A DNA stretch of 64,000 bases from an uncultured Alphaproteobacteria bacterium (GTDB taxonomy: Bacteria; Pseudomonadota; Alphaproteobacteria; Rhizobiales; Rhizobiaceae), in the NCBI GenBank assembly GCA_963838155.1, contig CAWIQE010000038.1, positions 43,498 through 107,497 of the forward strand, in the 5' to 3' direction. Positions 1 to 64,000 of this stretch are shown here, in pieces. The notes below the pieces were generated by a model. That model searched no databases, was not told where the DNA came from, and was given only the letters and a program-made list of their open reading frames with translations. The translations under genes were made by a program, and so were the position numbers. How positions within the stretch are numbered: the stretch's first letter is position 1; each line of letters starts with the position of its first letter.

Positions 1-95
1 ATGAGGTAGGGAATTCCCGGCTGCTGTGCAAGGCGAAGAGCCCGCGCCGCGGCGGACGATCCTTCCGAAACGGCGGCAAAGCGAGAGGCGGTCAA

Positions 96-956
96 TTGGA
101 ATACTGGCTGATGAGGGCTGCCCTTCTGCCCTACCCGCAGATCGACCCGGTCCTGCTCCGGATCGGTCCCCTCGCCATCCATTGGTACGGCGTCGCCTAC
201 ATCGTCGGCATCCTTCTCGGCTGGCTCTACGCCCGCTCGCTCCTCAAGGATACGCGCCTTTGGCCGGGCGGCACGCCGCCGATGGCGTTGAACGACGTCG
301 ACGACTTCCTCTTCTGGGCGGCGATCGGCATCGTCGTCGGGGGGCGCACGGGCTACGTCCTGTTCTACGATCTGGAGCCGGTGCTCCGGCATCCCCTGCG
401 CGCCTTCGAGATCTGGAACGGCGGCATGTCCTTCCACGGCGGCCTGATCGGCACGACGCTGGCGATCGTCCTCTTCTCGCGGTCGCGCTCCATCAACGTC
501 TGGGGGCTGTGCGACCTCATCGCCCCTTGCGTGCCCATCGGGCTGTTTTTCGGCCGAATCGCGAATTTCATCAACGACGAGCTCTGGGGGCGGGTCTCCG
601 ACGTGCCGTGGGCGATGATCTTTCCGACCGGCGGCCCCTTCCCCCGCCATCCGAGCCAGCTCTACGAGGCGGGCCTCGAAGGCATCGTCCTCTTCCTGGT
701 GCTGCGACTGCTGACGCACCGCTTCCGCACACTGAAGAAGCTCCGCTTCACCTGCGGCGCCTTCGTCGCCGGCTACGGGTGCTGCCGCATCTTTTCGGAA
801 TTCTTTCGTGAGCCCGACCCGCAACTGGGTTATCTTTACGGCGGCTGGCTGACGATGGGCATGGTGCTTTCGGTGCCGATGGTCCTCGTCGGAATATGGG
901 CGATGGTGAGCGCGCGTCCCGACACGGACAAGGCGGGTGCGCCCGCTTCGAGATGA
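96..956 (+). CDS. lgt: prolipoprotein diacylglyceryl transferase
   Basis: ORF 96..956. [39 protein letters not shown] and [15 protein letters not shown] are typical Lgt motifs. TTG at 96 has GAGAGG 7 nt upstream; alternative ATG at 111. Confidence 0.9.
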
Positions 957-2068
957 TATGGAACGTCGTGTCGACACCGCTCGCAGAACGGATGAAAGCC
1001 CTGATCGCATCGGCCGGCCCGCTCGGCGTGGCCGACTATTTCGCCATGTGCCTCGGCGATCCGGACCACGGCTACTACCGCACGCGCGAGCCCTTCGGCC
1101 GCGCCGGCGACTTCGTCACGGCGCCTGAGATCAGCCAGCTCTTCGGCGAGATGATCGGCGTCTTCCTCGTCCACGCCTGGCATGCGAGCGGCCGCCCCTC
1201 CGGCGTGCGGCTCGCCGAGCTCGGCCCCGGCCGCGGCACCATGATGGCGGACGTCCTTCGGGTCGCCGAACGCTTGGCGCCGGACCTCGCGGCGGCGGCG
1301 AGCGTGCACATGGTCGAGACGAGCGAGCGCCTGGTGGCCGTGCAGCGCGAGACGCTGCGCTCCTGCGCGACCCCGATCGCATGGCACCGCCGGCTCGACG
1401 ACGTCCCCGAGGGCTTCCTGCTCCTCGTCGCCAACGAATTCTTCGACGCCATCCCGATCCGCCAGTTCGTCAAGACGCCGGACGGCTTCCGCGAGCGGAC
1501 GGTCGGGCTCGCCGCCGACGGCGGTCTTTGCTTCGTCGCGGGTCCGGCGACCCTTTCTTCCGACGAGCTCCCTCAGGACGCCGGCGCCCAGCCGGCGGGG
1601 ACGATCGTCGAGATCTCCCCCGCGCGCACGGCGATCATGGCGGCCGTCGCCGGCCGCCTCGCGGCCGCGGGCGGCGTCGCCCTCGTCCTCGACTACGGCC
1701 ATCTGGTGACCGGCTACGGCGACACGCTGCAGGCGCTGAAGAACCATGCGGCCGACGATCCGCTCGCCCACCCTGGCGACGCGGACCTGACGAGCCATGT
1801 CGATTTCGCCGCCCTCGCCCGGGCCGCCGGGAGCGAGGGCGCCAGCCTCGTCGGCGCCATGACCCAGGGCGACTTCCTGCTCGGCCTCGGCCTGCTCGAA
1901 CGCGCCGGCAATCTCGGCGCCGGCAAGGACCACGCGACCCAGGAGGCCATCCGCGACGCCGTCGAGCGGCTTGCCGCGCCCGGCAAGGGCAACATGGGCG
2001 AACTGTTCAAGGTTCTGGCCGTTTCCGGCAGCCCCGCCAGAATTCCCCCCTTCATATCCCGCGATTGA
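953..2068 (+). CDS. class I SAM-dependent methyltransferase, DUF185 / NDUFAF7 (MidA) family
   Basis: ATG at 953 overlaps the lgt stop (ATGA). [41 protein letters not shown] and [14 protein letters not shown] match the family signature. The track ORF starts upstream at 896. Confidence 0.85.
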
Positions 2069-2137
2069 CATGCCATGAGGCAGTCTTCACCATCGCCGCG
2101 CTCGTTCCGAGGCAGCGGTCGCATGAGGAGGCCGACC

Positions 2138-2935
2138 ATGCTTGACCAGTCCCACCCGCAGCCGATCGAAAGTCCGCTGCTCGAGGCGGCGACGCGCGGC
2201 GGCCCCGTCCGCCACGGTTTCTTCACCCGCGAGGGCGGCATCTCCGGAGACGTCTACAAGGGCCTGAACGTCGGCCTCGGCTCGGACGACGACCGCGGCA
2301 GCGTCCTGGAGAACCGCGCGCGGGTCTGCCGGTGGTTCGCCGCCGAAAGCGACCGCCTCGTCACGCCGCACCAGGTCCACTCCGCCGACGTTCACGTGGC
2401 CGACGGCCCGTTCGACGGCGACCGGCCGAAGGCCGATGCGGTGGTCACCGCCGTTCCCGGCCTCGTTCTCGGCGTCCTGACGGCCGATTGCGGGCCGATC
2501 CTGCTCGCCGATCCGCAGGCCGGCGTCGTCGCCGCCGCCCATGCCGGCTGGCGCGGCGCCTTCGACGGCATCGTCGAGAACACCGTCGCCGCCATGGTCG
2601 CGCTCGGCGCCTCCCGCACCCGCATCGTCGCCGCCCTCGGCCCCTCGATCAGCCGTCGGAACTACGAGGTCGGCCCCGAATTCGTCGAGCGGTTCACGAC
2701 GCGCGACGCCGCGCTCGAACGCTTCTTCTCCCCGTCGGACCGCCCCGGGCACGCCATGTTCGACCTGCCGGCCTTCACCCTGGCGCGGCTTTCCGAATCG
2801 GGAGTCGCCGCCGAAAATCTCGATCTCTGCACCTATCCCGACGAAGAACGCTTCTTTTCCTACCGCCGCACCAGCCATCGCGGCGAGCCGGACTACGGCC
2901 GGCAGATTTCGGCTATTTCGATCAAGGAGTTATAA
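2138..2935 (+). CDS. pgeF: peptidoglycan editing factor PgeF / YfiH laccase-domain protein
   Basis: ATG 2138 preceded by GAGGAGG. VRHGFFTREGGIS, HQVHSADV, LGVLTADCGPILL, AAAHAGWRG and CTY..E.FFSYRR motifs of the DUF152/YfiH family. Confidence 0.85.
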   Translation: MLDQSHPQPIESPLLEAATRGGPVRHGFFTREGGISGDVYKGLNVGLGSDDDRGSVLENRARVCRWFAAESDRLVTPHQVHSADVHVADGPFDGDRPKADAVVTAVPGLVLGVLTADCGPILLADPQAGVVAAAHAGWRGAFDGIVENTVAAMVALGASRTRIVAALGPSISRRNYEVGPEFVERFTTRDAALERFFSPSDRPGHAMFDLPAFTLARLSESGVAAENLDLCTYPDEERFFSYRRTSHRGEPDYGRQISAISIKEL

Positions 2936-2936
2936 G

Positions 2937-4088
2937 ATGGCCCTGCAATTCGCCCCCGACGAATACGAAGACCGACGAAAGCGCCTTCTCGAGGCGATGC
3001 AGGAGGAAAAGCTCGAAGCCGTGCTGCTCTTCGCGCAGGAAAGCATGTACTGGCTGACCGGGTTCGACAGCTTCGGCTTCTGCCACTTCCAGTGCCTCGT
3101 CGTGAAGGCCGACGGCGACATGGCGCTCCTCGCCCGCTCGGCCGACCTGCGGCAGGCGCGCCAGACCTCGACCATCGAGCGGATCGTCGTGTGGATCGAC
3201 CGCGCCAACGCCGACCCGACCGGCGACCTGAAGAACCTTCTCGACGACATGGATCTTCTCGGCTGCCGGATCGGCGTCGAATACGACACCCACGGGCTGA
3301 CCGGCGCCAATTGCCGGATGCTCGACAACCGCCTGCAATCCTTCGCCAATCCGGTCGACGCCTCCCACGTCGTCAGCCGGCTGCGGCTGATCAAGAGCCC
3401 GGAGGAGATCGCCCGCGTCCGCCGCGCCGCCGAGCTCGCCGACGCGGCCCTCGACGCGGCGCTCCCCCTGGTGCGCCCGGGCACCGACGAAGCCGCGATC
3501 CTCGCCGCCATGCAGGGCGCCGTCCTCGCCGGCGGAGGCGACTATCCCGCCAACCCCTTCGTCATCGGCTCCGGCCGGGAGGCGCTGCTGTGCCGCTACA
3601 AGTCGGGACGGCGCAAGCTCGAAGCCGAGGACCAGCTGACGCTCGAATGGGCCGGGGTCGACGCCCACTACCACGCGGCCATGATGCGCACCGTGCTCGT
3701 CGGCACCGTCGGCGAGCGCCACCGGGCCCTCTACGAGGCCGCGCGCGCCGCGATCGAGGAAATCGAGACGGTGATGCGGCCGGGCCGGACCTTCGGCGAC
3801 GTCTTCGCCGCCCATGCCCGCGTCATGGACCAGCGCGACATGACCCGCCACCGCCTGAACGCCTGCGGCTATTCGCTCGGCGCCCGCTTCGCGCCGTCCT
3901 GGATGGAGCACCAGATGTTCTACGCCGAGAACCCCCAGCCGATCGCGCCCTCCATGTCGCTGTTCGTCCACATGATCATCATGGACTCCGACAGCGGATG
4001 CGCGATGTGCCTCGGCCAGAGCTATCTCACCACCGAAGACGCCCCGGAACCGCTGTCGAGACACGGGCTCGACCTGATTTCATGCTGA
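2937..4088 (+). CDS. M24 family metallopeptidase (Xaa-Pro dipeptidase / creatinase-like)
   Basis: ATG 2937 lies 1 nt after the pgeF stop, in frame with track ORF 2541..4088. Creatinase/prolidase-type N-domain followed by an M24 pita-bread-like region (IKSPEEIARVRRAAELADAAL...). Confidence 0.8.
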   Translation: MALQFAPDEYEDRRKRLLEAMQEEKLEAVLLFAQESMYWLTGFDSFGFCHFQCLVVKADGDMALLARSADLRQARQTSTIERIVVWIDRANADPTGDLKNLLDDMDLLGCRIGVEYDTHGLTGANCRMLDNRLQSFANPVDASHVVSRLRLIKSPEEIARVRRAAELADAALDAALPLVRPGTDEAAILAAMQGAVLAGGGDYPANPFVIGSGREALLCRYKSGRRKLEAEDQLTLEWAGVDAHYHAAMMRTVLVGTVGERHRALYEAARAAIEEIETVMRPGRTFGDVFAAHARVMDQRDMTRHRLNACGYSLGARFAPSWMEHQMFYAENPQPIAPSMSLFVHMIIMDSDSGCAMCLGQSYLTTEDAPEPLSRHGLDLISC

Positions 4089-4963
4089 AAGCGAAGCAGA
4101 CGGACCGGGCCGCCCTCCCGGCAGGCCCGACTTCCCTCCGGCGGCGCCCGATCGTCCGGCTGCCCGTCGCAATGCTGCTCGCGGCCGCCGCGTCGGCCTG
4201 CACGCTGTCCGACAGCCTGGTCCCGCCCAATCCGATCCCCGAGGCGCGGCCGTCGGAGGCCGCCGGCTACGGGCAGGACGCCACGCCCATCGATCCCTCC
4301 ACGGGCGACGACCGGGTGGCGATGGCCGCACCCGCCCCGACCGGCCCCGTCGAGGCCGCCGCCCTGCCGCCTCCGGCCGCGACGACGAGCCGGAGCGGCG
4401 GTGTCTACGCCCCGCGCACGGCGCCCGGGAGCGGCTCGTCGAACCGCCAGGCGGCCGCCTTCCCCGCCGCCTCGCAGAAACGCAGGACCCCGCCGCCGGC
4501 GCGCGCGAGCGAACCCCAGCCCGCGCCCGCCGCCGCGCCCGCCGCCCCTGCTGCCGCCGCCACAACGACGGCAAGCCGCGAACCGGCGCGTCAGACCGCG
4601 CCGACGATACGCTTCACCCCGGTGATCGGAGCCCCCGTCGGCGCCATCCGGCCCCTGTCGGCGGAACTGGAAAAGGCCGCCCGCAGCCACGGCGTCGTTA
4701 TCCGCAACACGGCGGACGAACCGGTGGACAACATCCTGCGCGGCTATTTCTCCGCCTCGGCCGGCGGTTCGAAGGTCCGGCTGGTCTATATGTGGGACGT
4801 CCTCGACGCCTCGGGCACGCAGCTGCACCGGATGCAGGGCACCGTCACGGCGCCCGGCTCCGCCGCGGATCCCTGGAAATCCGTGCCGGATGCGACGATG
4901 CGGGACATCGCGCGAAAGACGATTTCGGACTATCTCGCATGGCGCGCGGGGCGGCCGGGATGA
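4082..4963 (+). CDS. hypothetical lipoprotein with Pro/Ala-rich linker
   Basis: ATG 4082 overlaps the M24 stop by 7 nt. Basic N-terminus plus a hydrophobic stretch ending AAASAC (lipobox-like), a long P/A-rich region and a globular C-terminus. No family recognised. Confidence 0.6.
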   Translation: MLKAKQTDRAALPAGPTSLRRRPIVRLPVAMLLAAAASACTLSDSLVPPNPIPEARPSEAAGYGQDATPIDPSTGDDRVAMAAPAPTGPVEAAALPPPAATTSRSGGVYAPRTAPGSGSSNRQAAAFPAASQKRRTPPPARASEPQPAPAAAPAAPAAAATTTASREPARQTAPTIRFTPVIGAPVGAIRPLSAELEKAARSHGVVIRNTADEPVDNILRGYFSASAGGSKVRLVYMWDVLDASGTQLHRMQGTVTAPGSAADPWKSVPDATMRDIARKTISDYLAWRAGRPG

Positions 4964-5082
4964 AACCGCATGATTCCTGACGGATTCGCCGCACAAGCCC
5001 CGATACCGGCACGCCGGCATCTTGCAATCGTGTCCAAGCCAGCTAAAAGCCCCACAACAGGCGCACACACAGGCGGGTCGAA

Positions 5083-6015
<933 letters not shown>

Positions 6016-6054
6016 GGCGCCCGCGCAGGCCCTGCCCGAAGGCGTTGCAAGGTT

Positions 6055-7308
6055 CTAGGCCCACTCGCCCTTGCGCATCAGCGGTTCGGCCTCGCCCGCT
6101 TCGGTGATCCCGTCGACGTCGATCTCGCCGGAACCGATCATCCAGTCGACATGGATGAGGCTCGCATTGGCGCCGCGCGCGGCGAGATCCTCCACGCTGG
6201 CGCTTCCGCCGTTCTTCATGCATTTGGAATAGGACTGGCCGAGGGCGATGTGGCAGGCGGCGTTCTCGTCGAACAGCGTGTTGAAGAACAGCGTGCCGCT
6301 GGCCGAGATCGGCGACGAGTGCGGCACCAGCGCCACCTCGCCCAGGCGCCGCGCGCCCTCGTCCACGTCGATGAGCTTCTTCAGCGCCGCCTCGCCGGTC
6401 GAGGCGCGCGCCTCGACGATCCGTCCCTCCTCGAAGCGCACCTCGATGTCGCGGATCACGACGCCCTGGTGGGCCAGCGGCTTGGTGCTGCGCACGTGCC
6501 CCTCGACGCGGCGGCAGTGCGGCGTGGTGAAGACTTCCTCCGTCGGGATGTTCGGGTTGCACATGACGCCCTGGATCGTCCGGCCGGCGCCGCCGCCCCA
6601 GGAATGGCCGTCGGCGAGGCCCACGGTCAGGTCGGTGCCCGGGCCGGTGAAGCGAAGGGCGGAATACTGCTTCTCCTCCAGGAGCTTGCGGCGCGCCGAG
6701 AGCTCGCCGTTATGCGCCGCCCAGGCCGCCTTCGGATCGGCGACGGAGGCGTCGACGCGGCTGGCCGAGAAGATCGCCTTCCACAGCCGGTCGACGGCGT
6801 CCGGCGCATCCGGGAAGACCGTCTTCGCCCAGGCTTCGCTCGCATGGGCGACGATCGACCAGTTGGTCTCGAAGCGCGTGATCCGGCCGATCACCGGCTT
6901 GCTGGCCCTGGCGAAGGCAGCCTCGGCGCGGGCGACCTTCTCCGGATCCTCCTCGGCAAGCAGGTTGGGGTCGGCGCCGATCACCTTGAGGCGCGCCGTG
7001 CGGCCGTCCTCCATGGCACGCGCGATTCCCTCGTGGAGCCAGCCGCGGTCCCGGTCGAAGGAGGCCTCGTGCCCCAGCCGGAAGCGCGCGAGCGTCGCCG
7101 CCTCGTCGTCGTACATGACGGTGACGAGCCCCGCGCCGCGGCGATAGGCCCGCTCGGTGATCCGCCGGACGAGATCCAGCATCGACACGTCGGCGGAAAT
7201 CAGCAGGTCCTGCCCCTCCTGCACGTTCACCCCGACCTCGACCGCGACGTCGGCGAGGCGGTCGAGAAGGTCCGAATGCGTCAGCGTGGCGTGGGTGGCG
7301 TGGTTCAT
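6055..7308 (-). CDS. aminopeptidase, M29 (AmpS/PepS) family
   Basis: ATG at 7308 (MNHATHATLTHSDLLDRLADVAVEVGVNVQEGQDL...), in frame with track ORF 6055..7779. 417 aa, full-length match to thermophilic-metalloprotease M29 architecture. Confidence 0.88.
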   Translation of the reverse strand: MNHATHATLTHSDLLDRLADVAVEVGVNVQEGQDLLISADVSMLDLVRRITERAYRRGAGLVTVMYDDEAATLARFRLGHEASFDRDRGWLHEGIARAMEDGRTARLKVIGADPNLLAEEDPEKVARAEAAFARASKPVIGRITRFETNWSIVAHASEAWAKTVFPDAPDAVDRLWKAIFSASRVDASVADPKAAWAAHNGELSARRKLLEEKQYSALRFTGPGTDLTVGLADGHSWGGGAGRTIQGVMCNPNIPTEEVFTTPHCRRVEGHVRSTKPLAHQGVVIRDIEVRFEEGRIVEARASTGEAALKKLIDVDEGARRLGEVALVPHSSPISASGTLFFNTLFDENAACHIALGQSYSKCMKNGGSASVEDLAARGANASLIHVDWMIGSGEIDVDGITEAGEAEPLMRKGEWA

Positions 7309-7471
7309 GGCCGAAAGCCTCCGAGGTCGTTTCGAATTGTGCGCCATGTCACCGAGCGAGGCACGCCCTGTCAATCTCGATCGAGCCCTTGACGACGGCC
7401 CCGGGTCCCGCCGCGATTGCTCCCGCCGCCGAAACCGGGCAGATTGGCCGTTCGTTCGGGGAGGCGTGAAA

Positions 7472-8671
7472 ATGGCGGACGGATCCAAGGTCCTGTCGAT
7501 CCTGGTGCTGGTCGTCGCCGAGCTCTCGGGCATGAGCCTCTGGTTCACCTCGGCGGCGATCCTGCCGGACATGGTTCGCGAGGCGGCCGTCTCGCCCATG
7601 CGGCAGGCGCTGCTGTCGAGCGGCGTGCAGGCCGGTTTCGTCCTCGGCGCGCTCGCCTTCTCGATAAGCGGCGTGCCCGACCGCTTCGACCCGAGGACCG
7701 TCTTCTCGCTCTCCTGCCTGGCGGCCGCGGCCGCCAATCTCGCGCTCGTCTTCCTGGCCCCGGGCGGCAACGGCGCCATCGCCTCGCGGGTCTTGACGGG
7801 CGCGCTCCTCGCCGGCGTCTACCCGGTCGGCATGAAGATCGCGGTCGGCTGGGGCCGCCGCGACAGGGGGCTGCTCGTCGGCCTCCTGGTCGGCGCGCTG
7901 ACCTTCGGCAACAGCGTGCCCTTCCTGACCAGCGCCCTTCGCGGCTCCGACTGGCGCGCCACCGTGGCGACGGTCTGCGCCGTCGCGGCCTTCGGCGCGC
8001 TCCTCGTGCTGACGGTCCGCCTCGGCCCCTTCCACGCCAGGGCCAGCCGCTTCGAGCCCGGCGCCATTGCCCTCGCCTGGAGGGACAAGCGCATCCGCGC
8101 CGCCTATCTCGGCTATTTCGGGCACATGTGGGAGCTCTTCGCCATGTGGGCGTGGATCGGCGCCGCGGTCGCCGTATCCTATTCGCAGCGTCTCCCGGCA
8201 CCGGAGGCGCACAGGCTCGCGACGCTGACCGCCTTCGCCGCGATCGCCTGCGGCGCCTTCGCCTCCGTCGCCGCCGGCCTGGCGGCCGACCGGATCGGCA
8301 AGGCGGAGGTGGCGATCCTCGCCATGCTGGCGAGCGGCTGCTGCGCGCTTCTGACGGCGTCGACCTTTGGCGGCCCCGTCTGGCTGACCTTCGCGATCGT
8401 CGTGCTGTGGGGCGCGTCGGTCATCCCCAATTCGGCGCAGTTCTCGGCCCTGGTCGCCGATTTCGCGCCGCCGCGCCTGGCGGGAAGCCTGATGACCTTC
8501 CAGACCGCCCTCGGCTTCGCACTGACCATCGCGACCGTCCAGGCGACGCCGCTCCTCGCCCGCGCGACGGGATGGCCGGTCGTGCTGGCGGGCCTCGCCC
8601 TCGGGCCCGCCTTCGGCGTGGCCGCGATGCTGCCCTTGCGGCGCGGAAACGCGGCCGGCGCCGGCCCCTGA
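7472..8671 (+). CDS. MFS transporter
   Basis: ATG 7472 (MADGSKVLSILVLVVAELSGMSLWF...). About 12 hydrophobic segments; 399 aa. Confidence 0.8.
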   Translation: MADGSKVLSILVLVVAELSGMSLWFTSAAILPDMVREAAVSPMRQALLSSGVQAGFVLGALAFSISGVPDRFDPRTVFSLSCLAAAAANLALVFLAPGGNGAIASRVLTGALLAGVYPVGMKIAVGWGRRDRGLLVGLLVGALTFGNSVPFLTSALRGSDWRATVATVCAVAAFGALLVLTVRLGPFHARASRFEPGAIALAWRDKRIRAAYLGYFGHMWELFAMWAWIGAAVAVSYSQRLPAPEAHRLATLTAFAAIACGAFASVAAGLAADRIGKAEVAILAMLASGCCALLTASTFGGPVWLTFAIVVLWGASVIPNSAQFSALVADFAPPRLAGSLMTFQTALGFALTIATVQATPLLARATGWPVVLAGLALGPAFGVAAMLPLRRGNAAGAGP

Positions 8672-8781
8672 GGCGAAAATCTCCGGGAGTTCTCTCCCCC
8701 GGCGGATTTGACATCCTCCCCCGAGATTCTAGATAGGGTGACCTCCGCCGCGCCGTTCATGCACCGACAAAGAGGCCGATC

Positions 8782-11150
8782 TTGCCCGCTGCACCATCGA
8801 GGACGACCATCTCTCCCGCGCTCGCGGCCATCGCCGCAATGCTGATCGCCGCGTTCGGGCTGCTTGCCGCCACCCCCGCCGGCGCCGCCACGACCGCGCC
8901 GGCCGCCCCCGAGGCGACGAGCGAACAGGGCCAGGCGGCGAGCCAGCAGGACAAGCAGATCCAGGCCGTCGTCGACGCCATCAAGAACGACAAGACCCGG
9001 CAGAAGCTGATCGACGCGCTGGAAAAGGTCGGGGCGCCGGCCAAGCCCTCGAAAAAGGCCGCGGAGGAAGCCGCCGTCGACCAGGGCATCGCCTCCTTCG
9101 GGCGCCGGATCGCCGAATTCACCCAGTCGATCGCGCAAGGGGCGGCGCACTCCGCTCAGGCATTCGTAGGCCAGCTTGGATCCGCGCCGGCGCGGCTTTC
9201 GGCCCTCGGTCCCGACCAGATGCGCGTGCTCGCCATCGCCGTGCGCGACGTGGCGCTCTCGATCGTCGCGACCTATCTCATCTATTTCGCCCTGCGCTGG
9301 CTCGCCGTCCGCCTCTTCCGGCGCATCGGCGGCTTTGCCGAGGACGCGGGGTTCTTCCGGCGGGCCTTCCTCGTCGTCGTCTCGGCCGCGATCGACGCCG
9401 CGGTCGTGGCGCTCGCCTGGGCCGCCGGCTATCTCGTCACCCTCTTCGTCTTCGGTCACTTCGGCGAGGTCGGCATCCGCCAGTCGCTCTATCTCAACGC
9501 CTTCCTCCTCGTCGAGCTCTTCAAGGTCCTCCTGCGGGTCGTCCTGTCGCCGGCGACCGCCGACCTGAGGCTGATCAACATCAGCGACCGGGCAGCCGCG
9601 GTGCTGAACAACCGCCTGGCATGGATCGTCGGCATCCTCGGCTACGGCCAGCTCTTCGTCACGCCCGTCTTCAACCAGAGCGTCTCGGTCGCCGCCGGGC
9701 AGGCGATCTCGGTCCTCCTGTCGCTGGTCGCCCTGGTGATCGCGGTCTCCATGACCGTGCGCAACCGCTTCGCCGTGCGCAACTGGCTGCTCGGCGAGAC
9801 CACCGACCGGAGGGAGCCGTCGCGCTCGGCGCAGATCATCGCCGAGTACTGGTACCTGGCGGTGCTCCTCTACTTCGCCTTCCTCTTCGTCGTCGTGCTC
9901 ACCCAGCCCGCCGCTAGCCTCCTGCCGGTCCTCGCGGCGACCGCCAAGATCCTCGTCGCCCTCATCATCGGCTTCGGCATCACCGGCTGGCTCGGCCGCG
10001 CGCACGGCCGCGGAATCCGGCTTCCGGAAAACCTGACGCAGAAGCTGCCCCTGCTCGAGGCCCGGCTCAACGCCTTCGTGCCGCGCATCCTGACGGCGGT
10101 CCGCGTCGTCGTCTTCCTGGCGGTCCTCCTCTTCGCGCTCGACATCGTCGGACTGATCGACATACCCGCCTGGGTCAACACCCAGATCGGCGCGCAGGCG
10201 ACGACCGCCGGCGTCTCCGTCGTGCTGATCCTGCTCGTCGCCGCCGCGGTCTGGCTGGCAATGACCTCATGGGTCGACTACCGCCTCAATCCGGATTACG
10301 GCTCGGTGCCGACGACGCGCGAGACGACGCTGCTGGCGCTGATGCGCAACGCCGCGACGGTCGCCCTGATCGTCATCACGCTGATGTTCGTGCTTTCCGA
10401 GATCGGCATCAACATCGCGCCGCTGATCGCCTCTGCCGGCGTGCTCGGCCTCGCCGTCGGCTTCGGCGCGCAGAAGCTGGTACAGGACATCATCACCGGC
10501 ATCTTCATACAGCTCGAGAACGCCATCAACGTCGGCGACGTGGTGACCGCCGGCGGCACCACCGGCGTGGCCGAGCGCCTGACCATCCGTTCCGTCAGCC
10601 TGCGCGACCTCGACGGCACCTATCACATCATCCCCTTCTCCTCGGTCGACAAGGTCGCCAACTTCATGAAGGGCTTCTCCTACTCCGTCTGCAACATGGG
10701 GGTCGCCTACCGCGAGACCTACGACGACGTGAAGGACGCCATGTTCGCGGCCTTCGAGCTCCTGCGCAAGGATCCCGACGCAGCGCCCCGATCCTCGGCG
10801 ACCTCGAATGGTTCGGCGTCACCGAGTTCGGCGACAGCGCCGTCGTCGTGCGCGCCCGCATCAAGACGCTGCCCGGCAGCCAGTGGGGCGTCGGCCGCGC
10901 CTACAACCGCTATCTCAAGCAGGTCTTCGACGAGCGCAACATCGAGATCCCCTTCCCCCACCAGACGATCTATTTCGGCGAGGACAAGCGGGGCAACGCT
11001 CCCGTCGCGCATGTCCGCCTCGGCAATGAGGAGGCGACGCCCGAGGAAACCATCGAACACGCGCCCGCCAAGCCGTCGCCGTCCGACACGGTCAGCAACG
11101 TGCCTCCGCAGAACGCCGAGGGCGACGACGCGGCGGAAGTCGACAAGTAG
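8782..11150 (+). pseudogene. mechanosensitive ion channel (MscS/MscK-type, large N-terminal extension), frame-broken near 10786
   Basis: TTG 8782 with AAAGAGG upstream. Signal-like N-terminus, many TM segments and the MscS core GFGAQKLVQDIITGIFIQLENAINVGDVV in frame 1. The conserved C-terminal domain (ILGDLEWFGVTEFGDSAVVVRARIKT...IPFPHQTIYFGED) continues in the frame of ORF 10269..11150. Confidence 0.8.
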
Positions 11151-11177
11151 CCCCGGAGCGGGAGAGAGCGGACGGGC

Positions 11178-11972
11178 CTAGCCCTTCGGGCCCGGGAACA
11201 GCGCGGTGCCCTTGGCGAGGTGATAGGCCACGAGGCCGATCCACTCGTGGACGGCCACGTCGGTGCGCGCCAGGCCGGCCGAAACGGACTCGGTCGGCTG
11301 CCAGAGGTCGGCCCGCATGGTCCGGTCGTCCACCGGATAGGGCAGCACGTCGAAGCCCACCTTCTCGAAACAGGCGACGGACCGCGGCATGTGGTAGGCC
11401 GAAGTGACGAGAAGCCACGTCTCGCCGGGCCGGGGCTTGGCGATCCGCACGCTGTTCTCGGCGTTCTGGATGGTGTTGCGCGAGGTGGTGTCGACCGAGA
11501 TCCGCCCCGGCGCCACGCCGAGGCCCTCGATCAGGCGGCGCGCCCAGTAGGCCTCCGACTTGCTGCCGTTGGTCGACAGCCGCCCGATGCCGCCCGACAA
11601 CAGGATGCGCGCCTCCGGATAGCGTCGCGCCAGCTCCACCGTCGCGGTCAGCCGCTCGGCCGCCTCGTTGGTCTCCGGCCGGTCGTGGGCGCTCGACAGC
11701 AGCGGATCGACCGCGCCGCCGAGCCAGACGATGCCGGTCACCCGGTCGGGCAGCTTCGGCACCGGAAAGCGCGTCTCGAGCGGCATCATCAGCGCCGAAC
11801 CGACCGGCAGCCATCCGCAGGCGACGAGAACGAGCACCGCCGCCGCGGCGAGCGCCGTGCCGGCCCGCCGCCGGCCGAAGGCGACGAGCACGACCCCGAC
11901 GAGGCCGAGGATCGCGATCGCGTCGGACGGCGTGATGACGATCGCGGCGAGCTTGGAGACAACGAAGAACAT
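11178..11972 (-). CDS. YdcF / DUF218 (ElyC-like) family protein
   Basis: ATG 11972 (MFFVVSKLAAIVITPSD...), GAAAGGG upstream. ILLSGG...SEA and LVTSAYHMPRS motifs of DUF218. Confidence 0.8.
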   Translation of the reverse strand: MFFVVSKLAAIVITPSDAIAILGLVGVVLVAFGRRRAGTALAAAAVLVLVACGWLPVGSALMMPLETRFPVPKLPDRVTGIVWLGGAVDPLLSSAHDRPETNEAAERLTATVELARRYPEARILLSGGIGRLSTNGSKSEAYWARRLIEGLGVAPGRISVDTTSRNTIQNAENSVRIAKPRPGETWLLVTSAYHMPRSVACFEKVGFDVLPYPVDDRTMRADLWQPTESVSAGLARTDVAVHEWIGLVAYHLAKGTALFPGPKG

Positions 11973-12184
11973 CGGACCCTTTCGTCGGGAGCGGCCATCC
12001 TCCCCCGCAAACGTGAACATTCCGCTGATGCCCGGACGCGCGGCCGCTCGCGGGGACGCCGCCGGGGCGACGCTGCGTCAGAATGCCTCATCGGACGCCT
12101 GAACCCATAGGGCCGGCAAAGCCGTTCGCCAACGAGCGGCCTGCGCCGCACGGATCGGCACAATAGGAATTCGGACGGGAAGAC

Positions 12185-13942
12185 ATGACGACAGACCTGG
12201 AAGACCTCGCGATGATCGGGGACGGCGAGACCGTCGCACTCGTCTCCAGCGCCGGATCGATCGAGTGGCTCTGTCTCCCGCGCTTCAATTCGGCCGCCTG
12301 CTGCGCCGCGCTCCTCGGTGACGCCGAGAACGGCCGCTGGACGATCGCGCCCAGCGAGCCCGTCGAGCGCAGCGTCCAGCGCTACGCCTCCGACACCCTC
12401 GTCCTCGAAACCGACCTGACCAGTCCGGGCGGCACGGTCCGCATCACCGATTTCATGCCGATCCGCGACCGCAATCCCACCCTCATACGCATCGTGGAAG
12501 GCCTCGAGGGGACCGTGGAGATGTCGGTCGAGGGACGCTTCCGGTTCGACTACGGCAACATGCCGCCCTGGATCACCGCCGAGGACGCCCACGTCACCAT
12601 GCATGTCGGGCCCGACAAGCTCGTCCTGTGGGGCCTCGAGGACCCGGCCATCGACGAGGGCTGCGTGTCCGGAACCTTCACCGCGAAGAAGGGCGACCGC
12701 CGCACCTTCGTTCTCTCCTATGGCGCCGCCCACGAGGAGGTTCCCGATCCGCCCGATCCGGACGGGGCCCTGAAGGAAACGAAGCGCTACTGGCACGACT
12801 GGCTGAAGCGCTTCGAGACGCCGGTTCCCTACGAGAAGGAGGTGCGCCGCTCGCTTCTGGTGCTGAAGGCTCTGATCCACAGGCCGACCGGCGGCCTCGT
12901 CGCCGCTCCCACGACGTCGCTTCCGGAAAAGCCGGCCGGAACCATGAACTGGGACTATCGCTTCTGCTGGCTGCGCGACGCGGCCTTCACGCTGCGCGCG
13001 CTGGTCGAGTGCGGCTATCTCGACGAGGCGACGGCGTGGCGCGACTGGATCCTGCGCGCGGTGGCCGGCGCCGAGGACAAGCTGCAGATCATGTACCGGG
13101 TCGACGGCTCGCGGCGGCTGGACGAGGCCGAACTCGGCTGGCTGCCCGGTTACCGCTTCGCCAGGCCGGTGCGGGTCGGCAACGCCGCCGCCGGCCAGTT
13201 CCAGCTCGACGTCTACGGCGAGATCATCAACATGCTGCACATCTCCGAGGACGCGGGGATGGAGCGCACCGAACAGGGCCGCCTGCTCGAACGCCAGATC
13301 GTCCAGGAGCTGGAAACCGTCTGGTCGAAGCCGGACCACGGGCTGTGGGAAGACCGAGGCGCCCCGCGCCACTACGTCTCCTCGAAGGTCATGGCTTGGG
13401 TCGCCTTCGACCGCTTTCTCGCCGGGTCCGGCGGCAAGGAGATCTCCCGCAGGGAACGCGGCCGGCTGTGCGACGTGCGCGACGAGATCCACACGGTCAT
13501 CTGCCGCGAAGGGTTCAACGAGGGCATGGGAACGTTCACCTCGTTCTTCGGCGGCCAGACCTTCGATGCCTCGCTGCTGCTCCTGCCGAAGGTCGGCTTC
13601 CTGCCGATGAGCGACGAGCGCATGGCCGCCACCGTCGACACGATCGAGCGCCACCTCGTCTTCGACGGCATGGTGCAGAGGCACCAGAGCAACGCGATCG
13701 TGCCCGAGGGCGCCTTCCTCGCCTGCTGCTTCTGGCTTGCCGAATGCCAGCTCCTCGCCCGCCGGCGCGACGACGCGATCCGCACGATGGAGCGCGCGAT
13801 GGGCGCTGCCGGCGATCTCGGCCTTCTTGCCGAAGAGTACGACACCGGCGGCAAGCGCCTCAACGGCAACTTCCCCCAGGCACTCAGCCACCTCGCCCTG
13901 ATCACCGCAGTCCTGGCGCTGGCCAGGCACGACGCCGGTTAG
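12185..13942 (+). CDS. glycoside hydrolase family 15 protein (glucoamylase/trehalase-like)
   Basis: 585 aa. N-terminus LEDLAMIGDGETVALVSSAGSIEWLCLPRFNSAACCAALLG and NWDYRFCWLRDAAFTL are GH15 hallmarks. Confidence 0.9.
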   Translation: MTTDLEDLAMIGDGETVALVSSAGSIEWLCLPRFNSAACCAALLGDAENGRWTIAPSEPVERSVQRYASDTLVLETDLTSPGGTVRITDFMPIRDRNPTLIRIVEGLEGTVEMSVEGRFRFDYGNMPPWITAEDAHVTMHVGPDKLVLWGLEDPAIDEGCVSGTFTAKKGDRRTFVLSYGAAHEEVPDPPDPDGALKETKRYWHDWLKRFETPVPYEKEVRRSLLVLKALIHRPTGGLVAAPTTSLPEKPAGTMNWDYRFCWLRDAAFTLRALVECGYLDEATAWRDWILRAVAGAEDKLQIMYRVDGSRRLDEAELGWLPGYRFARPVRVGNAAAGQFQLDVYGEIINMLHISEDAGMERTEQGRLLERQIVQELETVWSKPDHGLWEDRGAPRHYVSSKVMAWVAFDRFLAGSGGKEISRRERGRLCDVRDEIHTVICREGFNEGMGTFTSFFGGQTFDASLLLLPKVGFLPMSDERMAATVDTIERHLVFDGMVQRHQSNAIVPEGAFLACCFWLAECQLLARRRDDAIRTMERAMGAAGDLGLLAEEYDTGGKRLNGNFPQALSHLALITAVLALARHDAG

Positions 13943-13972
13943 CTCCAGCCTCCACAACAACGGAGATCCACC

Positions 13973-15004
13973 ATGGCCATCCTTTCCCGCAAGCCGAAGA
14001 CGGTCGTCATCACCGGGGCATCCGCGGGCGTCGGGCGCGCAGTCGTCCGCCGCTTCGCCAGGGACGGCGACAGGCTCGGCCTGATCGCCCGCGACCCGGA
14101 GCGGCTGGAAAAGGCGGTCGAGGAGGTCGAGCAGCTCGGCGGCAGGGCGCTCGCCTGTCCGCTGGACGTCTCCGACCCGGAAGCGCTCGAGGCCGCCGCC
14201 GACAGGATCGAGGCCGCCTTCGGCCCCATCGACGTCTGGATCAACGTCGCCATGGTGACCATCTTCGCGCCGGTGACCGACATCACGCCGGCCGAATTCA
14301 AGCGCGCCACCGAGGTGACCTATCTCGGCTTCGTCTACGGCACCATGACCGCCCTGAAACGCATGAAGCCGCGCGACCGCGGCGTCATCGTGCAGGTCGG
14401 CTCCGGGCTCGCCTACCGCTCCGTCCCCCTGCAGTCGGCCTATTGCGGAGCCAAGCACGCCATGGTCGGCTTCACGGACTCGCTCCGCTCCGAGCTGATC
14501 CACGACAGGAGCAAGGTCGAGATCGGCGTCGTCCACCTGCCGGGCATGAACACGCCGCAGTTCGAATGGGGCCGCAACAAGCTCGGCAAGCGGGCGCAGC
14601 CGGTGCCGCCGATCTTCCAGCCGGAGGTCGCCGCCAAGGCGATCCACTACATGGCGCACCACCCGCGCCGCGAGATCTGGCTGACCTGGTCCACATGGAA
14701 GGTCATGATCGGCCAGGCCTTCGCCGCCGGCTTCCTCGACCACTACCTTGCGCGGGCGGCCTATTCGGGGCAGATGTCCGCCGAGGATCTTCCCGACCGG
14801 CCCGACAATCTCTATGACACCGTCAAGGGCGACTACGGCGCCCACGGCCGCTTCGACGACAAGGCGTATGACGACAGCAGCGAACTGACGCTTGCCCGGC
14901 ACCCCCTGCTGACGGGGGCCGCCGTCGTCCTCGGCGCCCTCGCCCTCGGCCGCCTGGCCCTCGCCGCCGGGAGGCCGCGCGGCGGGCGACGACGGCTCGG
15001 CTAG
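13973..15004 (+). CDS. SDR family oxidoreductase with C-terminal hydrophobic tail
   Basis: VVITGASAGVGRA Rossmann motif and YCGAKHA catalytic motif. 343 aa. Its stop codon lies inside the CIRCE element. Confidence 0.85.
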   Translation: MAILSRKPKTVVITGASAGVGRAVVRRFARDGDRLGLIARDPERLEKAVEEVEQLGGRALACPLDVSDPEALEAAADRIEAAFGPIDVWINVAMVTIFAPVTDITPAEFKRATEVTYLGFVYGTMTALKRMKPRDRGVIVQVGSGLAYRSVPLQSAYCGAKHAMVGFTDSLRSELIHDRSKVEIGVVHLPGMNTPQFEWGRNKLGKRAQPVPPIFQPEVAAKAIHYMAHHPRREIWLTWSTWKVMIGQAFAAGFLDHYLARAAYSGQMSAEDLPDRPDNLYDTVKGDYGAHGRFDDKAYDDSSELTLARHPLLTGAAVVLGALALGRLALAAGRPRGGRRRLG

Positions 15005-15027
15005 CACTCCCGGACGGAGAGTGCTAA
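15001..15027. promoter_or_regulatory. CIRCE inverted repeat (HrcA operator)
   Basis: CTAGCACTC-N9-GAGTGCTAA versus consensus TTAGCACTC-N9-GAGTGCTAA. 152 nt upstream of groES. Confidence 0.9.
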
Positions 15028-15044
15028 TTTATTTCTCCGGGGTG

Positions 15045-15075
15045 CTTGAAAGCCTCCGCGTTTTCGACCAAATGA
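15045..15075 (+). promoter_or_regulatory. candidate RpoH (sigma32)-type promoter of groESL
   Basis: CTTGAA (15045-15050), 17-nt spacer, then CCAAATGA (15068-15075). Only motif resemblance. Confidence 0.3.
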
Positions 15076-15178
15076 ACGCCACTCAGCGCCGCTCATGGGC
15101 TGGGTACGCGCTGCCGCCCACAGGGACAAAGGGCGGCCGCGATGGTTTGTCATCGTCTGTTTGTCCTGGAGGAAAACA

Positions 15179-15493
15179 ATGGCATTCCGTCCCCTGCACG
15201 ACCGCGTGCTCGTGCGCCGCATCGAAGCCGAAGAGAAGACCAAGGGCGGCATCATCATCCCCGACACCGCCAAGGAGAAGCCGCAGGAAGGCGAGATCGT
15301 CGCCGCCGGCTCCGGAGCGCGCTCCGAGAACGGCCAGGTGACCCCGCTCGACGTCAAGGCCGGCGACCGCGTGCTCTTCGGCAAATGGTCCGGCACCGAG
15401 ATCAAGGTCGACGGCGAAGACCTGCTCATCATGAAGGAGTCCGACATCCTCGGCATCATCGAGCATGAAGTCGCCAAGAAGCAGGCCGCGTAA
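15179..15493 (+). CDS. groES: co-chaperonin GroES
   Basis: [44 protein letters not shown]...; ATG 15179 preceded by GGAGGAAAACA. Confidence 0.97.
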
Positions 15494-15530
15494 GCGTCCT
15501 TCTTACAGTCACAACGCTGCTGCCTTTTGA

Positions 15531-17183
<1,653 letters not shown>

Positions 17184-17186
<3 letters not shown>

Positions 17187-17371
17187 AGCGCTTCCAGGAA
17201 AGAGGCTTTCCGCCTGGAAAACGAAGGAAGAGCGGCGCCCTGCCCGGGGCGCCGCTCTTTTTCTGCAGTGCTTCAAGGAAAAGCGGAAACCGGTTTTCCG
17301 TCCGGAAGCGCGCAAAGACAAAGAGATAGAGCGTGTCCGCAATTCCGTGAAACGCGGACACGCTCTAATGG
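17184..17371. repeat. intergenic hairpin repeat, locus R1 (REP/RIME-like mosaic: core hairpin module plus second hairpin module)
   Basis: Core GCTTCAAGGAAAAGCGGAAACCGGTTTTCCGTCCGGAAGCGC (17270-17311) plus a 13-bp stem AGAGCGTGTCCGC/GCGGACACGCTCT (17328-17366). A partial copy lies at 17186-17219. About 100 nt aligns with 35851-35958. Confidence 0.75.
17228..17264 (+). terminator. rho-independent terminator after groEL
   Basis: 12-bp GC-rich stem AAGAGCGGCGCC/GGCGCCGCTCTT with an 8-nt loop, followed by TTTTTCT. Confidence 0.75.
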
Positions 17372-17382
17372 CCGGTGGAGCC

Positions 17383-18231
17383 CTACTCGGCCGCGACCGT
17401 GCGCTGCTGCTGCTCGCCGAGGCCTTCGATGCCGAGCTTCATCGTCTGCCCGGGCCGGAGGAAGACGGGCTGCGGCTTCATGCCGAGGCCGACGCCGGGC
17501 GGCGTGCCGGTGCTGATGATGTCGCCGGGCTGCAGGCTCATGAACTGGGAGACGTAGTGCACGACGTGCCTGACGCCGAAGATCATGGTCTTCGTCGAGC
17601 CGTCCTGGCGCATCTCGCCGTCGACGCTGAGCCACAGCTTCAAATTCTGCGGGTCGGCGATCTCGTCCCTGGTCACGAGCCACGGCCCGATCGGCCCGAA
17701 GGTGTCGGCCGACTTGCCCTTGACCCACTGGCCGCCGCGTTCGGCCTGGAATTCGCGCTCCGACAGGTCGTTAACCACGCAATAGCCGGCGACGTGGTCC
17801 ATCGCCGCCTCCTCCGACACGTAGCGCGCCTCCTTGCCGATCACTATGCCGAGTTCGACCTCCCAGTCGGATTTCCTGGAGTTGCGCGGGATGACGACGT
17901 CGTCGTTGGGCCCCGAGATCGCGCTCGTCGCCTTCATGAAGATGATCGGCTCCTTCGGGATCTCGGCACCCGTCTCGGCGGCGTGGTCGGCATAGTTCAG
18001 CCCGATGCAGATGAACTTCCCGACCCGCCCGACGCAGGGACCCGTACGCCCGGGATCGGCCACCGCCGGCAGGCTGGCCGGGTCGAGCGCGGCCAGCCGG
18101 CCGAGGCCGTCCGGCATCAGCGTCTCGCCGGCGATGTCGTCGACATGGGCGGACAGATCGCGCACCGTACCCCCGGCATCCACCAGGGCCGGTTTCTCGG
18201 CCCCGGCAGGCCCGTATCGCATGAGTTTCAT
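17383..18231 (-). CDS. fumarylacetoacetate hydrolase (FAH) family protein, 2,4-diketo-3-deoxy-sugar-acid hydrolase-like
   Basis: 282 aa. KFICIGLNYADHAAE, WEVELGIVIGK and PGDIISTGTPPGVG FAH-fold motifs. Confidence 0.88.
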   Translation of the reverse strand: MKLMRYGPAGAEKPALVDAGGTVRDLSAHVDDIAGETLMPDGLGRLAALDPASLPAVADPGRTGPCVGRVGKFICIGLNYADHAAETGAEIPKEPIIFMKATSAISGPNDDVVIPRNSRKSDWEVELGIVIGKEARYVSEEAAMDHVAGYCVVNDLSEREFQAERGGQWVKGKSADTFGPIGPWLVTRDEIADPQNLKLWLSVDGEMRQDGSTKTMIFGVRHVVHYVSQFMSLQPGDIISTGTPPGVGLGMKPQPVFLRPGQTMKLGIEGLGEQQQRTVAAE

Positions 18232-18268
18232 CAGGCGTTTCCCTTCGTATCGCTGTTGTTGTTGGAAA

Positions 18269-19165
<897 letters not shown>

Positions 19166-19170
19166 TTACC

Positions 19171-19235
19171 ATGTTCCGATAAGAAAAAGTGGGAATGGAC
19201 ATTTCCCGTGAAGGCTTTGGAAAGCATCGGAACAT
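19171..19235. repeat. nested inverted repeat (structural analogue of the hairpin repeat family)
   Basis: Perfect 10-bp arms ATGTTCCGAT / ATCGGAACAT (19171-19180, 19226-19235) enclosing GAAAAAGTGGGAATGG and an inner GGGAA-N7-TTCCC. Lies in a lower-GC intergenic region. Confidence 0.55.
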
Positions 19236-19284
19236 CGAGCAGACTTCGGAGTTCTGCCCGGAACAGCCAAAAGGTAGTTTCAGT

Positions 19285-19488
19285 ATGGCACGCGCCGATA
19301 ACAAGTTGGCGGAGGAGAAGATCGCGGCGATAAGAGCCCGGTTCCAGAATCCCGACGTTCACCGTTTCCTGCACGATCTCCCCGTCTTCCGGGTCGAGCC
19401 CGAGCTGCCCCAATCGCTGGAGGACAAGCTCCGCCGGCTCGACGAAGCCGAGAGCGAAGACGACGACGGCGGCAAGGACAGCCATTGA
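19285..19488 (+). CDS. hypothetical small acidic protein (67 aa)
   Basis: ATG 19285 (MARADNKLAEEKIAAIRARFQNPDVHRFL...). GC-rich third positions suggest coding. Weak RBS; no family recognised. Confidence 0.35.
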   Translation: MARADNKLAEEKIAAIRARFQNPDVHRFLHDLPVFRVEPELPQSLEDKLRRLDEAESEDDDGGKDSH

Positions 19489-19570
19489 CCGCGTTTCCGG
19501 ACCCGCCGGGAACACGCGGGACCGAACCCCTTTTCAGCAAAAGTCGCAAGCTGCCGGCGCGGAGCGGCGA

Positions 19571-20545
19571 TCATTCCCCGTTCAGCACGCGGACCGGACT
19601 GCCGTCGAGCCACGCCGACAGGCATTCGACGGCATCGGCGTAGAAGATCTCGTAGGTTTCGCGCGTCACATAGCCGATATGCGGCGTCGCGAGCACGTTC
19701 GCCAGCCGCCGGAACGGATGGGAAGCCGGCAAAGGTTCCCGGTCGAAGACGTCCAGCGCCGCTCCCGCCAGCCGCCCCGATTCCAGCGCCTCGATCAGCG
19801 CCTCCTCGTCGACGAGCGGCCCGCGGGCCGTGTTGACGATGACGGAATCCGGCTTCATGAGCCCGATCTCGCGCCGGCCGATGACATGCCGGGTCTCCTC
19901 CGTCAGGCGCAGATGCAGCGATACGACGTCCGATCGCGCCAGGAGGTCGTCGATGCCGGCCGCATGCCCGATGCCGAGCCCGGTGCATGCCTCCAGCCCG
20001 TTCGTGCGGTTCCAGCCGATGACGTCCATGCCGAACGCCTTGCCGTAGCCGGCGACCAGCCGGCCGAGCTTGCCGAGGCCGACGACGCCCAGCGTCCGTC
20101 CCGAAAGGCCGGAGCCGACGGTCAGCTGCCACTGCTGCCCGTTTCCCCTGAGGTTTTCCGATTCCGCCGGGATGTTCCGCATCAGGCCCAGGAGCAGGGC
20201 CCAGGCGAGTTCGGCGGCAGGCCCCACCGTCCCGCGGGTGCCGCACACGGTGACGCCGTTGGCGCGCGCCGCCTCCATGTCGATCGCGGCGTTGCCCATG
20301 CCGGTCGAAACGATCAGCCGCAGCTTCGGCAGCCGCGCCAGCACGCCGGCCGGAAACGGCGTGCGCTCGCGCATGGCCACGACCGCGTCGTAGTCCGCGA
20401 GAGCCGCCACGGTCGCGTCGTCGTGGAGAAAGGGCACGTCGAACCGGTCGCACTGCAGCCGCCCGTCGAGCGCCGACCAGTCGGCCGCCGCCGACGAGGC
20501 ATCCTGATAGTCGTCCAGGATCGCGCATTTCGGTTCGTTCGTCAC
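19571..20545 (-). CDS. D-isomer-specific 2-hydroxyacid dehydrogenase family protein
   Basis: GTG 20545 preceded by AAGGAGGAG. GRTLGVVGLGKLGRLVA NAD motif, ARGPLVDEEAL and TPHIGY catalytic region. 324 aa. Confidence 0.85.
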   Translation of the reverse strand: MTNEPKCAILDDYQDASSAAADWSALDGRLQCDRFDVPFLHDDATVAALADYDAVVAMRERTPFPAGVLARLPKLRLIVSTGMGNAAIDMEAARANGVTVCGTRGTVGPAAELAWALLLGLMRNIPAESENLRGNGQQWQLTVGSGLSGRTLGVVGLGKLGRLVAGYGKAFGMDVIGWNRTNGLEACTGLGIGHAAGIDDLLARSDVVSLHLRLTEETRHVIGRREIGLMKPDSVIVNTARGPLVDEEALIEALESGRLAGAALDVFDREPLPASHPFRRLANVLATPHIGYVTRETYEIFYADAVECLSAWLDGSPVRVLNGE

Positions 20546-20682
20546 GGGGCCCGCTCCTCCTTGCTGCCGCCGCGCGGCGGAAGCAGACCCCGCCCGCCCC
20601 GCTCGCACGGAGCGACTATAGCGGATTGCGGCCGGCCGGCCAGACGGCGCGCCGGCAAATGATCCCGGCCCGCCGCCGCATT

Positions 20683-21624
20683 TCAGGTCACCAGGCGGGC
20701 GACCTTGCGCTCGGTGCGCGCCATCAGCCGCTCGAGCTCGGCGAGGTCGGTGGCGTTGAGCGTCGGGCCGGGCGCGCGCACCTTGGCGCTGGCGATGGCG
20801 CCGCGCTTCTGCAGCACGGTCTTGCGCAGCGCCAGGCCGATGCCGATCTGCTGTTCGTGGCGCAGGATCGGAAGATAGGCGTCGTAGACGTCCTCGGCGC
20901 GGTCCGGCTCGCCGGCATGGAAGAGGTCGACCACCTGCACCAGCATCTCCGGATAGGCGAAGCCGGTCATGGCCCCGTCGGCGCCGCGCGCCATCTCCTG
21001 CGGCAGGTAGAGCCCGCCATTGCCGCACAGGATCGACATGCGCGGCGTATCGCCCGTTCCGGTCCGCCTGCGCACGGCGGAGACCTTGTTCAGGCCCGGG
21101 CAGTCCTCGTGCTTCAGCATGACGATCTGCGGCAGTTCGCGGGTCAATTTCACGATGGTGTCGACGGAGACCGGCACCCCGGTCGTCTGCGGATAGTCCT
21201 GGTAGCACACCGGCACGTCGGGCCCGAGGGCCGCGCAGACCTCGGCGAAATAGCCGAACACCCGATCCTCCAGCGGCCGCCCGGGAACCGGCGCCACCAT
21301 GACGCCCGCCGCCCCGAGCGCCATCGCCTCGTGCGCCAGCGCCTTCTGGTTGTCGATCCCGGGGCCGGACACGCCGACGATGACGGGCAGGCGCCCGTCC
21401 AGCCGCTTGAGGATCCGCCGCGCGACGGCGATCAATTCCTCCGGCGTCAGCTTGTTCGCCTCCCCCATCACGCCGAGGATGGTCAGCCCGCCGGCGCCCT
21501 TCTCGACGTAGAAATCGGTGAGCAAATCCACGCTTGCGAAGTCGACGGCGCCGTCTTCCCTGAACGGCGTGGCGGCGATGACGAAGACGCCTCTCGTCTC
21601 GCGATCGATCAATCCTGCTGGCAC
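20683..21624 (-). CDS. dihydrodipicolinate synthase / N-acetylneuraminate lyase family aldolase (DapA-like)
   Basis: GTG 21624 preceded by GAGAGGAG. GVFVIAATPFREDGAVDF, GGLTILGVMGEANKLTPEE and the active-site-lysine context LKHEDCPG. The track ORF (652 aa) runs far upstream over antisense DNA. Confidence 0.82.
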   Translation of the reverse strand: MPAGLIDRETRGVFVIAATPFREDGAVDFASVDLLTDFYVEKGAGGLTILGVMGEANKLTPEELIAVARRILKRLDGRLPVIVGVSGPGIDNQKALAHEAMALGAAGVMVAPVPGRPLEDRVFGYFAEVCAALGPDVPVCYQDYPQTTGVPVSVDTIVKLTRELPQIVMLKHEDCPGLNKVSAVRRRTGTGDTPRMSILCGNGGLYLPQEMARGADGAMTGFAYPEMLVQVVDLFHAGEPDRAEDVYDAYLPILRHEQQIGIGLALRKTVLQKRGAIASAKVRAPGPTLNATDLAELERLMARTERKVARLVT

Positions 21625-21701
21625 GTATCGCTCCTCTCGCTCAAGCGGACGGATGACCGGGCGACGGCCCGGTCGACGGGGATTCCTTATACCGCCTTCG
21701 C

Positions 21702-22352
21702 TCAGGCGAAAAGGTCGGGCTGGGCGCGGATCAGGTCGTCGATCGACTTGAACACCTCCCGGAGGTGGTGGCACATGTGCTCCACGGCCTCCTCGACGGC
21801 GCCGCCCTCGATCGCCTCGGCGATCGCCCGGTGCTGCTCGTAGAGGCATCCGACATGCCCCGGATGCGGCAGGCTCAGATAGCGCACCCGGTCGAGCTGT
21901 CCCTTGACGTTCTGGATCGCCCGCCAGGCCCGGCTGAGGTCGCAGAAATCCGAGAAGATGTGGTGGAAGTCCTCGTCCAGCCGCTGGAAATCGGTCAGGT
22001 CGCCCGCCGCCGCGGCCCGCTTCTGTTCGCACAGATTGGCCCGCAGCCGCATCGTCAGCGTCGAATCGGCCTTTTCCGCCGCCTTCCGCACCACCGCCGT
22101 CTCCAGCGCCTCGCGGATGAACTGCGCCTCGAACACTTCGGGGATTCGGATCGGCGCGACCTGCGTGCCGCGCTGCGGGAAGATGTCGACGAGCCCCTCG
22201 TCGGCCAGCTTGATCAGGGCCTCGCGCACCGGGGTGCGGCTGATGCCGAGCCGAAGCGCCAGTTCCTTCTCGCTGAGTGCGTCCTTGGGCCGCAGTTCCA
22301 CGGTCAGTATGGCACGCTTGATCCAGGCATGCGCCTGCACGGCGATCGGCAT
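21702..22352 (-). CDS. GntR family transcriptional regulator (FadR/FCD subfamily)
   Basis: LSEKELALRLGISRTPVREALIKLADEGLV wHTH plus an FCD-type C-domain. ATG 22352; alternative TTG at 22400. Confidence 0.85.
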   Translation of the reverse strand: MPIAVQAHAWIKRAILTVELRPKDALSEKELALRLGISRTPVREALIKLADEGLVDIFPQRGTQVAPIRIPEVFEAQFIREALETAVVRKAAEKADSTLTMRLRANLCEQKRAAAAGDLTDFQRLDEDFHHIFSDFCDLSRAWRAIQNVKGQLDRVRYLSLPHPGHVGCLYEQHRAIAEAIEGGAVEEAVEHMCHHLREVFKSIDDLIRAQPDLFA

Positions 22353-22535
22353 CTTCGGGTCGATCGCTTCCGACCAGCTGGTCGTCTCGAGTATCGTCAA
22401 TTTCCCGGTCCCTGCATATGCTTGACGGCGGCCGGACCGAAGCCTCCCCTGCGATGCCGCAGGCGCCCGACCCGCCATTTTCCCGACGCCCCCTCGTGTT
22501 TCGGCGCACCGATGCGGCGACATCTCCGCAATCGT

Positions 22536-22566
22536 TTGACATACTACCATGGCACGGTGTTATCCT
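22536..22566 (+). promoter_or_regulatory. candidate sigma70-type promoter of the ABC importer operon
   Basis: TTGACA (22536-22541), then GTTATC/TATCCT 17-19 nt downstream. A TACCATGGCA partial palindrome in the spacer could be a GntR site. Confidence 0.3.
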
Positions 22567-22610
22567 CCATGCGCGGCGATCAAAAAGCCGCGAGCAAGAG
22601 GAGGAAACAC

Positions 22611-23975
22611 ATGCCCAATTGGACGTCGCGTGCCAAGGCACGCGCGGTCGCGCTCGGCGTCATCGCCACGGCGCTGCTGGCGACATCGGCCCAGGCCGCC
22701 ACGCTCACGGTGTGGTGGAACAAGGGCTTCTATCCCAGCGAGGACAAGGCGATGAACGACGTCGTCGCGGCCTGGGAGAAGAAGACCGGCAACAAGGTCA
22801 ACCTGTCCTATTACAGCACCAGCGACATCGCGACCAAGTTCGTGTCCGCCCTGACCGCCGGTCAGGTTCCGGACGTCGCCTATTCCGACCTGAACGACTT
22901 CCTGATCACGCCTCAACAGGCCTGGAAGGGCAATCTCGTCGACGTGTCGAGCATCGTCGAGCCGCTCAAGGACGAATATACCAAGACGGCACTGATGTCG
23001 TCCTATCTCTACAACAACGAGGCCCACAAGAGGAGCTACTACACCGTCCCGCTGAAGCAGCAGGCTCTTCATAATTTCTACTGGAAGCCGCTCATCGAGG
23101 AGGCCGGGCTTTCGGAAAAGGACATCCCCGACACTTGGGATGCCTACTGGGACTTCTGGGCCAAGGTACAGAAGAAGCTCCGCGCCGACGGCAAGCGCAT
23201 CTACGCGCTCGGCTTCCCGATGTCGACCGTCGACACCGACAACTTCTACACCTTCAACCAGTTCGCGCTCGCTTACGGTGCCCGCTTCGTCAATCCGGAC
23301 GGCACGCTCAACCTGACGAAGGAGACCCGCGACGCGGCGATCAAGACGCTGACCTTCTTCAAGTCGAAATACGACGCCGGCCTGATCCCGTCGAGCGCCC
23401 TCAACTGGGGCGATGCGGACAACAACGCGGCGTTCTTCTCCAAGCAGATCGTCATGACGCCGAACGCGTCGCTGTCGATCCCGGTGTCGAAGGCCGACGA
23501 CAAGGACGTCTACGACAACCAGATCCGGACAGGCATGATGCCGAAGGGTCCCGACGGCAAGACGGTCGACAGCCTCGTGGCGGTCAAGGTGGCCTTCATC
23601 CCGAAGGGTGCCAAGCACATCGACCTCGCCAAGGACTTCCTTGCCTTCCTCGCGCAGCCGAAGCGTCTCGACTCCATGCTTCGGGCCGCACAGGGCCGCT
23701 GGCTGCCGGTCATGCCCAAGTCGATCAAGGAGGATCCCTTCTGGACGAACCCGAAGGACCCCCACATCCCCGTGGCGGTCAAGCAGGAAGTGACCGGCCC
23801 GACCGTCCCGTGGCCGATGGCCTTCAACCCCGCCTACGCTCAGGTGAACGCCGAGCAGGTCTGGGGCAAGGCCGAGGGCGACGTCATCAACAACGGCGTC
23901 AGCCCGGAGAAGGCCGTCGACACGGCGTTCTCCCGCATCAAGTCGATCTTCGCGCAATACCAGATCAAGAAGTGA
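22611..23975 (+). CDS. ABC transporter substrate-binding protein (CUT1 sugar family)
   Basis: ATG 22611 after AGAGGAGGAAACAC. Signal peptide ...LLATSAQAATLTVWWNKGF. 454 aa. Confidence 0.9.
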   Translation: MPNWTSRAKARAVALGVIATALLATSAQAATLTVWWNKGFYPSEDKAMNDVVAAWEKKTGNKVNLSYYSTSDIATKFVSALTAGQVPDVAYSDLNDFLITPQQAWKGNLVDVSSIVEPLKDEYTKTALMSSYLYNNEAHKRSYYTVPLKQQALHNFYWKPLIEEAGLSEKDIPDTWDAYWDFWAKVQKKLRADGKRIYALGFPMSTVDTDNFYTFNQFALAYGARFVNPDGTLNLTKETRDAAIKTLTFFKSKYDAGLIPSSALNWGDADNNAAFFSKQIVMTPNASLSIPVSKADDKDVYDNQIRTGMMPKGPDGKTVDSLVAVKVAFIPKGAKHIDLAKDFLAFLAQPKRLDSMLRAAQGRWLPVMPKSIKEDPFWTNPKDPHIPVAVKQEVTGPTVPWPMAFNPAYAQVNAEQVWGKAEGDVINNGVSPEKAVDTAFSRIKSIFAQYQIKK

Positions 23976-23979
23976 TCGC

Positions 23980-24915
23980 ATGACGCGCGTCTCGCCGCCC
24001 CATACCGGGCAGGGAGCGACGGGCACCGCCGGAGGCGGTGCCCGAACGGCCGCATCGGCCGCTCCATCCGCATCGCGGCGTATTACCGCCGAGAGCATCT
24101 GGGGAATCGCCTTCATCCTCCCCTATTTGGCGGTGTTCTGCCTGTTCGTCGTCTATCCCGTCGGCTACGGCCTCTGGCTCGGGACGCGGTGGTCGAGCTT
24201 CCAGACGCTCCTGAACGACCCCATCTACTATCGTACGATCTTCAACACGCTCCTGCTGCTGGTCGTCGGCGTCAACATCAAGATGGCGCTCGCCCTGCTG
24301 CTGTCGGGCTTCTTCCTGCAGCGCTACAAATTCATGCCGCTGCTGCTGCTGATCTTCATTCTGCCCTGGGCCATGCCCGCCATACCGACCTTCATCTCGG
24401 TCCGCTGGATGCTGAACAGCCAGTGGGGCATCATCAACAACGTCATCTGGGCGGTTGCGCAGGTCGACGGTCCGGGCTGGCTCACCAACCCGACCCTCGC
24501 CATGGGAAGCGTCATCGTCTTCTACATCTGGAAATGGCTGCCCTTCTGGACGGTGATCTTCATCGCCGGCCGCACCGCGATCCCCACCGAGCTATACGAG
24601 GCGGCGTGGCTCGACGGCGCCAACAGCGTCCAGCTCTTCCGCTTCATCACCTTCCCGATGATGGCCAGCCTCTACCTCATCTGCACCGTGCTTTCGACCA
24701 TCTGGACGCTCGGAGACTACAACACCGTGCGCTTCATCACCGGCGGCGGACCGACGCTGTCGACGCACGTGCTCGCCACGCTCGGAATCCGCGACGCCTT
24801 CGAGGTCGGCCGGCCCTCCGTCGGCATGGCGGCGGTGATCTCGGCCCTGCCGGTGCTCGTTCCGCTGGTCGTTCTCCTGATCTGGCGCATGAACAAGGAA
24901 AGGGTACAGCTATGA
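23980..24915 (+). CDS. carbohydrate ABC transporter permease (MalF/UgpA-like)
   Basis: 311 aa, 6 TM segments, with an EAA-type loop (LYEAAWLDGANSVQLFRFITFPMM). Confidence 0.9.
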   Translation: MTRVSPPHTGQGATGTAGGGARTAASAAPSASRRITAESIWGIAFILPYLAVFCLFVVYPVGYGLWLGTRWSSFQTLLNDPIYYRTIFNTLLLLVVGVNIKMALALLLSGFFLQRYKFMPLLLLIFILPWAMPAIPTFISVRWMLNSQWGIINNVIWAVAQVDGPGWLTNPTLAMGSVIVFYIWKWLPFWTVIFIAGRTAIPTELYEAAWLDGANSVQLFRFITFPMMASLYLICTVLSTIWTLGDYNTVRFITGGGPTLSTHVLATLGIRDAFEVGRPSVGMAAVISALPVLVPLVVLLIWRMNKERVQL

Positions 24916-25772
24916 GCGCGAGCGGCGGCCGCCTCGGCCACAGCCCCCTGCAGCGGCTCGGGACGCTGGCGATCAGCATCGTGATCCTGTTCTGGACGCT
25001 CCTGCCGATCTACAACATGGTGATCGTCGCCATGGAGCCGAAGCAGATCGTCTTCAGCGGCTCGCCCTGGCCGAAGAACCTCACCTTCGGGAATTTCTGG
25101 ACGGTGATCACCCAGAATTTCTGGTACCTCGGCCACTTCTGGCGGCAGATGCTCAACAGCCTGTTCGTCGGGCTGGTGACGGCCGGGCTCGTGATCGCCA
25201 TCGGCACCATGGCGAGCTTCGCGATCCATCGCCTGAAGGTGCGGGGCGGCTTCCTCCTGTCGAACGCCGCGCTCTTGAGCTACGCGATCCCGCTCTCGTT
25301 CCTGGCCATCCCCTTCTACAACATCCTCTACGCCTACGGCCTGCTGGACACGCTCTGGGCGCTGATCATCGTCGAGGTGACCTTCGCCTCGCCCTACGCC
25401 ATCTTCATCTTCTCGCAATACAGCACCTCGATCCCGATGGAGCTGGACGAGGCCGCCAAGATCGACGGTGCCAGCGTCCCCCAGATCTTCTGGCGGGTCT
25501 TCCTGCCGCTGATGACGCCGGCCATCGTCGCCGTCGGCACCTATTCGCTCCTTCTCGCCTGGAACGAATATCTCTACGCCTTCCTGCTCCTGTCGTCCGA
25601 GACGCAGGTCACCGTGCCGGTCGCCCTCGGCCACTTCCTGTCGAGCGACGACTCGCCGTGGAACATCCTGATGGCGGCGGCGCTCGTCTATTCCCTGCCG
25701 CCGCTCTTCATCTACTACCTGACCCGCAACCGCATGACGACGGGCATGACCATAGGCGGCGTGAAAGGCTAG
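24912..25772 (+). CDS. carbohydrate ABC transporter permease (MalG/UgpE-like)
   Basis: ATG 24912 overlaps the upstream stop (ATGA). LDEAAKIDGASVPQIFWRVFLPLMTPA EAA loop. 286 aa. Confidence 0.9.
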   Translation: MSASGGRLGHSPLQRLGTLAISIVILFWTLLPIYNMVIVAMEPKQIVFSGSPWPKNLTFGNFWTVITQNFWYLGHFWRQMLNSLFVGLVTAGLVIAIGTMASFAIHRLKVRGGFLLSNAALLSYAIPLSFLAIPFYNILYAYGLLDTLWALIIVEVTFASPYAIFIFSQYSTSIPMELDEAAKIDGASVPQIFWRVFLPLMTPAIVAVGTYSLLLAWNEYLYAFLLLSSETQVTVPVALGHFLSSDDSPWNILMAAALVYSLPPLFIYYLTRNRMTTGMTIGGVKG

Positions 25773-25814
25773 AAACGGAAACGGCGCGAAGCGCGGAAGC
25801 GCTCAAATCCGGAG

Positions 25815-26480
25815 CTAGCCGGCGGGCGAAAGGGCGGGTTCGCCTGGCCGGGGCTCGGGGTCGCCGAGGGTCCTGTGGTCCGGGCGGTTCAGGAGCTTCG
25901 CCGTCGCCGAGAAGAACGCCCGGTCGAAATCGAGCTCCGGCGCGACCTTGGCATAGTCGTCGTCGACGAGCAGCGAGGCCGCGCCGTGGACGAAGGTCCA
26001 CAATTGCAGCGCGACGACCTGCGGATCGTCCTCGACATGGTTGGCCGCGCAATAGGCTTCGACTTCGCGGATGACGAAGCCGAAACATGCCTTGCCGCGG
26101 TCGGCGACCTCCGCGTTCGCGGCGAGCGCCGGCGTCTGTCCGAACATCAGCCGGAACAGCGGACGCTGCCTGGCGGCATGCTCGATATAGAACCGTTCGA
26201 TCGCCACGATCCGCTCGACGGAACCCGCCGGATGGCGATCCGCTGCCGAGGCCATCCCGTCCTTCAAGGCATCGAACGCCTGGGAAACGACGTTGCCGAG
26301 AATCTCGTCCTTGTTGCGGAAATGCCGATAGGGCGCGGCGGTGGAGACGCCGGCGATCCGGCACGCCTCGGCCAGCGAGAAGTTGCGTTCGCCGCGACTG
26401 AGGATCAGTTCCCGCGCCGCCTCGATCAGCGCCCGGCGCAGCCCTCCGTGGTGGTAGGCTCCTGTTGACTTTTCCGACAT
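25815..26480 (-). CDS. TetR/AcrR family transcriptional regulator
   Basis: ATG 26480 (MSEKSTGAYHHGGLRRALIEAARELILSRGERNFSLAEACRIAGVSTAAPYRHFRNKDEIL), a typical TetR HTH. Confidence 0.88.
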   Translation of the reverse strand: MSEKSTGAYHHGGLRRALIEAARELILSRGERNFSLAEACRIAGVSTAAPYRHFRNKDEILGNVVSQAFDALKDGMASAADRHPAGSVERIVAIERFYIEHAARQRPLFRLMFGQTPALAANAEVADRGKACFGFVIREVEAYCAANHVEDDPQVVALQLWTFVHGAASLLVDDDYAKVAPELDFDRAFFSATAKLLNRPDHRTLGDPEPRPGEPALSPAG

Positions 26481-26570
26481 CTCGTCTCGCCGATCAAACC
26501 GGTTGCAGCGACCCGCCAGGGCGCCGCAGGGAGATGCCCCCACGGGCTATACCTATGGTGTCCGGCGGCG

Positions 26571-26594
26571 TTCCACCATTCACCTTTGGTGGAG
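26571..26594. promoter_or_regulatory. inverted repeat upstream of the TetR gene (candidate operator)
   Basis: TTCCACCA-N8-TGGTGGAG (7 of 8 complementary), overlapping a second IR ATGGTG-N13-CACCAT (26555-26579). Confidence 0.25.
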
Positions 26595-26602
26595 GGCGCT
26601 CC

Positions 26603-26641
26603 TCAAAACGCGTGCAGGGCGCGACAAGCGTCGCGCCCTGC
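26603..26641 (-). terminator. rho-independent terminator downstream of the His-rich gene
   Basis: Minus strand: 12-bp stem GCAGGGCGCGAC/GTCGCGCCCTGC (26614-26641), loop of 4, then ACGCGTTTTG. It lies 35 nt after the frame-B stop at 26676. Confidence 0.65.
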
Positions 26642-27706
26642 TTCGAAACGGCACGTGGCCGTGGCGGGATTGCGGTCAGGAGCAGCCGCAACCGCCACCG
26701 CTGTTGCCGTGATTGTTCCCATGGCCGCCATGGTTGCCGTTGTTGCCATGGCCGCCGTGGTTGCCGTTGTTCCCATGGCCGCCGTGGTTGCCGTTGTTCC
26801 CATGGCCGCCGTGGTTGCCGTTGTTCCCATGGCCGCCGTGGTTGCCGTTGTTCCCATGGCCGCCGTGGTTGCCGTTGTTCCCATGGTGGCCATGGTTGCC
26901 GTTGTTGCCATGGTCGCCATGGTTGCCGTTGTTGCCATGGTGGCCGTTGTTGCCATGGTGGCCATTGTTCGCCATGGTGGCCATTGTTCCCATGGTGGCC
27001 ATTGTTGCCATGGTGGCCATTGTTGCCACGGTGGCCGCGATGCCCATTGTTGCCATGGTGGCCGCGATGCCCGCGATGGCCGATGTGACTTGCCGCGGTG
27101 ATGCCCGCGATGGCCGTCGTGACCGCCACGGTGATGCCCGCGATGGCCGTCGTGACCGCCACGGTGATGCCCGCGATGGCCGTCGTGATCTCCGCGGTGA
27201 TGCCCGCGATGGCCGTCGTGATGCCCGCGGTGGTGCCCGCGATGGCCGTCGTGATGCCCGCGGTGGTGCCCGCGATGGCCGTCGTGATGCCCGCGATGGT
27301 GCCCGCGATGGCCGTCGTGATGCCCGCGGTGATGCCCGCGATGGCCGTCGTGATGCCCGCGGTGATGCCCGCGATGGCCGTCGTGATGGTGATGGCCGTG
27401 ATGGCCGCCGCCGTTGGGCGGGGGCGGATCGCCGGGAGGCTGGCCGCCGCCTCCATTCGGCTTGCCGCCGGTCCTGCGATCGTCGCCACTGCCTTCGGCG
27501 ACCGGATCGGACTTGATCAAGGCCGTCGTGCGCGGCGGACACTTGTAGGGTCGATGGACGGACGCACCGACGCGTTCATGGCACCGCCGGGCGGCATCGG
27601 CTCCGATCTTGTCCGCTGCCGAAGCTGCCAGGCTTGTCCCCCAAATGCACAGTCCAGTTAGTATGACGGTCGACGCCGCCTTCGTAATCAACTTGCCGAA
27701 TGTCAT
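26603..27706 (-). CDS. secreted histidine-rich tandem-repeat protein (as-encoded ORF; probable true stop at 26676 after two +1 frame changes)
   Basis: ATG 27706 with GGAGTAGGAATAA upstream. Sec-type signal MTFGKLITKAASTVILTGLCIWGTSLAASA|AD. Nine copies of DGHRGHHRG(HH). The His/Asn/Gly-rich reading then continues in the other two frames to ...GNSGGGCGCS*. The frame-A tail (PPWQQW, MATTAT) reads through the terminator hairpin. Confidence 0.6.
   Translation of the reverse strand: MTFGKLITKAASTVILTGLCIWGTSLAASAADKIGADAARRCHERVGASVHRPYKCPPRTTALIKSDPVAEGSGDDRRTGGKPNGGGGQPPGDPPPPNGGGHHGHHHHDGHRGHHRGHHDGHRGHHRGHHDGHRGHHRGHHDGHRGHHRGHHDGHRGHHRGHHDGHRGHHRGDHDGHRGHHRGGHDGHRGHHRGGHDGHRGHHRGKSHRPSRASRPPWQQWASRPPWQQWPPWQQWPPWEQWPPWRTMATMATTATMATTATMATMATTATMATMGTTATTAAMGTTATTAAMGTTATTAAMGTTATTAAMGTTATTAAMATTATMAAMGTITATAVAVAAAPDRNPATATCRFEAGRDACRALHAF
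26719..27090. repeat. tandem array of 27-nt and 18-nt units (GNNGNHGGH / GHHGNN on the minus strand)
   Basis: Six 27-nt units CCATGGCCGCCGTGGTTGCCGTTGTTC (five identical), then variants. 18-nt units CCATGGTGGCCATTGTTG follow, one of which is 19 nt (26953-26971). Confidence 0.9.
27098..27394. repeat. tandem array of about nine 33-nt units (HHDGHRGHHRG on the minus strand)
   Basis: Unit GTGATGCCCGCGATGGCCGTCGTGACCGCCACG repeated head-to-tail with a few substitutions. Confidence 0.9.
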
Positions 27707-27737
27707 TTATTCCTACTCCACTAAAGAATTACAGCGC

Positions 27738-27776
27738 TTATTAGCATATTGTTAATTTCGCATCAACTAATATGAT
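27738..27776. promoter_or_regulatory. overlapping divergent sigma70-like promoters in an AT-rich spacer
   Basis: Minus strand: TTGATG (27766-27761), 17 nt, TAATAA (27743-27738), toward the His-rich gene. Plus strand: TTGTTA (27749-27754), 16 nt, TATGAT (27771-27776), toward the BTLCP gene. Confidence 0.4.
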
Positions 27777-27861
27777 CGGCTCCGGTGATTCGCCGGCGCT
27801 CCTGATCGGTTCACGAAATGGGAGAAGGCTGCCATACTGTCGGCACGGAGGGACGACCGCG

Positions 27862-28492
27862 ATGTCGAAGTCCGCCGCCCTGGCCGCCGCGCTCCTGGGA
27901 GCCGCCGGCTGTACACCCCTGACCACCGGAGCGATCGACGGCATCGCCACGGGATCGATCGGCCTGCCGACACCCATGGCGACCTATGGCGACGCGCTGG
28001 CGCCGCCGGCGTTCTACGACTTCTGCTTCCGCTTCCAGAACCTCTGCAGCACGAGCGGCAGCAAGGATCCCTCGACCTTGTCGCCGGACGCCGAACGGCA
28101 GCTGCAACGGGTCAACGCCTCGGTCAACGCGGCCGTGCGCGAGATCCCCGACGCGCTGAGCGAAGGCGGCGAGGACGTCTGGATGCCGGCGACCGCCGTC
28201 GGGGACTGCGAGGACATCGCGATCCTCAAGAAGCAGCGCCTGCTCGACCTGGGATGGCCCGCTTCAAGCCTCCTCCTGACCGTCGTCCGGGAGCCGGGAA
28301 ACGAACGAGGGCCACACGCTCCTGACGGTGCGCACGGACCGAGGCGACCTCGCCCTCGACAATCTGACAGACGACATCAGGCAGTGGTGGTACACCCCCT
28401 ACCGCTTCTATGCCCGCCAGGCCGTCGGCGGGACGGGAGACTGGGAGTTCATCGCCGAGGACACGACCGGCTGGGAGGCGCGGCTCTATTAA
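27862..28492 (+). pseudogene. transglutaminase-like cysteine peptidase (BTLCP / LapG-like, COG3672), frameshifted near 28296
   Basis: ATG 27862 after GGAGGG. Lipoprotein signal MSKSAALAAALLGAAGC and catalytic Cys context GDCEDIAILKKQRLL in frame 1. The His/Asp half (EGHTLLTVRTDRGDLALDNLTDDIRQWWYTPYRFYARQ...ARLY*) is in the +1 frame. Confidence 0.8.
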
Positions 28493-28650
28493 AGCAATTC
28501 CAGGAAAAGTGGGAACCGGTTTTCCGTCCGGAATTGCGCCAAGCAAAAACTCAATTCCAGGAAAAGTGGGAACCGGTTCCTAATCTGGACTCGCGCGACG
28601 CAAGGACTTAATTCCGCGACACGGGCTTTCCGTCCGGCACCGCGCAAGGG
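28493..28650. repeat. intergenic hairpin repeat, locus R2 (one full plus two degenerate units in tandem)
   Basis: CAATTCCAGGAAAAGTGGGAACCGGTTTTCCGTCCGGAATTG (28495-28536), a second CAATTCCAGGAAAAGTGGGAACCGGTT at 28552-28578, and a third degenerate unit GGGCTTTCCGTCCGGCACCGCGC at 28623-28645. Confidence 0.75.
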
Positions 28651-28672
28651 AAAAGTCCCCGGGATACCGTCG

Positions 28673-30049
28673 TCAGAGGACCGGTGACCCGAGCCGGAAG
28701 ATGCCTTCGACGAAGCGTCGGAAGAGGCCGCCCGAGACGGCGTATTCCATGCAGTCCGCCTGCTGCCGCTCGAACCATGCCTGGACCTCTTCGAGCGACT
28801 GCGCGTCGTAGAGGAACAGCGCCGTCTCGAAATTGAGCAGCATGCTGCGCACGTCGAAATTGGCGGAGCCGACATAGGCGACATCGTCGACGATGCCGGC
28901 CTTGGCGTGGAGCATGCCATCCGTGTACTGCAGGATCCGGCAGCCGGCGCCCGCCAGCTCGCGCACATAGGCGCCGCGCGCGAAATCGGCGATCCGGTGG
29001 TTCGAGCGCCGCGGAACCACGATGCGCACGTCCAGCCCGCGCCGCGCCGCCGTCGACAGCGCCTGGCCGAGGAATTCCGTCGGCAGGAAATAGGGCGTGG
29101 CGATCCAGACGCGCCGGCGCGCGGCGTGGATGGCATAGACGAGGCCGTCGTGCAGCGCGTCGTCCTCGCGGTCCGGCCCCGAGGCGACCAGCTGGGCGAC
29201 GGCGGTGCCGGCCCCGGCGGCAAAGGCGCCGGCCGGCGTTTCCGCGGACCCGCCGCCGACCGCGGCCCAGTCGGACGCGTGGACGTCGCAGAACGGCCGC
29301 ACCGCCGGGCCCTCGATCCGGTAGGACAGGTCGCTCCAGCGGCCGGCACGGGGCGCCGGGCCCATATAGTCCTCGCCGACGTTCATGCCCCCCGCGAACA
29401 CCCGCGCCCGGTCGGCGATGACCATCTTTCGGTGGTTGCGCAGGTTCAGGTGTCCCTTCGCCGGCAGGTGGACGATCGGCGAGAAATAGCGGATTTCCCC
29501 GCCCGCCCGGCGCAGGCGGCTGAGCGCCTCCCCCGGCCGCTTCAGGTCCCCGAGACGGTCGATGATGAGGCGCACCCGCACGCCGCTCCGCGCCGCCTGC
29601 TCGAGCGCGTCGACGAAGGTCCGGCCGGCCGCGTCGTCGGCGATGAGGTAGAACGTGATGTCGAGGCGCTGCCGGGCGCTCGCGACGACCTCCATCATCG
29701 CGGCGAACGCATCCGCCCCGTCGCTCAGGAGCACCAGCGCGTTCCCGCCGGTGGCCGCCGGAAGGCCGAAGCGCGTGAACACGCGCTCCAGCTCGCTCGA
29801 CCGGTGGCCGGGAACGTCCTTGCCGTGGGGGGAAAAGGCGATCGCCGCGAAGCCGGAGCCGGTCTTTCGCACGCCGAGCATGACGAGCAGCGGCACCGCG
29901 ACATAGGGCAGCGCGAGAATGAAGAGCAGCCAGGCCGCCGCCGACTGCGGGGTGCGGCGCTGCTGCAGCACGAAGACGGCGGCCAGGAGCGTCAATGCGA
30001 CGCCCAGGACGACCGTCAGGTGATCGGCGAGCCAGGACAATTCGACCAT
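28673..30049 (-). CDS. cls: cardiolipin synthase (phospholipase D family, two HKD motifs)
   Basis: ATG 30049 (MVELSWLADHLTVVLGVALTLL...). Two N-terminal TMs. HRKMVIAD and HAKAGIVDDVAYVGSANFD HKD motifs. Confidence 0.88.
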   Translation of the reverse strand: MVELSWLADHLTVVLGVALTLLAAVFVLQQRRTPQSAAAWLLFILALPYVAVPLLVMLGVRKTGSGFAAIAFSPHGKDVPGHRSSELERVFTRFGLPAATGGNALVLLSDGADAFAAMMEVVASARQRLDITFYLIADDAAGRTFVDALEQAARSGVRVRLIIDRLGDLKRPGEALSRLRRAGGEIRYFSPIVHLPAKGHLNLRNHRKMVIADRARVFAGGMNVGEDYMGPAPRAGRWSDLSYRIEGPAVRPFCDVHASDWAAVGGGSAETPAGAFAAGAGTAVAQLVASGPDREDDALHDGLVYAIHAARRRVWIATPYFLPTEFLGQALSTAARRGLDVRIVVPRRSNHRIADFARGAYVRELAGAGCRILQYTDGMLHAKAGIVDDVAYVGSANFDVRSMLLNFETALFLYDAQSLEEVQAWFERQQADCMEYAVSGGLFRRFVEGIFRLGSPVL

Positions 30050-30169
30050 CCGCGCTTGCCCGGCAGGCAGGACGCCGCACCGCCGGGCATGGGCCGGGGC
30101 GACGGGGAACGACGGCACTGCCGGTCGGGACCGGTTCCAGCTTGCCGGAGCGCCCCCCTCGGGCGAAAG

Positions 30170-30940
30170 CTAGACCTTTGCACTATGGTCCCGTACCGCC
30201 TCGCCGAAGGCCGAGAAGAGAGCACGGTTGATCGGGTTCGTCTGAGGATCGTATTCCGCATGCCACTGCACGCCGAGCGCAAAACCCGCCGCGTCCCGGA
30301 TGCGGATCGCTTCGATCGTCTCGTCCTCGGCGATTCCCTCGGCGATCACCCGGTCGCCGGCCTTCAGGATCCCCTGCCCGTGCAGCGAATTCACGCGGAT
30401 CACGTCGCGGCCGAAGATCTGCGCGAACGCGCCGCCGCGCATGAGCCGGACGTCGTGCCGGTCGGCGAAGACGACCTCGGGATCCGGATGGATCTCGCCG
30501 TTCTCCAGCCGCGGCATGCGGTGGTTCATCCGGCCCGGCAATTCGCGGATCTCCGGATGCAGGGTGCCGCCGAAGGCGACGTTCATCTCCTGGAACCCCC
30601 GGCAGACGCCGAAGACCGGCACGCCGCGTTCCACGCAGGCCTGGACCAGCGGCAGCGCCAGCCCGTCGCGATCCTCGTCATAGGGCTCGTGCCTGGGATC
30701 GGGGGGCGCGCTGAAGTGGCGCGGGTGGACGTTGGCGCGCGCTCCCGTCAGGAGGATTCCGTCGACGACGGACAGGAGATCGGGAATGTCCGTGATCTCC
30801 GGATTTCCCGCGAACATCAGCGGCAGAGCGCCGGCGACGTCGGTCACCGCCCGCATGTTCCTTTCCCCGACCAGTTGGGCGGGAAACCTGTTCTCCACCA
30901 CGAAGGGGTTCCCGATCACCCCGATCACCGGTTTCTTCAT
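30170..30940 (-). CDS. gamma-glutamyl-gamma-aminobutyrate hydrolase family protein (peptidase C26, class I GATase; PuuD-like)
   Basis: ATG 30940 (MKKPVIGVIGNP...). GVCRGFQEMNVAFGGTL nucleophile elbow and GVQWHAE motif. Confidence 0.85.
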   Translation of the reverse strand: MKKPVIGVIGNPFVVENRFPAQLVGERNMRAVTDVAGALPLMFAGNPEITDIPDLLSVVDGILLTGARANVHPRHFSAPPDPRHEPYDEDRDGLALPLVQACVERGVPVFGVCRGFQEMNVAFGGTLHPEIRELPGRMNHRMPRLENGEIHPDPEVVFADRHDVRLMRGGAFAQIFGRDVIRVNSLHGQGILKAGDRVIAEGIAEDETIEAIRIRDAAGFALGVQWHAEYDPQTNPINRALFSAFGEAVRDHSAKV

Positions 30941-31145
30941 GAGACGGTCTCGCTTTCGAGAAGCCATGGTTCCGGAAGATCCGCCGCGGTGATGCGACGA
31001 ACCATGACGCGACATGCGACGCGTTCGCCCGCCCGTGAAACGGCCCTCGTCCTCTCGTATCGGATACCCTCTGTGACGGCGGGTGCGCAAGTGGCAAGGG
31101 GGCCGCAAGGCCCGCACGTCCCCGGCCCGCTCGCCGGTCCGCGCC

Positions 31146-31352
31146 TCAATCGTCCTTCGGCAAGGGCTCGCAAGGCGCCTCGACCCCGGCCGCGCGATGC
31201 TCCGCGTTGAGGGCGGCGCACAGCGCCCGCGCCTCCTCCTCGCCGAGACACATCAGAATGGCGTCATAGGCAACCGCGGGACAATCCGTCAGGAGATCCC
31301 AGACGAGCCAGCCGTCCGGCGGTTCCTGGAGGCATTCGTATCGGTCGCGCAA
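31146..31352 (-). CDS. hypothetical small protein (68 aa)
   Basis: TTG start with GAAAGG upstream. GC-rich third positions. No family recognised. Confidence 0.35.
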   Translation of the reverse strand: MRDRYECLQEPPDGWLVWDLLTDCPAVAYDAILMCLGEEEARALCAALNAEHRAAGVEAPCEPLPKDD

Positions 31353-31492
31353 GGAACGCCTTTCGGATTCTACCTTAGATCACCATAAAATAAGAGACGA
31401 TTTGCCGCAATCGCGGCCGGCGGGCGAAACCAGCCGGCCGGCAGCTTCGGGTCCGGATCGCGCGGGATCGGACGCCCGCGCGTGGCGCGGGG

Positions 31493-32611
31493 TCAGCGTT
31501 CGACGATGATCGTCTCGGCGACCTCGATGCCGAAGCCGGCCAGGCCCACATAGGTGCGCTCGTTGGTGGCGATCTCGGCGATCGATCGCAATCCGAGATC
31601 CCTGAGGATCTGCGCGCCGACGCCCACCTCGCGCCAGCGCCGGCGGCGGGCGACCGCGCTCTGGTGGTGCTCGCCCTCCTCCTGCTCGTTGACCGGCTCG
31701 AACTCGCCGGCGCCCGGGGACCGCAGGAGCATGAGCACGCCGCAGCCCACCTTGGCGATCTCGGTCATGGCGTTCGCCGACCACGAGCGCGGGCTGCCGA
31801 TCGTACCGAAATAGTCGGCGACCGGCTGCTCGCGATGGATGCGCACCGGCACGCGCTCCGCGCCTTCCACGTCGCCGAATATCGCCACGACATGCTGCAT
31901 GGGATCGAAGGGCGTTTCGTAGATCCTGAGCTTTCCGGAGAGCCCCGCGATGGTCACCGGCGCTTCGCCGGCTGCGTGCACGAAGGTCTCGCGCCGCATC
32001 CGGTAGGAGATCAGGTCCTCGATCGAGACGATCTTCAGGCCGTGTTCCGTTGCGAACGCCCGCAGCTCCGTCAGCCGCTTGACGGTGCCGTCGTCGTTGA
32101 CGATCTCGGCGAGGACGCCGACGGGATCCAGCCCGGCGAGCTTGGCGAGGTCCGTCGCCGCTTCCGTGTGGCCGGAACGGACCAGCACCCCGCCCTCGCG
32201 CGAAATCAGCGGGAATATGTGGCCGGGCCGCAGGAAGTCGGAGCCGCTGCAATTGCCGTTGGCCAGCGCCTGCGCGGTGTTGGAGCGTTCCGTGGCCGAG
32301 ATGCCGGTGGTCATGCCGCGCTTGTAGTCGACCGAGACGGTGAAGGCGGTCCGCAGCGGATCGATGTTGTTGGCCACCATCGGCGGCAGGTTCAGCGCCT
32401 CGGCCCGCTCCGAAAGCATGGGCACGCAGATGATGCCGCTCGTGTTGCGGATCATCGTCGCCATCTTCTCAGGCGTCGCCTTCGACGCCGCCATGATCAG
32501 GTCGCCCTCGTTCTCCCGGTCGAGATCGTCGACGACGACCACCAGTTCGCCTGCGGCGATCGCCGCTATCGCTTCCTCGATCGTGTCGAGCTTCACGTCG
32601 CTGAGTTCCAT
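31493..32611 (-). CDS. ribB: 3,4-dihydroxy-2-butanone-4-phosphate synthase fused to a degenerate GTP cyclohydrolase II-like domain (RibBX-type)
   Basis: N-domain VVVVDDLDRENEGDLIMAA...GHTEAATDLAKLAG is a canonical RibB. In the C-domain, RIHREQ stands where RibA has VHSEC and GSPRS where RibA has CDCG, so the zinc-ligand cysteines are absent. Confidence 0.88.
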   Translation of the reverse strand: MELSDVKLDTIEEAIAAIAAGELVVVVDDLDRENEGDLIMAASKATPEKMATMIRNTSGIICVPMLSERAEALNLPPMVANNIDPLRTAFTVSVDYKRGMTTGISATERSNTAQALANGNCSGSDFLRPGHIFPLISREGGVLVRSGHTEAATDLAKLAGLDPVGVLAEIVNDDGTVKRLTELRAFATEHGLKIVSIEDLISYRMRRETFVHAAGEAPVTIAGLSGKLRIYETPFDPMQHVVAIFGDVEGAERVPVRIHREQPVADYFGTIGSPRSWSANAMTEIAKVGCGVLMLLRSPGAGEFEPVNEQEEGEHHQSAVARRRRWREVGVGAQILRDLGLRSIAEIATNERTYVGLAGFGIEVAETIIVER

Positions 32612-32646
32612 CGCTGAAGGGATCCCTCTTTCTGTCCGGCCCTATT

Positions 32647-32696
32647 TAAAGCGCCCCAGGAGAAGAGGAAACCGGTTTTCCGTCCGGAAGCGAAGC
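32647..32696. repeat. intergenic hairpin repeat, locus R3 (single core unit)
   Basis: TTAAAGCGCCCCAGGAGAAGAGGAAACCGGTTTTCCGTCCGGAAGCGAAGC, between the dctM stop and the ribB start. Confidence 0.7.
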
Positions 32697-32713
32697 TTTC
32701 CCCGGCGCATCCC

Positions 32714-34003
32714 TCATTGTACCGCGGACGGAAGATAAAGCGCGATCTGGGGAAAGATCATCACCAGGGCGAGCCCGATCAGCCCCATCAGCGCGTAAGG
32801 CAGGGACCCCGCGAGAACCTCGCTGATCGCGTAGTCGTCGCGAAGCGACTGGACGACGAAGAGGTTCATGCCCACCGGCGGCGTCACCGCGCCGATCTCC
32901 ATGTTGATGACGAGGATGACGCCGAACCAGACGAGGTCGATGTTCAGCGCCTGGAGCGCCGGCAGGAGGATCGGCACCGTCACGAGGATCGCCGCGGAGG
33001 CATCCATGAACATGCCGAGGATCAGGTACAGCACGTTGACGGCGATCAGGAACTGCCACGGCACGAGGTTGAGGCCGTCGAGCCACGACGCCAGGTCCTG
33101 CGGCACCTGGAGCAGCGACAGCGTGTTTCCGAAGACCCCCGCCCCCACGATCAGCATCAGGATCATGGCGCTGGTCACCACGCTGTCGCGCGCCGCCCGC
33201 CAGAACAGCCGGAGCGACAGCGTGCGCGCCACGAACGCCGTGAAGACCAGCGCGTAGGTGACGCCCACGGCGGCGGCTTCCGTCGGCGTGAAGTAGCCGA
33301 GATAGATGCCCCCGAGCACGATGAGGATCATCGCGAGGCTGCCGAAGGTGCGCCACTCGATGTTCACGTTCTCGCCGCCGCCGGAGGGAGTGGCGAGGCC
33401 GAGCCGCTTCTCCCTGATGCTCTGCAGCACCGTGTAGATCGCGAAGAGCAGCGCCAGCATGATGCCCGGCACGATGCCGGCCATGAACAGCTTGCCCACC
33501 GAGGCGTTCGTCACCAGCGAGTAGAGGATGAAGGAGATGCTCGGCGGGATCAGGATGCCGAGGCTGCCGGCAACCGCCACGGAGCCGGCGGTCATCTTGC
33601 GGCTGTAGCCGCGCTCGAGCATCTCGGGAATGCTGATCGAGCCGATGGTCGCGACCGTCGCCGTCGACGACCCCGAGATGGCGGCGAAGATGGCGCAGGC
33701 GAAGATCGCCGCGACCGCGAGCCCGCCAGGCAGGCGCCCGACGAACCGCTGCGCGAAATCGAAGAGGTCGCGCCCGCTGCCGCCCTTCAGCATCAGCTGG
33801 CCCATGAAGACGTAGAGCGGAATGGCGCTGATCACGAAGGAATTGATGTCGCCGAAGGCGATCTGCGCGAGCGCCGTCAGGCCGGGCATCACGTCGATCG
33901 TCAGCATGTAGCCGACCAGCCCGCTGATCATCAGCGCGACGGCGATCGGCGCGCCGAGAACCAGCAGCAGGAAAAGCGCCGCGACGGTCGCGATGAAGAT
34001 CAC
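32714..34003 (-). CDS. dctM: TRAP transporter large permease subunit
   Basis: 429 aa polytopic. GTG 34003 after GGAGG. Typical DctM N-terminus IFIATVAALFLLLVLGAPIAVALM. Confidence 0.92.
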   Translation of the reverse strand: MIFIATVAALFLLLVLGAPIAVALMISGLVGYMLTIDVMPGLTALAQIAFGDINSFVISAIPLYVFMGQLMLKGGSGRDLFDFAQRFVGRLPGGLAVAAIFACAIFAAISGSSTATVATIGSISIPEMLERGYSRKMTAGSVAVAGSLGILIPPSISFILYSLVTNASVGKLFMAGIVPGIMLALLFAIYTVLQSIREKRLGLATPSGGGENVNIEWRTFGSLAMILIVLGGIYLGYFTPTEAAAVGVTYALVFTAFVARTLSLRLFWRAARDSVVTSAMILMLIVGAGVFGNTLSLLQVPQDLASWLDGLNLVPWQFLIAVNVLYLILGMFMDASAAILVTVPILLPALQALNIDLVWFGVILVINMEIGAVTPPVGMNLFVVQSLRDDYAISEVLAGSLPYALMGLIGLALVMIFPQIALYLPSAVQ

Positions 34004-34034
34004 GCTTTCGCCTCCGTGGATGGGCGGCCGGACG

Positions 34035-34577
34035 TCATTCGTGGCCGCCGGAGTTCGGACGCAGGATCGATTTCGAGATCTCGGCGATGGCCCAGAAGAC
34101 CGTGCCCACCGGCAAGGCGGCCTTCGCCACCCAGACCGGCCACTGGACGACGTCGATCGTCTTCTCGTGGGTCTGGTAGCTGGTCGCGAGGTCCCACCAG
34201 CCGGACAGGGTGAAGAGCACCAGGAAGCCGATGACGACGACGACGCGCAGCCACCGGAAGACGGTGCGCCCGCGGCCCGCCACCATGCGCTCCAGCGCGA
34301 TGCCCGAGGTGACGTGCCGGTCGTGGCGCGCCGTCAGCACGGCCCCGGCGAAGGCGACCCAGGCGAGGCTGAAGAGGTCGAAATCGTAGGTCCAGGAATT
34401 GTCGATCCCCACCCAGCGCAGGACGATCCCGAGAACGAGCCCGAGCGTCAGGCAAAGCAGCGCGATCGCGGCGAAATGCCCGACCGCGTCGGCCGCGAAG
34501 TCGCCCGCGCGCGCAATGCTGTGTATGGGGCCGGGGATGGGGCCGCCGCGCGGGCGGCCCTCTCCGTCCATGGACAC
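34035..34577 (-). CDS. dctQ: TRAP transporter small permease subunit
   Basis: 180 aa with 4 TM segments, between dctP and dctM. GTG 34577 directly after the dctP stop; alternative ATG at 34571. Confidence 0.85.
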   Translation of the reverse strand: MSMDGEGRPRGGPIPGPIHSIARAGDFAADAVGHFAAIALLCLTLGLVLGIVLRWVGIDNSWTYDFDLFSLAWVAFAGAVLTARHDRHVTSGIALERMVAGRGRTVFRWLRVVVVIGFLVLFTLSGWWDLATSYQTHEKTIDVVQWPVWVAKAALPVGTVFWAIAEISKSILRPNSGGHE

Positions 34578-35618
34578 TTACTGGCCCGCCTTGTCGCCGA
34601 CCGACTTGCCCATCGCGTCGTTGATGTCGCCGACCAGCATCTTGCCGTCGGCGCCCGCCTGCTTGAGGTAGGTGTTGACGGCCGCCTGGTAGGTGGCGTC
34701 CTTCCATTTCGCGAGGTCGGCGTCGGTCGGCCGGTAGACCTTGTCGCCCGCCTTCTCCGCGACGGAGATGTCGTCCTTGAATTCCTTCTCTATCGCGTCG
34801 ACGGCGGCGCCCTCGGTGTCGGCGACGGCCTTGCTGATGGTCTTGCGCTGGTCGTCGGTCAGCCCCTTCCACCAGGACAGGTTGACCTGCACGGGATAGA
34901 CCAGCGGCACGTAGTGGATCGCCGTGATGTTCTTGCCGACCTCGTACCACTTGCGCGAAACGATCGACGACAGGCCGGAGGCGGCTCCGTCGAGCGTGCC
35001 GCGCTGGAGCGCCGTGTAGACCTCGCTCGAATCGACGGCCACGGGCACGGCGCCCTGCTTCTTGAGGAAGTCCGCGTTCAGGCTACCCTCGGAGCGCATC
35101 TTCAGGCCGCTGAGGTCCGACGGCACCTTGATCGGATGCTTGGTGTTCACGTAGCTCTCGGCATAGCCGTAGAAGCCCCAGCCGATGATCTCGACGTTGT
35201 GCCGGTTCAGGATCGTGTTGATGTCCTTGCCGAGCTTGCCGTGAAGGGCGTCGAGAAGCTTGCCCGCATCGCTGGCGAGGAAGGGAATCGTGTCCCATTC
35301 GAGCGCCGGCTCCTGGCTCGACCACCAGTGCATCGCCATGATGCCCAGGCTCGCCGTGTTGTTGGCGAGCGCCTGGGCCATGGTCGATTCCTTGGCCAGC
35401 GACCCGGACGGATAGGTCTTGACCTCGATTTTGCCGTCGCTGTCCTTCTTGATGTTCTCGGCGATCGCCTGGGCCTGGTCCGCGGTCGCAGTATGGGGCG
35501 GCATGTACCATGCGAAGCGCACGGTCAGGTCGGCGGCCTGCGCCGATGTCGCGAGCGCGGTGCCGGACAGGAGCAGGGCTGCGGCGAGCCCCGTCGCGAT
35601 TGTTCTGGGTGATGTCAT
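34578..35618 (-). CDS. dctP: TRAP transporter substrate-binding protein
   Basis: ATG 35618 after GGAGGAATGAAGA. Signal peptide ...ALATSAQAADL. 346 aa, DctP-family length and layout. Confidence 0.9.
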   Translation of the reverse strand: MTSPRTIATGLAAALLLSGTALATSAQAADLTVRFAWYMPPHTATADQAQAIAENIKKDSDGKIEVKTYPSGSLAKESTMAQALANNTASLGIMAMHWWSSQEPALEWDTIPFLASDAGKLLDALHGKLGKDINTILNRHNVEIIGWGFYGYAESYVNTKHPIKVPSDLSGLKMRSEGSLNADFLKKQGAVPVAVDSSEVYTALQRGTLDGAASGLSSIVSRKWYEVGKNITAIHYVPLVYPVQVNLSWWKGLTDDQRKTISKAVADTEGAAVDAIEKEFKDDISVAEKAGDKVYRPTDADLAKWKDATYQAAVNTYLKQAGADGKMLVGDINDAMGKSVGDKAGQ

Positions 35619-35705
35619 TCTTCATTCCTCCGATTTTCTTTTTCCCGATGCGGCGAATGCATCGGCCGTTCCCCCCGAAAGCGCGTCGGCGCGCGACACT
35701 CGATT

Positions 35706-35725
35706 TTGCGTACAGCAGTATGCAA
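35706..35725. promoter_or_regulatory. candidate GntR operator (site 1), upstream of dctP
   Basis: TTGCGTACAGCAGTATGCAA, 8 of 10 palindromic. It shares the core TACAGCAGT(A/G)TGCAA with 36700-36719. Confidence 0.5.
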
Positions 35726-35850
35726 GCCAAGTAAACCGGCGCGCCCCAGCCTCGGCCGCAGCCCCCTGCGGCAGGGCGGGTCTCATATGCCTTTAGTCGG
35801 CTCGAAGGCCGCGCAGCGCCGATTTCCAGAGGGGTGCGACGAAATGACCG

Positions 35851-35958
35851 TTAGAGCGCTTCCAGGAAAAGTGGAACCCGGTTTTCCGTCCGGAAGCGCG
35901 TAGAGACAAAGAGACGGAGCGTGTCCGCGATTCCGTGAAGCGCGGACATGGTCTAACG
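35851..35958. repeat. intergenic hairpin repeat, locus R4 (core module plus second hairpin module)
   Basis: TTAGAGCGCTTCCAGGAAAAGTGGAACCCGGTTTTCCGTCCGGAAGCGCG...GAGCGTGTCCGCGATTCCGTGAAGCGCGGACATGGTC. Collinear with 17268-17371. Its end overlaps the GntR stop codon. Confidence 0.75.
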
Positions 35959-36624
35959 GATTGTCTCGAAAAGCATCGCGAGCCGGGCGTCGCGCGCCTC
36001 TTCGATATGCGCCCGGGCCGCCCGTTCGGCCTCGTCCGGCCGGCGCCTGCGGATCCCCTCCAGGATGCGCCCGTGCTCGACCTTGGCCGCGTCCGAACGG
36101 CCGGGATGCGAAAAGGTCGTGTCGGGCAACAGCGCGAGCGAGTCGTGCAGTTCCTCCAGCATCCGCGAGAGATAGCGGTTGTGCGCGGCGGCGAGAATGG
36201 CGTCGTGGAAGCGCCGGTTCATCCGGGCGAACGCGTCCGCCCCGCCCTCCAGCGCTTGGAAGCGCCCGCAGAGGAGGTCCAGTTCCGCAAGGTCGTGCTG
36301 CGTGGCGTTCTCGGCGGCGAACCGGGCCGACGCCCCCTCCAGCACGGCGCGGAGCGCGTAGAGCTCCATGATCTGCGCGCGGCTGAATTCCGCCAGGGAG
36401 AGACCGTTCTGGGACGAGACGACGAGGCCGCGCGCCTGCAGCCGGGTCAGCGCCTCGCGCACCGGCGTGCGGCTGACCCCGAGCATCTCGGCGACTTCTT
36501 CCTCCCGGATGCGCGTCCCCGGTTTGAGCTCCCGCGACCGGATGCGCTCCATCAGCGCCTCGTAGACCTTGCTTCCGCGGGACTCCGTCCCGCGCCCGCG
36601 TCCCGCCGATTCCGATTTCGCCAA
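35953..36624 (-). CDS. GntR family transcriptional regulator (FCD subfamily)
   Basis: VYEALMERIRSRELKPGTRIREEEVAEMLGVSRTPVREALTRLQARGLV plus an FCD domain. Start uncertain: TTG 36624 (GGAGAGG upstream) or TTG 36672. Confidence 0.8.
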   Translation of the reverse strand: MAKSESAGRGRGTESRGSKVYEALMERIRSRELKPGTRIREEEVAEMLGVSRTPVREALTRLQARGLVVSSQNGLSLAEFSRAQIMELYALRAVLEGASARFAAENATQHDLAELDLLCGRFQALEGGADAFARMNRRFHDAILAAAHNRYLSRMLEELHDSLALLPDTTFSHPGRSDAAKVEHGRILEGIRRRRPDEAERAARAHIEEARDARLAMLFETIR

Positions 36625-36699
36625 CCGCCTCTCCCCTGGCCAGAGCCTCGATGGGATTGCCTTTATCGGCAAAACCGTGATAGCAGCAAATCGTCATCG

Positions 36700-36719
36700 C
36701 TGTATACAGCAGTGTGCAA
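36700..36719. promoter_or_regulatory. candidate GntR operator (site 2), in the GntR/tcuB divergent region
   Basis: CTGTATACAGCAGTGTGCAA; same core as site 1. Confidence 0.45.
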
Positions 36720-36797
36720 AAAGCTCCGGTGGCCCCGGGGCGTCGGGCCGCCGCGCCCGACTGGACATCCCGGCCCGGACCGGGCCGAAGGAGCCGC

Positions 36798-37910
36798 ATG
36801 ACCGAGCACGCAACCGACGTCCTGGCGGAAGCCGATCGCCTGATGACCGTGTGCAACGCGTGCCGCTACTGCGAGGGACTGTGCGCCGTCTTCCCCGCGA
36901 TGGAGCTGCGGCGCTCGTTCTCCGACGGCGACCTGAACTACCTGGCCAATCTCTGTCACAATTGCGGCGCCTGCTACGTGGATTGCCAGTTCTCGCCGCC
37001 GCACGAATTCGACGTCAACGTGCCGCGGACCTTCGCACGGGTGCGGGCGGAGAGCTACCGCCGCTATGCGCGCCCCGCCGCCCTCGGGTTCCTCTTCGAG
37101 CGCAACGGCCTCGCCGTCTCGGTGCTGGGGGCCTCGGGCATCGCCGCCTTCCTCCTCGGTTTCGTTGCCATCGACGGCCCCTCGGCGATCGTCGCGGGCA
37201 CGGGCCGCTTCTATGCCCTGATGCCGCACGCGGCGATGGCCTGGCTCTTCGGCCTCGTCTCGCTCGCCGTGATCGCCGCGATCGCCGCAAGCCTCGGCGC
37301 GTTCTGGCGCGAAGTCGGTGCGGGCGGCAGCGGCGCGGCCACGCCCGCCTCCCTCGCCCGCGCGGTGGCCGACGCCGCCACGCTGCGCTACCTCGACGGC
37401 GGCGGCGTCGGCTGCCACAACGAAGGCGAACGGCCCTCCGACACCCGAAGGATAAGCCACCACCTCACCTTCTACGGCTTCCTGCTCTGCTTCGCCGCGA
37501 CGGCGACCGCGACCCTCTACCACTATGCCTTCGACCTGCCCGCGCCCTATGCCTGGTACCAGTTGCCCAAGCTGTTCGGCATACCCGGCGGCCTCGCCAT
37601 CCTCGCCGGCACCGCCGGCCTGATGCGCGAGAAGGCGCGCCGCGACCGGGCGATGGTCGACGGCCGCAGCGTCGGAATGGACGTCGCCTTCCTGCTGATG
37701 CTCTTCCTGACGGCCGCCACGGGGCTTCTGCTGATGGTCCTGCGCGGCTCGCCCGCCATGGGATCGCTGCTCGCCCTGCACCTCGGCATCGTGCTGGCGC
37801 TGTTCCTCACCGTACCCTACGGAAAGTTCGTGCACGCCTTCCTCCGCCTCGCCGCGCTGGTCGTCCACGCCCACGAACGGCGCCGCGGCGCGCGGCTGGG
37901 CGAAGGCTGA
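36798..37910 (+). CDS. tcuB: tricarballylate utilization 4Fe-4S membrane protein TcuB-like
   Basis: ATG 36798 after GAAGGAG. Two Cys clusters CNACRYCEGLC and CHNCGACYVDC, followed by about 6 TM segments, as in TcuB. Confidence 0.8.
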   Translation: MTEHATDVLAEADRLMTVCNACRYCEGLCAVFPAMELRRSFSDGDLNYLANLCHNCGACYVDCQFSPPHEFDVNVPRTFARVRAESYRRYARPAALGFLFERNGLAVSVLGASGIAAFLLGFVAIDGPSAIVAGTGRFYALMPHAAMAWLFGLVSLAVIAAIAASLGAFWREVGAGGSGAATPASLARAVADAATLRYLDGGGVGCHNEGERPSDTRRISHHLTFYGFLLCFAATATATLYHYAFDLPAPYAWYQLPKLFGIPGGLAILAGTAGLMREKARRDRAMVDGRSVGMDVAFLLMLFLTAATGLLLMVLRGSPAMGSLLALHLGIVLALFLTVPYGKFVHAFLRLAALVVHAHERRRGARLGEG

Positions 37911-37920
37911 CGGCGCGCCC

Positions 37921-38457
37921 TCAGCCCTGGGAGACTGCGGCGGTCGCCGCGGCCAGCACGTCCTCCGGCGGGGCGTCGATGTCGACCGTGACGGCGTCCT
38001 CGTCCGGCGTGGGTTCCTGAAGCGTGTCGAGCTGGCTCTCGAGGAGAGAGACCGGCATGAAATGCCCGGGGCGCGCCGACAGCCGGCCCGCGAGCACGGA
38101 CTTCTCGCCCTTGAGGAAGACGAAGCGCAGCCGCACCCCGGCCTTTTCCCGCAGATAGTCGCGATAGGCCTTCTTGAGCGCGGAACAGGCCGCCACCGAA
38201 GCGCCATGGGCCTGGTAGCCCGCCGCGAGCTCGGCCGCCACCCGCGAAAGCCACGGCCACCGGTCCTCGTCGGTGAGCGGGATGCCCTTGCTCATCTTGG
38301 CGACGTTGGCCTCTCCGTGGAGCGCGTCGCCCTCGATGAAGGGGACGTCCAGCGCCTGCGCCAGCCCCTGTCCGATCAGCGACTTGCCGGAGCCGCTGAC
38401 CCCCATGACCACGATCGCGCCGATGTCAGATGGATGCCGTGATGCCGCCGTCGACAT
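37921..38457 (-). CDS. gntK: gluconokinase (GntK/IdnK family)
   Basis: VVMGVSGSGKSLIG P-loop, FIEGDALH and SALKKAYRD motifs. 178 aa. ATG 38457 overlaps the upstream SDR by 32 nt, so the true start may be further downstream. Confidence 0.82.
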   Translation of the reverse strand: MSTAASRHPSDIGAIVVMGVSGSGKSLIGQGLAQALDVPFIEGDALHGEANVAKMSKGIPLTDEDRWPWLSRVAAELAAGYQAHGASVAACSALKKAYRDYLREKAGVRLRFVFLKGEKSVLAGRLSARPGHFMPVSLLESQLDTLQEPTPDEDAVTVDIDAPPEDVLAAATAAVSQG

Positions 38458-39193
38458 AGAGTACCTGTCCGTTGACGAATGACGATGCCGGCCCGGCGAG
38501 GAAGACCGCCGCGCCGACGAGTTCCTCGACGTCGCCCCAGCGTCCCGCCGGCGTCCGCTTCGCGAGCCACTCGGAAAACGCCTCGTTCTCCACCAGCGCC
38601 GCGTTGAGCGGCGTCTTGAAATAGCCGGGCGCGATGGCGTTGACCTGGAGCCCGTGCCGCGCCCAGTCCGTCGCCATGCCGCGCGTGAGGTTCCTCACCG
38701 CGCCCTTCGACATGGTGTAGGGCGCGATCGACGGGCGGGCGAGCTCGCTCTGGACGGACGCGATGTTGACGATCTTGCCGGCGCCGCGCGCGATCATCCG
38801 CCGCCCGACCGCCTGGCCGACATTGAAGACGCTCGTCACGTTGACCCGCAGGATCTCGTCCCACTTGTCGGGCGGGAACTCCTCCAGGGGAGCCCGGAAC
38901 TGCATGCCGGCATTGTTGACGAGGATGTCGATCGGCCCGTCGTCGCGCTCGATCGCCTCGACCGCCGCGTCCACGGCGGCGCGGTCGGTCACGTCGAAGC
39001 AACGTCCGCTTGCGGCGTGTCCCGCGTTCCGCAGCGCCGCCACGGCCTGGTCGACCGGTCCGGCCCTGCGGCCGTTGACGACGATTTCGGCGCCGTGCTC
39101 GGCGAGGCCGCGCGCGAGCGCCAGTCCAATTCCCTGGCTGGATCCGGTGACGAGCGCCCGGCGTCCCGTCAGGTCGAAGAGAGGAGATGTCAT
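38426..39193 (-). CDS. SDR oxidoreductase, gluconate 5-dehydrogenase-like
   Basis: ALVTGSSQGIGLALA, NNAG, YTMSKGAV and FVNGQVLYVDGG. 255 aa. Confidence 0.85.
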   Translation of the reverse strand: MTSPLFDLTGRRALVTGSSQGIGLALARGLAEHGAEIVVNGRRAGPVDQAVAALRNAGHAASGRCFDVTDRAAVDAAVEAIERDDGPIDILVNNAGMQFRAPLEEFPPDKWDEILRVNVTSVFNVGQAVGRRMIARGAGKIVNIASVQSELARPSIAPYTMSKGAVRNLTRGMATDWARHGLQVNAIAPGYFKTPLNAALVENEAFSEWLAKRTPAGRWGDVEELVGAAVFLAGPASSFVNGQVLYVDGGITASI

Positions 39194-39285
39194 CCCCGGC
39201 TTATGGCCCTTAATCGGTCTCCACGCAAGCCGGCCTCCCCTCGCGGAAGGATGTCCGGGAGCCCGTCGGGCGGTCCGCGGGCCTC

Positions 39286-39320
39286 CGAAAAAAAGGAGCG
39301 GCCCCCGGCGGGGGCCGCTC
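39286..39320 (-). terminator. rho-independent terminator after the polyol ABC importer operon
   Basis: Minus strand: GAGCGGCCCCC-GCC-GGGGGCCGCTC (11-bp stem) followed by CTTTTTTT. About 40 nt after the SBP stop. Confidence 0.85.
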
Positions 39321-39359
39321 TTCCGGGTCGCTACCTCGACCCGTGTCCGTCCGGGCCGG

Positions 39360-40316
39360 TCACTCCGAAAGCGTGAAGGGACCGGTGTACTTGTCGACGT
39401 TGTCCTTGGTGATGAGCAGGCAGTTGAACAGCTGCTTCTCGGCGGAGGCTCCGGTCTTGCCGTTCTCGATGAAGGAATCGGCCTCCTCGACCGCCTTCTT
39501 GGAGAAGACGGCGACGGGCTGCAGGACGGTGTACTGCAGCTCGCCGGACTTGATCGCGTCGACCGCCGCAGGCGAACCGTCGAAGCCGCCGACCTTGATG
39601 TCCTTGAGCTTGCCGGCTTCCTTGAGCGCCGAGATCGCGCCGAGCGCCATCTCGTCGTTGCCGCTGATGACGCCGATGATGTCCGGATGCGCCTGCAGCA
39701 TGCCCTGCATCTTGTCGTGGCCCTGCGTGCGGTCCCAGTTGGCGACCTGCGAGGCGACCTTCTTCAGGTCCGGATACTGGCTGAGCACCGTCTCGTAGCC
39801 GTTGGAGCGGGTGGCCGCGTTGTTGTCGGAAGGCGCACCGACGAGCTCGACGTAGTTGCCCTTCTCGCCGACGTCCTTCACCCACTGCTGGGCTCCGAGC
39901 GCGGCGCCCTGGGCGTTGTTCGAGACGAGCTGCGCCTTGGCGAGACCCTCCTGGTTGATCTCGGCGTTGACCAGGAACACCGGGATGTTCGCGGCGACCG
40001 CCTTCTTCACGGCGCCGACCGACCCGTCGGCGTTCGCCGGGTCGAGGATGATCGCCTTGGAGTGGTTGGTGATGGCCGTGTCGACCAGGCGGCTCTCCGT
40101 GTTGGTGTCGCCCTTGTGGGCGCTGACATTGGCCGTGTAGCCGAGCTTCTTGGCCTCCGCCGCCGCGACGTCGCCTTCCGTTTTCCAGTAGGGGTTGGAC
40201 GGATCGTTGACGATGATCGATATGAGGCCCTTGTCGGCCGAAAAGGCCGGCGTGGCGAGACCGACGGCCGCCGTGGCGACGGCTGCCAGTCCCATGACTG
40301 CGATCCTGCTGAACAT
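39360..40316 (-). CDS. sugar/polyol ABC transporter substrate-binding protein (RbsB-like; EryG-like by context)
   Basis: ATG 40316 after GGGAGAG. Signal peptide ...GLATPAFSADKG. Periplasmic-binding-protein type I fold sequence. 318 aa. Confidence 0.88.
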   Translation of the reverse strand: MFSRIAVMGLAAVATAAVGLATPAFSADKGLISIIVNDPSNPYWKTEGDVAAAEAKKLGYTANVSAHKGDTNTESRLVDTAITNHSKAIILDPANADGSVGAVKKAVAANIPVFLVNAEINQEGLAKAQLVSNNAQGAALGAQQWVKDVGEKGNYVELVGAPSDNNAATRSNGYETVLSQYPDLKKVASQVANWDRTQGHDKMQGMLQAHPDIIGVISGNDEMALGAISALKEAGKLKDIKVGGFDGSPAAVDAIKSGELQYTVLQPVAVFSKKAVEEADSFIENGKTGASAEKQLFNCLLITKDNVDKYTGPFTLSE

Positions 40317-40350
40317 TTTTTTCTCTCCCTTTGCTCTCTGTTGATGCCGG

Positions 40351-41475
40351 TCAGCCGGCAGTCTTCCCGCGCGGGGGCTGGCTGCCGCCCGGATGCGACG
40401 AAGTGGGTTGCTCCTCCGTGGAGGAGATGCGTTTGGCCCGGCGGCCGTACTGGACGGAGTTGAGCAGCACGGCGAAGACGATGACGGCGCCGGTGAAGAC
40501 CATCTGCCAGTAGGCGGAGACGCCGATGATGACGAGGCCGTCGGACAGGAACCCGATCACGAAGGCGCCGAGCAGCGTCCCGCGGATGTTGCCGCGCCCG
40601 CCGGTGAGCGCGGCGCCGCCGATGACGACGGTCGCGATCGCCGTCAGCTCGTAGGTGGTGCCGGCGGTGGGACCCGCCGACGTCAGCTCGGACGTCAGGA
40701 TGAGGCCGGCGATCGCCGCGCAGACGCCGGACAGCACGTAGACCGTGATCTGCACCTTCTTCACCGGCACGCCCGAAAGCTCCGCCGCGCGCTCGTTGCC
40801 GCCCGAAGCGTAGAGCCAGCGGCCGAAGACGGTGCGGTTGAGCATGATCGAGCCGACGATGGCGATGACGACCATGGCGATGACCCCGACGGGAACACCG
40901 AACAGGCGGTTGAAGCCGAGCCAGTCGAAGCCGGTGTTGCCGAGCGCGGCCTGGCCCTCGAGGTTGTTGTAGGTCAGCCCGTTGGTGATCAGCAGCGCGA
41001 CGCCGCGCACCGCGTAGAGCATCCCGAGGGTGGCGACGAAGGGCGGCACCTTGAACCGCGCGACCAGGAGCCCGTTGACGAGGCCGACGAGCGCCCCGAG
41101 GACGCAGGCGAGCACCGCGACGACCCAGACCGCCGGATAGAGGACCACCCCGAAGAAGGGCAGCGGCACGCCGTGCATCAGGAAGCCCGCGATCACCCCG
41201 GCGAGCCCGAGCGTCGATCCGACCGAGAGGTCGATGCCGCCGTTCAGGATCACGAGCAGCATCCCCATTCCGAGGATGCCGAAGATGGCCACGTGCGACG
41301 CCATGGTCAGGAAGTTGCTGACCGAGAAATAATAGGGCGACAGGAACGAGAAGACGGCAATGATGGCGATCAGCGCGAAGAAGGCGCGCCCCTCGAGCAG
41401 CATCTTTCCGAGATTGAGGCTTCCGTTCCGTTTGCCCTGCCGCTGGCTCGAGGCTTCTGGACGCGCGTACATCAT
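40351..41475 (-). CDS. sugar/polyol ABC transporter permease (RbsC-like)
   Basis: ATG 41475 (MMYARPEASSQ...). About 10 TM segments; GGIDLSVGS motif. Confidence 0.88.
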   Translation of the reverse strand: MMYARPEASSQRQGKRNGSLNLGKMLLEGRAFFALIAIIAVFSFLSPYYFSVSNFLTMASHVAIFGILGMGMLLVILNGGIDLSVGSTLGLAGVIAGFLMHGVPLPFFGVVLYPAVWVVAVLACVLGALVGLVNGLLVARFKVPPFVATLGMLYAVRGVALLITNGLTYNNLEGQAALGNTGFDWLGFNRLFGVPVGVIAMVVIAIVGSIMLNRTVFGRWLYASGGNERAAELSGVPVKKVQITVYVLSGVCAAIAGLILTSELTSAGPTAGTTYELTAIATVVIGGAALTGGRGNIRGTLLGAFVIGFLSDGLVIIGVSAYWQMVFTGAVIVFAVLLNSVQYGRRAKRISSTEEQPTSSHPGGSQPPRGKTAG

Positions 41476-41500
41476 TGCGATGGCTCCGTTTTCTGTCCGC

Positions 41501-43039
41501 TCAGGCGGCCGCGGCCTCACCCGAGGCGGCCATGATCTCTTCCTTGGACGCGTCGCATCCGAACTCGGCGGAAATCCTCCCCCGGCGCATGACGATGACG
41601 CGGTGCGCGATGCTGAGGCACTCGGCGACCTCCGAGGTGGAGAAGAGTACGGCGAGCCCCGCCTTCGCCCGCTCGCCGAGCAGGCGGAAGACCTCCGCCT
41701 TCGCGCCGATGTCGATGCCGCGGCTCGGCTCGTCGAGGAGGAGCGCCCGCGGCTCGGTCGTCAGCATCTTGCCGATGACGACCTTCTGCTGGTTGCCGCC
41801 CGACAGCGACCCGATCGGGACGTCGCCGCCGGCGGTCTTCACGTGGACGTCGCGGATCGAGGCGTCGATCAGCTCCGCCTCGCGCGATCGCGACAGCAGC
41901 ATGCCCCGCACGAAGGCGCCGATGCTGGCCAGCGACAAATTGGACCCGACGGTCATCGTCTGAACGAGGCCGTCGCGCTGGCGATCCTCGGGAACGAGCG
42001 ACAGCCCCGCCGCGATGCGCTCCGCGATCGTCAGCCGCGAGACGTCCTCGCCGTCGAGCAGGACCCGTCCGCCGGCAAGCGGCGCCCGCCCGGCGACGGC
42101 TTCGAGCAGTTCCGTCCGGCCGGCCCCCATGAGGCCGTAGATGCACACGATCTCGCCGGCCCTGATGTCGAGCGACAGGTGGTCGACGATCAGCCGGCCG
42201 GTGCCCGACGTGTCCGCCACGCTGACGTCCTCGATCGACAGGACCGGATCGCCGAAGGCGTAGCCGTCCGGCGGGGACCCGAGGTCGTAGTTCTCGCCGA
42301 CCATGTTGCGCACGATCCACTCGAGGTCGATGTCCTTCGCCTCGGCCGTCGCCGTGATCACCCCGTCCCGCAGCACGACCGCGTAGTCCGTGATCTGCAG
42401 CGCTTCCTCGAGATGGTGCGAGATGTAGACGATGGACACGCCCCGGTCCGTCAGGTCGCGGATCACGCGGAAGAGCACCTCGACCTCGCTGGCGCTCAGC
42501 GCCGAGGTGGGCTCGTCCATGATCAGGATGCGCGAGTCGACCGACAGCGCGCGCGCGATCTCGACAATCTGCTGCTGCCCGAGGCGCAGGTCCTGCACGA
42601 GGTCGAGCGGGTCGATCGCCTCCTCCAGCTCCTCCATCAGCCGGGCGGTCTGCCGCGCCTCCTCGGCGAAGTCGACGCCGGCGGCCGACGTCAGTTCCCG
42701 GCCCATGAAGATGTTGTCTCTTACGCTGAGGTTGGGCGCGAGGCTGAGTTCCTGGTGGATGATCGAGATGCCCTTTTCGGTCGCTTCCACCGCCGAGGCG
42801 AAGGCGACCTCTTCCCCGTCGAGCTCGATCGTGCCCGAGGTGGGCCGCTCGACGCCCGAGAGGATCTTCATCAGCGTCGACTTGCCCGCGCCGTTCTCGC
42901 CGAAGAGCGTCGTCACCTTGCCGCGATGGATGTCGAAGTTGACGCCCTTCAGCGCGTGGGTCCCGCCGTAGGTCTTCACCACGTTGCGGGCGGAAAGGAC
43001 GACCTCGCCGCGGCCCGTCTCGGTCTTTGCGGCGCCCAT
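41501..43039 (-). CDS. sugar/polyol ABC transporter ATP-binding protein (duplicated ABC domains, RbsA-like)
   Basis: ATG 43039 overlaps the upstream stop (TGATG). GENGAGKST and GLMGAGRTE Walker A motifs; LSGGNQQKV signature. 512 aa. Confidence 0.92.
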   Translation of the reverse strand: MGAAKTETGRGEVVLSARNVVKTYGGTHALKGVNFDIHRGKVTTLFGENGAGKSTLMKILSGVERPTSGTIELDGEEVAFASAVEATEKGISIIHQELSLAPNLSVRDNIFMGRELTSAAGVDFAEEARQTARLMEELEEAIDPLDLVQDLRLGQQQIVEIARALSVDSRILIMDEPTSALSASEVEVLFRVIRDLTDRGVSIVYISHHLEEALQITDYAVVLRDGVITATAEAKDIDLEWIVRNMVGENYDLGSPPDGYAFGDPVLSIEDVSVADTSGTGRLIVDHLSLDIRAGEIVCIYGLMGAGRTELLEAVAGRAPLAGGRVLLDGEDVSRLTIAERIAAGLSLVPEDRQRDGLVQTMTVGSNLSLASIGAFVRGMLLSRSREAELIDASIRDVHVKTAGGDVPIGSLSGGNQQKVVIGKMLTTEPRALLLDEPSRGIDIGAKAEVFRLLGERAKAGLAVLFSTSEVAECLSIAHRVIVMRRGRISAEFGCDASKEEIMAASGEAAAA

Positions 43040-43701
43040 CACTGCACGCTCAGCCGGACCGGCGTGACCAGCCAGTTCTTCGGGTTGATCATCAGGAATG
43101 CGCCGACCACCGAAACCGTCTTGCCGTCGAGCTTCGAGGTGTCCACCTTGGACAGCACCTCCTTCTTCATCTCCTTGTTCAGCGCCGCGCCGGCGTTCTG
43201 GTACTCGATCTGGTTCTTGAACTGGCCGAACTTGATCGTGCCGATCGCGTCGCGAAGGTCCGTCCCGTTGATCGCCGGCCCGGTCTGGACGCGGATCTTG
43301 ACGTCGTCGGGCACGCCATCGACCTTGATCGGGTAGATGCCCGACTGGCCCTCCCCGGCGACGCCGGTGAACTTGACGGCCATCTCCGGACCCATGGTCG
43401 CGTCGACGCCGTATTTCTTGGCGGCCGCCGTCTGGTCGGCCGCGATCGCCTTGGCGAGCGTCGCCGCGTCGACGGCGCGCTTCTCCACCGCCGCCTGCAC
43501 CTTCGGGAATTCGCTCTGCCCGTAGGCCTCCGGCGAGAAGCCGGCCTTGCGGGTGTCGCCGGACGAGCCGATCGTCACCACCGCCGTGTCCAGCCCCATG
43601 GCGACGACGAGGACGACGACTGCGACGGCGATCGCCGCGCGGCGCAGTCCGGGCCCCTTGCGGCGGTGCGTCCCTGCGAGAGCTGCAGAACCCATGGCCA
43701 T
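43039..43701 (-). CDS. DUF2291 family membrane-anchored periplasmic protein
   Basis: ATG 43701 after GAGAGG. N-terminal TM, then FSPEAYGQSEFPKVQAAVEKRAVDAATL... and a C-terminal ...INPKNWLVTPVRLSVQ. The family commonly rides in RbsABC-type sugar-alcohol importer operons. Confidence 0.7.
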   Translation of the reverse strand: MAMGSAALAGTHRRKGPGLRRAAIAVAVVVLVVAMGLDTAVVTIGSSGDTRKAGFSPEAYGQSEFPKVQAAVEKRAVDAATLAKAIAADQTAAAKKYGVDATMGPEMAVKFTGVAGEGQSGIYPIKVDGVPDDVKIRVQTGPAINGTDLRDAIGTIKFGQFKNQIEYQNAGAALNKEMKKEVLSKVDTSKLDGKTVSVVGAFLMINPKNWLVTPVRLSVQ

Positions 43702-43709
43702 TGGACCTC

Positions 43710-44711
43710 TCACTCCGATTTTCCGTTGGTGGACGATTGTCGAGGCGCGCCGATCCCGGCAACCAGCGCCCGGGCGGTGATTTCGTCGGTGATGAGGCCG
43801 CTGAGGTACCGGCTTTCCAGGATCGACTCGATCGCCCCGACCTTCACCTTGCCGCCGGCGATCGCGACGATCCTGCGGGCCTCGAGCGCCTCGCGGCCGA
43901 GGCCGAGCATGCGCTCGGAAAGCGCCGTCTCGACGGGGCGGCCATGGCGGTCGAAGAAATGGCCGAGCACCTCGCCGACGCCGCCGTCGCGCTTCACGTC
44001 GTCGATCTCGCTCGGCTCGATCATGCCGGTCGCGACCAGCGAGGCCTCGCGCTCGGCCGTGCCGATGCCGACGAACATGAGGTCCGCCGCGCGCGCCAGG
44101 TCGATGACGGCGCCGACCCCGCGCTGGCCGAGCAGGACCTCGCGGTCTTCCACCGTGTTGGCGAAGAAGGGGACGGGCATGACATAGGCCTGCGCGCCGG
44201 TCCGCTCCGTCAGCCGGTAGATGACGTCGTGCGGATTGGCCGCGAATTTCCGGGTAAGGCCACCGAAGAGCGACACGAAGCGCACGTCGCTCGCCGAGGT
44301 GCGCGGCAGGTTTTCCACGCTTGCCGCCAGGGTGCGTCCGTGGCCGACGCCGATCAGCTTGTTCTCGCCGCGCTCGATCTCGAGCTTGAGGAAATTGGCG
44401 CCGGCGATGCCGAGCGCCCGGAGCGGCAGGTCGTCCTGGTCGAAGTCCGGCACCACCTCGCAGGTGTCGAGGCCGTATTCCTTCGACAGCGCCTGCTCGA
44501 GTTCGACGCATTCGCTGATGTCGCCGTCGATGAAGACCTTCACCAGTCCCTCCTGGTTGGCCTTCATGATCAGCCGGTGCGCCTTCAGGCTCGTCAGCCC
44601 GAGACGCTTCGCCACCTGCGCCTGGGTCAGGCCGCCGGCGTAGTGCAGCCACGCCGCGCGCGTCGCAAGGCTGATGGTCTGGTCGCGCAACGGAACGGCG
44701 CCGGGCTTCAT
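43710..44711 (-). CDS. eryD: SorC/DeoR-type sugar-binding transcriptional regulator (EryD-like)
   Basis: ATG 44711 after GGGAGGAG. HTH AAWLHYAGGLTQAQVAKRLGLTSLKAHRLI plus a SorC sugar-phosphate-binding domain. Located directly after eryC. Confidence 0.8.
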   Translation of the reverse strand: MKPGAVPLRDQTISLATRAAWLHYAGGLTQAQVAKRLGLTSLKAHRLIMKANQEGLVKVFIDGDISECVELEQALSKEYGLDTCEVVPDFDQDDLPLRALGIAGANFLKLEIERGENKLIGVGHGRTLAASVENLPRTSASDVRFVSLFGGLTRKFAANPHDVIYRLTERTGAQAYVMPVPFFANTVEDREVLLGQRGVGAVIDLARAADLMFVGIGTAEREASLVATGMIEPSEIDDVKRDGGVGEVLGHFFDRHGRPVETALSERMLGLGREALEARRIVAIAGGKVKVGAIESILESRYLSGLITDEITARALVAGIGAPRQSSTNGKSE

Positions 44712-44728
44712 GCTGTCTCCTCCCAAGA

Positions 44729-44788
44729 ATGATATTTCTATCATTCACTAAAAAATTTTTCACATACGGTCGCGTTTGTCAATCGGGG
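44729..44788 (-). promoter_or_regulatory. promoter/operator block, copy B (upstream of eryD)
   Basis: Palindrome ATGATA-TTTC-TATCAT (44729-44744). A TTGACA on the minus strand (44782-44777) lies exactly 32 nt from the palindrome. About 80% identical over 60 nt to 48941-49000. Confidence 0.6.
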
Positions 44789-44844
44789 CGCTGAAGATTC
44801 GCCCCCTCCCGCCCCCTCCCGCCCCTGTCCCGCGAGGCTTCCGC

Positions 44845-45780
44845 TCATCCCCGGCGAAGCGTCGCGGCGCCGGTGTCCACGTGCTTCGCCCAGAACGCGA
44901 CCAATTCCCTGAGCGCCGGCACCACGTCGCGGTCGGTGGGCTCGCGCTCGCGGAACGACAGTTCGAGACATATCTCGTTGTCCGTCCCGCCGCCCGCTCT
45001 GACCGCCTCGATCAGCTTTTCCGGCTGGATCCGCCCCTCGGCGTTGTAGCGCTCGGTGAAGGGCCAGTGGCCGCCCTTGTTCATCGACGACTGCTTGACG
45101 TGGATGATCGGCGAGCGCGTCGGGAACGCGCGGGCCCAGGCGAACGGGTCGGTGTCGTCGGGGTTCGGCGAGGTTACGTCGCCGTGGTCGATGTCGACCA
45201 TCATCCACATCGGGATCGCGAAGCCGGCGGCTTCCAGCCGGTCCTGCAGATGCCCGCAGGCGGCGATGGTCTCGCCGAACTCGCGCCCGACCGACATCGG
45301 CTCCCAGAACAGGTGATCGAGCCCCGCCTGCCGGGCATGCTCTGCGACCTCCGCCCAGCAGTCGACGGCGATCCGGATCATGTCCTCGCGCCGGACGGGA
45401 TCGTCGTAGTCCTTGAGCGTCAGGATCGCGAACTGCGTGCCGACGCTCTTCGCCCCGAGATCGGCCGAAATGTCGGCGAAGGTCTTGAACCAGTCGACGT
45501 AGTAGCGCCGCACGTCCCGGTCCGGATGGCCGAAATGGTTGAGACGGCCGTAGGGGCCGGTCATGCCCGAGGTGATCTCGACGCCCGTGCGGGCCGTCGC
45601 GCGGTTGAAGGCGCGCACGAACCGCCGGACGGTCGCCGCAGGCCAGCCCGGATTGACGAATTCATGGGTCAGCTGGACGTATTTCAGGCGGATCTCGTGG
45701 GCGATCGTGTCGATCAGGTCGTCCGGCTCGGCGAAGCGGTTGACCAGCGGATTGGTGTTGACGGACAGGGTAAAGGCCAT
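44845..45780 (-). CDS. eryC: xylose-isomerase-like TIM-barrel protein, EryC-type tetrulose-4-phosphate racemase
   Basis: ATG 45780 (MAFTLSVNTNPLVNRFAEPDDLIDTIAHEIRLKYVQLTHEF...). 311 aa. Position directly after eryB. Confidence 0.8.
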   Translation of the reverse strand: MAFTLSVNTNPLVNRFAEPDDLIDTIAHEIRLKYVQLTHEFVNPGWPAATVRRFVRAFNRATARTGVEITSGMTGPYGRLNHFGHPDRDVRRYYVDWFKTFADISADLGAKSVGTQFAILTLKDYDDPVRREDMIRIAVDCWAEVAEHARQAGLDHLFWEPMSVGREFGETIAACGHLQDRLEAAGFAIPMWMMVDIDHGDVTSPNPDDTDPFAWARAFPTRSPIIHVKQSSMNKGGHWPFTERYNAEGRIQPEKLIEAVRAGGGTDNEICLELSFREREPTDRDVVPALRELVAFWAKHVDTGAATLRRG

Positions 45781-45818
45781 GGGTCGGGTTCCGTTTGCTC
45801 CGGGTATTCGGTCGGGAG

Positions 45819-47333
45819 TCACTCCGCCGCGACGTCGCGCTCTTCGAACCAGGCCGCGAACCGCTCTCTCTCTGCGGGCGACATGTGGCGGGCATGCTTG
45901 GTGCGCCGCTCGACGACGTCCTGCGCCGTCTGCGCCCACTCGGTGCGAATGACGAATTCCGCCTCGCGGGCATGGAAGTCCGGTCCGAAGGTCTCGCCGA
46001 GGTCGGCGAGAGAGGTCGCGCCGTCGAGGAGCGCGTGCATCCGCGTTCCGTAGAGACGGCCGTAATGCTTCAGCAGCGAGGCGGGGAGCCACGGATAGCG
46101 CGCCCGGGCCTCGGCGAGGAACTGCTCGAAGTCGGCGTTGGCGATGTCGCCGCCCGGCAGGTGCGCGGTCCGGGTCCAGGGCTTCTTCATGTCGGGGAAG
46201 AACGGCTGCAGCTTCTCCAGCGCATGCTCGGAGAGCTTTCTGAACGTCGTGATCTTGCCGCCGAAGACGGAGAGCAGCGGCGCCGCGCCGTCGCGGCTGT
46301 CGACGTCGAAGATGTAGTCGCGCGTCACCGCGCTCGGGTTTTCCGTGTTGTCGTCGTAGAGCGGCCGGACCCCGGAGAACGAGTGCAGCACGTCGTCGCG
46401 CCCGAGGGGGCGCTTGAAGTAGCGGTTGAGGACCGTCAGCAGGTAGTCGATCTCGTCGTCTTCCGCCCTCACCTCTTCGGGCGGCCCGTCATAGGGAATG
46501 TCGGTGGTCCCGACGAGCGCCAGGTTCCCCTCGTACGGGTTGATGAAGATCACCCGCTTGTCGGTGTTCTGGACGAGGTAGGCGTTCGGCCCCTCCCAGA
46601 ACTTCGGGACGACGATGTGGCTTCCCTTGACCAGGCGCACGCTGCGCTTGGAGTTGATGCCGGCGACCTCGCCGATGATGCGGTTGACCCAGGGCCCGGC
46701 CGCGTTGACGACCGCCCGGGCGCGCAACTCGAAGGAGCCTCCCGAACGGCCCGAAAGCGTCGCGGACCAGGTCTTCCCGTCGCGCCGCAGCCCCGTGCAG
46801 GCCGTGCGGGTCAGGATCCTCGCACCCCTCTCGCGCGCATCGACCGCGTTCAGCACGACGAGCCGCGCGTCGTCCACCCAGCAGTCGGAATATTCGAAGG
46901 CGCGCGTGAACTCGTCCTTGATCGGCGCGCCCTCGGGGGCCGTCCTCAGGTTCAGGGTCCGCGTCCCCGGAAGCCGTTTCCGGCCGCCGAGATGGTCGTA
47001 GAGGAAGAGGCCGAGCCGCACCAGCCAGGCCGGCCGGTCGATGGGGCTGTGGGGCAGGACGAAGCGGAGCGGCCAGATGATGTGCGGCGCCGATTCCAGA
47101 AGGACCTCGCGCTCGATGAGCGCCTCGCGCACCAGGCGGAACTCGTAGTATTCGAGATAGCGCAGCCCCCCGTGGACCAGCTTTCCGGAGCGCGAGCTGG
47201 TACCCTCCGCGAGGTCGTCCTTCTCGCACAGCACCACCGAGAGGCCGCGGCCCGCCGCGTCGCGCGCGATCCCCGCCCCGTTGACGCCGCCTCCGATCAC
47301 CAGGAGGTCGACGATGTCGTCGTTGTCGCTCAC
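45819..47333 (-). CDS. eryB: FAD-dependent glycerol-3-phosphate dehydrogenase family protein, EryB-type erythritol-phosphate dehydrogenase
   Basis: GTG 47333 overlaps the eryA stop (GTGA). DLLVIGGGVNGAGIARDAAGRG dinucleotide fold and GKLVHGGLRYLE. 504 aa. Confidence 0.85.
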   Translation of the reverse strand: MSDNDDIVDLLVIGGGVNGAGIARDAAGRGLSVVLCEKDDLAEGTSSRSGKLVHGGLRYLEYYEFRLVREALIEREVLLESAPHIIWPLRFVLPHSPIDRPAWLVRLGLFLYDHLGGRKRLPGTRTLNLRTAPEGAPIKDEFTRAFEYSDCWVDDARLVVLNAVDARERGARILTRTACTGLRRDGKTWSATLSGRSGGSFELRARAVVNAAGPWVNRIIGEVAGINSKRSVRLVKGSHIVVPKFWEGPNAYLVQNTDKRVIFINPYEGNLALVGTTDIPYDGPPEEVRAEDDEIDYLLTVLNRYFKRPLGRDDVLHSFSGVRPLYDDNTENPSAVTRDYIFDVDSRDGAAPLLSVFGGKITTFRKLSEHALEKLQPFFPDMKKPWTRTAHLPGGDIANADFEQFLAEARARYPWLPASLLKHYGRLYGTRMHALLDGATSLADLGETFGPDFHAREAEFVIRTEWAQTAQDVVERRTKHARHMSPAERERFAAWFEERDVAAE

Positions 47334-48922
47334 GTCCCGCGCTCCAGCTTGTTCATCCGTTCGAGTTTCGCATTCCCGCCGGCCTGCGCCATGGCCCGCC
47401 AGACGGGCCGCAGCGCCTCGTGCGCGTCCACGAAGGAAGCGAAGAGGCGGTCGTATTCCGCCGCGAGCGCCGCGTCGGGAGGTTCGGCGTCGCCGAGGAG
47501 GGAATCGACCCATTCCGCCGTGCAGGCGTCCATGGTGGGATAGATGCCGAGGCACACGGCCGCCGTCATCGCGGCGCCTGCCGCTCCCGCCTCCTCGCGC
47601 GCGCTCGTGCGGGTCGCCGACCGGGTGACGGCTCCGAAGATCCGCCTGAAGGACCGGTTGCGCGCTGCTCCGCCGGACAGCCGGATCTCGTCGGGGACGG
47701 GCCCCATGGCCGCGAAGCAGTCGCGCGCCGCAAACGCGAGGCCCTCGAGGACCGCGCGTGCCAGGTCGGCGAAGCCGTGGTCGAGCGACAGGCCGAGGAA
47801 GCCCGCGCGCGCATTCGCGTCGACGAACGGGCCCCGCTCGCCGGCGAGCGAAATGTAGGGCTGGTAGAGAAGCGACGCCGGGCGGGCCGCCTCGACCCAC
47901 CGGTCGAGAGCCTTCATGAGGTCGGCCCGGTCCGGGCTGAGCCCGCCGGCCGCGAGCACGTCGCGGGCGAGCCCGACCAGCCAGTCGATGTTCAGCGTCG
48001 CCGCCATGTTGGACTGCAGCTGCGCGAAGGCGCCCGGCACCGGCATCGCGATCGTGTATCCGGAAGCGCTGTCGTTGAGCACGACGTCCCCGACCGACCG
48101 CGCGAGCCGCATGTGCATGCCCGTCGAACCCACGATCGAGCAGCCGACGTCGCGCGTCGGATGGTAGAGGCCGCCGCCGAGCGCCGTCGCGACGATGTCG
48201 ACATAGCCGAGGACGACCGGCGTCCCTTCGGCGAGCCCGGTCGCCGCCGCCGCTTCCGCGTCGAGCCCGTCGTGATGCGAGAGGCCGTCCAGCATCGGCG
48301 GCAGGAGCGATTTCTGCCGCGTGAGGCCGAGAATCCCGATCGCCTCGTCGCTATAGGCCTTCCGCCTGTAGTCGCCGAAGGTGAAGGTTCCCTCGCTCGG
48401 GTCCGTGGCGCGCACCCCGGTGAGCTTGAAATAGAGCCAGTCCTTGCAGTGAAAGGCCGTCCGCGCCCTCCCGAGCGCCTCGGCGGCGTTGTCCCTCAGC
48501 CATTGCAGCTGCGCGCCCTGCTGGCAGGCGTTGAGCCCGGTTCCCGTCAGTTCGAACCGCCGCCGGTCGTCCGGCCGCGCCCGCGCCGCTTCCACCAGCC
48601 GGCCCGCCCGCGCGTCGAGCCACAGGAGCGCCGGCATGACGGGGTCGCCCTTTCCGTCGATCAGCCAGGTGCCGTCGCCCTGCCCGGTCACCGCGACGGC
48701 CGCCGTGCGCGCCTTCAGGCCGCCGATCTTCTCGCCGAGCGCGGCGAGCGTCGCCGCCGTCTTCGCCCAGGTGGCGCCGAGGTCCTGCTCCACGCCGCCG
48801 TCGCCGACGCTCGCATAGTCGTTGGGGACGGACGCCACGTCGATCTGGCGCCCCGACAGGTCGAACGCCACGGACTTGATGACCGAGGTTCCGGCATCGA
48901 CGCCGATCAGGATATCCTTCAT
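47330..48922 (-). CDS. eryA: FGGY-family carbohydrate kinase, EryA-type erythritol kinase
   Basis: ATG 48922 after GGGGAGG. ILIGVDAGTSVIKSVAFD, GQGDGTWL and FHCKDWLYFKLTG. 530 aa. First gene of a kinase-dehydrogenase-TIM barrel triad. Confidence 0.82.
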   Translation of the reverse strand: MKDILIGVDAGTSVIKSVAFDLSGRQIDVASVPNDYASVGDGGVEQDLGATWAKTAATLAALGEKIGGLKARTAAVAVTGQGDGTWLIDGKGDPVMPALLWLDARAGRLVEAARARPDDRRRFELTGTGLNACQQGAQLQWLRDNAAEALGRARTAFHCKDWLYFKLTGVRATDPSEGTFTFGDYRRKAYSDEAIGILGLTRQKSLLPPMLDGLSHHDGLDAEAAAATGLAEGTPVVLGYVDIVATALGGGLYHPTRDVGCSIVGSTGMHMRLARSVGDVVLNDSASGYTIAMPVPGAFAQLQSNMAATLNIDWLVGLARDVLAAGGLSPDRADLMKALDRWVEAARPASLLYQPYISLAGERGPFVDANARAGFLGLSLDHGFADLARAVLEGLAFAARDCFAAMGPVPDEIRLSGGAARNRSFRRIFGAVTRSATRTSAREEAGAAGAAMTAAVCLGIYPTMDACTAEWVDSLLGDAEPPDAALAAEYDRLFASFVDAHEALRPVWRAMAQAGGNAKLERMNKLERGT

Positions 48923-48940
48923 TCCGGCAGCCTCCCCACG

Positions 48941-49000
48941 ATGATATTTCTATCATCACATAAAAAAAATTTCACATCGGGGCGCATTTGTCAATCGAGC
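48941..49000 (-). promoter_or_regulatory. promoter/operator block, copy A (upstream of eryA)
   Basis: Palindrome ATGATA-TTTC-TATCAT (48941-48956) 18 nt from the eryA ATG, an A/T tract, and a minus-strand TTGACA (48994-48989) 32 nt from the palindrome. Confidence 0.6.
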
Positions 49001-49075
49001 GGCCCTTTCGGACGGCCTCTCCCGGCATGACAACCCGGCACGACGCCCCGGTCATGGGCGCGGCCCGAGGGCGCC

Positions 49076-50794
49076 TCAGCCCACGGACGTGCCGCCCCCG
49101 GCATCGAGCGCGATCCCGTGCCGGGTGACCGCGATCGCGCGCACCTCCGCCGCCTCGCGGTCCCGCCGCCCGGCCGGCCAGCCGCAGGCGCCCGCGACGA
49201 TCCCGGCGAGTTCGTCGAGCGCCTCCGGCGTCAGCCGGCCGGTGATCGCGATGGTCGTCCTGCGGAAGATGACGTCCGCCAGCGACCCGACGAGCTCCTC
49301 GTCCGAGATCTGCGCGATCTCGCCGACGGAATAGTCCGGCAGGCTCGAAAGCGGCCGGTCGCCGTGCGAGCCGGCCCGGGCGGCGAACGCTTCCGCCCGG
49401 GTTCCGTATCGATCGAGGAGGCAGGCCACGCGCCCGGCCTCGAGTCCCGAGGAGGCCGACACCCGGCCGATCCACGCGGCCCGCGCGGCTTCGCCCGCCG
49501 GAAAGTCCCGGCCCCCGCCGATGGCGACATGGCGTGTCGAGACCCGGCGTTCCTTCCCGACGAGGGCGAGCACCCGGTCGGCCGCCTCCTCCGCGAAGCC
49601 CCGGAACGTCGTCCACTTGCCGCCGACGAGCGAGAGCACCGGCGTCCGTCCCTCCGCAAGGACGTCCTCCCTGATCGAGTGGTCGCGGCTGATGCGGCCC
49701 GGGTCGTCGACGTCGGCGGCCGGCAGCGGCCGCACGCCGCAATAGCGGTAGACGACCTGCCCCGGCGCGACCGCGACGCCCGGAAACATCGCCGCGACGG
49801 CCTCCAGCATGTAGGCGGCCTCGGCATCCTCGCAGACCGCCGCGTCGGGATCGTCGGCACGGATGTCGGTGGACCCGACGAGCGCGAGGCCGAAATAGGG
49901 ATAGACGAGGCAGATGCGCCCGTCCGGCGACCCGAAATAGACCATGCGCCCGTCGAGCTGGCGCACGAGTTCGGGATTGTCGAGCAGCAGGTGCGACCCC
50001 TTGGTGCCGCCGATATAGGTCCGCTCGAGGCCGAGTTTCGCGTTGACCCTGTCGATCCAGGCGCCGCCGGCGTTGACGACGACGTCGGCCGTCACCCGAA
50101 GCGCCTCGCCCGTCGTCTCGTCGCGAAGCAGCAACGCGTCTCCGTCCCGCCCGGCGAGCCCCGTGTGCGTGAGCGCGACCGAACCGGGGTTCGCGCGGCC
50201 GCCGTCGAGCACCAGTTCCAGGCCGAGCCGCTCCGGCAGCGTCACCGCCGCGTCGTAATAGCTGCCCGTCGCGACGATGTCCGGCTTCAGCGCCGGAAGC
50301 CCCGCGAGCGACCTGCGGCGCAGGGCGAGCCCGTGCCGCGGCATCGCGCGCTCGCGGCTGCCGAAGAGGTCGTAGAGGCCGAGGCCGAGTTCGGTGATCA
50401 GCACCCCGCGGTCGGACAGTTTCGCGGGGACCCCGAGGACGCGCGCGATCGACGGCACGATGCCCCCGAACCAGGAGAAGATCGGGATGACCGTCTTCAG
50501 CGGCCGGACTGCGTGCGGCGCGTTCCCGAGCAGGAGGTTCCTTTCGAGCGTCGACTGCGCGACGAGGCGGAACTCGCCGGTTTCCAGGTATTTCAGCCCC
50601 CCGTGGATGAGCCGCGACGGGGCCGCGCTCGCCCCGGAGCAGATGTCGGACTTGTCGCACAGGAGGCAGTCGACGCCCTGCATCGACAGGTCGCGGTAGA
50701 GGCCGGCGCCGTTGATGCCGGCGCCGGCGATGACGACCGGCACGTGCCGCATCGACCGCGCCTTCGAGAGCGCCGCCTCGCGCGAGGTGGTCAC
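49076..50794 (-). CDS. second FAD-dependent GlpD/EryB-like dehydrogenase (paralogue)
   Basis: VVIAGAGINGAGLYRDLSMQG, SRLIHGGLKYLETGEFRL and a C-terminal GlpD-type domain. GTG 50794 overlaps the upstream kinase stop (GTGA); alternative ATG at 50752. Confidence 0.82.
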   Translation of the reverse strand: MTTSREAALSKARSMRHVPVVIAGAGINGAGLYRDLSMQGVDCLLCDKSDICSGASAAPSRLIHGGLKYLETGEFRLVAQSTLERNLLLGNAPHAVRPLKTVIPIFSWFGGIVPSIARVLGVPAKLSDRGVLITELGLGLYDLFGSRERAMPRHGLALRRRSLAGLPALKPDIVATGSYYDAAVTLPERLGLELVLDGGRANPGSVALTHTGLAGRDGDALLLRDETTGEALRVTADVVVNAGGAWIDRVNAKLGLERTYIGGTKGSHLLLDNPELVRQLDGRMVYFGSPDGRICLVYPYFGLALVGSTDIRADDPDAAVCEDAEAAYMLEAVAAMFPGVAVAPGQVVYRYCGVRPLPAADVDDPGRISRDHSIREDVLAEGRTPVLSLVGGKWTTFRGFAEEAADRVLALVGKERRVSTRHVAIGGGRDFPAGEAARAAWIGRVSASSGLEAGRVACLLDRYGTRAEAFAARAGSHGDRPLSSLPDYSVGEIAQISDEELVGSLADVIFRRTTIAITGRLTPEALDELAGIVAGACGWPAGRRDREAAEVRAIAVTRHGIALDAGGGTSVG

Positions 50795-52314
50795 GGCGCC
50801 GCTCCCCCGGCCCCGTCGAGCTCCGCCCAGAAGGGCCGCATCGCTTCGGCCAGCCGGGTGTAGAGGTCGAATCTCCGCCCGAGCGCGCCGCCTCGCTCCG
50901 GATCCGGCCGGAAGGTCCCGGCGATTTCGCAGCAGGCGGAAGCCGCCGCCCGGAGGTCGTCGAAGACGCCGACCGCGACGCCCGCGCAGAGCGCCGCGCC
51001 GAGCGCGGCCGCCTCGCTTTCCGCCGGCACCTCGACGGCGCGGCCGAGGCCGTCGGCGAAGAGCTGCCCCATGCGCGGACGGGCGGAGCCGCCCCCCGTC
51101 AGCCGGACGCGCTTGACGTCGAAGGCGCCGGCCAGGATGTCGACATGGGTGCGGTGGTTGAAGACGATGCCCTCCAGCACCGCCTGCAGCATGTCGGCCT
51201 GCCCGTGCCAGGCCTTGAGGCCGAAGAACGCCGCGCTCGCCGGCTCCGGATGGGGAGAGCCGTAGAGGAACGGATGATAGACGACCGGCGCCGCCTCGAG
51301 CGCCGCCCGGTCGAGCTCCGCCTCCATGGCGGACAGGAGCGCGCCCGGATCGCGTTCGCCGAACTGGCGCACGACCCACTCCAGGTTGGCCGAGGAAGCC
51401 GGCGAGATCGACATGTTCATCCACGAGCCGCGGGTGACGCCCGACCGGCAGGCCCAGCGCGGACCGCCCGGATGGTCGTCGACGCGCGGCGCGTCCGACA
51501 GCACTTCGTTGATGCTGAAGGTGCCGGCCGTGATCGTCAGGTCGCCGGCATCGAGGTTGCCCATGCCGACGGCCGCCGCTGTGACGTCATGCAGGCCGGC
51601 GGCGACCGGCGTACCCGCCAGGAGCCCCGTCGCCCTCGCCGCGGCCGCCGTGACCGCTCCGGCGCGCGCCGCCGGCTCCAGGACGGGAGGCAGCGCCGCG
51701 GCGATGTCCGAGAGCCCGTAGAGCGCCAGCACGGCCTCGCTGTAGTCCTGTTCGTGAAGGTCGAAGAACGAGGTACTCGCCTCCGTCAGGTCCGTCGCGA
51801 TCTCGCCCGTCAGGCAGAACCGCAGCCAGTCCTTGCAGAAGAAGGCGTGCCCGATCGCGGCGAAGCGGTCCGGCTCGTGCCGCCGGATCCAGGCGAGCAG
51901 TGCCGCCGCCGAATAGGGATAGGGATGCTGGCCCGTCAGGGGCAGCGCCCGGTCCAGCACGCCGTCGGACCGCCACCCGGCGACGATGCCCGCGGCGCGG
52001 CTGTCGAGCGACAGGATCCCGCGGCCGAGCGGCCGTCCGTCGCGGCCGAGGCAGTAGAGGCCGTCGCCGTGGCCGGTGACCGAGACGCCCGCGACGGCGG
52101 AAGCCGCGATGCCCGCCGCGGCGACGGCCTCGCGGATCGCTCCCGCGGCGGCCGACCACGCGGCCGCCATGTCGCGCTCGACATGGGCGGGCCGCGGGAC
52201 ATGCTGCTCCACCGTCGCCTTGCCGGTGGCGACGACCCGGCCGGCGGTATCGACCACGATCGCCTTGGTCACCGTCGATCCGCTGTCGAGGCCGACGAGG
52301 TAGGGGCCCGCCAT
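50791..52314 (-). CDS. second FGGY-family carbohydrate kinase (EryA/LyxK-like paralogue)
   Basis: YLVGLDSGSTVTKAIVVD, GHGDGLYCL and FFCKDWLRFCLTGE. 507 aa. Starts 25 nt after the rpiB stop. Confidence 0.85.
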   Translation of the reverse strand: MAGPYLVGLDSGSTVTKAIVVDTAGRVVATGKATVEQHVPRPAHVERDMAAAWSAAAGAIREAVAAAGIAASAVAGVSVTGHGDGLYCLGRDGRPLGRGILSLDSRAAGIVAGWRSDGVLDRALPLTGQHPYPYSAAALLAWIRRHEPDRFAAIGHAFFCKDWLRFCLTGEIATDLTEASTSFFDLHEQDYSEAVLALYGLSDIAAALPPVLEPAARAGAVTAAAARATGLLAGTPVAAGLHDVTAAAVGMGNLDAGDLTITAGTFSINEVLSDAPRVDDHPGGPRWACRSGVTRGSWMNMSISPASSANLEWVVRQFGERDPGALLSAMEAELDRAALEAAPVVYHPFLYGSPHPEPASAAFFGLKAWHGQADMLQAVLEGIVFNHRTHVDILAGAFDVKRVRLTGGGSARPRMGQLFADGLGRAVEVPAESEAAALGAALCAGVAVGVFDDLRAAASACCEIAGTFRPDPERGGALGRRFDLYTRLAEAMRPFWAELDGAGGAAP

Positions 52315-52339
52315 CGTCCGCTCCCGCAGGGTGCCGGGC

Positions 52340-52807
52340 CTAGGAGGCCCGCGCTTCCCGGAAGCGGGCGTCGACCTGGTTCATCTTCTCCACCTTGCGC
52401 GCCGAGCCGCCGCCCTGGAACTCGTTGGCGAGCCAGATGTCGGCCAGCATCTTGGCGACGTTCACCCCCGTGGTCAGCGCGCCCATGGTGATCACCTGGG
52501 CGTTGTTGGAGGCGATGGCACGTTCGGCCGAATAGGGATCCATGACGGTCGCGGCGCGCACGCCGGGCACCTTGTTGGCGGTGATCGCCATTCCGAGACC
52601 CGTGCCGCAGATGAGGATGCCGCGCTCGAAATCGCCCTTCGAGATGCGCTCGGCGAGCTCCACCGCGACGTCCGGATAGTCGACCGGATTGTCGTCGTGG
52701 ACGCCGATGTCCTCCACGGTGTGGCCCTTCGAGCGCAGGTGCTCGACGAGCGCGTCCTTCATGGGCAGGCCCAGGTGGTCGGTACCGATGATGATTGTCT
52801 TGCTCAT
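52340..52807 (-). CDS. rpiB: ribose-5-phosphate isomerase B family (EryI-type erythrose-4-phosphate isomerase by context)
   Basis: 155 aa. MSKTIIIGTDHLGLPMKDALVEHL and GILICGTGLGMAITANK, LacAB/RpiB motifs. Confidence 0.88.
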   Translation of the reverse strand: MSKTIIIGTDHLGLPMKDALVEHLRSKGHTVEDIGVHDDNPVDYPDVAVELAERISKGDFERGILICGTGLGMAITANKVPGVRAATVMDPYSAERAIASNNAQVITMGALTTGVNVAKMLADIWLANEFQGGGSARKVEKMNQVDARFREARAS

Positions 52808-52849
52808 TGTCTGAACTCTCTTTCGGTCGGGGATGGAACGGATGTCATG

Positions 52850-53620
52850 CTATCCGCCGATGACGGCGGCACATTGGTCGAGGATCCCGAGATAGCCTTC
52901 GACGGTCCACGCCGAACGGCCGATGAAGAGCCCGTCGACCGCAGGGCGGCCGATCAGGTCCTCGCAGTTGCCCGGGTTGACGCTGCCGCCGTAGAGGACG
53001 GGCGGCGGCGCGGAAAGCAGCCCGGCCGCCACCGCGCGGATCCGCGCCTGCCGCTCGTCGGCATAGTCCGGCGAAGCCGGGATTCCGTGTTCGCCGATCG
53101 CCCAGACCGGCTCGTAGGCGAAGAGGATCGTCGCACCCTCGCGCGCCTCGCCGAGGAAGGCGAGCGCTGCCTCGGTCTGGCGCGCGAGCACCGCGTCGGC
53201 CCGGCCCGCTTCGCGCTCCTCCATGGTCTCGCCGACGCACACGAGCGGCGTGAGGCCATGGCGGAGCGCGGCCGCCACCTTGCGTCCGACCGTCTCGTCG
53301 GTCTCGCCGAAATGCGCCCGCCGCTCGCTGTGCCCGAGTTCGACGAGATCCAGGCCGCAATCCGCCAGCATCGCCGGCGAGATCTCCCCGGTCCATGCCC
53401 CGGCGTCCTCCCAGTGCATGGTCTGCGCCCCCACCTTGACGTCGGTGCCGGCGAGCGCCGCCTTGACCTCGCGCACCGCGGTGAAGGGCGGAACGACGAA
53501 GGGCTGGATCGACGGATGCCGGAAGTCGCGCTCCAGAAGGCCGCCGGCGAAGTCGAGCGCCTGCGCCAGCGTCTTGTTCATTTTCCAGCTCGTGCCGATC
53601 CAGTAACGCTTGTCAGCCAT
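52850..53620 (-). CDS. tpiB: triosephosphate isomerase family (TpiB/EryH-type tetrulose-phosphate isomerase by context)
   Basis: 256 aa. WKMNKT, ELGHSERR and AYEPVWAIG TIM motifs. Confidence 0.88.
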   Translation of the reverse strand: MADKRYWIGTSWKMNKTLAQALDFAGGLLERDFRHPSIQPFVVPPFTAVREVKAALAGTDVKVGAQTMHWEDAGAWTGEISPAMLADCGLDLVELGHSERRAHFGETDETVGRKVAAALRHGLTPLVCVGETMEEREAGRADAVLARQTEAALAFLGEAREGATILFAYEPVWAIGEHGIPASPDYADERQARIRAVAAGLLSAPPPVLYGGSVNPGNCEDLIGRPAVDGLFIGRSAWTVEGYLGILDQCAAVIGG

Positions 53621-54401
53621 GTGTCGTGCTCCTTGCCGCCGCGCCGGCGATCTCCAGCTCGATGCCGGCCTCCTCCAGCGGCGCCGACGCCTCCGCCGGC
53701 AGCGCCGCGCCGGTCAGGACCGCGTCGAACGCCGTGAGGTCGGCGAGGAAATGCAGCGCCGACCGGCCGAATTTCCGATGGTCGGCCAGGAGGAAGCGGC
53801 GCTCGGCCGCCCGGATCATCAGCCGCTTGTAGTGGACGACCTCCTCGTCCTGGTGGTAGGCCGAGGCGCCCTGGATCGCCGAGGTGGAGACGAAGGCGAT
53901 GTCGGCCCTCAGCCCCCGCAGAGCCTCCTCCGCCACGAGGCCGAAGAACCCGTGGAACGTCCTGTGATAGCGTCCCCCGAGGGCGATCAGGTCGATGCCC
54001 GGCTTGCCCGCGAGTTCGTTGATGACGGCGAGGTTGCTCGTGATGACCGTCAGCGGTTGTCGGCCGGGCAGGAATTCCGCTATCGCATTGGCGGTCGACC
54101 CGTCGTCGACCATGATCGTCTGCCCGGGCTCGATGCGGCGGGAAGCCGCCGCCGCGATCCGGCGTTTTTCCTCCGCCGCCTGTCGCTCGCGGTACCTGAA
54201 ATCGCTCTCGAACTTGGAGCTGGACTGGATGGATGCCCCGCCGCGCACCTTGCGCAAGAGCCCCGACTGCTCGAGATCGTCCAGATCGCGATGCACGGTC
54301 ATGCGGCTGACGCCGAAACGGGCGGCGAGGTCGTCGACGCTCGCGCTGCCCGCGTCCATCAGCATGTCCATTATTCCCTGCCGGCGCGTTTCGGCCTTCA
54401 T
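53613..54401 (-). CDS. DeoR family transcriptional regulator (EryR-like)
   Basis: ATG 54401 (MKAETRRQGIMDMLMDAGSASVDDLAARFGVSRMTVHRDLDDLE...) plus a DeoR C-domain. Its stop overlaps the tpiB start by 8 nt. Confidence 0.85.
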   Translation of the reverse strand: MKAETRRQGIMDMLMDAGSASVDDLAARFGVSRMTVHRDLDDLEQSGLLRKVRGGASIQSSSKFESDFRYRERQAAEEKRRIAAAASRRIEPGQTIMVDDGSTANAIAEFLPGRQPLTVITSNLAVINELAGKPGIDLIALGGRYHRTFHGFFGLVAEEALRGLRADIAFVSTSAIQGASAYHQDEEVVHYKRLMIRAAERRFLLADHRKFGRSALHFLADLTAFDAVLTGAALPAEASAPLEEAGIELEIAGAAARSTTHG

Positions 54402-54493
54402 TCTGACGTTCGCCCGTGCTTCCGGTAGCGTTGGCTCCGTGGCCGGCCTGCCGCCGACCGATGGACGAAAGATAACACAGATCGCGTGATTTA

Positions 54494-54503
54494 CAACATG
54501 TTG
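54494..54503. promoter_or_regulatory. perfect 10-bp palindrome in the eryR / tkt divergent region
   Basis: CAACATGTTG inside an AT-rich stretch (54485-54545). A nearby TTGATAGAA resembles a half-site of the ATGATAGAAATATCAT operator. Confidence 0.35.
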
Positions 54504-54586
54504 AATGTGATATTGATAGAATTCGCTGTTATGTATAAACTCCGGCAAAACACGCGAACCGAGGTCGAACCGATGGGAGCTGCATC

Positions 54587-56587
54587 ATGAACGAACAAGC
54601 GACGATCCGCCCGCAATCGCAGATGGCGAACTGCATCCGCGCCCTCTCCATGGACGCCGTAGAGAAGGCGAATTCAGGGCATCCCGGCGCGCCGATGGGC
54701 ATGGCCGATGCGGCGACCGTCCTTTACGAGAAGCACCTGAAGTTCGACGCCTCGGCCCCCGACTGGCCGGACCGCGACCGGGTCGTCCTGTCGAACGGCC
54801 ATGCCTCGATGATGCTCTACAGCCTGCTCTATCTGACCGGCTACGAGGACATGACGATCGAGGAGATCGAGAACTTCCGCCAGTACGGCTCGAAGACCGC
54901 CGGCCACCCGGAATACGGCATGGCCAAGGGGATCGAGACGACGACGGGACCGCTCGGCCAGGGCCTCGGCGCCGCAGTCGGGATGGCGATGGCCGAACGG
55001 ATCCTCGCCGAGGCCTTCGGCAGCGACGTGGTCGACCACCGCACCTACTGCTTCTGCGGCGACGGGTGCCTGATGGAGGGCGTCGGCCAGGAGGCGACGT
55101 CGCTCGCCGGGCACCTCAAGCTCGGCAAGCTGACCGTGCTCTACGACGACAATTCCATCAGCATCGACGGCGCCACCTCGCTCGCCTTCACCGACGACAT
55201 CCCGGCGAAGTTCCGCGCGCTCGGCTGGCACGTCGTGACCTGCAACGGCCTGGTCCCCGAGGAGGTCGACGATGCGCTGAAGCAGGCCAGGGCCGAGACG
55301 GAGCGCCCGACGCTGATCGACATGAAGACGATCATCGGCTACGGCGCGCCGAAGAAGCAGGGCACCGAAAAGGCCCATGGCTCGGCGCTGGGCGCCGAGG
55401 AGATCGCCGCCGCGCGCAAGGCCCTCGGCTGGACCGCCGAGCCCTTCGTCATCCCCGACGACCTGCTCAAACGCTGGCGCGCCATCGGCCGCAAGGGAGC
55501 CGAGAGCCGCCACGCCTGGGAGAAGCGCCTCGCCGACCTCCCGGCCGACCGGCGCGCCGAGTTCGAGCGCCGCATCGCAGGCCGGCTCCCGGCGGACTTC
55601 GACCGGATCGTCGAGGAGGCCCGCGACCGGCTGATCGACAATCCCGAGAAGCTCGCCACGCGCAAGTCGAGCCAGAACGCCCTCGAGGTGCTGACCGCCG
55701 CAGTGCCCGAGATGATCGGCGGTTCGGCCGACCTCACCGGCTCCAACAACACCGACACGAAATCCACCGTGCCCTCCTTCACCCCCGAGCATCCGGGCCG
55801 CTACGTCCACTACGGCGTGCGAGAGTTCGCCATGGCGACCGCGATGAACGGCATGTCGACCCATGGCGGGGTCATTCCCTACGGCGGCACGTTCCTCACC
55901 TTCTCGGACTACTGCCGCAACGGCATCCGCCTTGCCGCGCTCATGCACATCCGCACGATCTTCGTCATGACGCACGATTCCATCGGGCTCGGCGAGGACG
56001 GCCCGACCCACCAGCCGATCGAGCATCTGGCGGCGCTGAGGGCGATCCCCAACCTCAACGTCTTCCGGCCCGCCGACACGGTCGAGGCGCTCGAATGCTG
56101 GGCGCTGGCCCTGAAGTCCGACAGGCGCCCCTCGCTGCTGGCGCTGTCGCGCCAGGGCGTGCCGCAGCTGAGGACGGAGAAGACGAAGGAGAACCGCTGC
56201 GCCCGCGGCGCCTACGTCATCCGCACCGCCGGCGACGGCGAGCGCGACCTGACGATCCTCGCCACCGGCACCGAGGTCTCGATCGCCGTCGACGCGGCGG
56301 AACGGCTCGCCGGAGAAGGCTTCACCGTCGCCGTCGTCTCGATGCCCTCATGGGAGCTCTTCCAGTCCGAGACGAAGAGCTACCGCGACGACGTCCTGGG
56401 GTCGGCGCCCCGCCTCGCGATCGAGGCCGCCGGCAAGTTCGGCTGGACGCGCTACGTCGACAGCGAAGACGACGTCGTCGGGCTGGAGACCTTCGGCCAT
56501 TCGGCGCCGGGCGACGTGGTCTACGAGAAAATGGGAATCACCGCGGACGCTCTCGTCGAGCGCGCCCGCACCAAGCTCAATCTTTGA
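54587..56587 (+). CDS. tkt: transketolase
   Basis: 666 aa. ANSGHPGAPMGMAD, GDGCLMEGV and HDSIGLGEDGPTHQP motifs. Confidence 0.97.
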   Translation: MNEQATIRPQSQMANCIRALSMDAVEKANSGHPGAPMGMADAATVLYEKHLKFDASAPDWPDRDRVVLSNGHASMMLYSLLYLTGYEDMTIEEIENFRQYGSKTAGHPEYGMAKGIETTTGPLGQGLGAAVGMAMAERILAEAFGSDVVDHRTYCFCGDGCLMEGVGQEATSLAGHLKLGKLTVLYDDNSISIDGATSLAFTDDIPAKFRALGWHVVTCNGLVPEEVDDALKQARAETERPTLIDMKTIIGYGAPKKQGTEKAHGSALGAEEIAAARKALGWTAEPFVIPDDLLKRWRAIGRKGAESRHAWEKRLADLPADRRAEFERRIAGRLPADFDRIVEEARDRLIDNPEKLATRKSSQNALEVLTAAVPEMIGGSADLTGSNNTDTKSTVPSFTPEHPGRYVHYGVREFAMATAMNGMSTHGGVIPYGGTFLTFSDYCRNGIRLAALMHIRTIFVMTHDSIGLGEDGPTHQPIEHLAALRAIPNLNVFRPADTVEALECWALALKSDRRPSLLALSRQGVPQLRTEKTKENRCARGAYVIRTAGDGERDLTILATGTEVSIAVDAAERLAGEGFTVAVVSMPSWELFQSETKSYRDDVLGSAPRLAIEAAGKFGWTRYVDSEDDVVGLETFGHSAPGDVVYEKMGITADALVERARTKLNL

Positions 56588-56617
56588 ATCGAAATCCGAA
56601 GAGGACGGGACAAGACC

Positions 56618-57271
56618 ATGAAATTCTTCGTCGACACGGCAGACGTCAAGGAGATCCGCGAGCTCAACGAACTCGGGCTCATCGACGGCGTGACCACCAA
56701 TCCGTCGCTGATCATGAAATCGGGCGGCAAGATCAGCGAGGTGACGAAGCAGATCTGCGACATCGTCGACGGCCCGGTTTCCTCGGAGGTGACGGCGACC
56801 GACTATTCGGAGATGATGAAGCAGGCCGACATCCTGTCGAAGATCGCCGACAACATCTGCATCAAGGTGCCGCTGACGCTCGACGGGCTGAAGGCCTGCC
56901 GGGCGCTGACCGGCGACGGGCGCAAGGTCAACGTGACGCTCTGCTTCTCGGCCAACCAGGCGCTGCTCGCCGCCAAGGCCGGCGCCACCTTCATCTCCCC
57001 CTTCATCGGCCGCATCGACGACATGGCGGTCGACGGCATGGAGGTGATCCGCGAGATCCGCGCGATCTACGACAATTACGACTTCCAGACGGAGATCCTC
57101 GCCGCCTCGATCCGCACGGTGAACCACGTCAAGGAAGCCGCCATCATCGGCGCCGACGTCGCCACCGTGCCGCCGGCGACCCTCAAGGCCCTCGTCAAGC
57201 ACCCCCTCACCGACAAGGGCCTCGAGGCCTTCCTCGCCGACTGGAAGAAGACCGGACAGACGATCGGCTGA
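56618..57271 (+). CDS. tal: short-type transaldolase / fructose-6-phosphate aldolase
   Basis: 217 aa. [32 protein letters not shown] and SPFIGRIDD (Schiff-base Lys region IKVP). Confidence 0.93.
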
Positions 57272-57344
57272 CCTGCGGGTCCGCGGCGGCGGTTCGCTCC
57301 TCTCGCTCGTCATCCTCGCCCTCGCGGCGAGGATGCGGCCGGGG

Positions 57345-58277
57345 TCAGTAGCTGCGCGTCGGACGGTCCATGACGCGCTTGCCGAAGAGGCTCGCCACCA
57401 GGTCGACCATGAGCTTCGCGGTGCGCCCGCGCTCGTCGAGGAACGGGTTGATCTCCGCAAGGTCGAGCGAGGCGACGAGGCCGCTGTCGTGCAGCATCTC
57501 GCACACCAGGTGCGCCTCGCGGAAGCTCGCGCCGCCCGGCACGGTGGTGCCGACCGCCGGGGCGATCGAAGGATCGATGAAATCCACGTCGAAGCTGACG
57601 TGAAGCCGCCCCTCGCAGGACGCCACCCGGTCGAGGAACCGCGCCAGCGGCCGCGCGATCCCCTCCTCGTCGATCGTGCGCATGTCGGCTATGTCGAGCC
57701 CCGCCTCGACCACGCGATCGCGCTCGGCCGGATCGACGGACCGGATGCCGAGCATCGTCACGTTCTCCGGCGGGACGGCGGTGGCAAGCGGCGGGAAATG
57801 CCGACCGAAGCCGGGCTGCCCGGTGAAATAGGCGACCGGCGTGCCGTGGAGGTTGCCGCTCTCCGTCGTCGTGAGATCGTGGAAATCGGTGTGGGCGTCG
57901 AGCCAGAGCACGAATTGCGGCCGCCCCTCCTCCCGCGCCCGCGCCGCGACGCCCGCGACCGTGCCGGCCGACATCAGGTGGTCGCCGCCCAGGAAGATCG
58001 CGGTCCGCCCGCCGCCGGCCCCCTCGAAGGCGGCCGCGCTCAGCGCCTCGATCCAGGCCGCGCACTCGGACAGGTGGTGGATCGCCCGGTTGGCATGGGC
58101 CGTTTCCTCCTGCGGGCCGATCGACAGATTGCCCCGGTCCTCGACCGAATGGCCGAGCTCCCTGAGCGCGCCCGCGAGGCCCGCAACCCGCAGCCCGTCC
58201 GGCCCCATCAGGCATCCGCGCTGCGCCCCGCCCACGTCCACCGGCGCACCGACGAGCACGATCGATTGCCTATCCAT
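57345..58277 (-). CDS. arginase (ureohydrolase family)
   Basis: ATG 58277 (MDRQSIVLVGAPVDVGG...). GGDH, DAHTDF, SFDVDFIDP and EINP Mn-binding motifs. Confidence 0.88.
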   Translation of the reverse strand: MDRQSIVLVGAPVDVGGAQRGCLMGPDGLRVAGLAGALRELGHSVEDRGNLSIGPQEETAHANRAIHHLSECAAWIEALSAAAFEGAGGGRTAIFLGGDHLMSAGTVAGVAARAREEGRPQFVLWLDAHTDFHDLTTTESGNLHGTPVAYFTGQPGFGRHFPPLATAVPPENVTMLGIRSVDPAERDRVVEAGLDIADMRTIDEEGIARPLARFLDRVASCEGRLHVSFDVDFIDPSIAPAVGTTVPGGASFREAHLVCEMLHDSGLVASLDLAEINPFLDERGRTAKLMVDLVASLFGKRVMDRPTRSY

Positions 58278-58378
58278 GTCCGTTTTCGCTCCGCTTTGTT
58301 TTTCGACCGGCATTGAGGCCACGGCCTCGACATGGAAAACTATTCGAAAACGGCGTCCGGAAGCAAAGGAAGCGGCGA

Positions 58379-59323
58379 ATGTGCGCCAGGTGCGACTACA
58401 CGATCCATGACCGCCACCGCCATTTCGGCTGGGACAACGCGATCGAGCCGGTCGCGCGCGTGACGCCGGGAACGACCGTCGAGTTCGAATGCGTCGACGC
58501 CTCGAACGGGCGGCTCCTGCCCGATGCGACGGCGGCCGACATCGCCGGACTTCCCGCCGACGAGGTCAACCCGGTCACCGGCCCGGTCTTCGTCGAGGGC
58601 GCCGAACCGGGCGACGCCCTCAAGGTCACCATCGAGGAGTTCAGGCCCTCCGGCATCGGCTGGACGGCGAACATTCCCGGTTTCGGCCTGCTGGCAGACG
58701 ATTTCAGGGAGCCCGCGCTCCACATCTGGACCTACGACAGGACCGCCGCGGAGCCGGCGCTCTTCGGCGACCGCGCCCGCGTCCCGCTCAAGCCCTTCGC
58801 CGGCACCCTCGGCAACGCCCTCGCCCAAAAAGGCACCCATTCCGTCCTCCCGCCGCGTCGCGTCGGCGGCAATCTCGACATCCGCGACCTCTCCGCCGGC
58901 ACCGTCCTCTACCTGCCGGTCGAGGTGGAGGGCGCGCTCTTCTCCGTCGGCGACACCCACGCCGCGCAGGGCGACGGCGAGGTCTGCGGCACGGCGATCG
59001 AGAGCCCGATGACCGCGGTACTCACCTTCGAGGTGGAAAGGCAGGCCCGCCTGGCGATGCCGCGCTTCACCACGCCCGGCCCCGTCGCCCGCCATCTCGA
59101 CGGCAAGGGCTACGAGGTGACGACGGGCGTCGGCTCGGACCTGATGGACGGCGCCCGCGCCGCCGTCTCCGGGATGATCGAGCTCCTCGCCCGGCGCCAC
59201 GGCATGTCCGCGATCGAGGCCTACATGCTCTGCTCCGTCTGCGGCGACCTGAAGGTCAGCGAGATCGTCGACGCGCCGAACTGGGTGGTCTCGTTCTATT
59301 TCCCGCGCTGCGTCTTCGACTGA
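58379..59323 (+). CDS. acetamidase/formamidase family protein
   Basis: ATG 58379 after AAGGAAG. NPVTGPVFVEGAEPGD, GGNLDIRDL and GDTHAAQGDGEVCGTAIE motifs. Confidence 0.85.
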   Translation: MCARCDYTIHDRHRHFGWDNAIEPVARVTPGTTVEFECVDASNGRLLPDATAADIAGLPADEVNPVTGPVFVEGAEPGDALKVTIEEFRPSGIGWTANIPGFGLLADDFREPALHIWTYDRTAAEPALFGDRARVPLKPFAGTLGNALAQKGTHSVLPPRRVGGNLDIRDLSAGTVLYLPVEVEGALFSVGDTHAAQGDGEVCGTAIESPMTAVLTFEVERQARLAMPRFTTPGPVARHLDGKGYEVTTGVGSDLMDGARAAVSGMIELLARRHGMSAIEAYMLCSVCGDLKVSEIVDAPNWVVSFYFPRCVFD

Positions 59324-59381
59324 CCCGCCAGCCCCGGCACGCGGAAGTTGACAGCTGTCAACTTTTCGCCCCACCCACACC

Positions 59382-61055
59382 TCAGACGGCCTTCAGCCGC
59401 GACCCCGAGAGTAGCCCCTGCGCCTCCAGCACCGGATAGGCGATCGTGGCGAGCAGCGAGTTGATCTGCTTCAGGTCGCGGATCGTGTCGAGATGGATCG
59501 AACTCGTCTCGACGCTCTTCTCGGTGCCCTGGCGCAGCCGCTCGAAGTGGCGGCGCCCGGTTTCCTTCTCCACCGCCCGCAGCCGGTCCTTCTCGTGGAC
59601 GAGCTGGCGCGCCGTCTCCGCGTCGCCGGTCACCAGGAGGTTGAAGGCGAGCCGGGCATTGGCGAGCACCGACGCGTGGAAGTCGGAAAGCTCGGCCCAG
59701 CCCTCCTCGGTGAAATCCACCTTGCGGTCCATCTTCTTCTGGACGTGGGCGACGAGGTTCCGGGTGATGATGTCGCCGACCTGTTCGAGCTTCACGCAGG
59801 CGCCGAGCAGGTCCTGGCAGCGCCGCGCCTCGTCCGGCGACATCTCGGTCTCGGCGATGCGGGCCAGATAGAGCTTGATGTCCGCGTGGCGCCGGTCGAC
59901 CTTGTCGTCGAGGGCGGCCAGCGCGTCGATCTTCCCCTGGTCGGCCTTTTCGTAGAGGTCGATGACCCGCGCGAGCATCACCTCGATGGTCTCGCACATC
60001 CGCACGGCCTCCCGGGTGACGTTGGCGAGCGCCTGGGCCGGCCGGTCCAGCGCGCCGGCATAGAGGACGCTGGTTTCCTCGATGTCGGCGGGCGCGTCCA
60101 CCACCGGCTTGACCGGCGGCGTCTGCATGGCGACCACGGCCTCGGTCGCCTTGAGCACCATCCCGGACATCGGGATGCCCGCGAGGAGAATGAGCACGTT
60201 GAAGAGAATGTGCGCGTGGATGATCTGGTCCCCCGGGTTCGCGCCGAGGAAGGCGACGGAGGGCTGCGCGATCATGAAGGCGACGAGCACGACCACCGAC
60301 CCGGCCCCGCGCATCAGCAAATTGCCGAGCGGCACGATCCGGTAGGACGGCTCGGCCGATCGCGTCAGGATCGGCGCGATGAACGAGGAGCCGAGATTGA
60401 CCCCGAGCACCATGACGACGCCCAGTTCCGGACCGATCACCCCCTGCCCGGCGAGCGCGACGAGGAGCAGCACCGCCGCGATCGAGGAATGGAAGAGATA
60501 GGTCATCAGGGCGGCCACCAGGAAGGCCGTGATCGGATCGCCCGACAGGTAGCGCACGATCACCGGAAGGAGCGAGCTCTGGCGCAGCGGCTCCGACGCC
60601 TGGCCCATGAGCTCCAGCGACAGGATCAAGAGGCCGATGCCGACGAGGATGCGCCCCGCCTGCCGCCACTGCCGCCGCTCGGTCGCGCGGAACATCACCG
60701 TCCCCGCCAGCAGGCAGACCGGCACGAGCAGCGTCAGGTCGAAGCTCAGGAGCTTGACGAGCAGCGCCGAGCCGACCTCGGCCCCCCGCACCGCGAGAAT
60801 GCCCGACAGGCCCGTGACGATGTCCATGCCGGCAAAGGAGCCGACGAGCAGGGTCACCGCCGTCGAGCTCTGCAGCGCGATCGCGAGCACCAGCCCGGTC
60901 GCGGCCGCCAGCAGGGGATTGTCCATCGTCCGGCGCAGCTTGCGCCTGAGCACGTTGCCGTAGGCGCGCTCCACCCCGGTGCGCACCATGCGCGTGGCCC
61001 ACAACAGCAGCGCCACCGCGCCCGCCATGTGAAGGAGCACGACGGAACCGCTCAT
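59382..61055 (-). CDS. Na/Pi cotransporter family protein with C-terminal PhoU-like repeats
   Basis: ATG 61055 (MSGSVVLLHMAGAVALLLWATRMVRTGVERAYG...). 557 aa. Membrane domain plus a PhoU-type helical domain. Confidence 0.85.
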   Translation of the reverse strand: MSGSVVLLHMAGAVALLLWATRMVRTGVERAYGNVLRRKLRRTMDNPLLAAATGLVLAIALQSSTAVTLLVGSFAGMDIVTGLSGILAVRGAEVGSALLVKLLSFDLTLLVPVCLLAGTVMFRATERRQWRQAGRILVGIGLLILSLELMGQASEPLRQSSLLPVIVRYLSGDPITAFLVAALMTYLFHSSIAAVLLLVALAGQGVIGPELGVVMVLGVNLGSSFIAPILTRSAEPSYRIVPLGNLLMRGAGSVVVLVAFMIAQPSVAFLGANPGDQIIHAHILFNVLILLAGIPMSGMVLKATEAVVAMQTPPVKPVVDAPADIEETSVLYAGALDRPAQALANVTREAVRMCETIEVMLARVIDLYEKADQGKIDALAALDDKVDRRHADIKLYLARIAETEMSPDEARRCQDLLGACVKLEQVGDIITRNLVAHVQKKMDRKVDFTEEGWAELSDFHASVLANARLAFNLLVTGDAETARQLVHEKDRLRAVEKETGRRHFERLRQGTEKSVETSSIHLDTIRDLKQINSLLATIAYPVLEAQGLLSGSRLKAV

Positions 61056-61414
61056 GGGCCGACGGGGCCTGTGCCCGGAGTTATGAAGCTTTTCATCGAC
61101 AGTCGTCCATCGAGGTGCGGGCATGCGAAGCACCCGCGGATCGCAGCCATTTTTCTTCCATATGAGGGAAAAGACAACGCATGTCATGCGTTCCGTCGAT
61201 AAAAGAACGGGAAGCCGGCCGCCCCGCGGCCGGAATCGGCCGTTTTCACCAGGCGGCGGCAGTCAGATGGGCCGGATGCCGCGTCCGCAAGGTCTCGCAA
61301 AACTGTTGCATTTCGATCAGTATGAGGCGAATTCGCCCGCCATGCGTTATGGAGCCGGGCGGCGGGCGGCAGGCCGCCGAACTTTTGTCGCTCTTGAGGA
61401 GTTCGTCTAGCACG

Positions 61415-63742
61415 ATGTCCGACATTTTCACCGTGACAGCCTCAGTCGTGGCACTCGGCGCCTCGCTCGTATCCGGGCCGCTCGGCCCGATCGACGCCCG
61501 CCCGGCGCTGGATCTCCACGGTTCCGCGAACAGCGGCGTCGTGGCGGTCGCCTATCGCGACGGCGAGCTGGCCGGAACCATCGGCAAGGAATCGAACAAG
61601 GCCGCCTATGGCGATTTCCCGCCGCTCTTCTTCAAGGGCCTCGAATCCGCCGAGGACGCCTCGTTCTCCAAGCACATGGGGGTCGATCCGGCCGGCATCG
61701 CCCGCGCCGGCATCGACCTGGTGCGCTCCGCCGCGTCCGGCGCGGCCCCGGGCGTCGGCGGCTCGACGCTGACGCAGCAGCTCGCCAAGAACGTCGTCAC
61801 GGGATCGAGCCGCAGCATTTCCCGCAAGCTGGCGGACATGGTCTCGGCCGTGGAGACGGAAAGCGTCGCGAGCAAGAAGGAGATTCTCGAAAGCTACGCG
61901 AACGCCGTCTATTTCGGCCGCGGGTCCCACGGCGCGAAGGATGCGGCGGAGAACTGGTTCGGAAAGCCCTGGGACAAGCTCGACCTCGGCGAGATCGCCT
62001 TCCTCGCCGGCGTCGTGCAGGCGCCGTCCGCGCTCGATCCGCTGAAGCATCCCGACGCGGCCAGGAACCGGCGCGACTATGTCCTCGACCGCATGGCCGC
62101 CGACGGCGTCGTCACCGAGAAGGAGGCCGAGGCGGCGAAGGCCGGCCCGCTCGACGTCGTCCGCCCGAAACAGGTGGCCGTCGCCGCCGCCGCTCCCTTG
62201 CCCGACCCGGACTTCTGGGCGCTCTCCTACGCCCGCCGGCAGCTTGGCGCCCGCTCCGCCGGCGAGACGTCCACATCGCCCGTGGGCGGCGAGCAGGCGA
62301 TGGTCCTGTCCATTTCCGGCACCGCGCAGGCGATCGTCGAGCGCGATCTCGCGGACGGGCTGAAGAAATACCAGGCCGCCGTGGGCGACGCGCCGCTCGG
62401 CTCGGTGTTCGACCGGAACGTGGAGGATTTGTCCGACCCGGCCACGGTCGCCGACGCCGCCCAGGCGATCGCCCCGAGCCTGCCCGAAGGCGCCGTCCGG
62501 GTCGTCGTCGGCAAGGCCGCCTCCGGCGGCCTCTCCCTGATGGCGGCCGAGGACGGACAGCCCGGCGACAACGCGGCGCTGAAGGGCATCGCGGTGCCGA
62601 AAGGCGCCGAAGCCGGCGACGTCTACGTCCTCCTGCCCGGGGCGAAGAGGCTCGACGGCCGCCCCCGCGTGCAGGGCGCCGCCGTCGCCATCGAGCTGTC
62701 GAGCGGCAAGGTCCTCGCATCCATCGGCGGCGTGCGCGACTGGGCGAGCCAGTTCGACCGCACCCAGGCCGCGCGCCAGCCCGGCTCGTCGGTCAAGCCG
62801 TTCCTCTACCTGGCGGCGCTGGAACAGGGCTACATGCCGACCGACATGATCAGCGACGCCCCCGTCTCGATGAACGTCGACGGCATGGACGGCCAGAACG
62901 TCTGGTCGCCGGACAATTACGGCGGCGAGGGAACCGGCGGATACGTGCCGCTCTTCGTCGGCCTGGAAAAGAGCCTGAACCGGGTTGCCGCCCGTCTCGT
63001 CATGCAGATCGGCTCCCGCCCCTTCCAGAGCGTGCTGGGCCTCGCCGGCGCCTATCCGCAGAACGACGACCGGCTGCTCCTGCCGTCCGCCGCGCTCGGA
63101 ACGGTGGAGACGACGCCCGAGCGCATGGCGCGCGCCGTGGCCGCGCTCGACCCGCAAAGGTCGACCATCGCCGACCCGACGGCGCTCCGGGACCTGGAAC
63201 GGATGATGCGCGGCGTCGTGGTCCGCGGCACGGCGGCCGGCGCGTTCCGCAACGGCCCGGACGGCGTCGTCGGCAAGACCGGAACCTCCCAGCAGGACCG
63301 GGACGCATGGTTCATCGGCCGGACCGGCGACATCGCCCTCGCCGTCTGGGTCGGCCGCGACGACGACCAGCCGCTGCCGGTCCTCGGCGGCCGCGCCGCG
63401 ACGGGCGGCGCCGTCGCCGCACCCATCTTCGCCGGCATCGTGCGCGACCTGCGCAAGGCGAAACTGTCGACCGCGAAGATCGACGTCGCCCCCTTCCCGA
63501 AGGACATGGTCGACGATCCCTATGGCGGCCCCTATGGCGGCTACGACGGCTATTCCGCCGACGCCGGCGGCTGGGGCCCGCCCCCCTCGCCGGACTGGTA
63601 TCCCCCCGCGCCCGACGACGGCGGCTACGGCCCCCCGCCCGGCGGCGGGCATTTCGACGGAAACGGCGGCCTCGAGCCCTGGCCGCCGCCCCGCGGCGGA
63701 TCGCGGCGGTCGCACCTGGTCGACGGGGCGGGACTGTATTGA
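61415..63742 (+). CDS. class A penicillin-binding protein (transglycosylase + transpeptidase) with a Pro/Gly/Tyr-rich tail
   Basis: ATG 61415. GT51 motifs EDASFSKHMGVD and GGSTLTQQLAKN. Transpeptidase motifs QPGSSVKPF and KTGTS. Confidence 0.85.
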   Translation: MSDIFTVTASVVALGASLVSGPLGPIDARPALDLHGSANSGVVAVAYRDGELAGTIGKESNKAAYGDFPPLFFKGLESAEDASFSKHMGVDPAGIARAGIDLVRSAASGAAPGVGGSTLTQQLAKNVVTGSSRSISRKLADMVSAVETESVASKKEILESYANAVYFGRGSHGAKDAAENWFGKPWDKLDLGEIAFLAGVVQAPSALDPLKHPDAARNRRDYVLDRMAADGVVTEKEAEAAKAGPLDVVRPKQVAVAAAAPLPDPDFWALSYARRQLGARSAGETSTSPVGGEQAMVLSISGTAQAIVERDLADGLKKYQAAVGDAPLGSVFDRNVEDLSDPATVADAAQAIAPSLPEGAVRVVVGKAASGGLSLMAAEDGQPGDNAALKGIAVPKGAEAGDVYVLLPGAKRLDGRPRVQGAAVAIELSSGKVLASIGGVRDWASQFDRTQAARQPGSSVKPFLYLAALEQGYMPTDMISDAPVSMNVDGMDGQNVWSPDNYGGEGTGGYVPLFVGLEKSLNRVAARLVMQIGSRPFQSVLGLAGAYPQNDDRLLLPSAALGTVETTPERMARAVAALDPQRSTIADPTALRDLERMMRGVVVRGTAAGAFRNGPDGVVGKTGTSQQDRDAWFIGRTGDIALAVWVGRDDDQPLPVLGGRAATGGAVAAPIFAGIVRDLRKAKLSTAKIDVAPFPKDMVDDPYGGPYGGYDGYSADAGGWGPPPSPDWYPPAPDDGGYGPPPGGGHFDGNGGLEPWPPPRGGSRRSHLVDGAGLY

Positions 63743-64000
63743 TGACCGGATCCCACCCGCTGCGGCCCGCGGTTCTTCTCGCCGCCGCAGCGATCCTCGC
63801 CGCACACCTGGCGCAGGCGCAGGCGCAGGCGCAGAAGCATCCCTCCCCCTCCGTGACGATCCTCGAGGATCCGGCGACGGCGGCCTTCAGGAAGGCGCTG
63901 AACACGCTCTCCCCGGCGCTCGCCGCCGCCACGCGCTGGCAGACGACGGGGAAGGACGACGCGGGCGCGCTCACCGCAAGCTCCGTGACGATCGATCTGC
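63742..64000 (+). CDS. secreted hypothetical protein, 5' partial at window end
   Basis: ATG 63742 overlaps the PBP stop (TGATG). Signal-like MTGSHPLRPAVLLAAAAILAAHLAQAQAQAQ. The frame stays open to position 64000. Confidence 0.45.
   Translation, partial: MTGSHPLRPAVLLAAAAILAAHLAQAQAQAQKHPSPSVTILEDPATAAFRKALNTLSPALAAATRWQTTGKDDAGALTASSVTIDL

Follow-up and report, generated by a model that had tools for sequence, protein, structure and literature searches.

A histidine-rich repeat protein gene divergent from a BTLCP peptidase gene in Rhizobiaceae: a putative peptidase-and-target pair

The window, 64,000 nt of contig CAWIQE010000038.1 (assembly GCA_963838155.1, positions 43,498 to 107,497) from an uncultured Rhizobiaceae bacterium, contains on its minus strand a region that reads as a secreted protein composed largely of histidine-rich tandem repeats. 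The initial annotation treated this region as an intact gene (27706-26603) for a candidate periplasmic metal-buffering protein and a divergent peptidase gene as mere context. The question raised by the locus is whether the repeats are a gene at all, whether metal buffering is what the product is for, and whether the peptidase is part of the answer.

The features described at the 5′ end are borne out. The ATG at 27706 is preceded, 4 nt upstream, by the ribosome-binding site GGAGTAGGA (27711-27719), and the 155 bp between the divergent start codons of the two genes are AT-rich, with a GC content of 0.50 compared to about 0.68 for the window. The first 30 residues (27617-27706), MTFGKLITKAASTVILTGLCIWGTSLAASA|AD, form a Sec signal peptide as judged by rule, with a basic n-region, a hydrophobic core and an A-x-A motif (LAASA|AD), and this feature is kept in all members of the family described below. 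A lipoprotein reading of LTGLC within the signal peptide was rejected because position -1 is Leu. The signal peptide is followed by a conserved N-terminal module (N-module; aa 31-76, 27479-27616), RC-x12-KCPPRTTALIK...EGSG, which was delimited by alignment A1 and its profile, and by a Gly/Pro-rich linker with an HHGHH lead-in (aa 77-106, 27389-27478; sequence and unit table). Exactly nine units of 33 nt and 11 amino acids come next (27388-27092): six read HHDGHRGHHRG, one begins DHDG and two begin GHDG, and TRF reports a period of 33, 9.8 copies, 94% matches and a score of 511. The 27-nt array that was also described is present (11 copies, 89% matches, score 410), encoding GNNGNHGGH and ending in GGGCGCS and a stop codon. 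The estimate that about one residue in three is His is likewise accurate, with a value of 33.5% from residue 101 onward in the repaired protein.

All of these parts exist as described; what does not hold is that they form one continuous ORF. Two +1 insertions split the gene in the window, and the signal peptide and repeats span three frames. The signal peptide and the 11-aa repeats (unit table, TRF and codon test) lie in frame 0. The first frameshift, one extra base in GGCAAGTCAC (27090-27091), was located by comparison with neighbouring units and with the related locus L083. It is followed by a frame-1 segment (27089-26971), SHIGHRGHRGHHGNNGHRGHRGNNGHHGNNGHHGNNGHHG, which runs from HIGHRGHRGHHGNN to GHHG and in which the G-x-x register starts. 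The second frameshift is an extra G at 26970, within GGCGAAC, giving GGCGAACAAT where GGCAACAAT is expected; L083 reads intact here. The remaining segment, in frame 2 (26969-26676; TRF and codon test), carries the GNNGNHGGH array through GGGCGCS to the native stop at 26678-26676. The annotated end at 26603 belongs to an out-of-frame ORF: the 367-aa reading from 27706 actually decodes ...GHHRGKSHRPSRASRPPWQQW...TATMATTATMA...ALHAF*, and runs past both the native stop and a 12-bp hairpin (26641-26614). This terminator-like element, GCAGGGCGCGAC-GCUU-GUCGCGCCCUGC followed by UUUU (26605-26641, minus strand), lies 3′ of the native stop and has a folding energy of -49.5 kcal/mol (z = -5.3); it was not called by a strict terminator scan. 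By asking for an intact single-frame homologue, the initial annotation had hinted at frame trouble that it left unstated.

Such a homologue was found in L083, a metagenome strain that is ~99.9% identical. The L083 copy is 397 aa long in one frame, with a start and a GGGCGCS end identical to those of the window (L084 ends in the same way), and its mature form has 105 His in 367 residues. Repeat copy number varies by whole units (9, 12 and about 22). Codon differences among 21 units of the 11-aa array are 64% synonymous in the His frame compared to 4-30% elsewhere, and unit differences in the GNNGNHGGH array are 78% synonymous compared to 1-34% in the other frames. Because this synonymous-rich variation occurs in the His frame only, the repeats are coding and not satellite DNA. 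The His-rich gene is a real gene under selection in the His frame, and the original view of a genuine, Sec-exported and extremely His-rich tandem-repeat protein is supported. The opposite view, in which the region is a non-coding minisatellite and its ORFs are by-products of a GC-rich repeat open in six frames, can point to the openness of all six frames across the arrays, to gene callers that disagree and often choose the antisense strand, and to whole-protein searches that gave no protein homologue. However, besides the strong single-frame synonymous excess, there are a ribosome-binding site, an ATG and a signal peptide, the N-module is conserved across genera, the ORFs are intact in L083, Mesorhizobium and Sinorhizobium meliloti, and the hairpin comes after the stop codon. 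The frame test and the conservation of the N-module between genera already refute the minisatellite view, which is left with next to no probability.

The neighbouring gene (27862-28492, plus strand), identified as a BTLCP/Peptidase_C93 lipoprotein gene by Pfam and by comparison with L083, is also out of frame in the window. PF06035 matches it in two pieces split across two frames, at 87.8 bits (profile positions 3-109) and 39.6 bits (116-160) against a cut-off of 27. The reading frame is lost after aa 147 through a single +1 insertion, the extra G at position 28303; deletion of this base yields 209/210 identity to the intact L083 peptidase, and the gene is intact in L084 as well. Both the L083 gene and the repaired window gene have a lipobox (LLGAAG|C17) and a catalytic triad of C116, H151 and D166 (GDC116EDIA, GH151TLL and LD166N). 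As written in the window, the triad His and Asp are out of frame.

The three insertions are either long-read consensus errors or the result of joint decay of the two genes. If they are real mutations, the module is truly dead in this strain and both genes are decaying pseudogenes. Several observations fit decay: with the arrays excluded, a 16.2-kb comparison of the window with L083 shows only 19 substitutions and a single 1-bp indel; this sole non-array indel falls inside the 630-bp BTLCP gene, which has about a 4% chance at random placement, and removes His151 and Asp166; and none of the three insertions is in a homopolymer. However, the related contigs come from Flye-style long-read metagenome assemblies, among which L087 has many fragmented genes, and three of four long-read array copies (window, L084 and L088) are frameshifted, each at a different place, a pattern resembling that of consensus error in tandem repeats. 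The context C[G]AAC is common to two of the three insertions in the window, and at frameshift 1 there are also three clustered mismatches to the neighbouring units and to L083. Decay is considered somewhat improbable, with an appreciable chance of being correct. Phase variation by slippage was also considered, and is unlikely since unit lengths are multiples of three and the insertions are not in homopolymers.

The treatment of the peptidase as mere context had to be revised, as the two genes are conserved divergent partners. Among a small sample (about 16 loci, selected by BTLCP similarity), the Gly-rich partner gene is head-to-head with the BTLCP gene in 10 of the 12 loci in which the BTLCP is at least 46% identical: the window, L083, L084, L088/89, L090, L092, L093, L094, L095 (Mesorhizobium) and L096 (S. 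meliloti). It is absent beside the BTLCPs of 49-53% identity in L091 and L097. All partners carry a signal peptide and a conserved Cys...CPPxTTxI module; their Gly-rich repeat tails are hypervariable. Invariant positions of the N-module are C56, P57, P58, T61, I64 and G72 in the numbering of A1, which is one residue above the count of the window protein itself (K54 C55 P56 P57 = KCPP). The A1 profile detects loci on which it was not trained (L090, E = 1e-12; L092, 2e-5; L096, 6e-3), and it matches the window, a training member, at E = 5e-35. The window gene has every feature by which the family is proposed to be recognized, namely the signal peptide, the CPPxTTxI module, the Gly-rich tail and divergence from a Peptidase_C93 gene, and this undescribed family occurs in soil and root-nodule bacteria. 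In Phyllobacterium, the partner is present with no BTLCP gene within 2.5 kb.

The two genes and a small repeat element form an indel module (26459-28674, by synteny) inserted between orthologous genes for a TetR regulator and a PLD/cardiolipin-synthase-like (Cls) protein. In L085-L087 (77-85% nucleotide identity), the TetR gene aligns up to window position 26458 and the Cls gene from 28675, with only about 150 bp between them; both module genes are missing together. The L088 module has another context, beside hut genes. The pairing of partner and peptidase extends over different genera, and the two move together as a two-gene module. The head-to-head conservation could reflect co-regulation only, and the conserved logic of the locus points to a putative peptidase-and-target pair.

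The closest precedent for such a pair is the Lap/CdrA system, in which a Peptidase_C93/BTLCP protease with a Cys-His-Asp triad is likewise coupled genetically to an exported, highly repetitive protein. In LapG-LapA and CdrA, the BTLCP protease cleaves an adhesin substrate in the periplasm, and it is the substrate's N-terminal module that is important to the protease. However, the peptidase of the window, initially described as LapG-like, is not a LapG orthologue: it scores 30.3 bits against the NCBIfam NF045674 cut-off of 320, and the LapG chains in the PDB (4U65 and 4FGO) match it weakly (E about 2e-4). The Lap substrate is a giant RTX adhesin secreted by a type I system (T1SS), with a retention module and a TAAG-type di-alanine site. 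The partner, by contrast, has a Sec signal and not T1SS export, is only 342-397 aa (about 37 kDa), and its cleavage is only proposed. No RTX or other Pfam domain was found in the partner and the canonical LapG-type TAAG site is absent; the partner sequences contain only loose D/T-A-A/R-x motifs before the first Cys. The immediate neighbours (TetR, an ABC sugar transporter, the PLD/Cls-like gene, Peptidase_C26 and RibBA) include no LapD-type GGDEF-EAL receptor. In the alphaproteobacteria, BTLCPs are periplasmic, with targets unknown outside the Lap system (PMC4241560). A resemblance between the BTLCP N-terminus (CTPLTTGAI) and the partner motif (CPPxTTxxI) is confined to the nearest clade and is regarded as a curiosity.

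The explanation that is favoured, although with confidence that is no better than evenly balanced, is that the locus encodes a His-rich member of an undescribed, Sec-exported, Gly-rich repeat family of the Hyphomicrobiales, head-to-head with a dedicated BTLCP. The native product, which is intact in L083, is made up of the signal peptide, a Cys-containing module of ~45 aa with invariant CPPxTTxI, a Gly/Pro linker, a block of HHDGHRGHHRG units (9-22 copies), a run of 40-46 G-x-x triplets (GNNGNHGGH) and a C-terminal CGC. After export, the cognate envelope peptidase would recognize the N-module, and cleave, release or cross-link the protein. The tail may be intrinsically disordered and free of hydrophobic residues, a polyelectrolyte with ligand side chains that differ between lineages; in the lineage of the window, it is about 30% imidazole, and would therefore be expected to chelate Ni, Zn, Cu or Co at high capacity and to undergo a charge swing between pH 7 and 5.5, serving as a sponge for cations and protons in the envelope. 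A more detailed proposal, held with little confidence, is that CPPxTT proteins are the dedicated substrates of a non-LapG BTLCP subfamily in the Hyphomicrobiales, that the N-module is cleaved or transamidated so that the tail is freed or anchored to give a cation- and pH-responsive layer, and that the His tail forms metal-bridged, collagen-like or polyglycine-II oligomers. Such a layer would be situated in the periplasm or at the cell surface, and the tail of this lineage would have evolved into an array of ~30% His with Gly at every third position, ending in a Cys knot. Alphaproteobacterial BTLCPs are widespread, and a conserved partner with a short invariant module offers a concrete candidate BTLCP target in genetically tractable hosts (S. 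meliloti and Mesorhizobium).

Composition is where the family and its His-rich members diverge. Tails are 35-66% Gly, with 0-1% hydrophobic residues in five of six members; the L092 tail has 11% because of Ala. The tails of L093, L094 and L088 are His-rich, and those of Mesorhizobium, S. meliloti and L092 are rich in Gly and Asp (with Lys, Asn or Ser) and have 0-3 His. For the mature His-rich protein, the computed pI is 11.5 and the computed charge rises from about +27 at pH 7 to about +98 at pH 5.5; His makes up about 29% of residues, with 32 HH pairs. The His content and HH pairs could be read as those of a periplasmic protein that buffers or stores metal on its own, a large analogue of SmbP or Hpn in whose function the peptidase plays no part, and the export signal, the Cys pairs at both ends and the His-rich tails in the three related loci would suit this reading. 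So would the znuABC genes that are found 0.9 kb away in L090. However, partners with almost no His retain both the N-module and the pairing with the peptidase, the genes adjacent in the window include no metal transporter, metal sensor or metal-type regulator (the former two as the initial annotation had already noted), and no sequence similarity connects the protein with SmbP, Hpn or other metal binders of solved structure. A stand-alone metal protein is unlikely. Of the metal-buffering role first proposed, chelation in this lineage is a reasonable candidate property on the basis of composition; dedicated buffering is not the core function of the family, as His-richness is not conserved within it. 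Under the favoured explanation, metal and proton binding is plausible as a property of the tail of this lineage.

The likeness to known His-rich proteins is limited in the same manner. SmbP (Nitrosomonas europaea) and Hpn/Hpn-2 (Helicobacter) also have very high His contents in short repeats, and SmbP is periplasmic as well, but they lack the Cys/CPPxTT module, the G-x-x array and a peptidase partner. SmbP is a helical protein of about 10 kDa, and Hpn is cytoplasmic and has no signal peptide. Among eukaryotic proteins, the Nereis jaw protein Nvjp-1 and the shepherins are Gly/His-rich metal-hardened or antimicrobial proteins, extracellular and of low complexity, with Gly and His at about one-third each; organisms and sequences are unrelated, and the likeness is compositional only. 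The His-rich member, exported and carrying 105 His within 38.6 kDa, would be a natural chelator of unusual density as well as a pH-switchable polycation, of potential relevance to metal homeostasis in soil bacteria and to use as a biotechnological scaffold.

The second half of the tail invites a structural reading, in which the G-x-x region is a collagen-like or polyglycine-II assembly whose trimers are stabilized by metal-bridged His and a C-terminal CGC 'knot', forming a fibre or layer in the envelope. The repaired window protein has 41 unbroken G-x-x triplets and the L083 protein 46, PDB collagen chains match at E values down to 3e-55, and two Cys close the array in an oxidizing compartment. 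As in Scl1/2 and BclA (PF01391), Gly occupies every third position over a long unbroken stretch of an exported protein. In contrast to those proteins, however, the array has no Pro, its X and Y positions are His, Asn or Gly, no trimerization domain is recognized, and disorder is predicted (AF2 monomer, pLDDT of 45 for the G-x-x tail, no secondary structure). Asn, His and Gly are poor formers of triple helices. Moreover, only Gly positions match in the PDB alignments, whose bias scores are high, Pfam Collagen gives no match at E ≤ 1, and the tails of other family members are out of G-x-x register. A collagen-like assembly is very doubtful.

As the initial annotation suspected, no described family covers the partner (Pfam, NCBIfam, PDB and phmmer of 1.84 billion proteins). 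A search of the repaired whole protein against 5.8 billion proteins returned only collagen-like noise, with repeat words swamping the candidates; a search with the N-terminal domain found no true homologue; an exhaustive phmmer search of 1.84 billion representatives with aa 1-205 found low-complexity look-alikes and no true homologue; and the PDB search gave no match except collagens at E ≤ 1. No match was obtained in JGI metagenome scans with N-module peptides or with a fully degenerate HHDGHRGHHRG pattern, or by tblastn of the two-Cys N-module against plasmids, and a search of genome contigs with the neighbouring Cls gene gave best matches that were 62-66% identical, non-syntenic and free of His-rich ORFs. 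The protein searches came up empty because gene callers miss partner genes or place them on the wrong strand; most often, the antisense strand is annotated. Since the partner is open in six frames and antisense calls are common, the family is largely absent from protein databases, and frame-aware searches at the DNA level are needed.

Finally, the divergent promoter region (27707-27861, GC 0.50) and the right edge of the module contain further elements. A motif scan found two CtrA-box-like TTAA-N7-TTAA sites with one mismatch each (27741-27755 and 27752-27766) and a sigma-70-like site on the plus strand (27749-27776). Seven of the eight intergenic regions of the family have similar sites, 13 in all where about one would be expected, which is suggestive only. 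HvyA and its Sinorhizobium homologues SMc00998 and NGR_c12490 are periplasmic alphaproteobacterial BTLCPs with unknown targets, and promoters of HvyA-type BTLCPs carry CtrA sites (PMC4241560). The sites in the window are similar to these, but HvyA lies inside a capsule locus and lacks a Gly-rich partner. Identity of the partner-linked S. meliloti BTLCP (L096) with the HvyA-like SMc00998 was ruled out by published cloning primers. At the right edge, a repeat scan identified a 57-nt tandem pair of a small intergenic repeat (28495-28608); this short repeat was all that a plasmid megablast of the locus matched, and its core is 96-100% identical to sequences on Agrobacterium vitis and Phyllobacterium plasmids.

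The histidine-rich gene is a real, unusual gene that is mis-framed within the window, and it is a member of a family that has not been described before, is systematically mis-annotated and is paired with BTLCP (Peptidase_C93) cysteine peptidases across Hyphomicrobiales. The discovery of this family is the most interesting result, ahead of the metal hypothesis; the mechanism remains a proposal. The gene lies on the minus strand, with an ATG at 27706 that is preceded by GGAGTAGGA and sits within a 155-bp AT-enriched region, and it opens with a signal peptide (MTFGKLITKAASTVILTGLCIWGTSLAASA, followed by AD) judged to be Sec-type by n/h/c and A-x-A rules. Beyond this come a two-Cys segment of about 45 amino acids, a Gly/Pro linker, a 33-nt array of nine units encoding HHDGHRGHHRG (TRF period 33, 94% matches, score 511) and a 27-nt array (score 410) encoding GHHGNN and GNNGNHGGH units and the end GGGCGCS. 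Apart from the two-Cys segment, these elements, from the start codon to the Cys-containing end, had been described in the initial annotation; all are present, but they occupy three minus-strand frames and not a single ORF: frame 0 for residues 1-205, frame 1 at 27089-26971 (HIGHRGHRGHHGNN...GHHG) and frame 2 at 26969-26676 (NNGHHGNN...GGGCGCS and the stop). Two +1 insertions separate the frames, one at 27090/27091 (an additional base in GGCAAGTCAC, where three mismatches cluster) and one at 26970 (an additional G in GGCGAAC), and as a result the second array is read in the wrong frame (PPWQQW..., TATMATTATMA...) by the proposed ORF 27706-26603. That ORF also overruns the native stop and traverses a 12-bp hairpin with UUUU (hairpin z = -5.3). 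Deletion of both inserted bases yields a 342-aa protein with a His content of 24% overall and 33.5% from residue 101.

The initial annotation had suggested a search for an intact single-frame homologue, and one exists in a 209-kb ENA metagenome contig (L081/L083), which was reached by searching for identical copies of the TetR and ABC permease proteins encoded alongside; with the arrays excluded, 19 substitutions in 16.2 kb separate it from the window. This 397-aa homologue shares its ATG and its GGGCGCS end and stop with the window gene, and has 12 of the 11-aa units and a G-x-x array longer than that of the window. The copy in a third strain (L084), with about 22 units and an identical end, differs in its N-terminal part by three substitutions and is frameshifted once, at another position. 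Synonymous codon differences among 21 consecutive 33-nt units amount to 64% in the His frame versus 4-30% in the other five, and among 19 consecutive 27-nt units to 78% versus 1-34% in the other frames. Because the variation among repeat copies respects the His frame alone, the gene is coding, and in that frame. The same pattern rules out alternative reading frames of the arrays, and the synonymous excess, confined to the His frame, rules out non-coding satellite DNA.

Divergent from this gene, on the plus strand at 27862-28492, is a BTLCP/Peptidase_C93 lipoprotein gene with a lipobox (LLGAAG before the Cys) and a C116/H151/D166 triad. It too is frameshifted in the window, by an extra G at 28303 between the catalytic Cys and His; with this base deleted, the product has 209/210 identity to the intact L083 copy. 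The frameshifts may be assembly errors: the relatives are Flye-style long-read metagenome contigs, many genes are fragmented in one of them (L087), three of the four long-read array copies (window, L084 and L088) are frameshifted, no two of them at the same site, and the context C[G]AAC is common to two of the three insertions in the window. That all three insertions are real mutations, reflecting joint decay of the module, is a serious possibility short of probable; none of them falls within a homopolymer, and the sole 1-bp indel in the 16.2-kb non-repeat alignment with L083 is located in the 630-bp BTLCP gene. The evidence on the BTLCP insertion seems less one-sided than that on the two array frameshifts.

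In contigs from a related species (L085-87, 77-85% nucleotide identity), the TetR and PLD/Cls orthologues are about 150 bp apart and both the His-rich gene and BTLCP are missing between them, and the pair thus behaves as a 2.2-kb indel module. At its right edge (28495-28654) a small intergenic repeat that contains a palindrome occurs as a 57-nt tandem pair plus a partial third copy; its core has 96-100% matches on plasmids of Agrobacterium vitis and Phyllobacterium. At the end of the L084 contig, an IS1595-family transposase fragment (275-652) directly adjoins the BTLCP gene, consistent with a two-gene module sitting at a rearrangement-prone spot.

A homology search with the intact BTLCP provided the neighbourhoods of relatives in which the family was traced. 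The tail of the head-to-head partner is GHRAKHQGHRGKHGHHA... in L093 (BTLCP identity 70%) and HHHEGRHHHEGRHHHHEG... in L094 (68%), both cut by contig ends, short in L090 (65%), TGGGG x10 followed by about 45 HGGGG/HGGSG units in L088/L089 (64%), and GGGGAGGGGGGSDD in L092 (52%). In S. meliloti Ak57 (L096, 52%) it is GGGGGGDN x16, annotated as hypothetical UIJ93845.1, and the intact 164-aa partner of Mesorhizobium sp. LNHC232B00 (L095, 46%) has a tail of GGKGGDD heptads. Common to all of these partners are a signal peptide, a module with Cys residues, and a tail that is rich in Gly and nearly devoid of hydrophobic residues. In the alignment of the Cys modules (A1), C-P-P, T, I and G are invariant, and its profile detects the untrained L090, L092 and L096 (E = 1e-12, 2e-5 and 6e-3, respectively). 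A partner was found at 10 of the 12 loci with BTLCP identity of at least 46%, and at neither L091, L097 nor any of the four loci with identity of 40% or less. The Phyllobacterium sp. A18/5-2 chromid (L102, about 2440-3200) has a partner-family gene, absent from the record table, with a 4-Cys module and a G/H/N/D tail that resembles the His/Asn/Gly array of the window and ends in GGHKGGGHHGDNHGKGNHNGDRHGNNGHGND; no BTLCP occurs within 2.5 kb of it. More distant BTLCP genes (about 40% identity) without a partner, on Shinella (L099) and Jiella (L100) plasmids, are located within islands for copper, cations and envelope folding (copC, copD, pseudoazurin, DsbA, PPIase, L,D-transpeptidase and a CDF transporter).

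Searches with the whole His-rich protein and with its N-terminal part, an exhaustive phmmer run against 1.84 billion representatives, and JGI metagenome scans returned low-complexity noise only. This is likely because antisense gene calls keep the true products out of protein databases. Across the repeat region every one of the six frames is open (window 26465-27706; ORFs of 171-367 aa), and the gene caller took the antisense strand in the public assemblies L081/83 (4657-5760), L084 (1760-3087), L088 (471-1196) and L092 (3854-4387). The earlier impression that the protein belongs to no described family is borne out, as no Pfam, NCBIfam or PDB entry covers the partner.

Precedents exist both for peptidases that have their own dedicated, exported partner made of repeats and for exported proteins rich in His, and the likeness to SmbP and Hpn is one of composition only. 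The window peptidase shares Peptidase_C93 membership with LapG but is not a LapG orthologue (30 bits versus a cut-off of 320), LapG structures match it weakly (E ~2e-4), and the locus has neither LapD nor an RTX adhesin. HvyA and other alphaproteobacterial BTLCPs are periplasmic enzymes for which no target is known, and the hvyA and SMc00998 BTLCP promoters are under CtrA and MucR control (PMC4241560). SMc00998 is a different BTLCP from the one linked to the partner in S. meliloti. Sites that resemble the CtrA box (TTAA-N7-TTAA, at most one mismatch) occur in 7 of 8 divergent partner/BTLCP intergenic regions (window 27741-27766, L088, L092, L093, L094, L095 and L096; perfect in L094), and the total of 13 versus about 1 expected from shuffles is suggestive only, as AT-rich patches inflate such counts.

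Genetic coupling between the partner and an envelope cysteine peptidase is tight, and by analogy with LapG and LapA the peptidase probably acts on the conserved N-module of the partner. The tail, which is hypervariable and predicted to be disordered (AF2 pLDDT 45), would probably act as a polyelectrolyte with chemistry that differs by lineage. The mature L083 protein contains 105 His, 115 Gly, 50 Asn and 34 Arg, with a pI of 11.5 and a net charge of about +27 at pH 7 and about +98 at pH 5.5; borderline-metal chelation and proton buffering are almost certainly among its in vitro properties. The stand-alone metal buffer of the initial annotation is ranked below the peptidase-target model, since the tails of relatives have Asp/Asn/Lys in place of His. 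The G-x-x half of the protein, with a register of 41-46 triplets and a terminal CGC, invites comparison with collagen, but it has no Pro and no match to Pfam Collagen, the PDB collagen matches rest on Gly periodicity only, and the tails of other family members are not in G-x-x register.

BTLCP residues 17-25 (27910-27936; C-T-P-L-T-T-G-A-I), at the mature lipoprotein N-terminus, resemble the invariant motif at partner residues 56-64 (27515-27541; C-P-P-x-T-T-x-x-I), a likeness found only in the closest BTLCP clade (P0051, P0053-55). In L088 (2390-7395) the module adjoins a histidine-utilisation cluster (FGase, HutH-like lyase and two amidohydrolases including HutF), and in L090 (6454-9043) BTLCP is followed, 0.9 kb downstream, by a znuABC zinc transporter. 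The window also differs from L083 by a 5-bp deletion (TCCGA) at 31138, upstream of a Peptidase_C26/GATase gene. Its GroEL (15543-17186) stands alone when about 15 billion proteins are clustered at 90% identity, and the lineage is therefore a very sparsely sampled one within Hyphomicrobiales, represented by a few metagenome assemblies only (ENA ERZ250394xx/ERZ25039549).

Follow-up and report, generated by a model that had tools for sequence, protein, structure and literature searches.

A widespread FGGY kinase-flavoprotein cassette at an ery locus: a probable second kinase-first route from a C4 polyol into the isomerases of the erythritol pathway

Two bacterial routes for the degradation of erythritol and other tetritols are recognised, the Brucella type (EryABCHI) and the Mycolicibacterium smegmatis type, in which a dehydrogenase acts first (bioRxiv 10.1101/2022.10.03.510612). 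In the Brucella type, erythritol is converted to L-erythritol-4-phosphate and then to L-3-tetrulose-4-phosphate, which is the same as D-Eu1P (PMC10733421, PMC12780249, bioRxiv 10.1101/2022.10.03.510612); EryC turns D-Eu1P into L-Eu1P, LerI (=EryH) takes L-Eu1P, and DerI (=EryI) makes erythrose-4-phosphate (PMC10733421). In M. smegmatis, L-threitol, D-threitol and erythritol are channelled by the dehydrogenases EltD/DthD, the kinases LerK/DerK, LerI and DerI through L-Eu1P or D-Eu4P to erythrose-4-phosphate (PMC10733421). The glycerol system, in turn, pairs an FGGY kinase, GlpK, with a membrane-type FAD dehydrogenase, GlpD. A further erythritol route was reportedly described by Wawszkiewicz in 1968 in Propionibacterium pentosaceum, in which a kinase, a dehydrogenase yielding L-erythrulose-1-phosphate and an aldolase releasing DHAP and formaldehyde act in succession; the product of the kinase is D-erythritol-4-P (EC 2.7.1.27). 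As of 2015, no genes had been identified for the Propionibacterium pathway (PMC4437456).

The window analysed here, a stretch of 64,000 nucleotides from an uncultured member of the Rhizobiaceae, holds a Brucella-type ery locus with eryA, eryB, eryC, eryD, eryR, an EryH-type TIM, RpiB and a DUF2291/ABC importer. Two further genes, Kin2 and GlpD2, lie between rpiB and eryA. All genes of the locus from eryR through eryD are on the minus strand and are given below in the direction of transcription; the overlap and the two spacers were assigned by reading the sequence.

53613-54401, minus strand: eryR, DeoR-family regulator, first gene of the cassette-bearing operon; full-length NCBIfam matches of the DeoR/GlpR/AgaR type
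52850-53620, minus strand: tpiB, EryH/LerI-type TIM paralogue; NF000722, 395 bits
52340-52807, minus strand: rpiB, EryI/DerI-type isomerase; RpiB subfamily model, 170.9 bits, above cut-off
52315-52339, minus strand: rpiB-Kin2 spacer of 25 nt with a GGGAG ribosome-binding site
50791-52314, minus strand: Kin2 (ATG at 52314), 507-aa FGGY polyol kinase of an undescribed clade; Pfam FGGY_N and FGGY_C
50791-50794, minus strand: GTGA, in which the Kin2 stop and the GlpD2 start overlap
49076-50794, minus strand: GlpD2, 572-aa FAD-dependent GlpD-family dehydrogenase of an undescribed clade; Pfam DAO and DAO_C
48923-49075, minus strand: spacer of 153 nt with the putative eryA promoter/operator (ATTGACAA ... 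TGATAGAAATATCATCG ... GGGAGG)
47330-48922, minus strand: eryA, erythritol kinase orthologue; 52-59% identity to EryA of other ery loci, in a clade with a support of 100
45819-47333, minus strand: eryB; GlpD model, 834 bits; 65-68% identity to EryB of other loci
44845-45786, minus strand: eryC, xylose-isomerase-like TIM barrel (Eu1P 3-epimerase); Pfam AP_endonuc_2; 68-74% identity to other EryC
43710-44744, minus strand: eryD, SorC-family regulator; LsrR/DeoR(Bacillus)-type matches; 56-62% identity to other EryD

The eryR start at 54401 was picked from HMM alignments, the ORF extending to 54548, and the importer gene (about 43039-43700) was assigned to DUF2291 by ORF reading, Pfam having been scored on its homologue in another locus (L044). 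The product of tpiB shares a clade (99 SH-aLRT) with the TIMs linked to such clusters in all lineages, and the housekeeping TpiA proteins of these genomes fall outside it. The rpiB product scores 149 bits with the DerI model, below its cut-off of 240. The ery locus of the window is adjoined by tkt-tal genes.

Because no terminator-like site was found on the minus strand between eryR and the stop of GlpD2, co-transcription of the Kin2-GlpD2 cassette with eryR-tpiB-rpiB is plausible; after GlpD2, no stable hairpin was detected (z = 0.43). A genome of the same genus (G006) is collinear with the window on both flanks and lacks exactly positions 48923-52341, and because this indel polymorphism leaves an ery locus minus precisely Kin2 and GlpD2, the cassette is an addition to an ery locus that is complete by itself. 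The ATTGACAA ... TGATAGAAATATCATCG ... GGGAGG block is kept in the rpiB-eryA spacer of this congener. As had been pointed out from the sequence alone, the GTGA overlap between Kin2 and GlpD2 (50794-50791) recurs between eryA and eryB (47333-47330), but the meaning attached to this likeness found no support. In relatives, 9 to about 320 nt separate the end of the Kin2 match from the start of the GlpD2 match, or 760 to 890 nt when a DeoR gene is interposed; the junction is therefore an ordinary 4-nt start/stop overlap, its identity with that of eryA/eryB is coincidental, and it is no mark of duplication. A recent duplication of eryAB was ruled out by the identities of 30% between Kin2 and the window's own EryA and 32% between GlpD2 and EryB in pairwise alignments, by their separate clades and by the lack of conservation of the GTGA junction in relatives.

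Both genes of the cassette are intact, and the FGGY kinase 25 nt after rpiB and its GlpD-family partner proposed in the sequence-only reading were recovered with their Pfam domains. Kin2 contains the N- and C-terminal FGGY domains at full length (PF00370, 196.8 bits, E 5.8e-58; PF02782, 85.2 bits), which places it among the FGGY carbohydrate kinases, and it lies under all NCBIfam equivalog cut-offs: its top model, XylB (TIGR01312), gives 251.9 bits for a cut-off of 380, and the GlpK model (TIGR01311) 131.8 bits for a cut-off of 590. The kinase motifs quoted in that reading (GHGDGLYCL and GQGDGTWL; FFCKDWLRFCLTGE and FHCKDWLYFKLTGV) are present in the Kin2-EryA pairwise alignment. In the kinase tree, Kin2 belongs to a clade with 99 SH-aLRT support (closest homologue, 83% identity), the EryA clade (support 100, stem 1.66) leaves it outside, and GlpK forms a separate clade (support 100). 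The nearest characterised kinase is E. coli LyxK (SH-aLRT 89, long branches of 1.54), the source of the automatic name 'L-xylulokinase' (JGI) for Kin2; unlike Kin2, LyxK has no GlpD-type partner, and Kin2 stands outside any lyx/sgb context, no sgb-type genes being seen among its neighbours in the cassette loci.

GlpD2 reads from the GTG at 50794 to the stop at 49076, a start that is supported because homologues align from residues 1-5 onward. The presence of DAO (105 bits), with the GxGxxG-type motif AGAGINGAG at residues 23-31, and of DAO_C (62 bits) makes it a GlpD/GlpO-type FAD dehydrogenase, and it remains under the cut-offs of the GlpD models NF008899 (247 bits, cut-off 360) and NF009906 (218 bits, cut-off 352). 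In the dehydrogenase tree, a branch of 3.6 changes per site (100 SH-aLRT) separates the GlpD2 clade, whose closest homologues share 64-78% identity with GlpD2, from GlpD and EryB, which nest together. Judged from these alignments, HMM scores and trees, Kin2 is not an orthologue of EryA or GlpK, nor GlpD2 of EryB or GlpD, and the earlier view that the module is not GlpK/GlpD was upheld. Among the basic and catalytic-type residues invariant in GlpD, EryB and GlpD2 are H50, Y55, H233, R254, R317, R332, K354 and R359 of E. coli GlpD, and residues that appear to form the GlpD active site are conserved. This invariance fits a phosphorylated substrate and a GlpD-type chemistry for GlpD2, which differs from GlpD by fixed changes such as R54K and Y334H and by about 19 inserted residues that include VIPIFSWF.

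The gene neighbourhood was surveyed in 80 loci fetched with GlpD2, by all-against-all ORF clustering. In 66 of these loci, from Alpha-, Beta- and Gammaproteobacteria, Kin2 lies upstream of GlpD2 and has the same orientation, a pairing far beyond chance, and the Kin2 and GlpD2 trees contain the same lineage groups. TpiB/RpiB or eryA/B/C occur within 10 kb in 44 of the 66 paired loci, and some tetritol-linked gene (EryH-type TpiB, RpiB, eryABC, a LerK-like DAK kinase or a DUF2291-type ery transporter) in 54, as compared with none of the 14 loci lacking Kin2. These 14 form one monophyletic subclade. A sister subclade of GlpD2 has a very different context of Zn-ADH, PfkB kinase, DRL-type oxidoreductase and E1/E2/E3 and yet the same fixed active-site differences; the GlpD2 family is therefore not tied to one substrate. 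Typical arrangements are Kin2-GlpD2-(X327)-TpiB-(DeoR)-RpiB-SBP-ABC-DAK in acetic acid bacteria and Tkt<TpiB<DAK<RpiB>...DUF2291-ABC...Kin2>GlpD2>aldolase in Salinicola. All lineages examined, Salinicola included, combine the cassette with an EryH-type TIM and RpiB; in acetic acid bacteria and Halomonadaceae this holds where EryA and EryC were not found, so the link to the shared isomerases suggested earlier extends to clusters without eryABC. When each genome was searched with a single protein query, seven of ten cassette genomes gave no EryC, and the four of these seven that were tested gave no EryA orthologue either; the cluster TIMs of the EryC-less genomes nevertheless fall into the EryH-type clade and not with housekeeping TpiA. 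Directly after GlpD2 there is a DhnA-type aldolase gene (PF01791) in Salinicola, and X327, with weak DhnA/LsrF similarity only, in Gluconobacter, some Asaia, Ameyamaea, Shinella and Carnimonas. X327 was ruled out as a divergent EryC, to which it has no similarity.

From gene families and gene context we infer every catalytic step of the cassette, together with its substrate and stereochemistry. Kin2 and GlpD2 probably constitute an accessory cassette of two enzymes, attached to the end of the eryR-tpiB-rpiB operon, that feeds a C4 polyol into the isomerases of the erythritol pathway by a second kinase-first route. Kin2 would phosphorylate a four-carbon polyol, once imported, at a terminal hydroxyl, and GlpD2, with FAD and presumably linked to quinone, would oxidise the carbinol next to the phosphate to erythrulose-1-phosphate; EryH/TpiB would then convert L-Eu1P to D-Eu4P, EryI/RpiB would convert D-Eu4P to erythrose-4-phosphate, and the latter would pass to the products of the adjacent tkt-tal genes. 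The likeness to EryA/EryB comprises superfamilies, gene order, phosphorylate-then-oxidise logic, locus and downstream isomerases. Unlike EryA/EryB, however, the cassette occurs in acetic acid bacteria and Halomonadaceae where EryA/B/C were not found, and many genomes with the cassette have EryH/EryI-type genes but gave no EryC; its predicted product is therefore the other Eu1P enantiomer, L-Eu1P (= D-3-tetrulose-4-P), which needs no EryC. M. smegmatis likewise funnels tetritols through TIM-type and RpiB-type isomerases, but there an NAD-dependent polyol dehydrogenase oxidises first and phosphorylation follows, whereas in the cassette phosphorylation would come first and a flavoprotein would carry out the oxidation.

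As the substrate of Kin2 we tentatively favour L-threitol, because its 4-phosphate has a configuration like that of sn-glycerol-3-P at the oxidised carbon, would give L-Eu1P and would not be redundant with EryA/EryB. L-Threitol is rare in nature, which, set against the commonness of the cassette, counts against it. The grouping of Kin2 with LyxK, whose substrate is L-threo, and not with EryA was counted in favour of the C4 polyol route, with the weak support of 89. The next candidate, to which we give a rather lower chance, is erythritol phosphorylated at its opposite prochiral end to D-erythritol-4-P, as in P. pentosaceum; it fits the gene context equally well as a different polyol does. That pathway shares with the proposed cassette the initial kinase, the passage through L-Eu1P and, in several lineages, an aldolase-like gene after GlpD2. 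In contrast, queries with the DhnA-type aldolase and X327 found neither in the window's genome, where the product would be isomerised. A D-Eu1P product, for instance from D-threitol, would also be usable in the window because EryC is present.

In EryC-less lineages, the aldolase-like gene after GlpD2 could mean that a ketose-1-phosphate is cleaved instead of isomerised, which C5/C6 polyols would fit as well. Ribitol, an arabitol or xylitol would then yield a ketose-1-phosphate split into DHAP and glycolaldehyde or glyceraldehyde, the linkage to ery then coming down to a transporter and a regulator used in common. S. meliloti has a DUF2291-type transporter that also carries adonitol and L-arabitol (PMC3599248). 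We regard this reading as unlikely: the window's genome yielded neither aldolase type with these queries, its cassette shares one operon with tpiB-rpiB, an EryH-type TIM and RpiB are its constant company in the lineages examined, and no lalA/rbt-type pentitol genes are among the recurrent neighbours.

Still less probable is that Kin2 is a ketose kinase for D-/L-erythrulose or L-xylulose and that GlpD2 acts on an unrelated phosphate ester, as could be argued from the grouping with LyxK, the name 'L-xylulokinase' and the erythrulose kinases that feed the same isomerases (PMC13753588). The same-strand order of Kin2 and GlpD2 in 66 loci of three proteobacterial classes, overlapping in the window, mirrors the logic of GlpK/GlpD and EryA/EryB, many clusters already have a separate LerK-like DAK kinase, and a ketose phosphate would leave a GlpD-type dehydrogenase no obvious job. 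That the cassette is a redundant glycerol system, with another glycerol kinase and another glycerol-3-phosphate dehydrogenase, was rejected as very improbable, although homologues of GlpD2 are named 'glycerol-3-phosphate dehydrogenase/oxidase' in databases, its nearest solved structures are GlpD and GlpO, and the apparent active-site residues of GlpD are conserved. Against it stand the scores far under the curated cut-offs (132 for 590 bits and 247 for 360 bits), the branch of 3.6 in the dehydrogenase tree, a true GlpK on contig 36 (700.6 bits) and a true GlpD on contig 15 (771 bits) of the same genome, and a context of tetritol genes, never of glpF/glpR; in Gluconobacter japonicus (L047), moreover, a GlpK-like FGGY kinase and a glpD of canonical type (54% to EryB) lie at a distance of 5-8 kb.

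No published description or curated model of the Kin2-GlpD2 cassette was found, in line with the uncharacterised branch that had been suspected, and none of the Brucella- and Sinorhizobium-type loci in the survey of Geddes et al. 2013 (PMC3599248) has the module. If the C4 polyol route is correct, the EryH/EryI funnel would have a third entry, by a kinase and a flavoprotein and without EryC; hundreds of 'glycerol-3-phosphate dehydrogenase/oxidase' and 'L-xylulokinase' annotations would be corrected, tetritol clusters of acetic acid bacteria, Halomonadaceae, Burkholderiaceae and lichen-associated Rhizobiales would be explained, and the orphan Propionibacterium enzymes (EC 2.7.1.27-type kinase, EC 4.1.2.2-type aldolase) would perhaps be identified. 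Enzymes forming or specific for L-Eu1P would also serve the synthetic erythrulose-monophosphate (EuMP) formaldehyde cycle (PMC10733421). More speculatively, and with a chance that we consider low, the cassette may define a third bacterial tetritol route, kinase-first, flavoprotein-dependent and EryC-independent, in which L-Eu1P would have two fates, isomerisation to erythrose-4-P by EryH/EryI as in the window or cleavage to DHAP and formaldehyde by DhnA-type/X327 proteins in Halomonadaceae and acetic acid bacteria, the latter fate supplying the genes so far missing for the Propionibacterium pathway. The presence or absence of just two genes between congeners would provide a natural test system for the function of the cassette. 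Protein clusters around one GlpD2 homologue bear only the generic name 'G3P dehydrogenase', and many of them are actinobacterial.

A kinase of the FGGY family (Kin2) and a flavoprotein of the GlpD family (GlpD2), together called here the cassette, are encoded between rpiB and eryA in the following arrangement:

53613-54401, minus strand, eryR (DeoR)
52850-53620, minus strand, tpiB
52340-52807, minus strand, rpiB
50791-52314, minus strand, Kin2 (507 aa)
49076-50794, minus strand, GlpD2 (572 aa)
48923-49075, AT-rich spacer of 153 nt between GlpD2 and eryA
47330-48922, minus strand, eryA
45819-47333, minus strand, eryB
44845-45786, minus strand, eryC
43710-44744, minus strand, eryD
beyond eryD, minus strand, DUF2291/ABC importer

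The tkt and tal genes are divergent from eryR, and no terminator-like site was detected from eryR to the end of GlpD2. The sequence-only reading had regarded the pair as a second kinase and GlpD-like module that introduces a different polyol into the common isomerase steps, i.e. an uncharacterised branch. The features that it described were all recovered: the 25-nt gap between rpiB and Kin2, the GTGA junctions at 50794-50791 (Kin2/GlpD2) and 47333-47330 (eryA/eryB), the kinase motifs in the Kin2-EryA pairwise alignment, and the protein lengths, exact for Kin2 and claimed as about 560-570 aa for GlpD2.

Kin2 contains complete FGGY_N and FGGY_C domains and GlpD2 contains DAO and DAO_C domains, and both proteins miss every curated NCBIfam cut-off. 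Kin2 scored 252 bits with the XylB model (cut-off 380) and 132 bits with the GlpK model (cut-off 590), and GlpD2 reached 247 bits with the GlpD model (cut-off 360), compared with 834 bits for the nearby EryB in the same model family. Because both proteins are below these cut-offs and canonical GlpK (700 bits, contig 36) and GlpD (771 bits, contig 15) are encoded elsewhere in the same genome, a glycerol system was ruled out, and so was a recent eryAB duplicate, since the identity is just 30% between Kin2 and EryA and 32% between GlpD2 and EryB. Phylogenies including EryA/EryB, LyxK and GlpK/GlpD placed Kin2 and GlpD2 in separate clades, with no orthology to GlpK or GlpD. In the dehydrogenase tree (87 rows), the GlpD2 proteins form one clade behind a branch of 3.6 changes per site (SH-aLRT 100), and EryB is nested beside GlpD. 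In the kinase tree, which contained E. coli GlpK, XylB, LyxK, AraB, FucK, RhaB and LsrK as references, the Kin2 proteins form one clade (support 99) whose nearest reference is E. coli LyxK, joined with a support of 89 and through long branches; EryA makes up a separate clade (support 100), and GlpK is distant from Kin2. The same lineage groups (Burkholderiaceae, Lichenihabitantaceae, Rhizobiales/Paracoccus, Halomonadaceae, and acetic acid bacteria with the window) are common to both trees, and therefore the pair has travelled together. Residues H50, Y55, H233, R254, R317, R332, K354 and R359 (E. coli numbering), among others, are invariant in GlpD, EryB and GlpD2, and the fixed differences of GlpD2 include R54K and Y334H, all of them positions that we take to line the active site in the E. 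coli GlpD structure. No structure has been solved for any protein of the two clades; the closest ones are those of E. coli GlpD (2QCU) for GlpD2 and E. coli XylB (2ITM) for Kin2.

Homologues with 50-83% identity, all annotated in generic terms only ('glycerol-3-phosphate dehydrogenase/oxidase', 'FGGY-family carbohydrate kinase', 'L-xylulokinase'), were found in Paraburkholderia, Caballeronia, Salinicola, Aidingimonas, Carnimonas, Gluconobacter, Asaia, Ameyamaea, Tanticharoenia, Lichenihabitans, Lichenibacterium, Shinella, Chelativorans, Martelella, Paracoccus, Geminicoccus and a Vulcanimicrobiota MAG. Kin2, counted as present at an identity of at least 45%, lies upstream on the same strand in 66 of the 80 GlpD2 loci fetched, and in five of them (L059, L064, L068, L071 and L078, from Shinella, Martelella and Mesorhizobium hunchu) a DeoR gene is intercalated in the order Kin2>DeoR>GlpD2. 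TpiB/RpiB (the EryH/LerI-type TIM paralogue and the EryI/DerI-type isomerase) or eryA/B/C genes were present inside the fetched flanks of 44 of these 66 loci, and some tetritol-linked gene in 54; five of the remaining 12 are short contigs (2.6-14.5 kb) and the rest have full 10-kb flanks. Paraburkholderia and Caballeronia show either Kin2>GlpD2 divergent from DAK<EryC<EryB<EryA<EryD, DAK being a LerK-like kinase, or DUF2291-ABC-SBP-TpiB-RpiB-Kin2-GlpD2, where SBP is a substrate-binding protein. The order is Kin2-GlpD2-(X327)-TpiB-(DeoR)-RpiB-SBP-ABC-DAK in Gluconobacter and Asaia, X327 being a 327-aa aldolase-like protein, and Tkt<TpiB<DAK<RpiB>ZnADH>DUF2291-ABC-SBP>DeoR<ZnADH<Kin2>GlpD2>DhnA-type aldolase in Salinicola. 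The Salinicola endophyticus loci (L095 and L005, G003:C2, about 205-238 kb) constitute a tetritol supercluster without eryABC, which is bordered by transketolase as tkt-tal borders eryR in the window.

The 14 GlpD2 loci devoid of Kin2 correspond to a single monophyletic GlpD2 subclade (support 99), and none of them contains tetritol-linked genes, nor any Tpi, Rpi or Ery gene. This subclade, which includes L008, L010, L031, L038, L065 and L066, shows the arrangement SBP-ABC< ZnADH> GlpD2-like> PfkB kinase> DRL_cat oxidoreductase (PF21135)> E1alpha> E1beta, with E2/E3 close by; a distant FGGY kinase (34-36% identical), outside the Kin2 clade, is present in two of the 14 loci.

When the EryC of the window was used as query against 10 cassette genomes, EryC was found in Shinella lacus, Lichenifustis and Geminicoccus, and was not found in Gluconobacter oxydans, Asaia sp., Salinicola endophyticus, Carnimonas nigrificans, Aidingimonas lacisalsi, Ameyamaea chiangmaiensis and the Vulcanimicrobiota MAG. 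In the first four of these seven, no EryA orthologue was found either, their best match to EryA being Kin2 itself (30-32%). Every genome checked encodes a housekeeping TpiA besides the cluster TIM, and the cluster-linked TIMs, also those from ery-less genomes, form with the TpiB of the window one clade (support 99) apart from the housekeeping enzymes. Taken together, these results indicate that the cassette recurrently acts alongside isomerases of the EryH/EryI type in the absence of the epimerase.

Among 30 relatives, a GlpD2 homologue was present in six (one of three of the same genus and five of 18 of the family). The same-genus relative G006 (L102, G006:C26) is collinear with the window at 43764-48922 and 52342-54401 (75-77% nucleotide identity) and lacks 48923-52341; there, 283 bp separate rpiB from eryA. 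The two genes of the cassette were thus cleanly gained or lost at a point between rpiB and the promoter of eryA. Both congeners keep the promoter/operator block of eryA (ATTGACAA ... TGAAAnTTTTT ... TGATAnAAnTATCATCGTnGGGAGG; window 48923-49075 versus L102:6570-6920). A strong 12-bp GC hairpin (z = -2.5) lies 3' of rpiB in G006, whereas no stable hairpin, and nothing comparable, lies 3' of GlpD2 in the window. In a third congener the whole ery locus is absent.

EryB produces D-erythrulose-1-phosphate (D-Eu1P), which EryC epimerises to L-Eu1P; LerI (EryH) then yields D-erythrulose-4-phosphate and DerI (EryI) erythrose-4-phosphate (PMC10733421). A GlpD-type enzyme would oxidise the carbinol beside the phosphomethyl group, and therefore a tetritol-4-phosphate would yield Eu1P, predictably the L-enantiomer because the cassette is independent of EryC. 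Two substrates are predicted to give L-Eu1P. By our own stereochemical reasoning, L-threitol-4-phosphate would have its oxidised carbon configured as in sn-glycerol-3-phosphate, like the substrate of EryB, and D-erythritol-4-phosphate would arise if erythritol received its phosphate at the terminus that EryA does not use. The second substrate corresponds to the erythritol route of Propionibacterium pentosaceum. That route was described biochemically and passes through L-Eu1P (Wawszkiewicz 1968), and its genes were still unidentified in 2015 (PMC4437456). We favour L-threitol on the same reasoning, since it satisfies the stereochemical and EryC constraints, would not duplicate the role of EryA/B in the numerous genomes holding both, and agrees with the proximity of Kin2 to LyxK, whose substrate is L-threo. 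In the window, D-Eu1P derived from D-threitol could also be used, EryC being present. The sequence-only interpretation is partly supported: a kinase-dehydrogenase branch linked to the isomerases is well supported by context, with L-threitol as its candidate polyol. The Kin2-GlpD2 pair is not mentioned in a survey of ery loci (Geddes et al. 2013, PMC3599248), in an FGGY family survey with nine functions, or in a 2022 preprint stating that two erythritol pathways are known (bioRxiv 10.1101/2022.10.03.510612), and literature searches on threitol kinase and threitol phosphate did not turn it up either. A further entry point fits the view of EryH-EryI as a 'metabolic funnel' common to several pathways (2026, PMC13753588).

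Aldolase-like genes trail GlpD2 in several lineages. X327 (L024:11672-12655; also L036, L040, L046, L059, L063 and others) has no Pfam match, and its C-terminus is only weakly similar (E 1e-5 to 1e-7) to DhnA-type class I aldolases, LsrF and ADH synthase. Wherever it occurs (Gluconobacter, Ameyamaea, Shinella, Carnimonas and one of five loci from Asaia), its gene is the immediate 3' neighbour of GlpD2, a position taken in Salinicola by a clear DhnA-type aldolase (PF01791); neither query found a counterpart in the genome of the window. Gluconobacter japonicus carries, 5-8 kb downstream of its Kin2-GlpD2-X327-TpiB cluster, a canonical glpD (54% to EryB) together with a GlpK-like kinase (L047:16912-20792), and therefore both systems coexist side by side.

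Lichen-associated Rhizobiales (Lichenihabitans, Lichenibacterium and Lichenifustis; L003, L007, L013, L018, L030, L033, L042, L051 and L069) account for many of the cassette carriers. Since erythritol or ribitol is exported by certain algae of lichens, these carriers hint at an ecological link.
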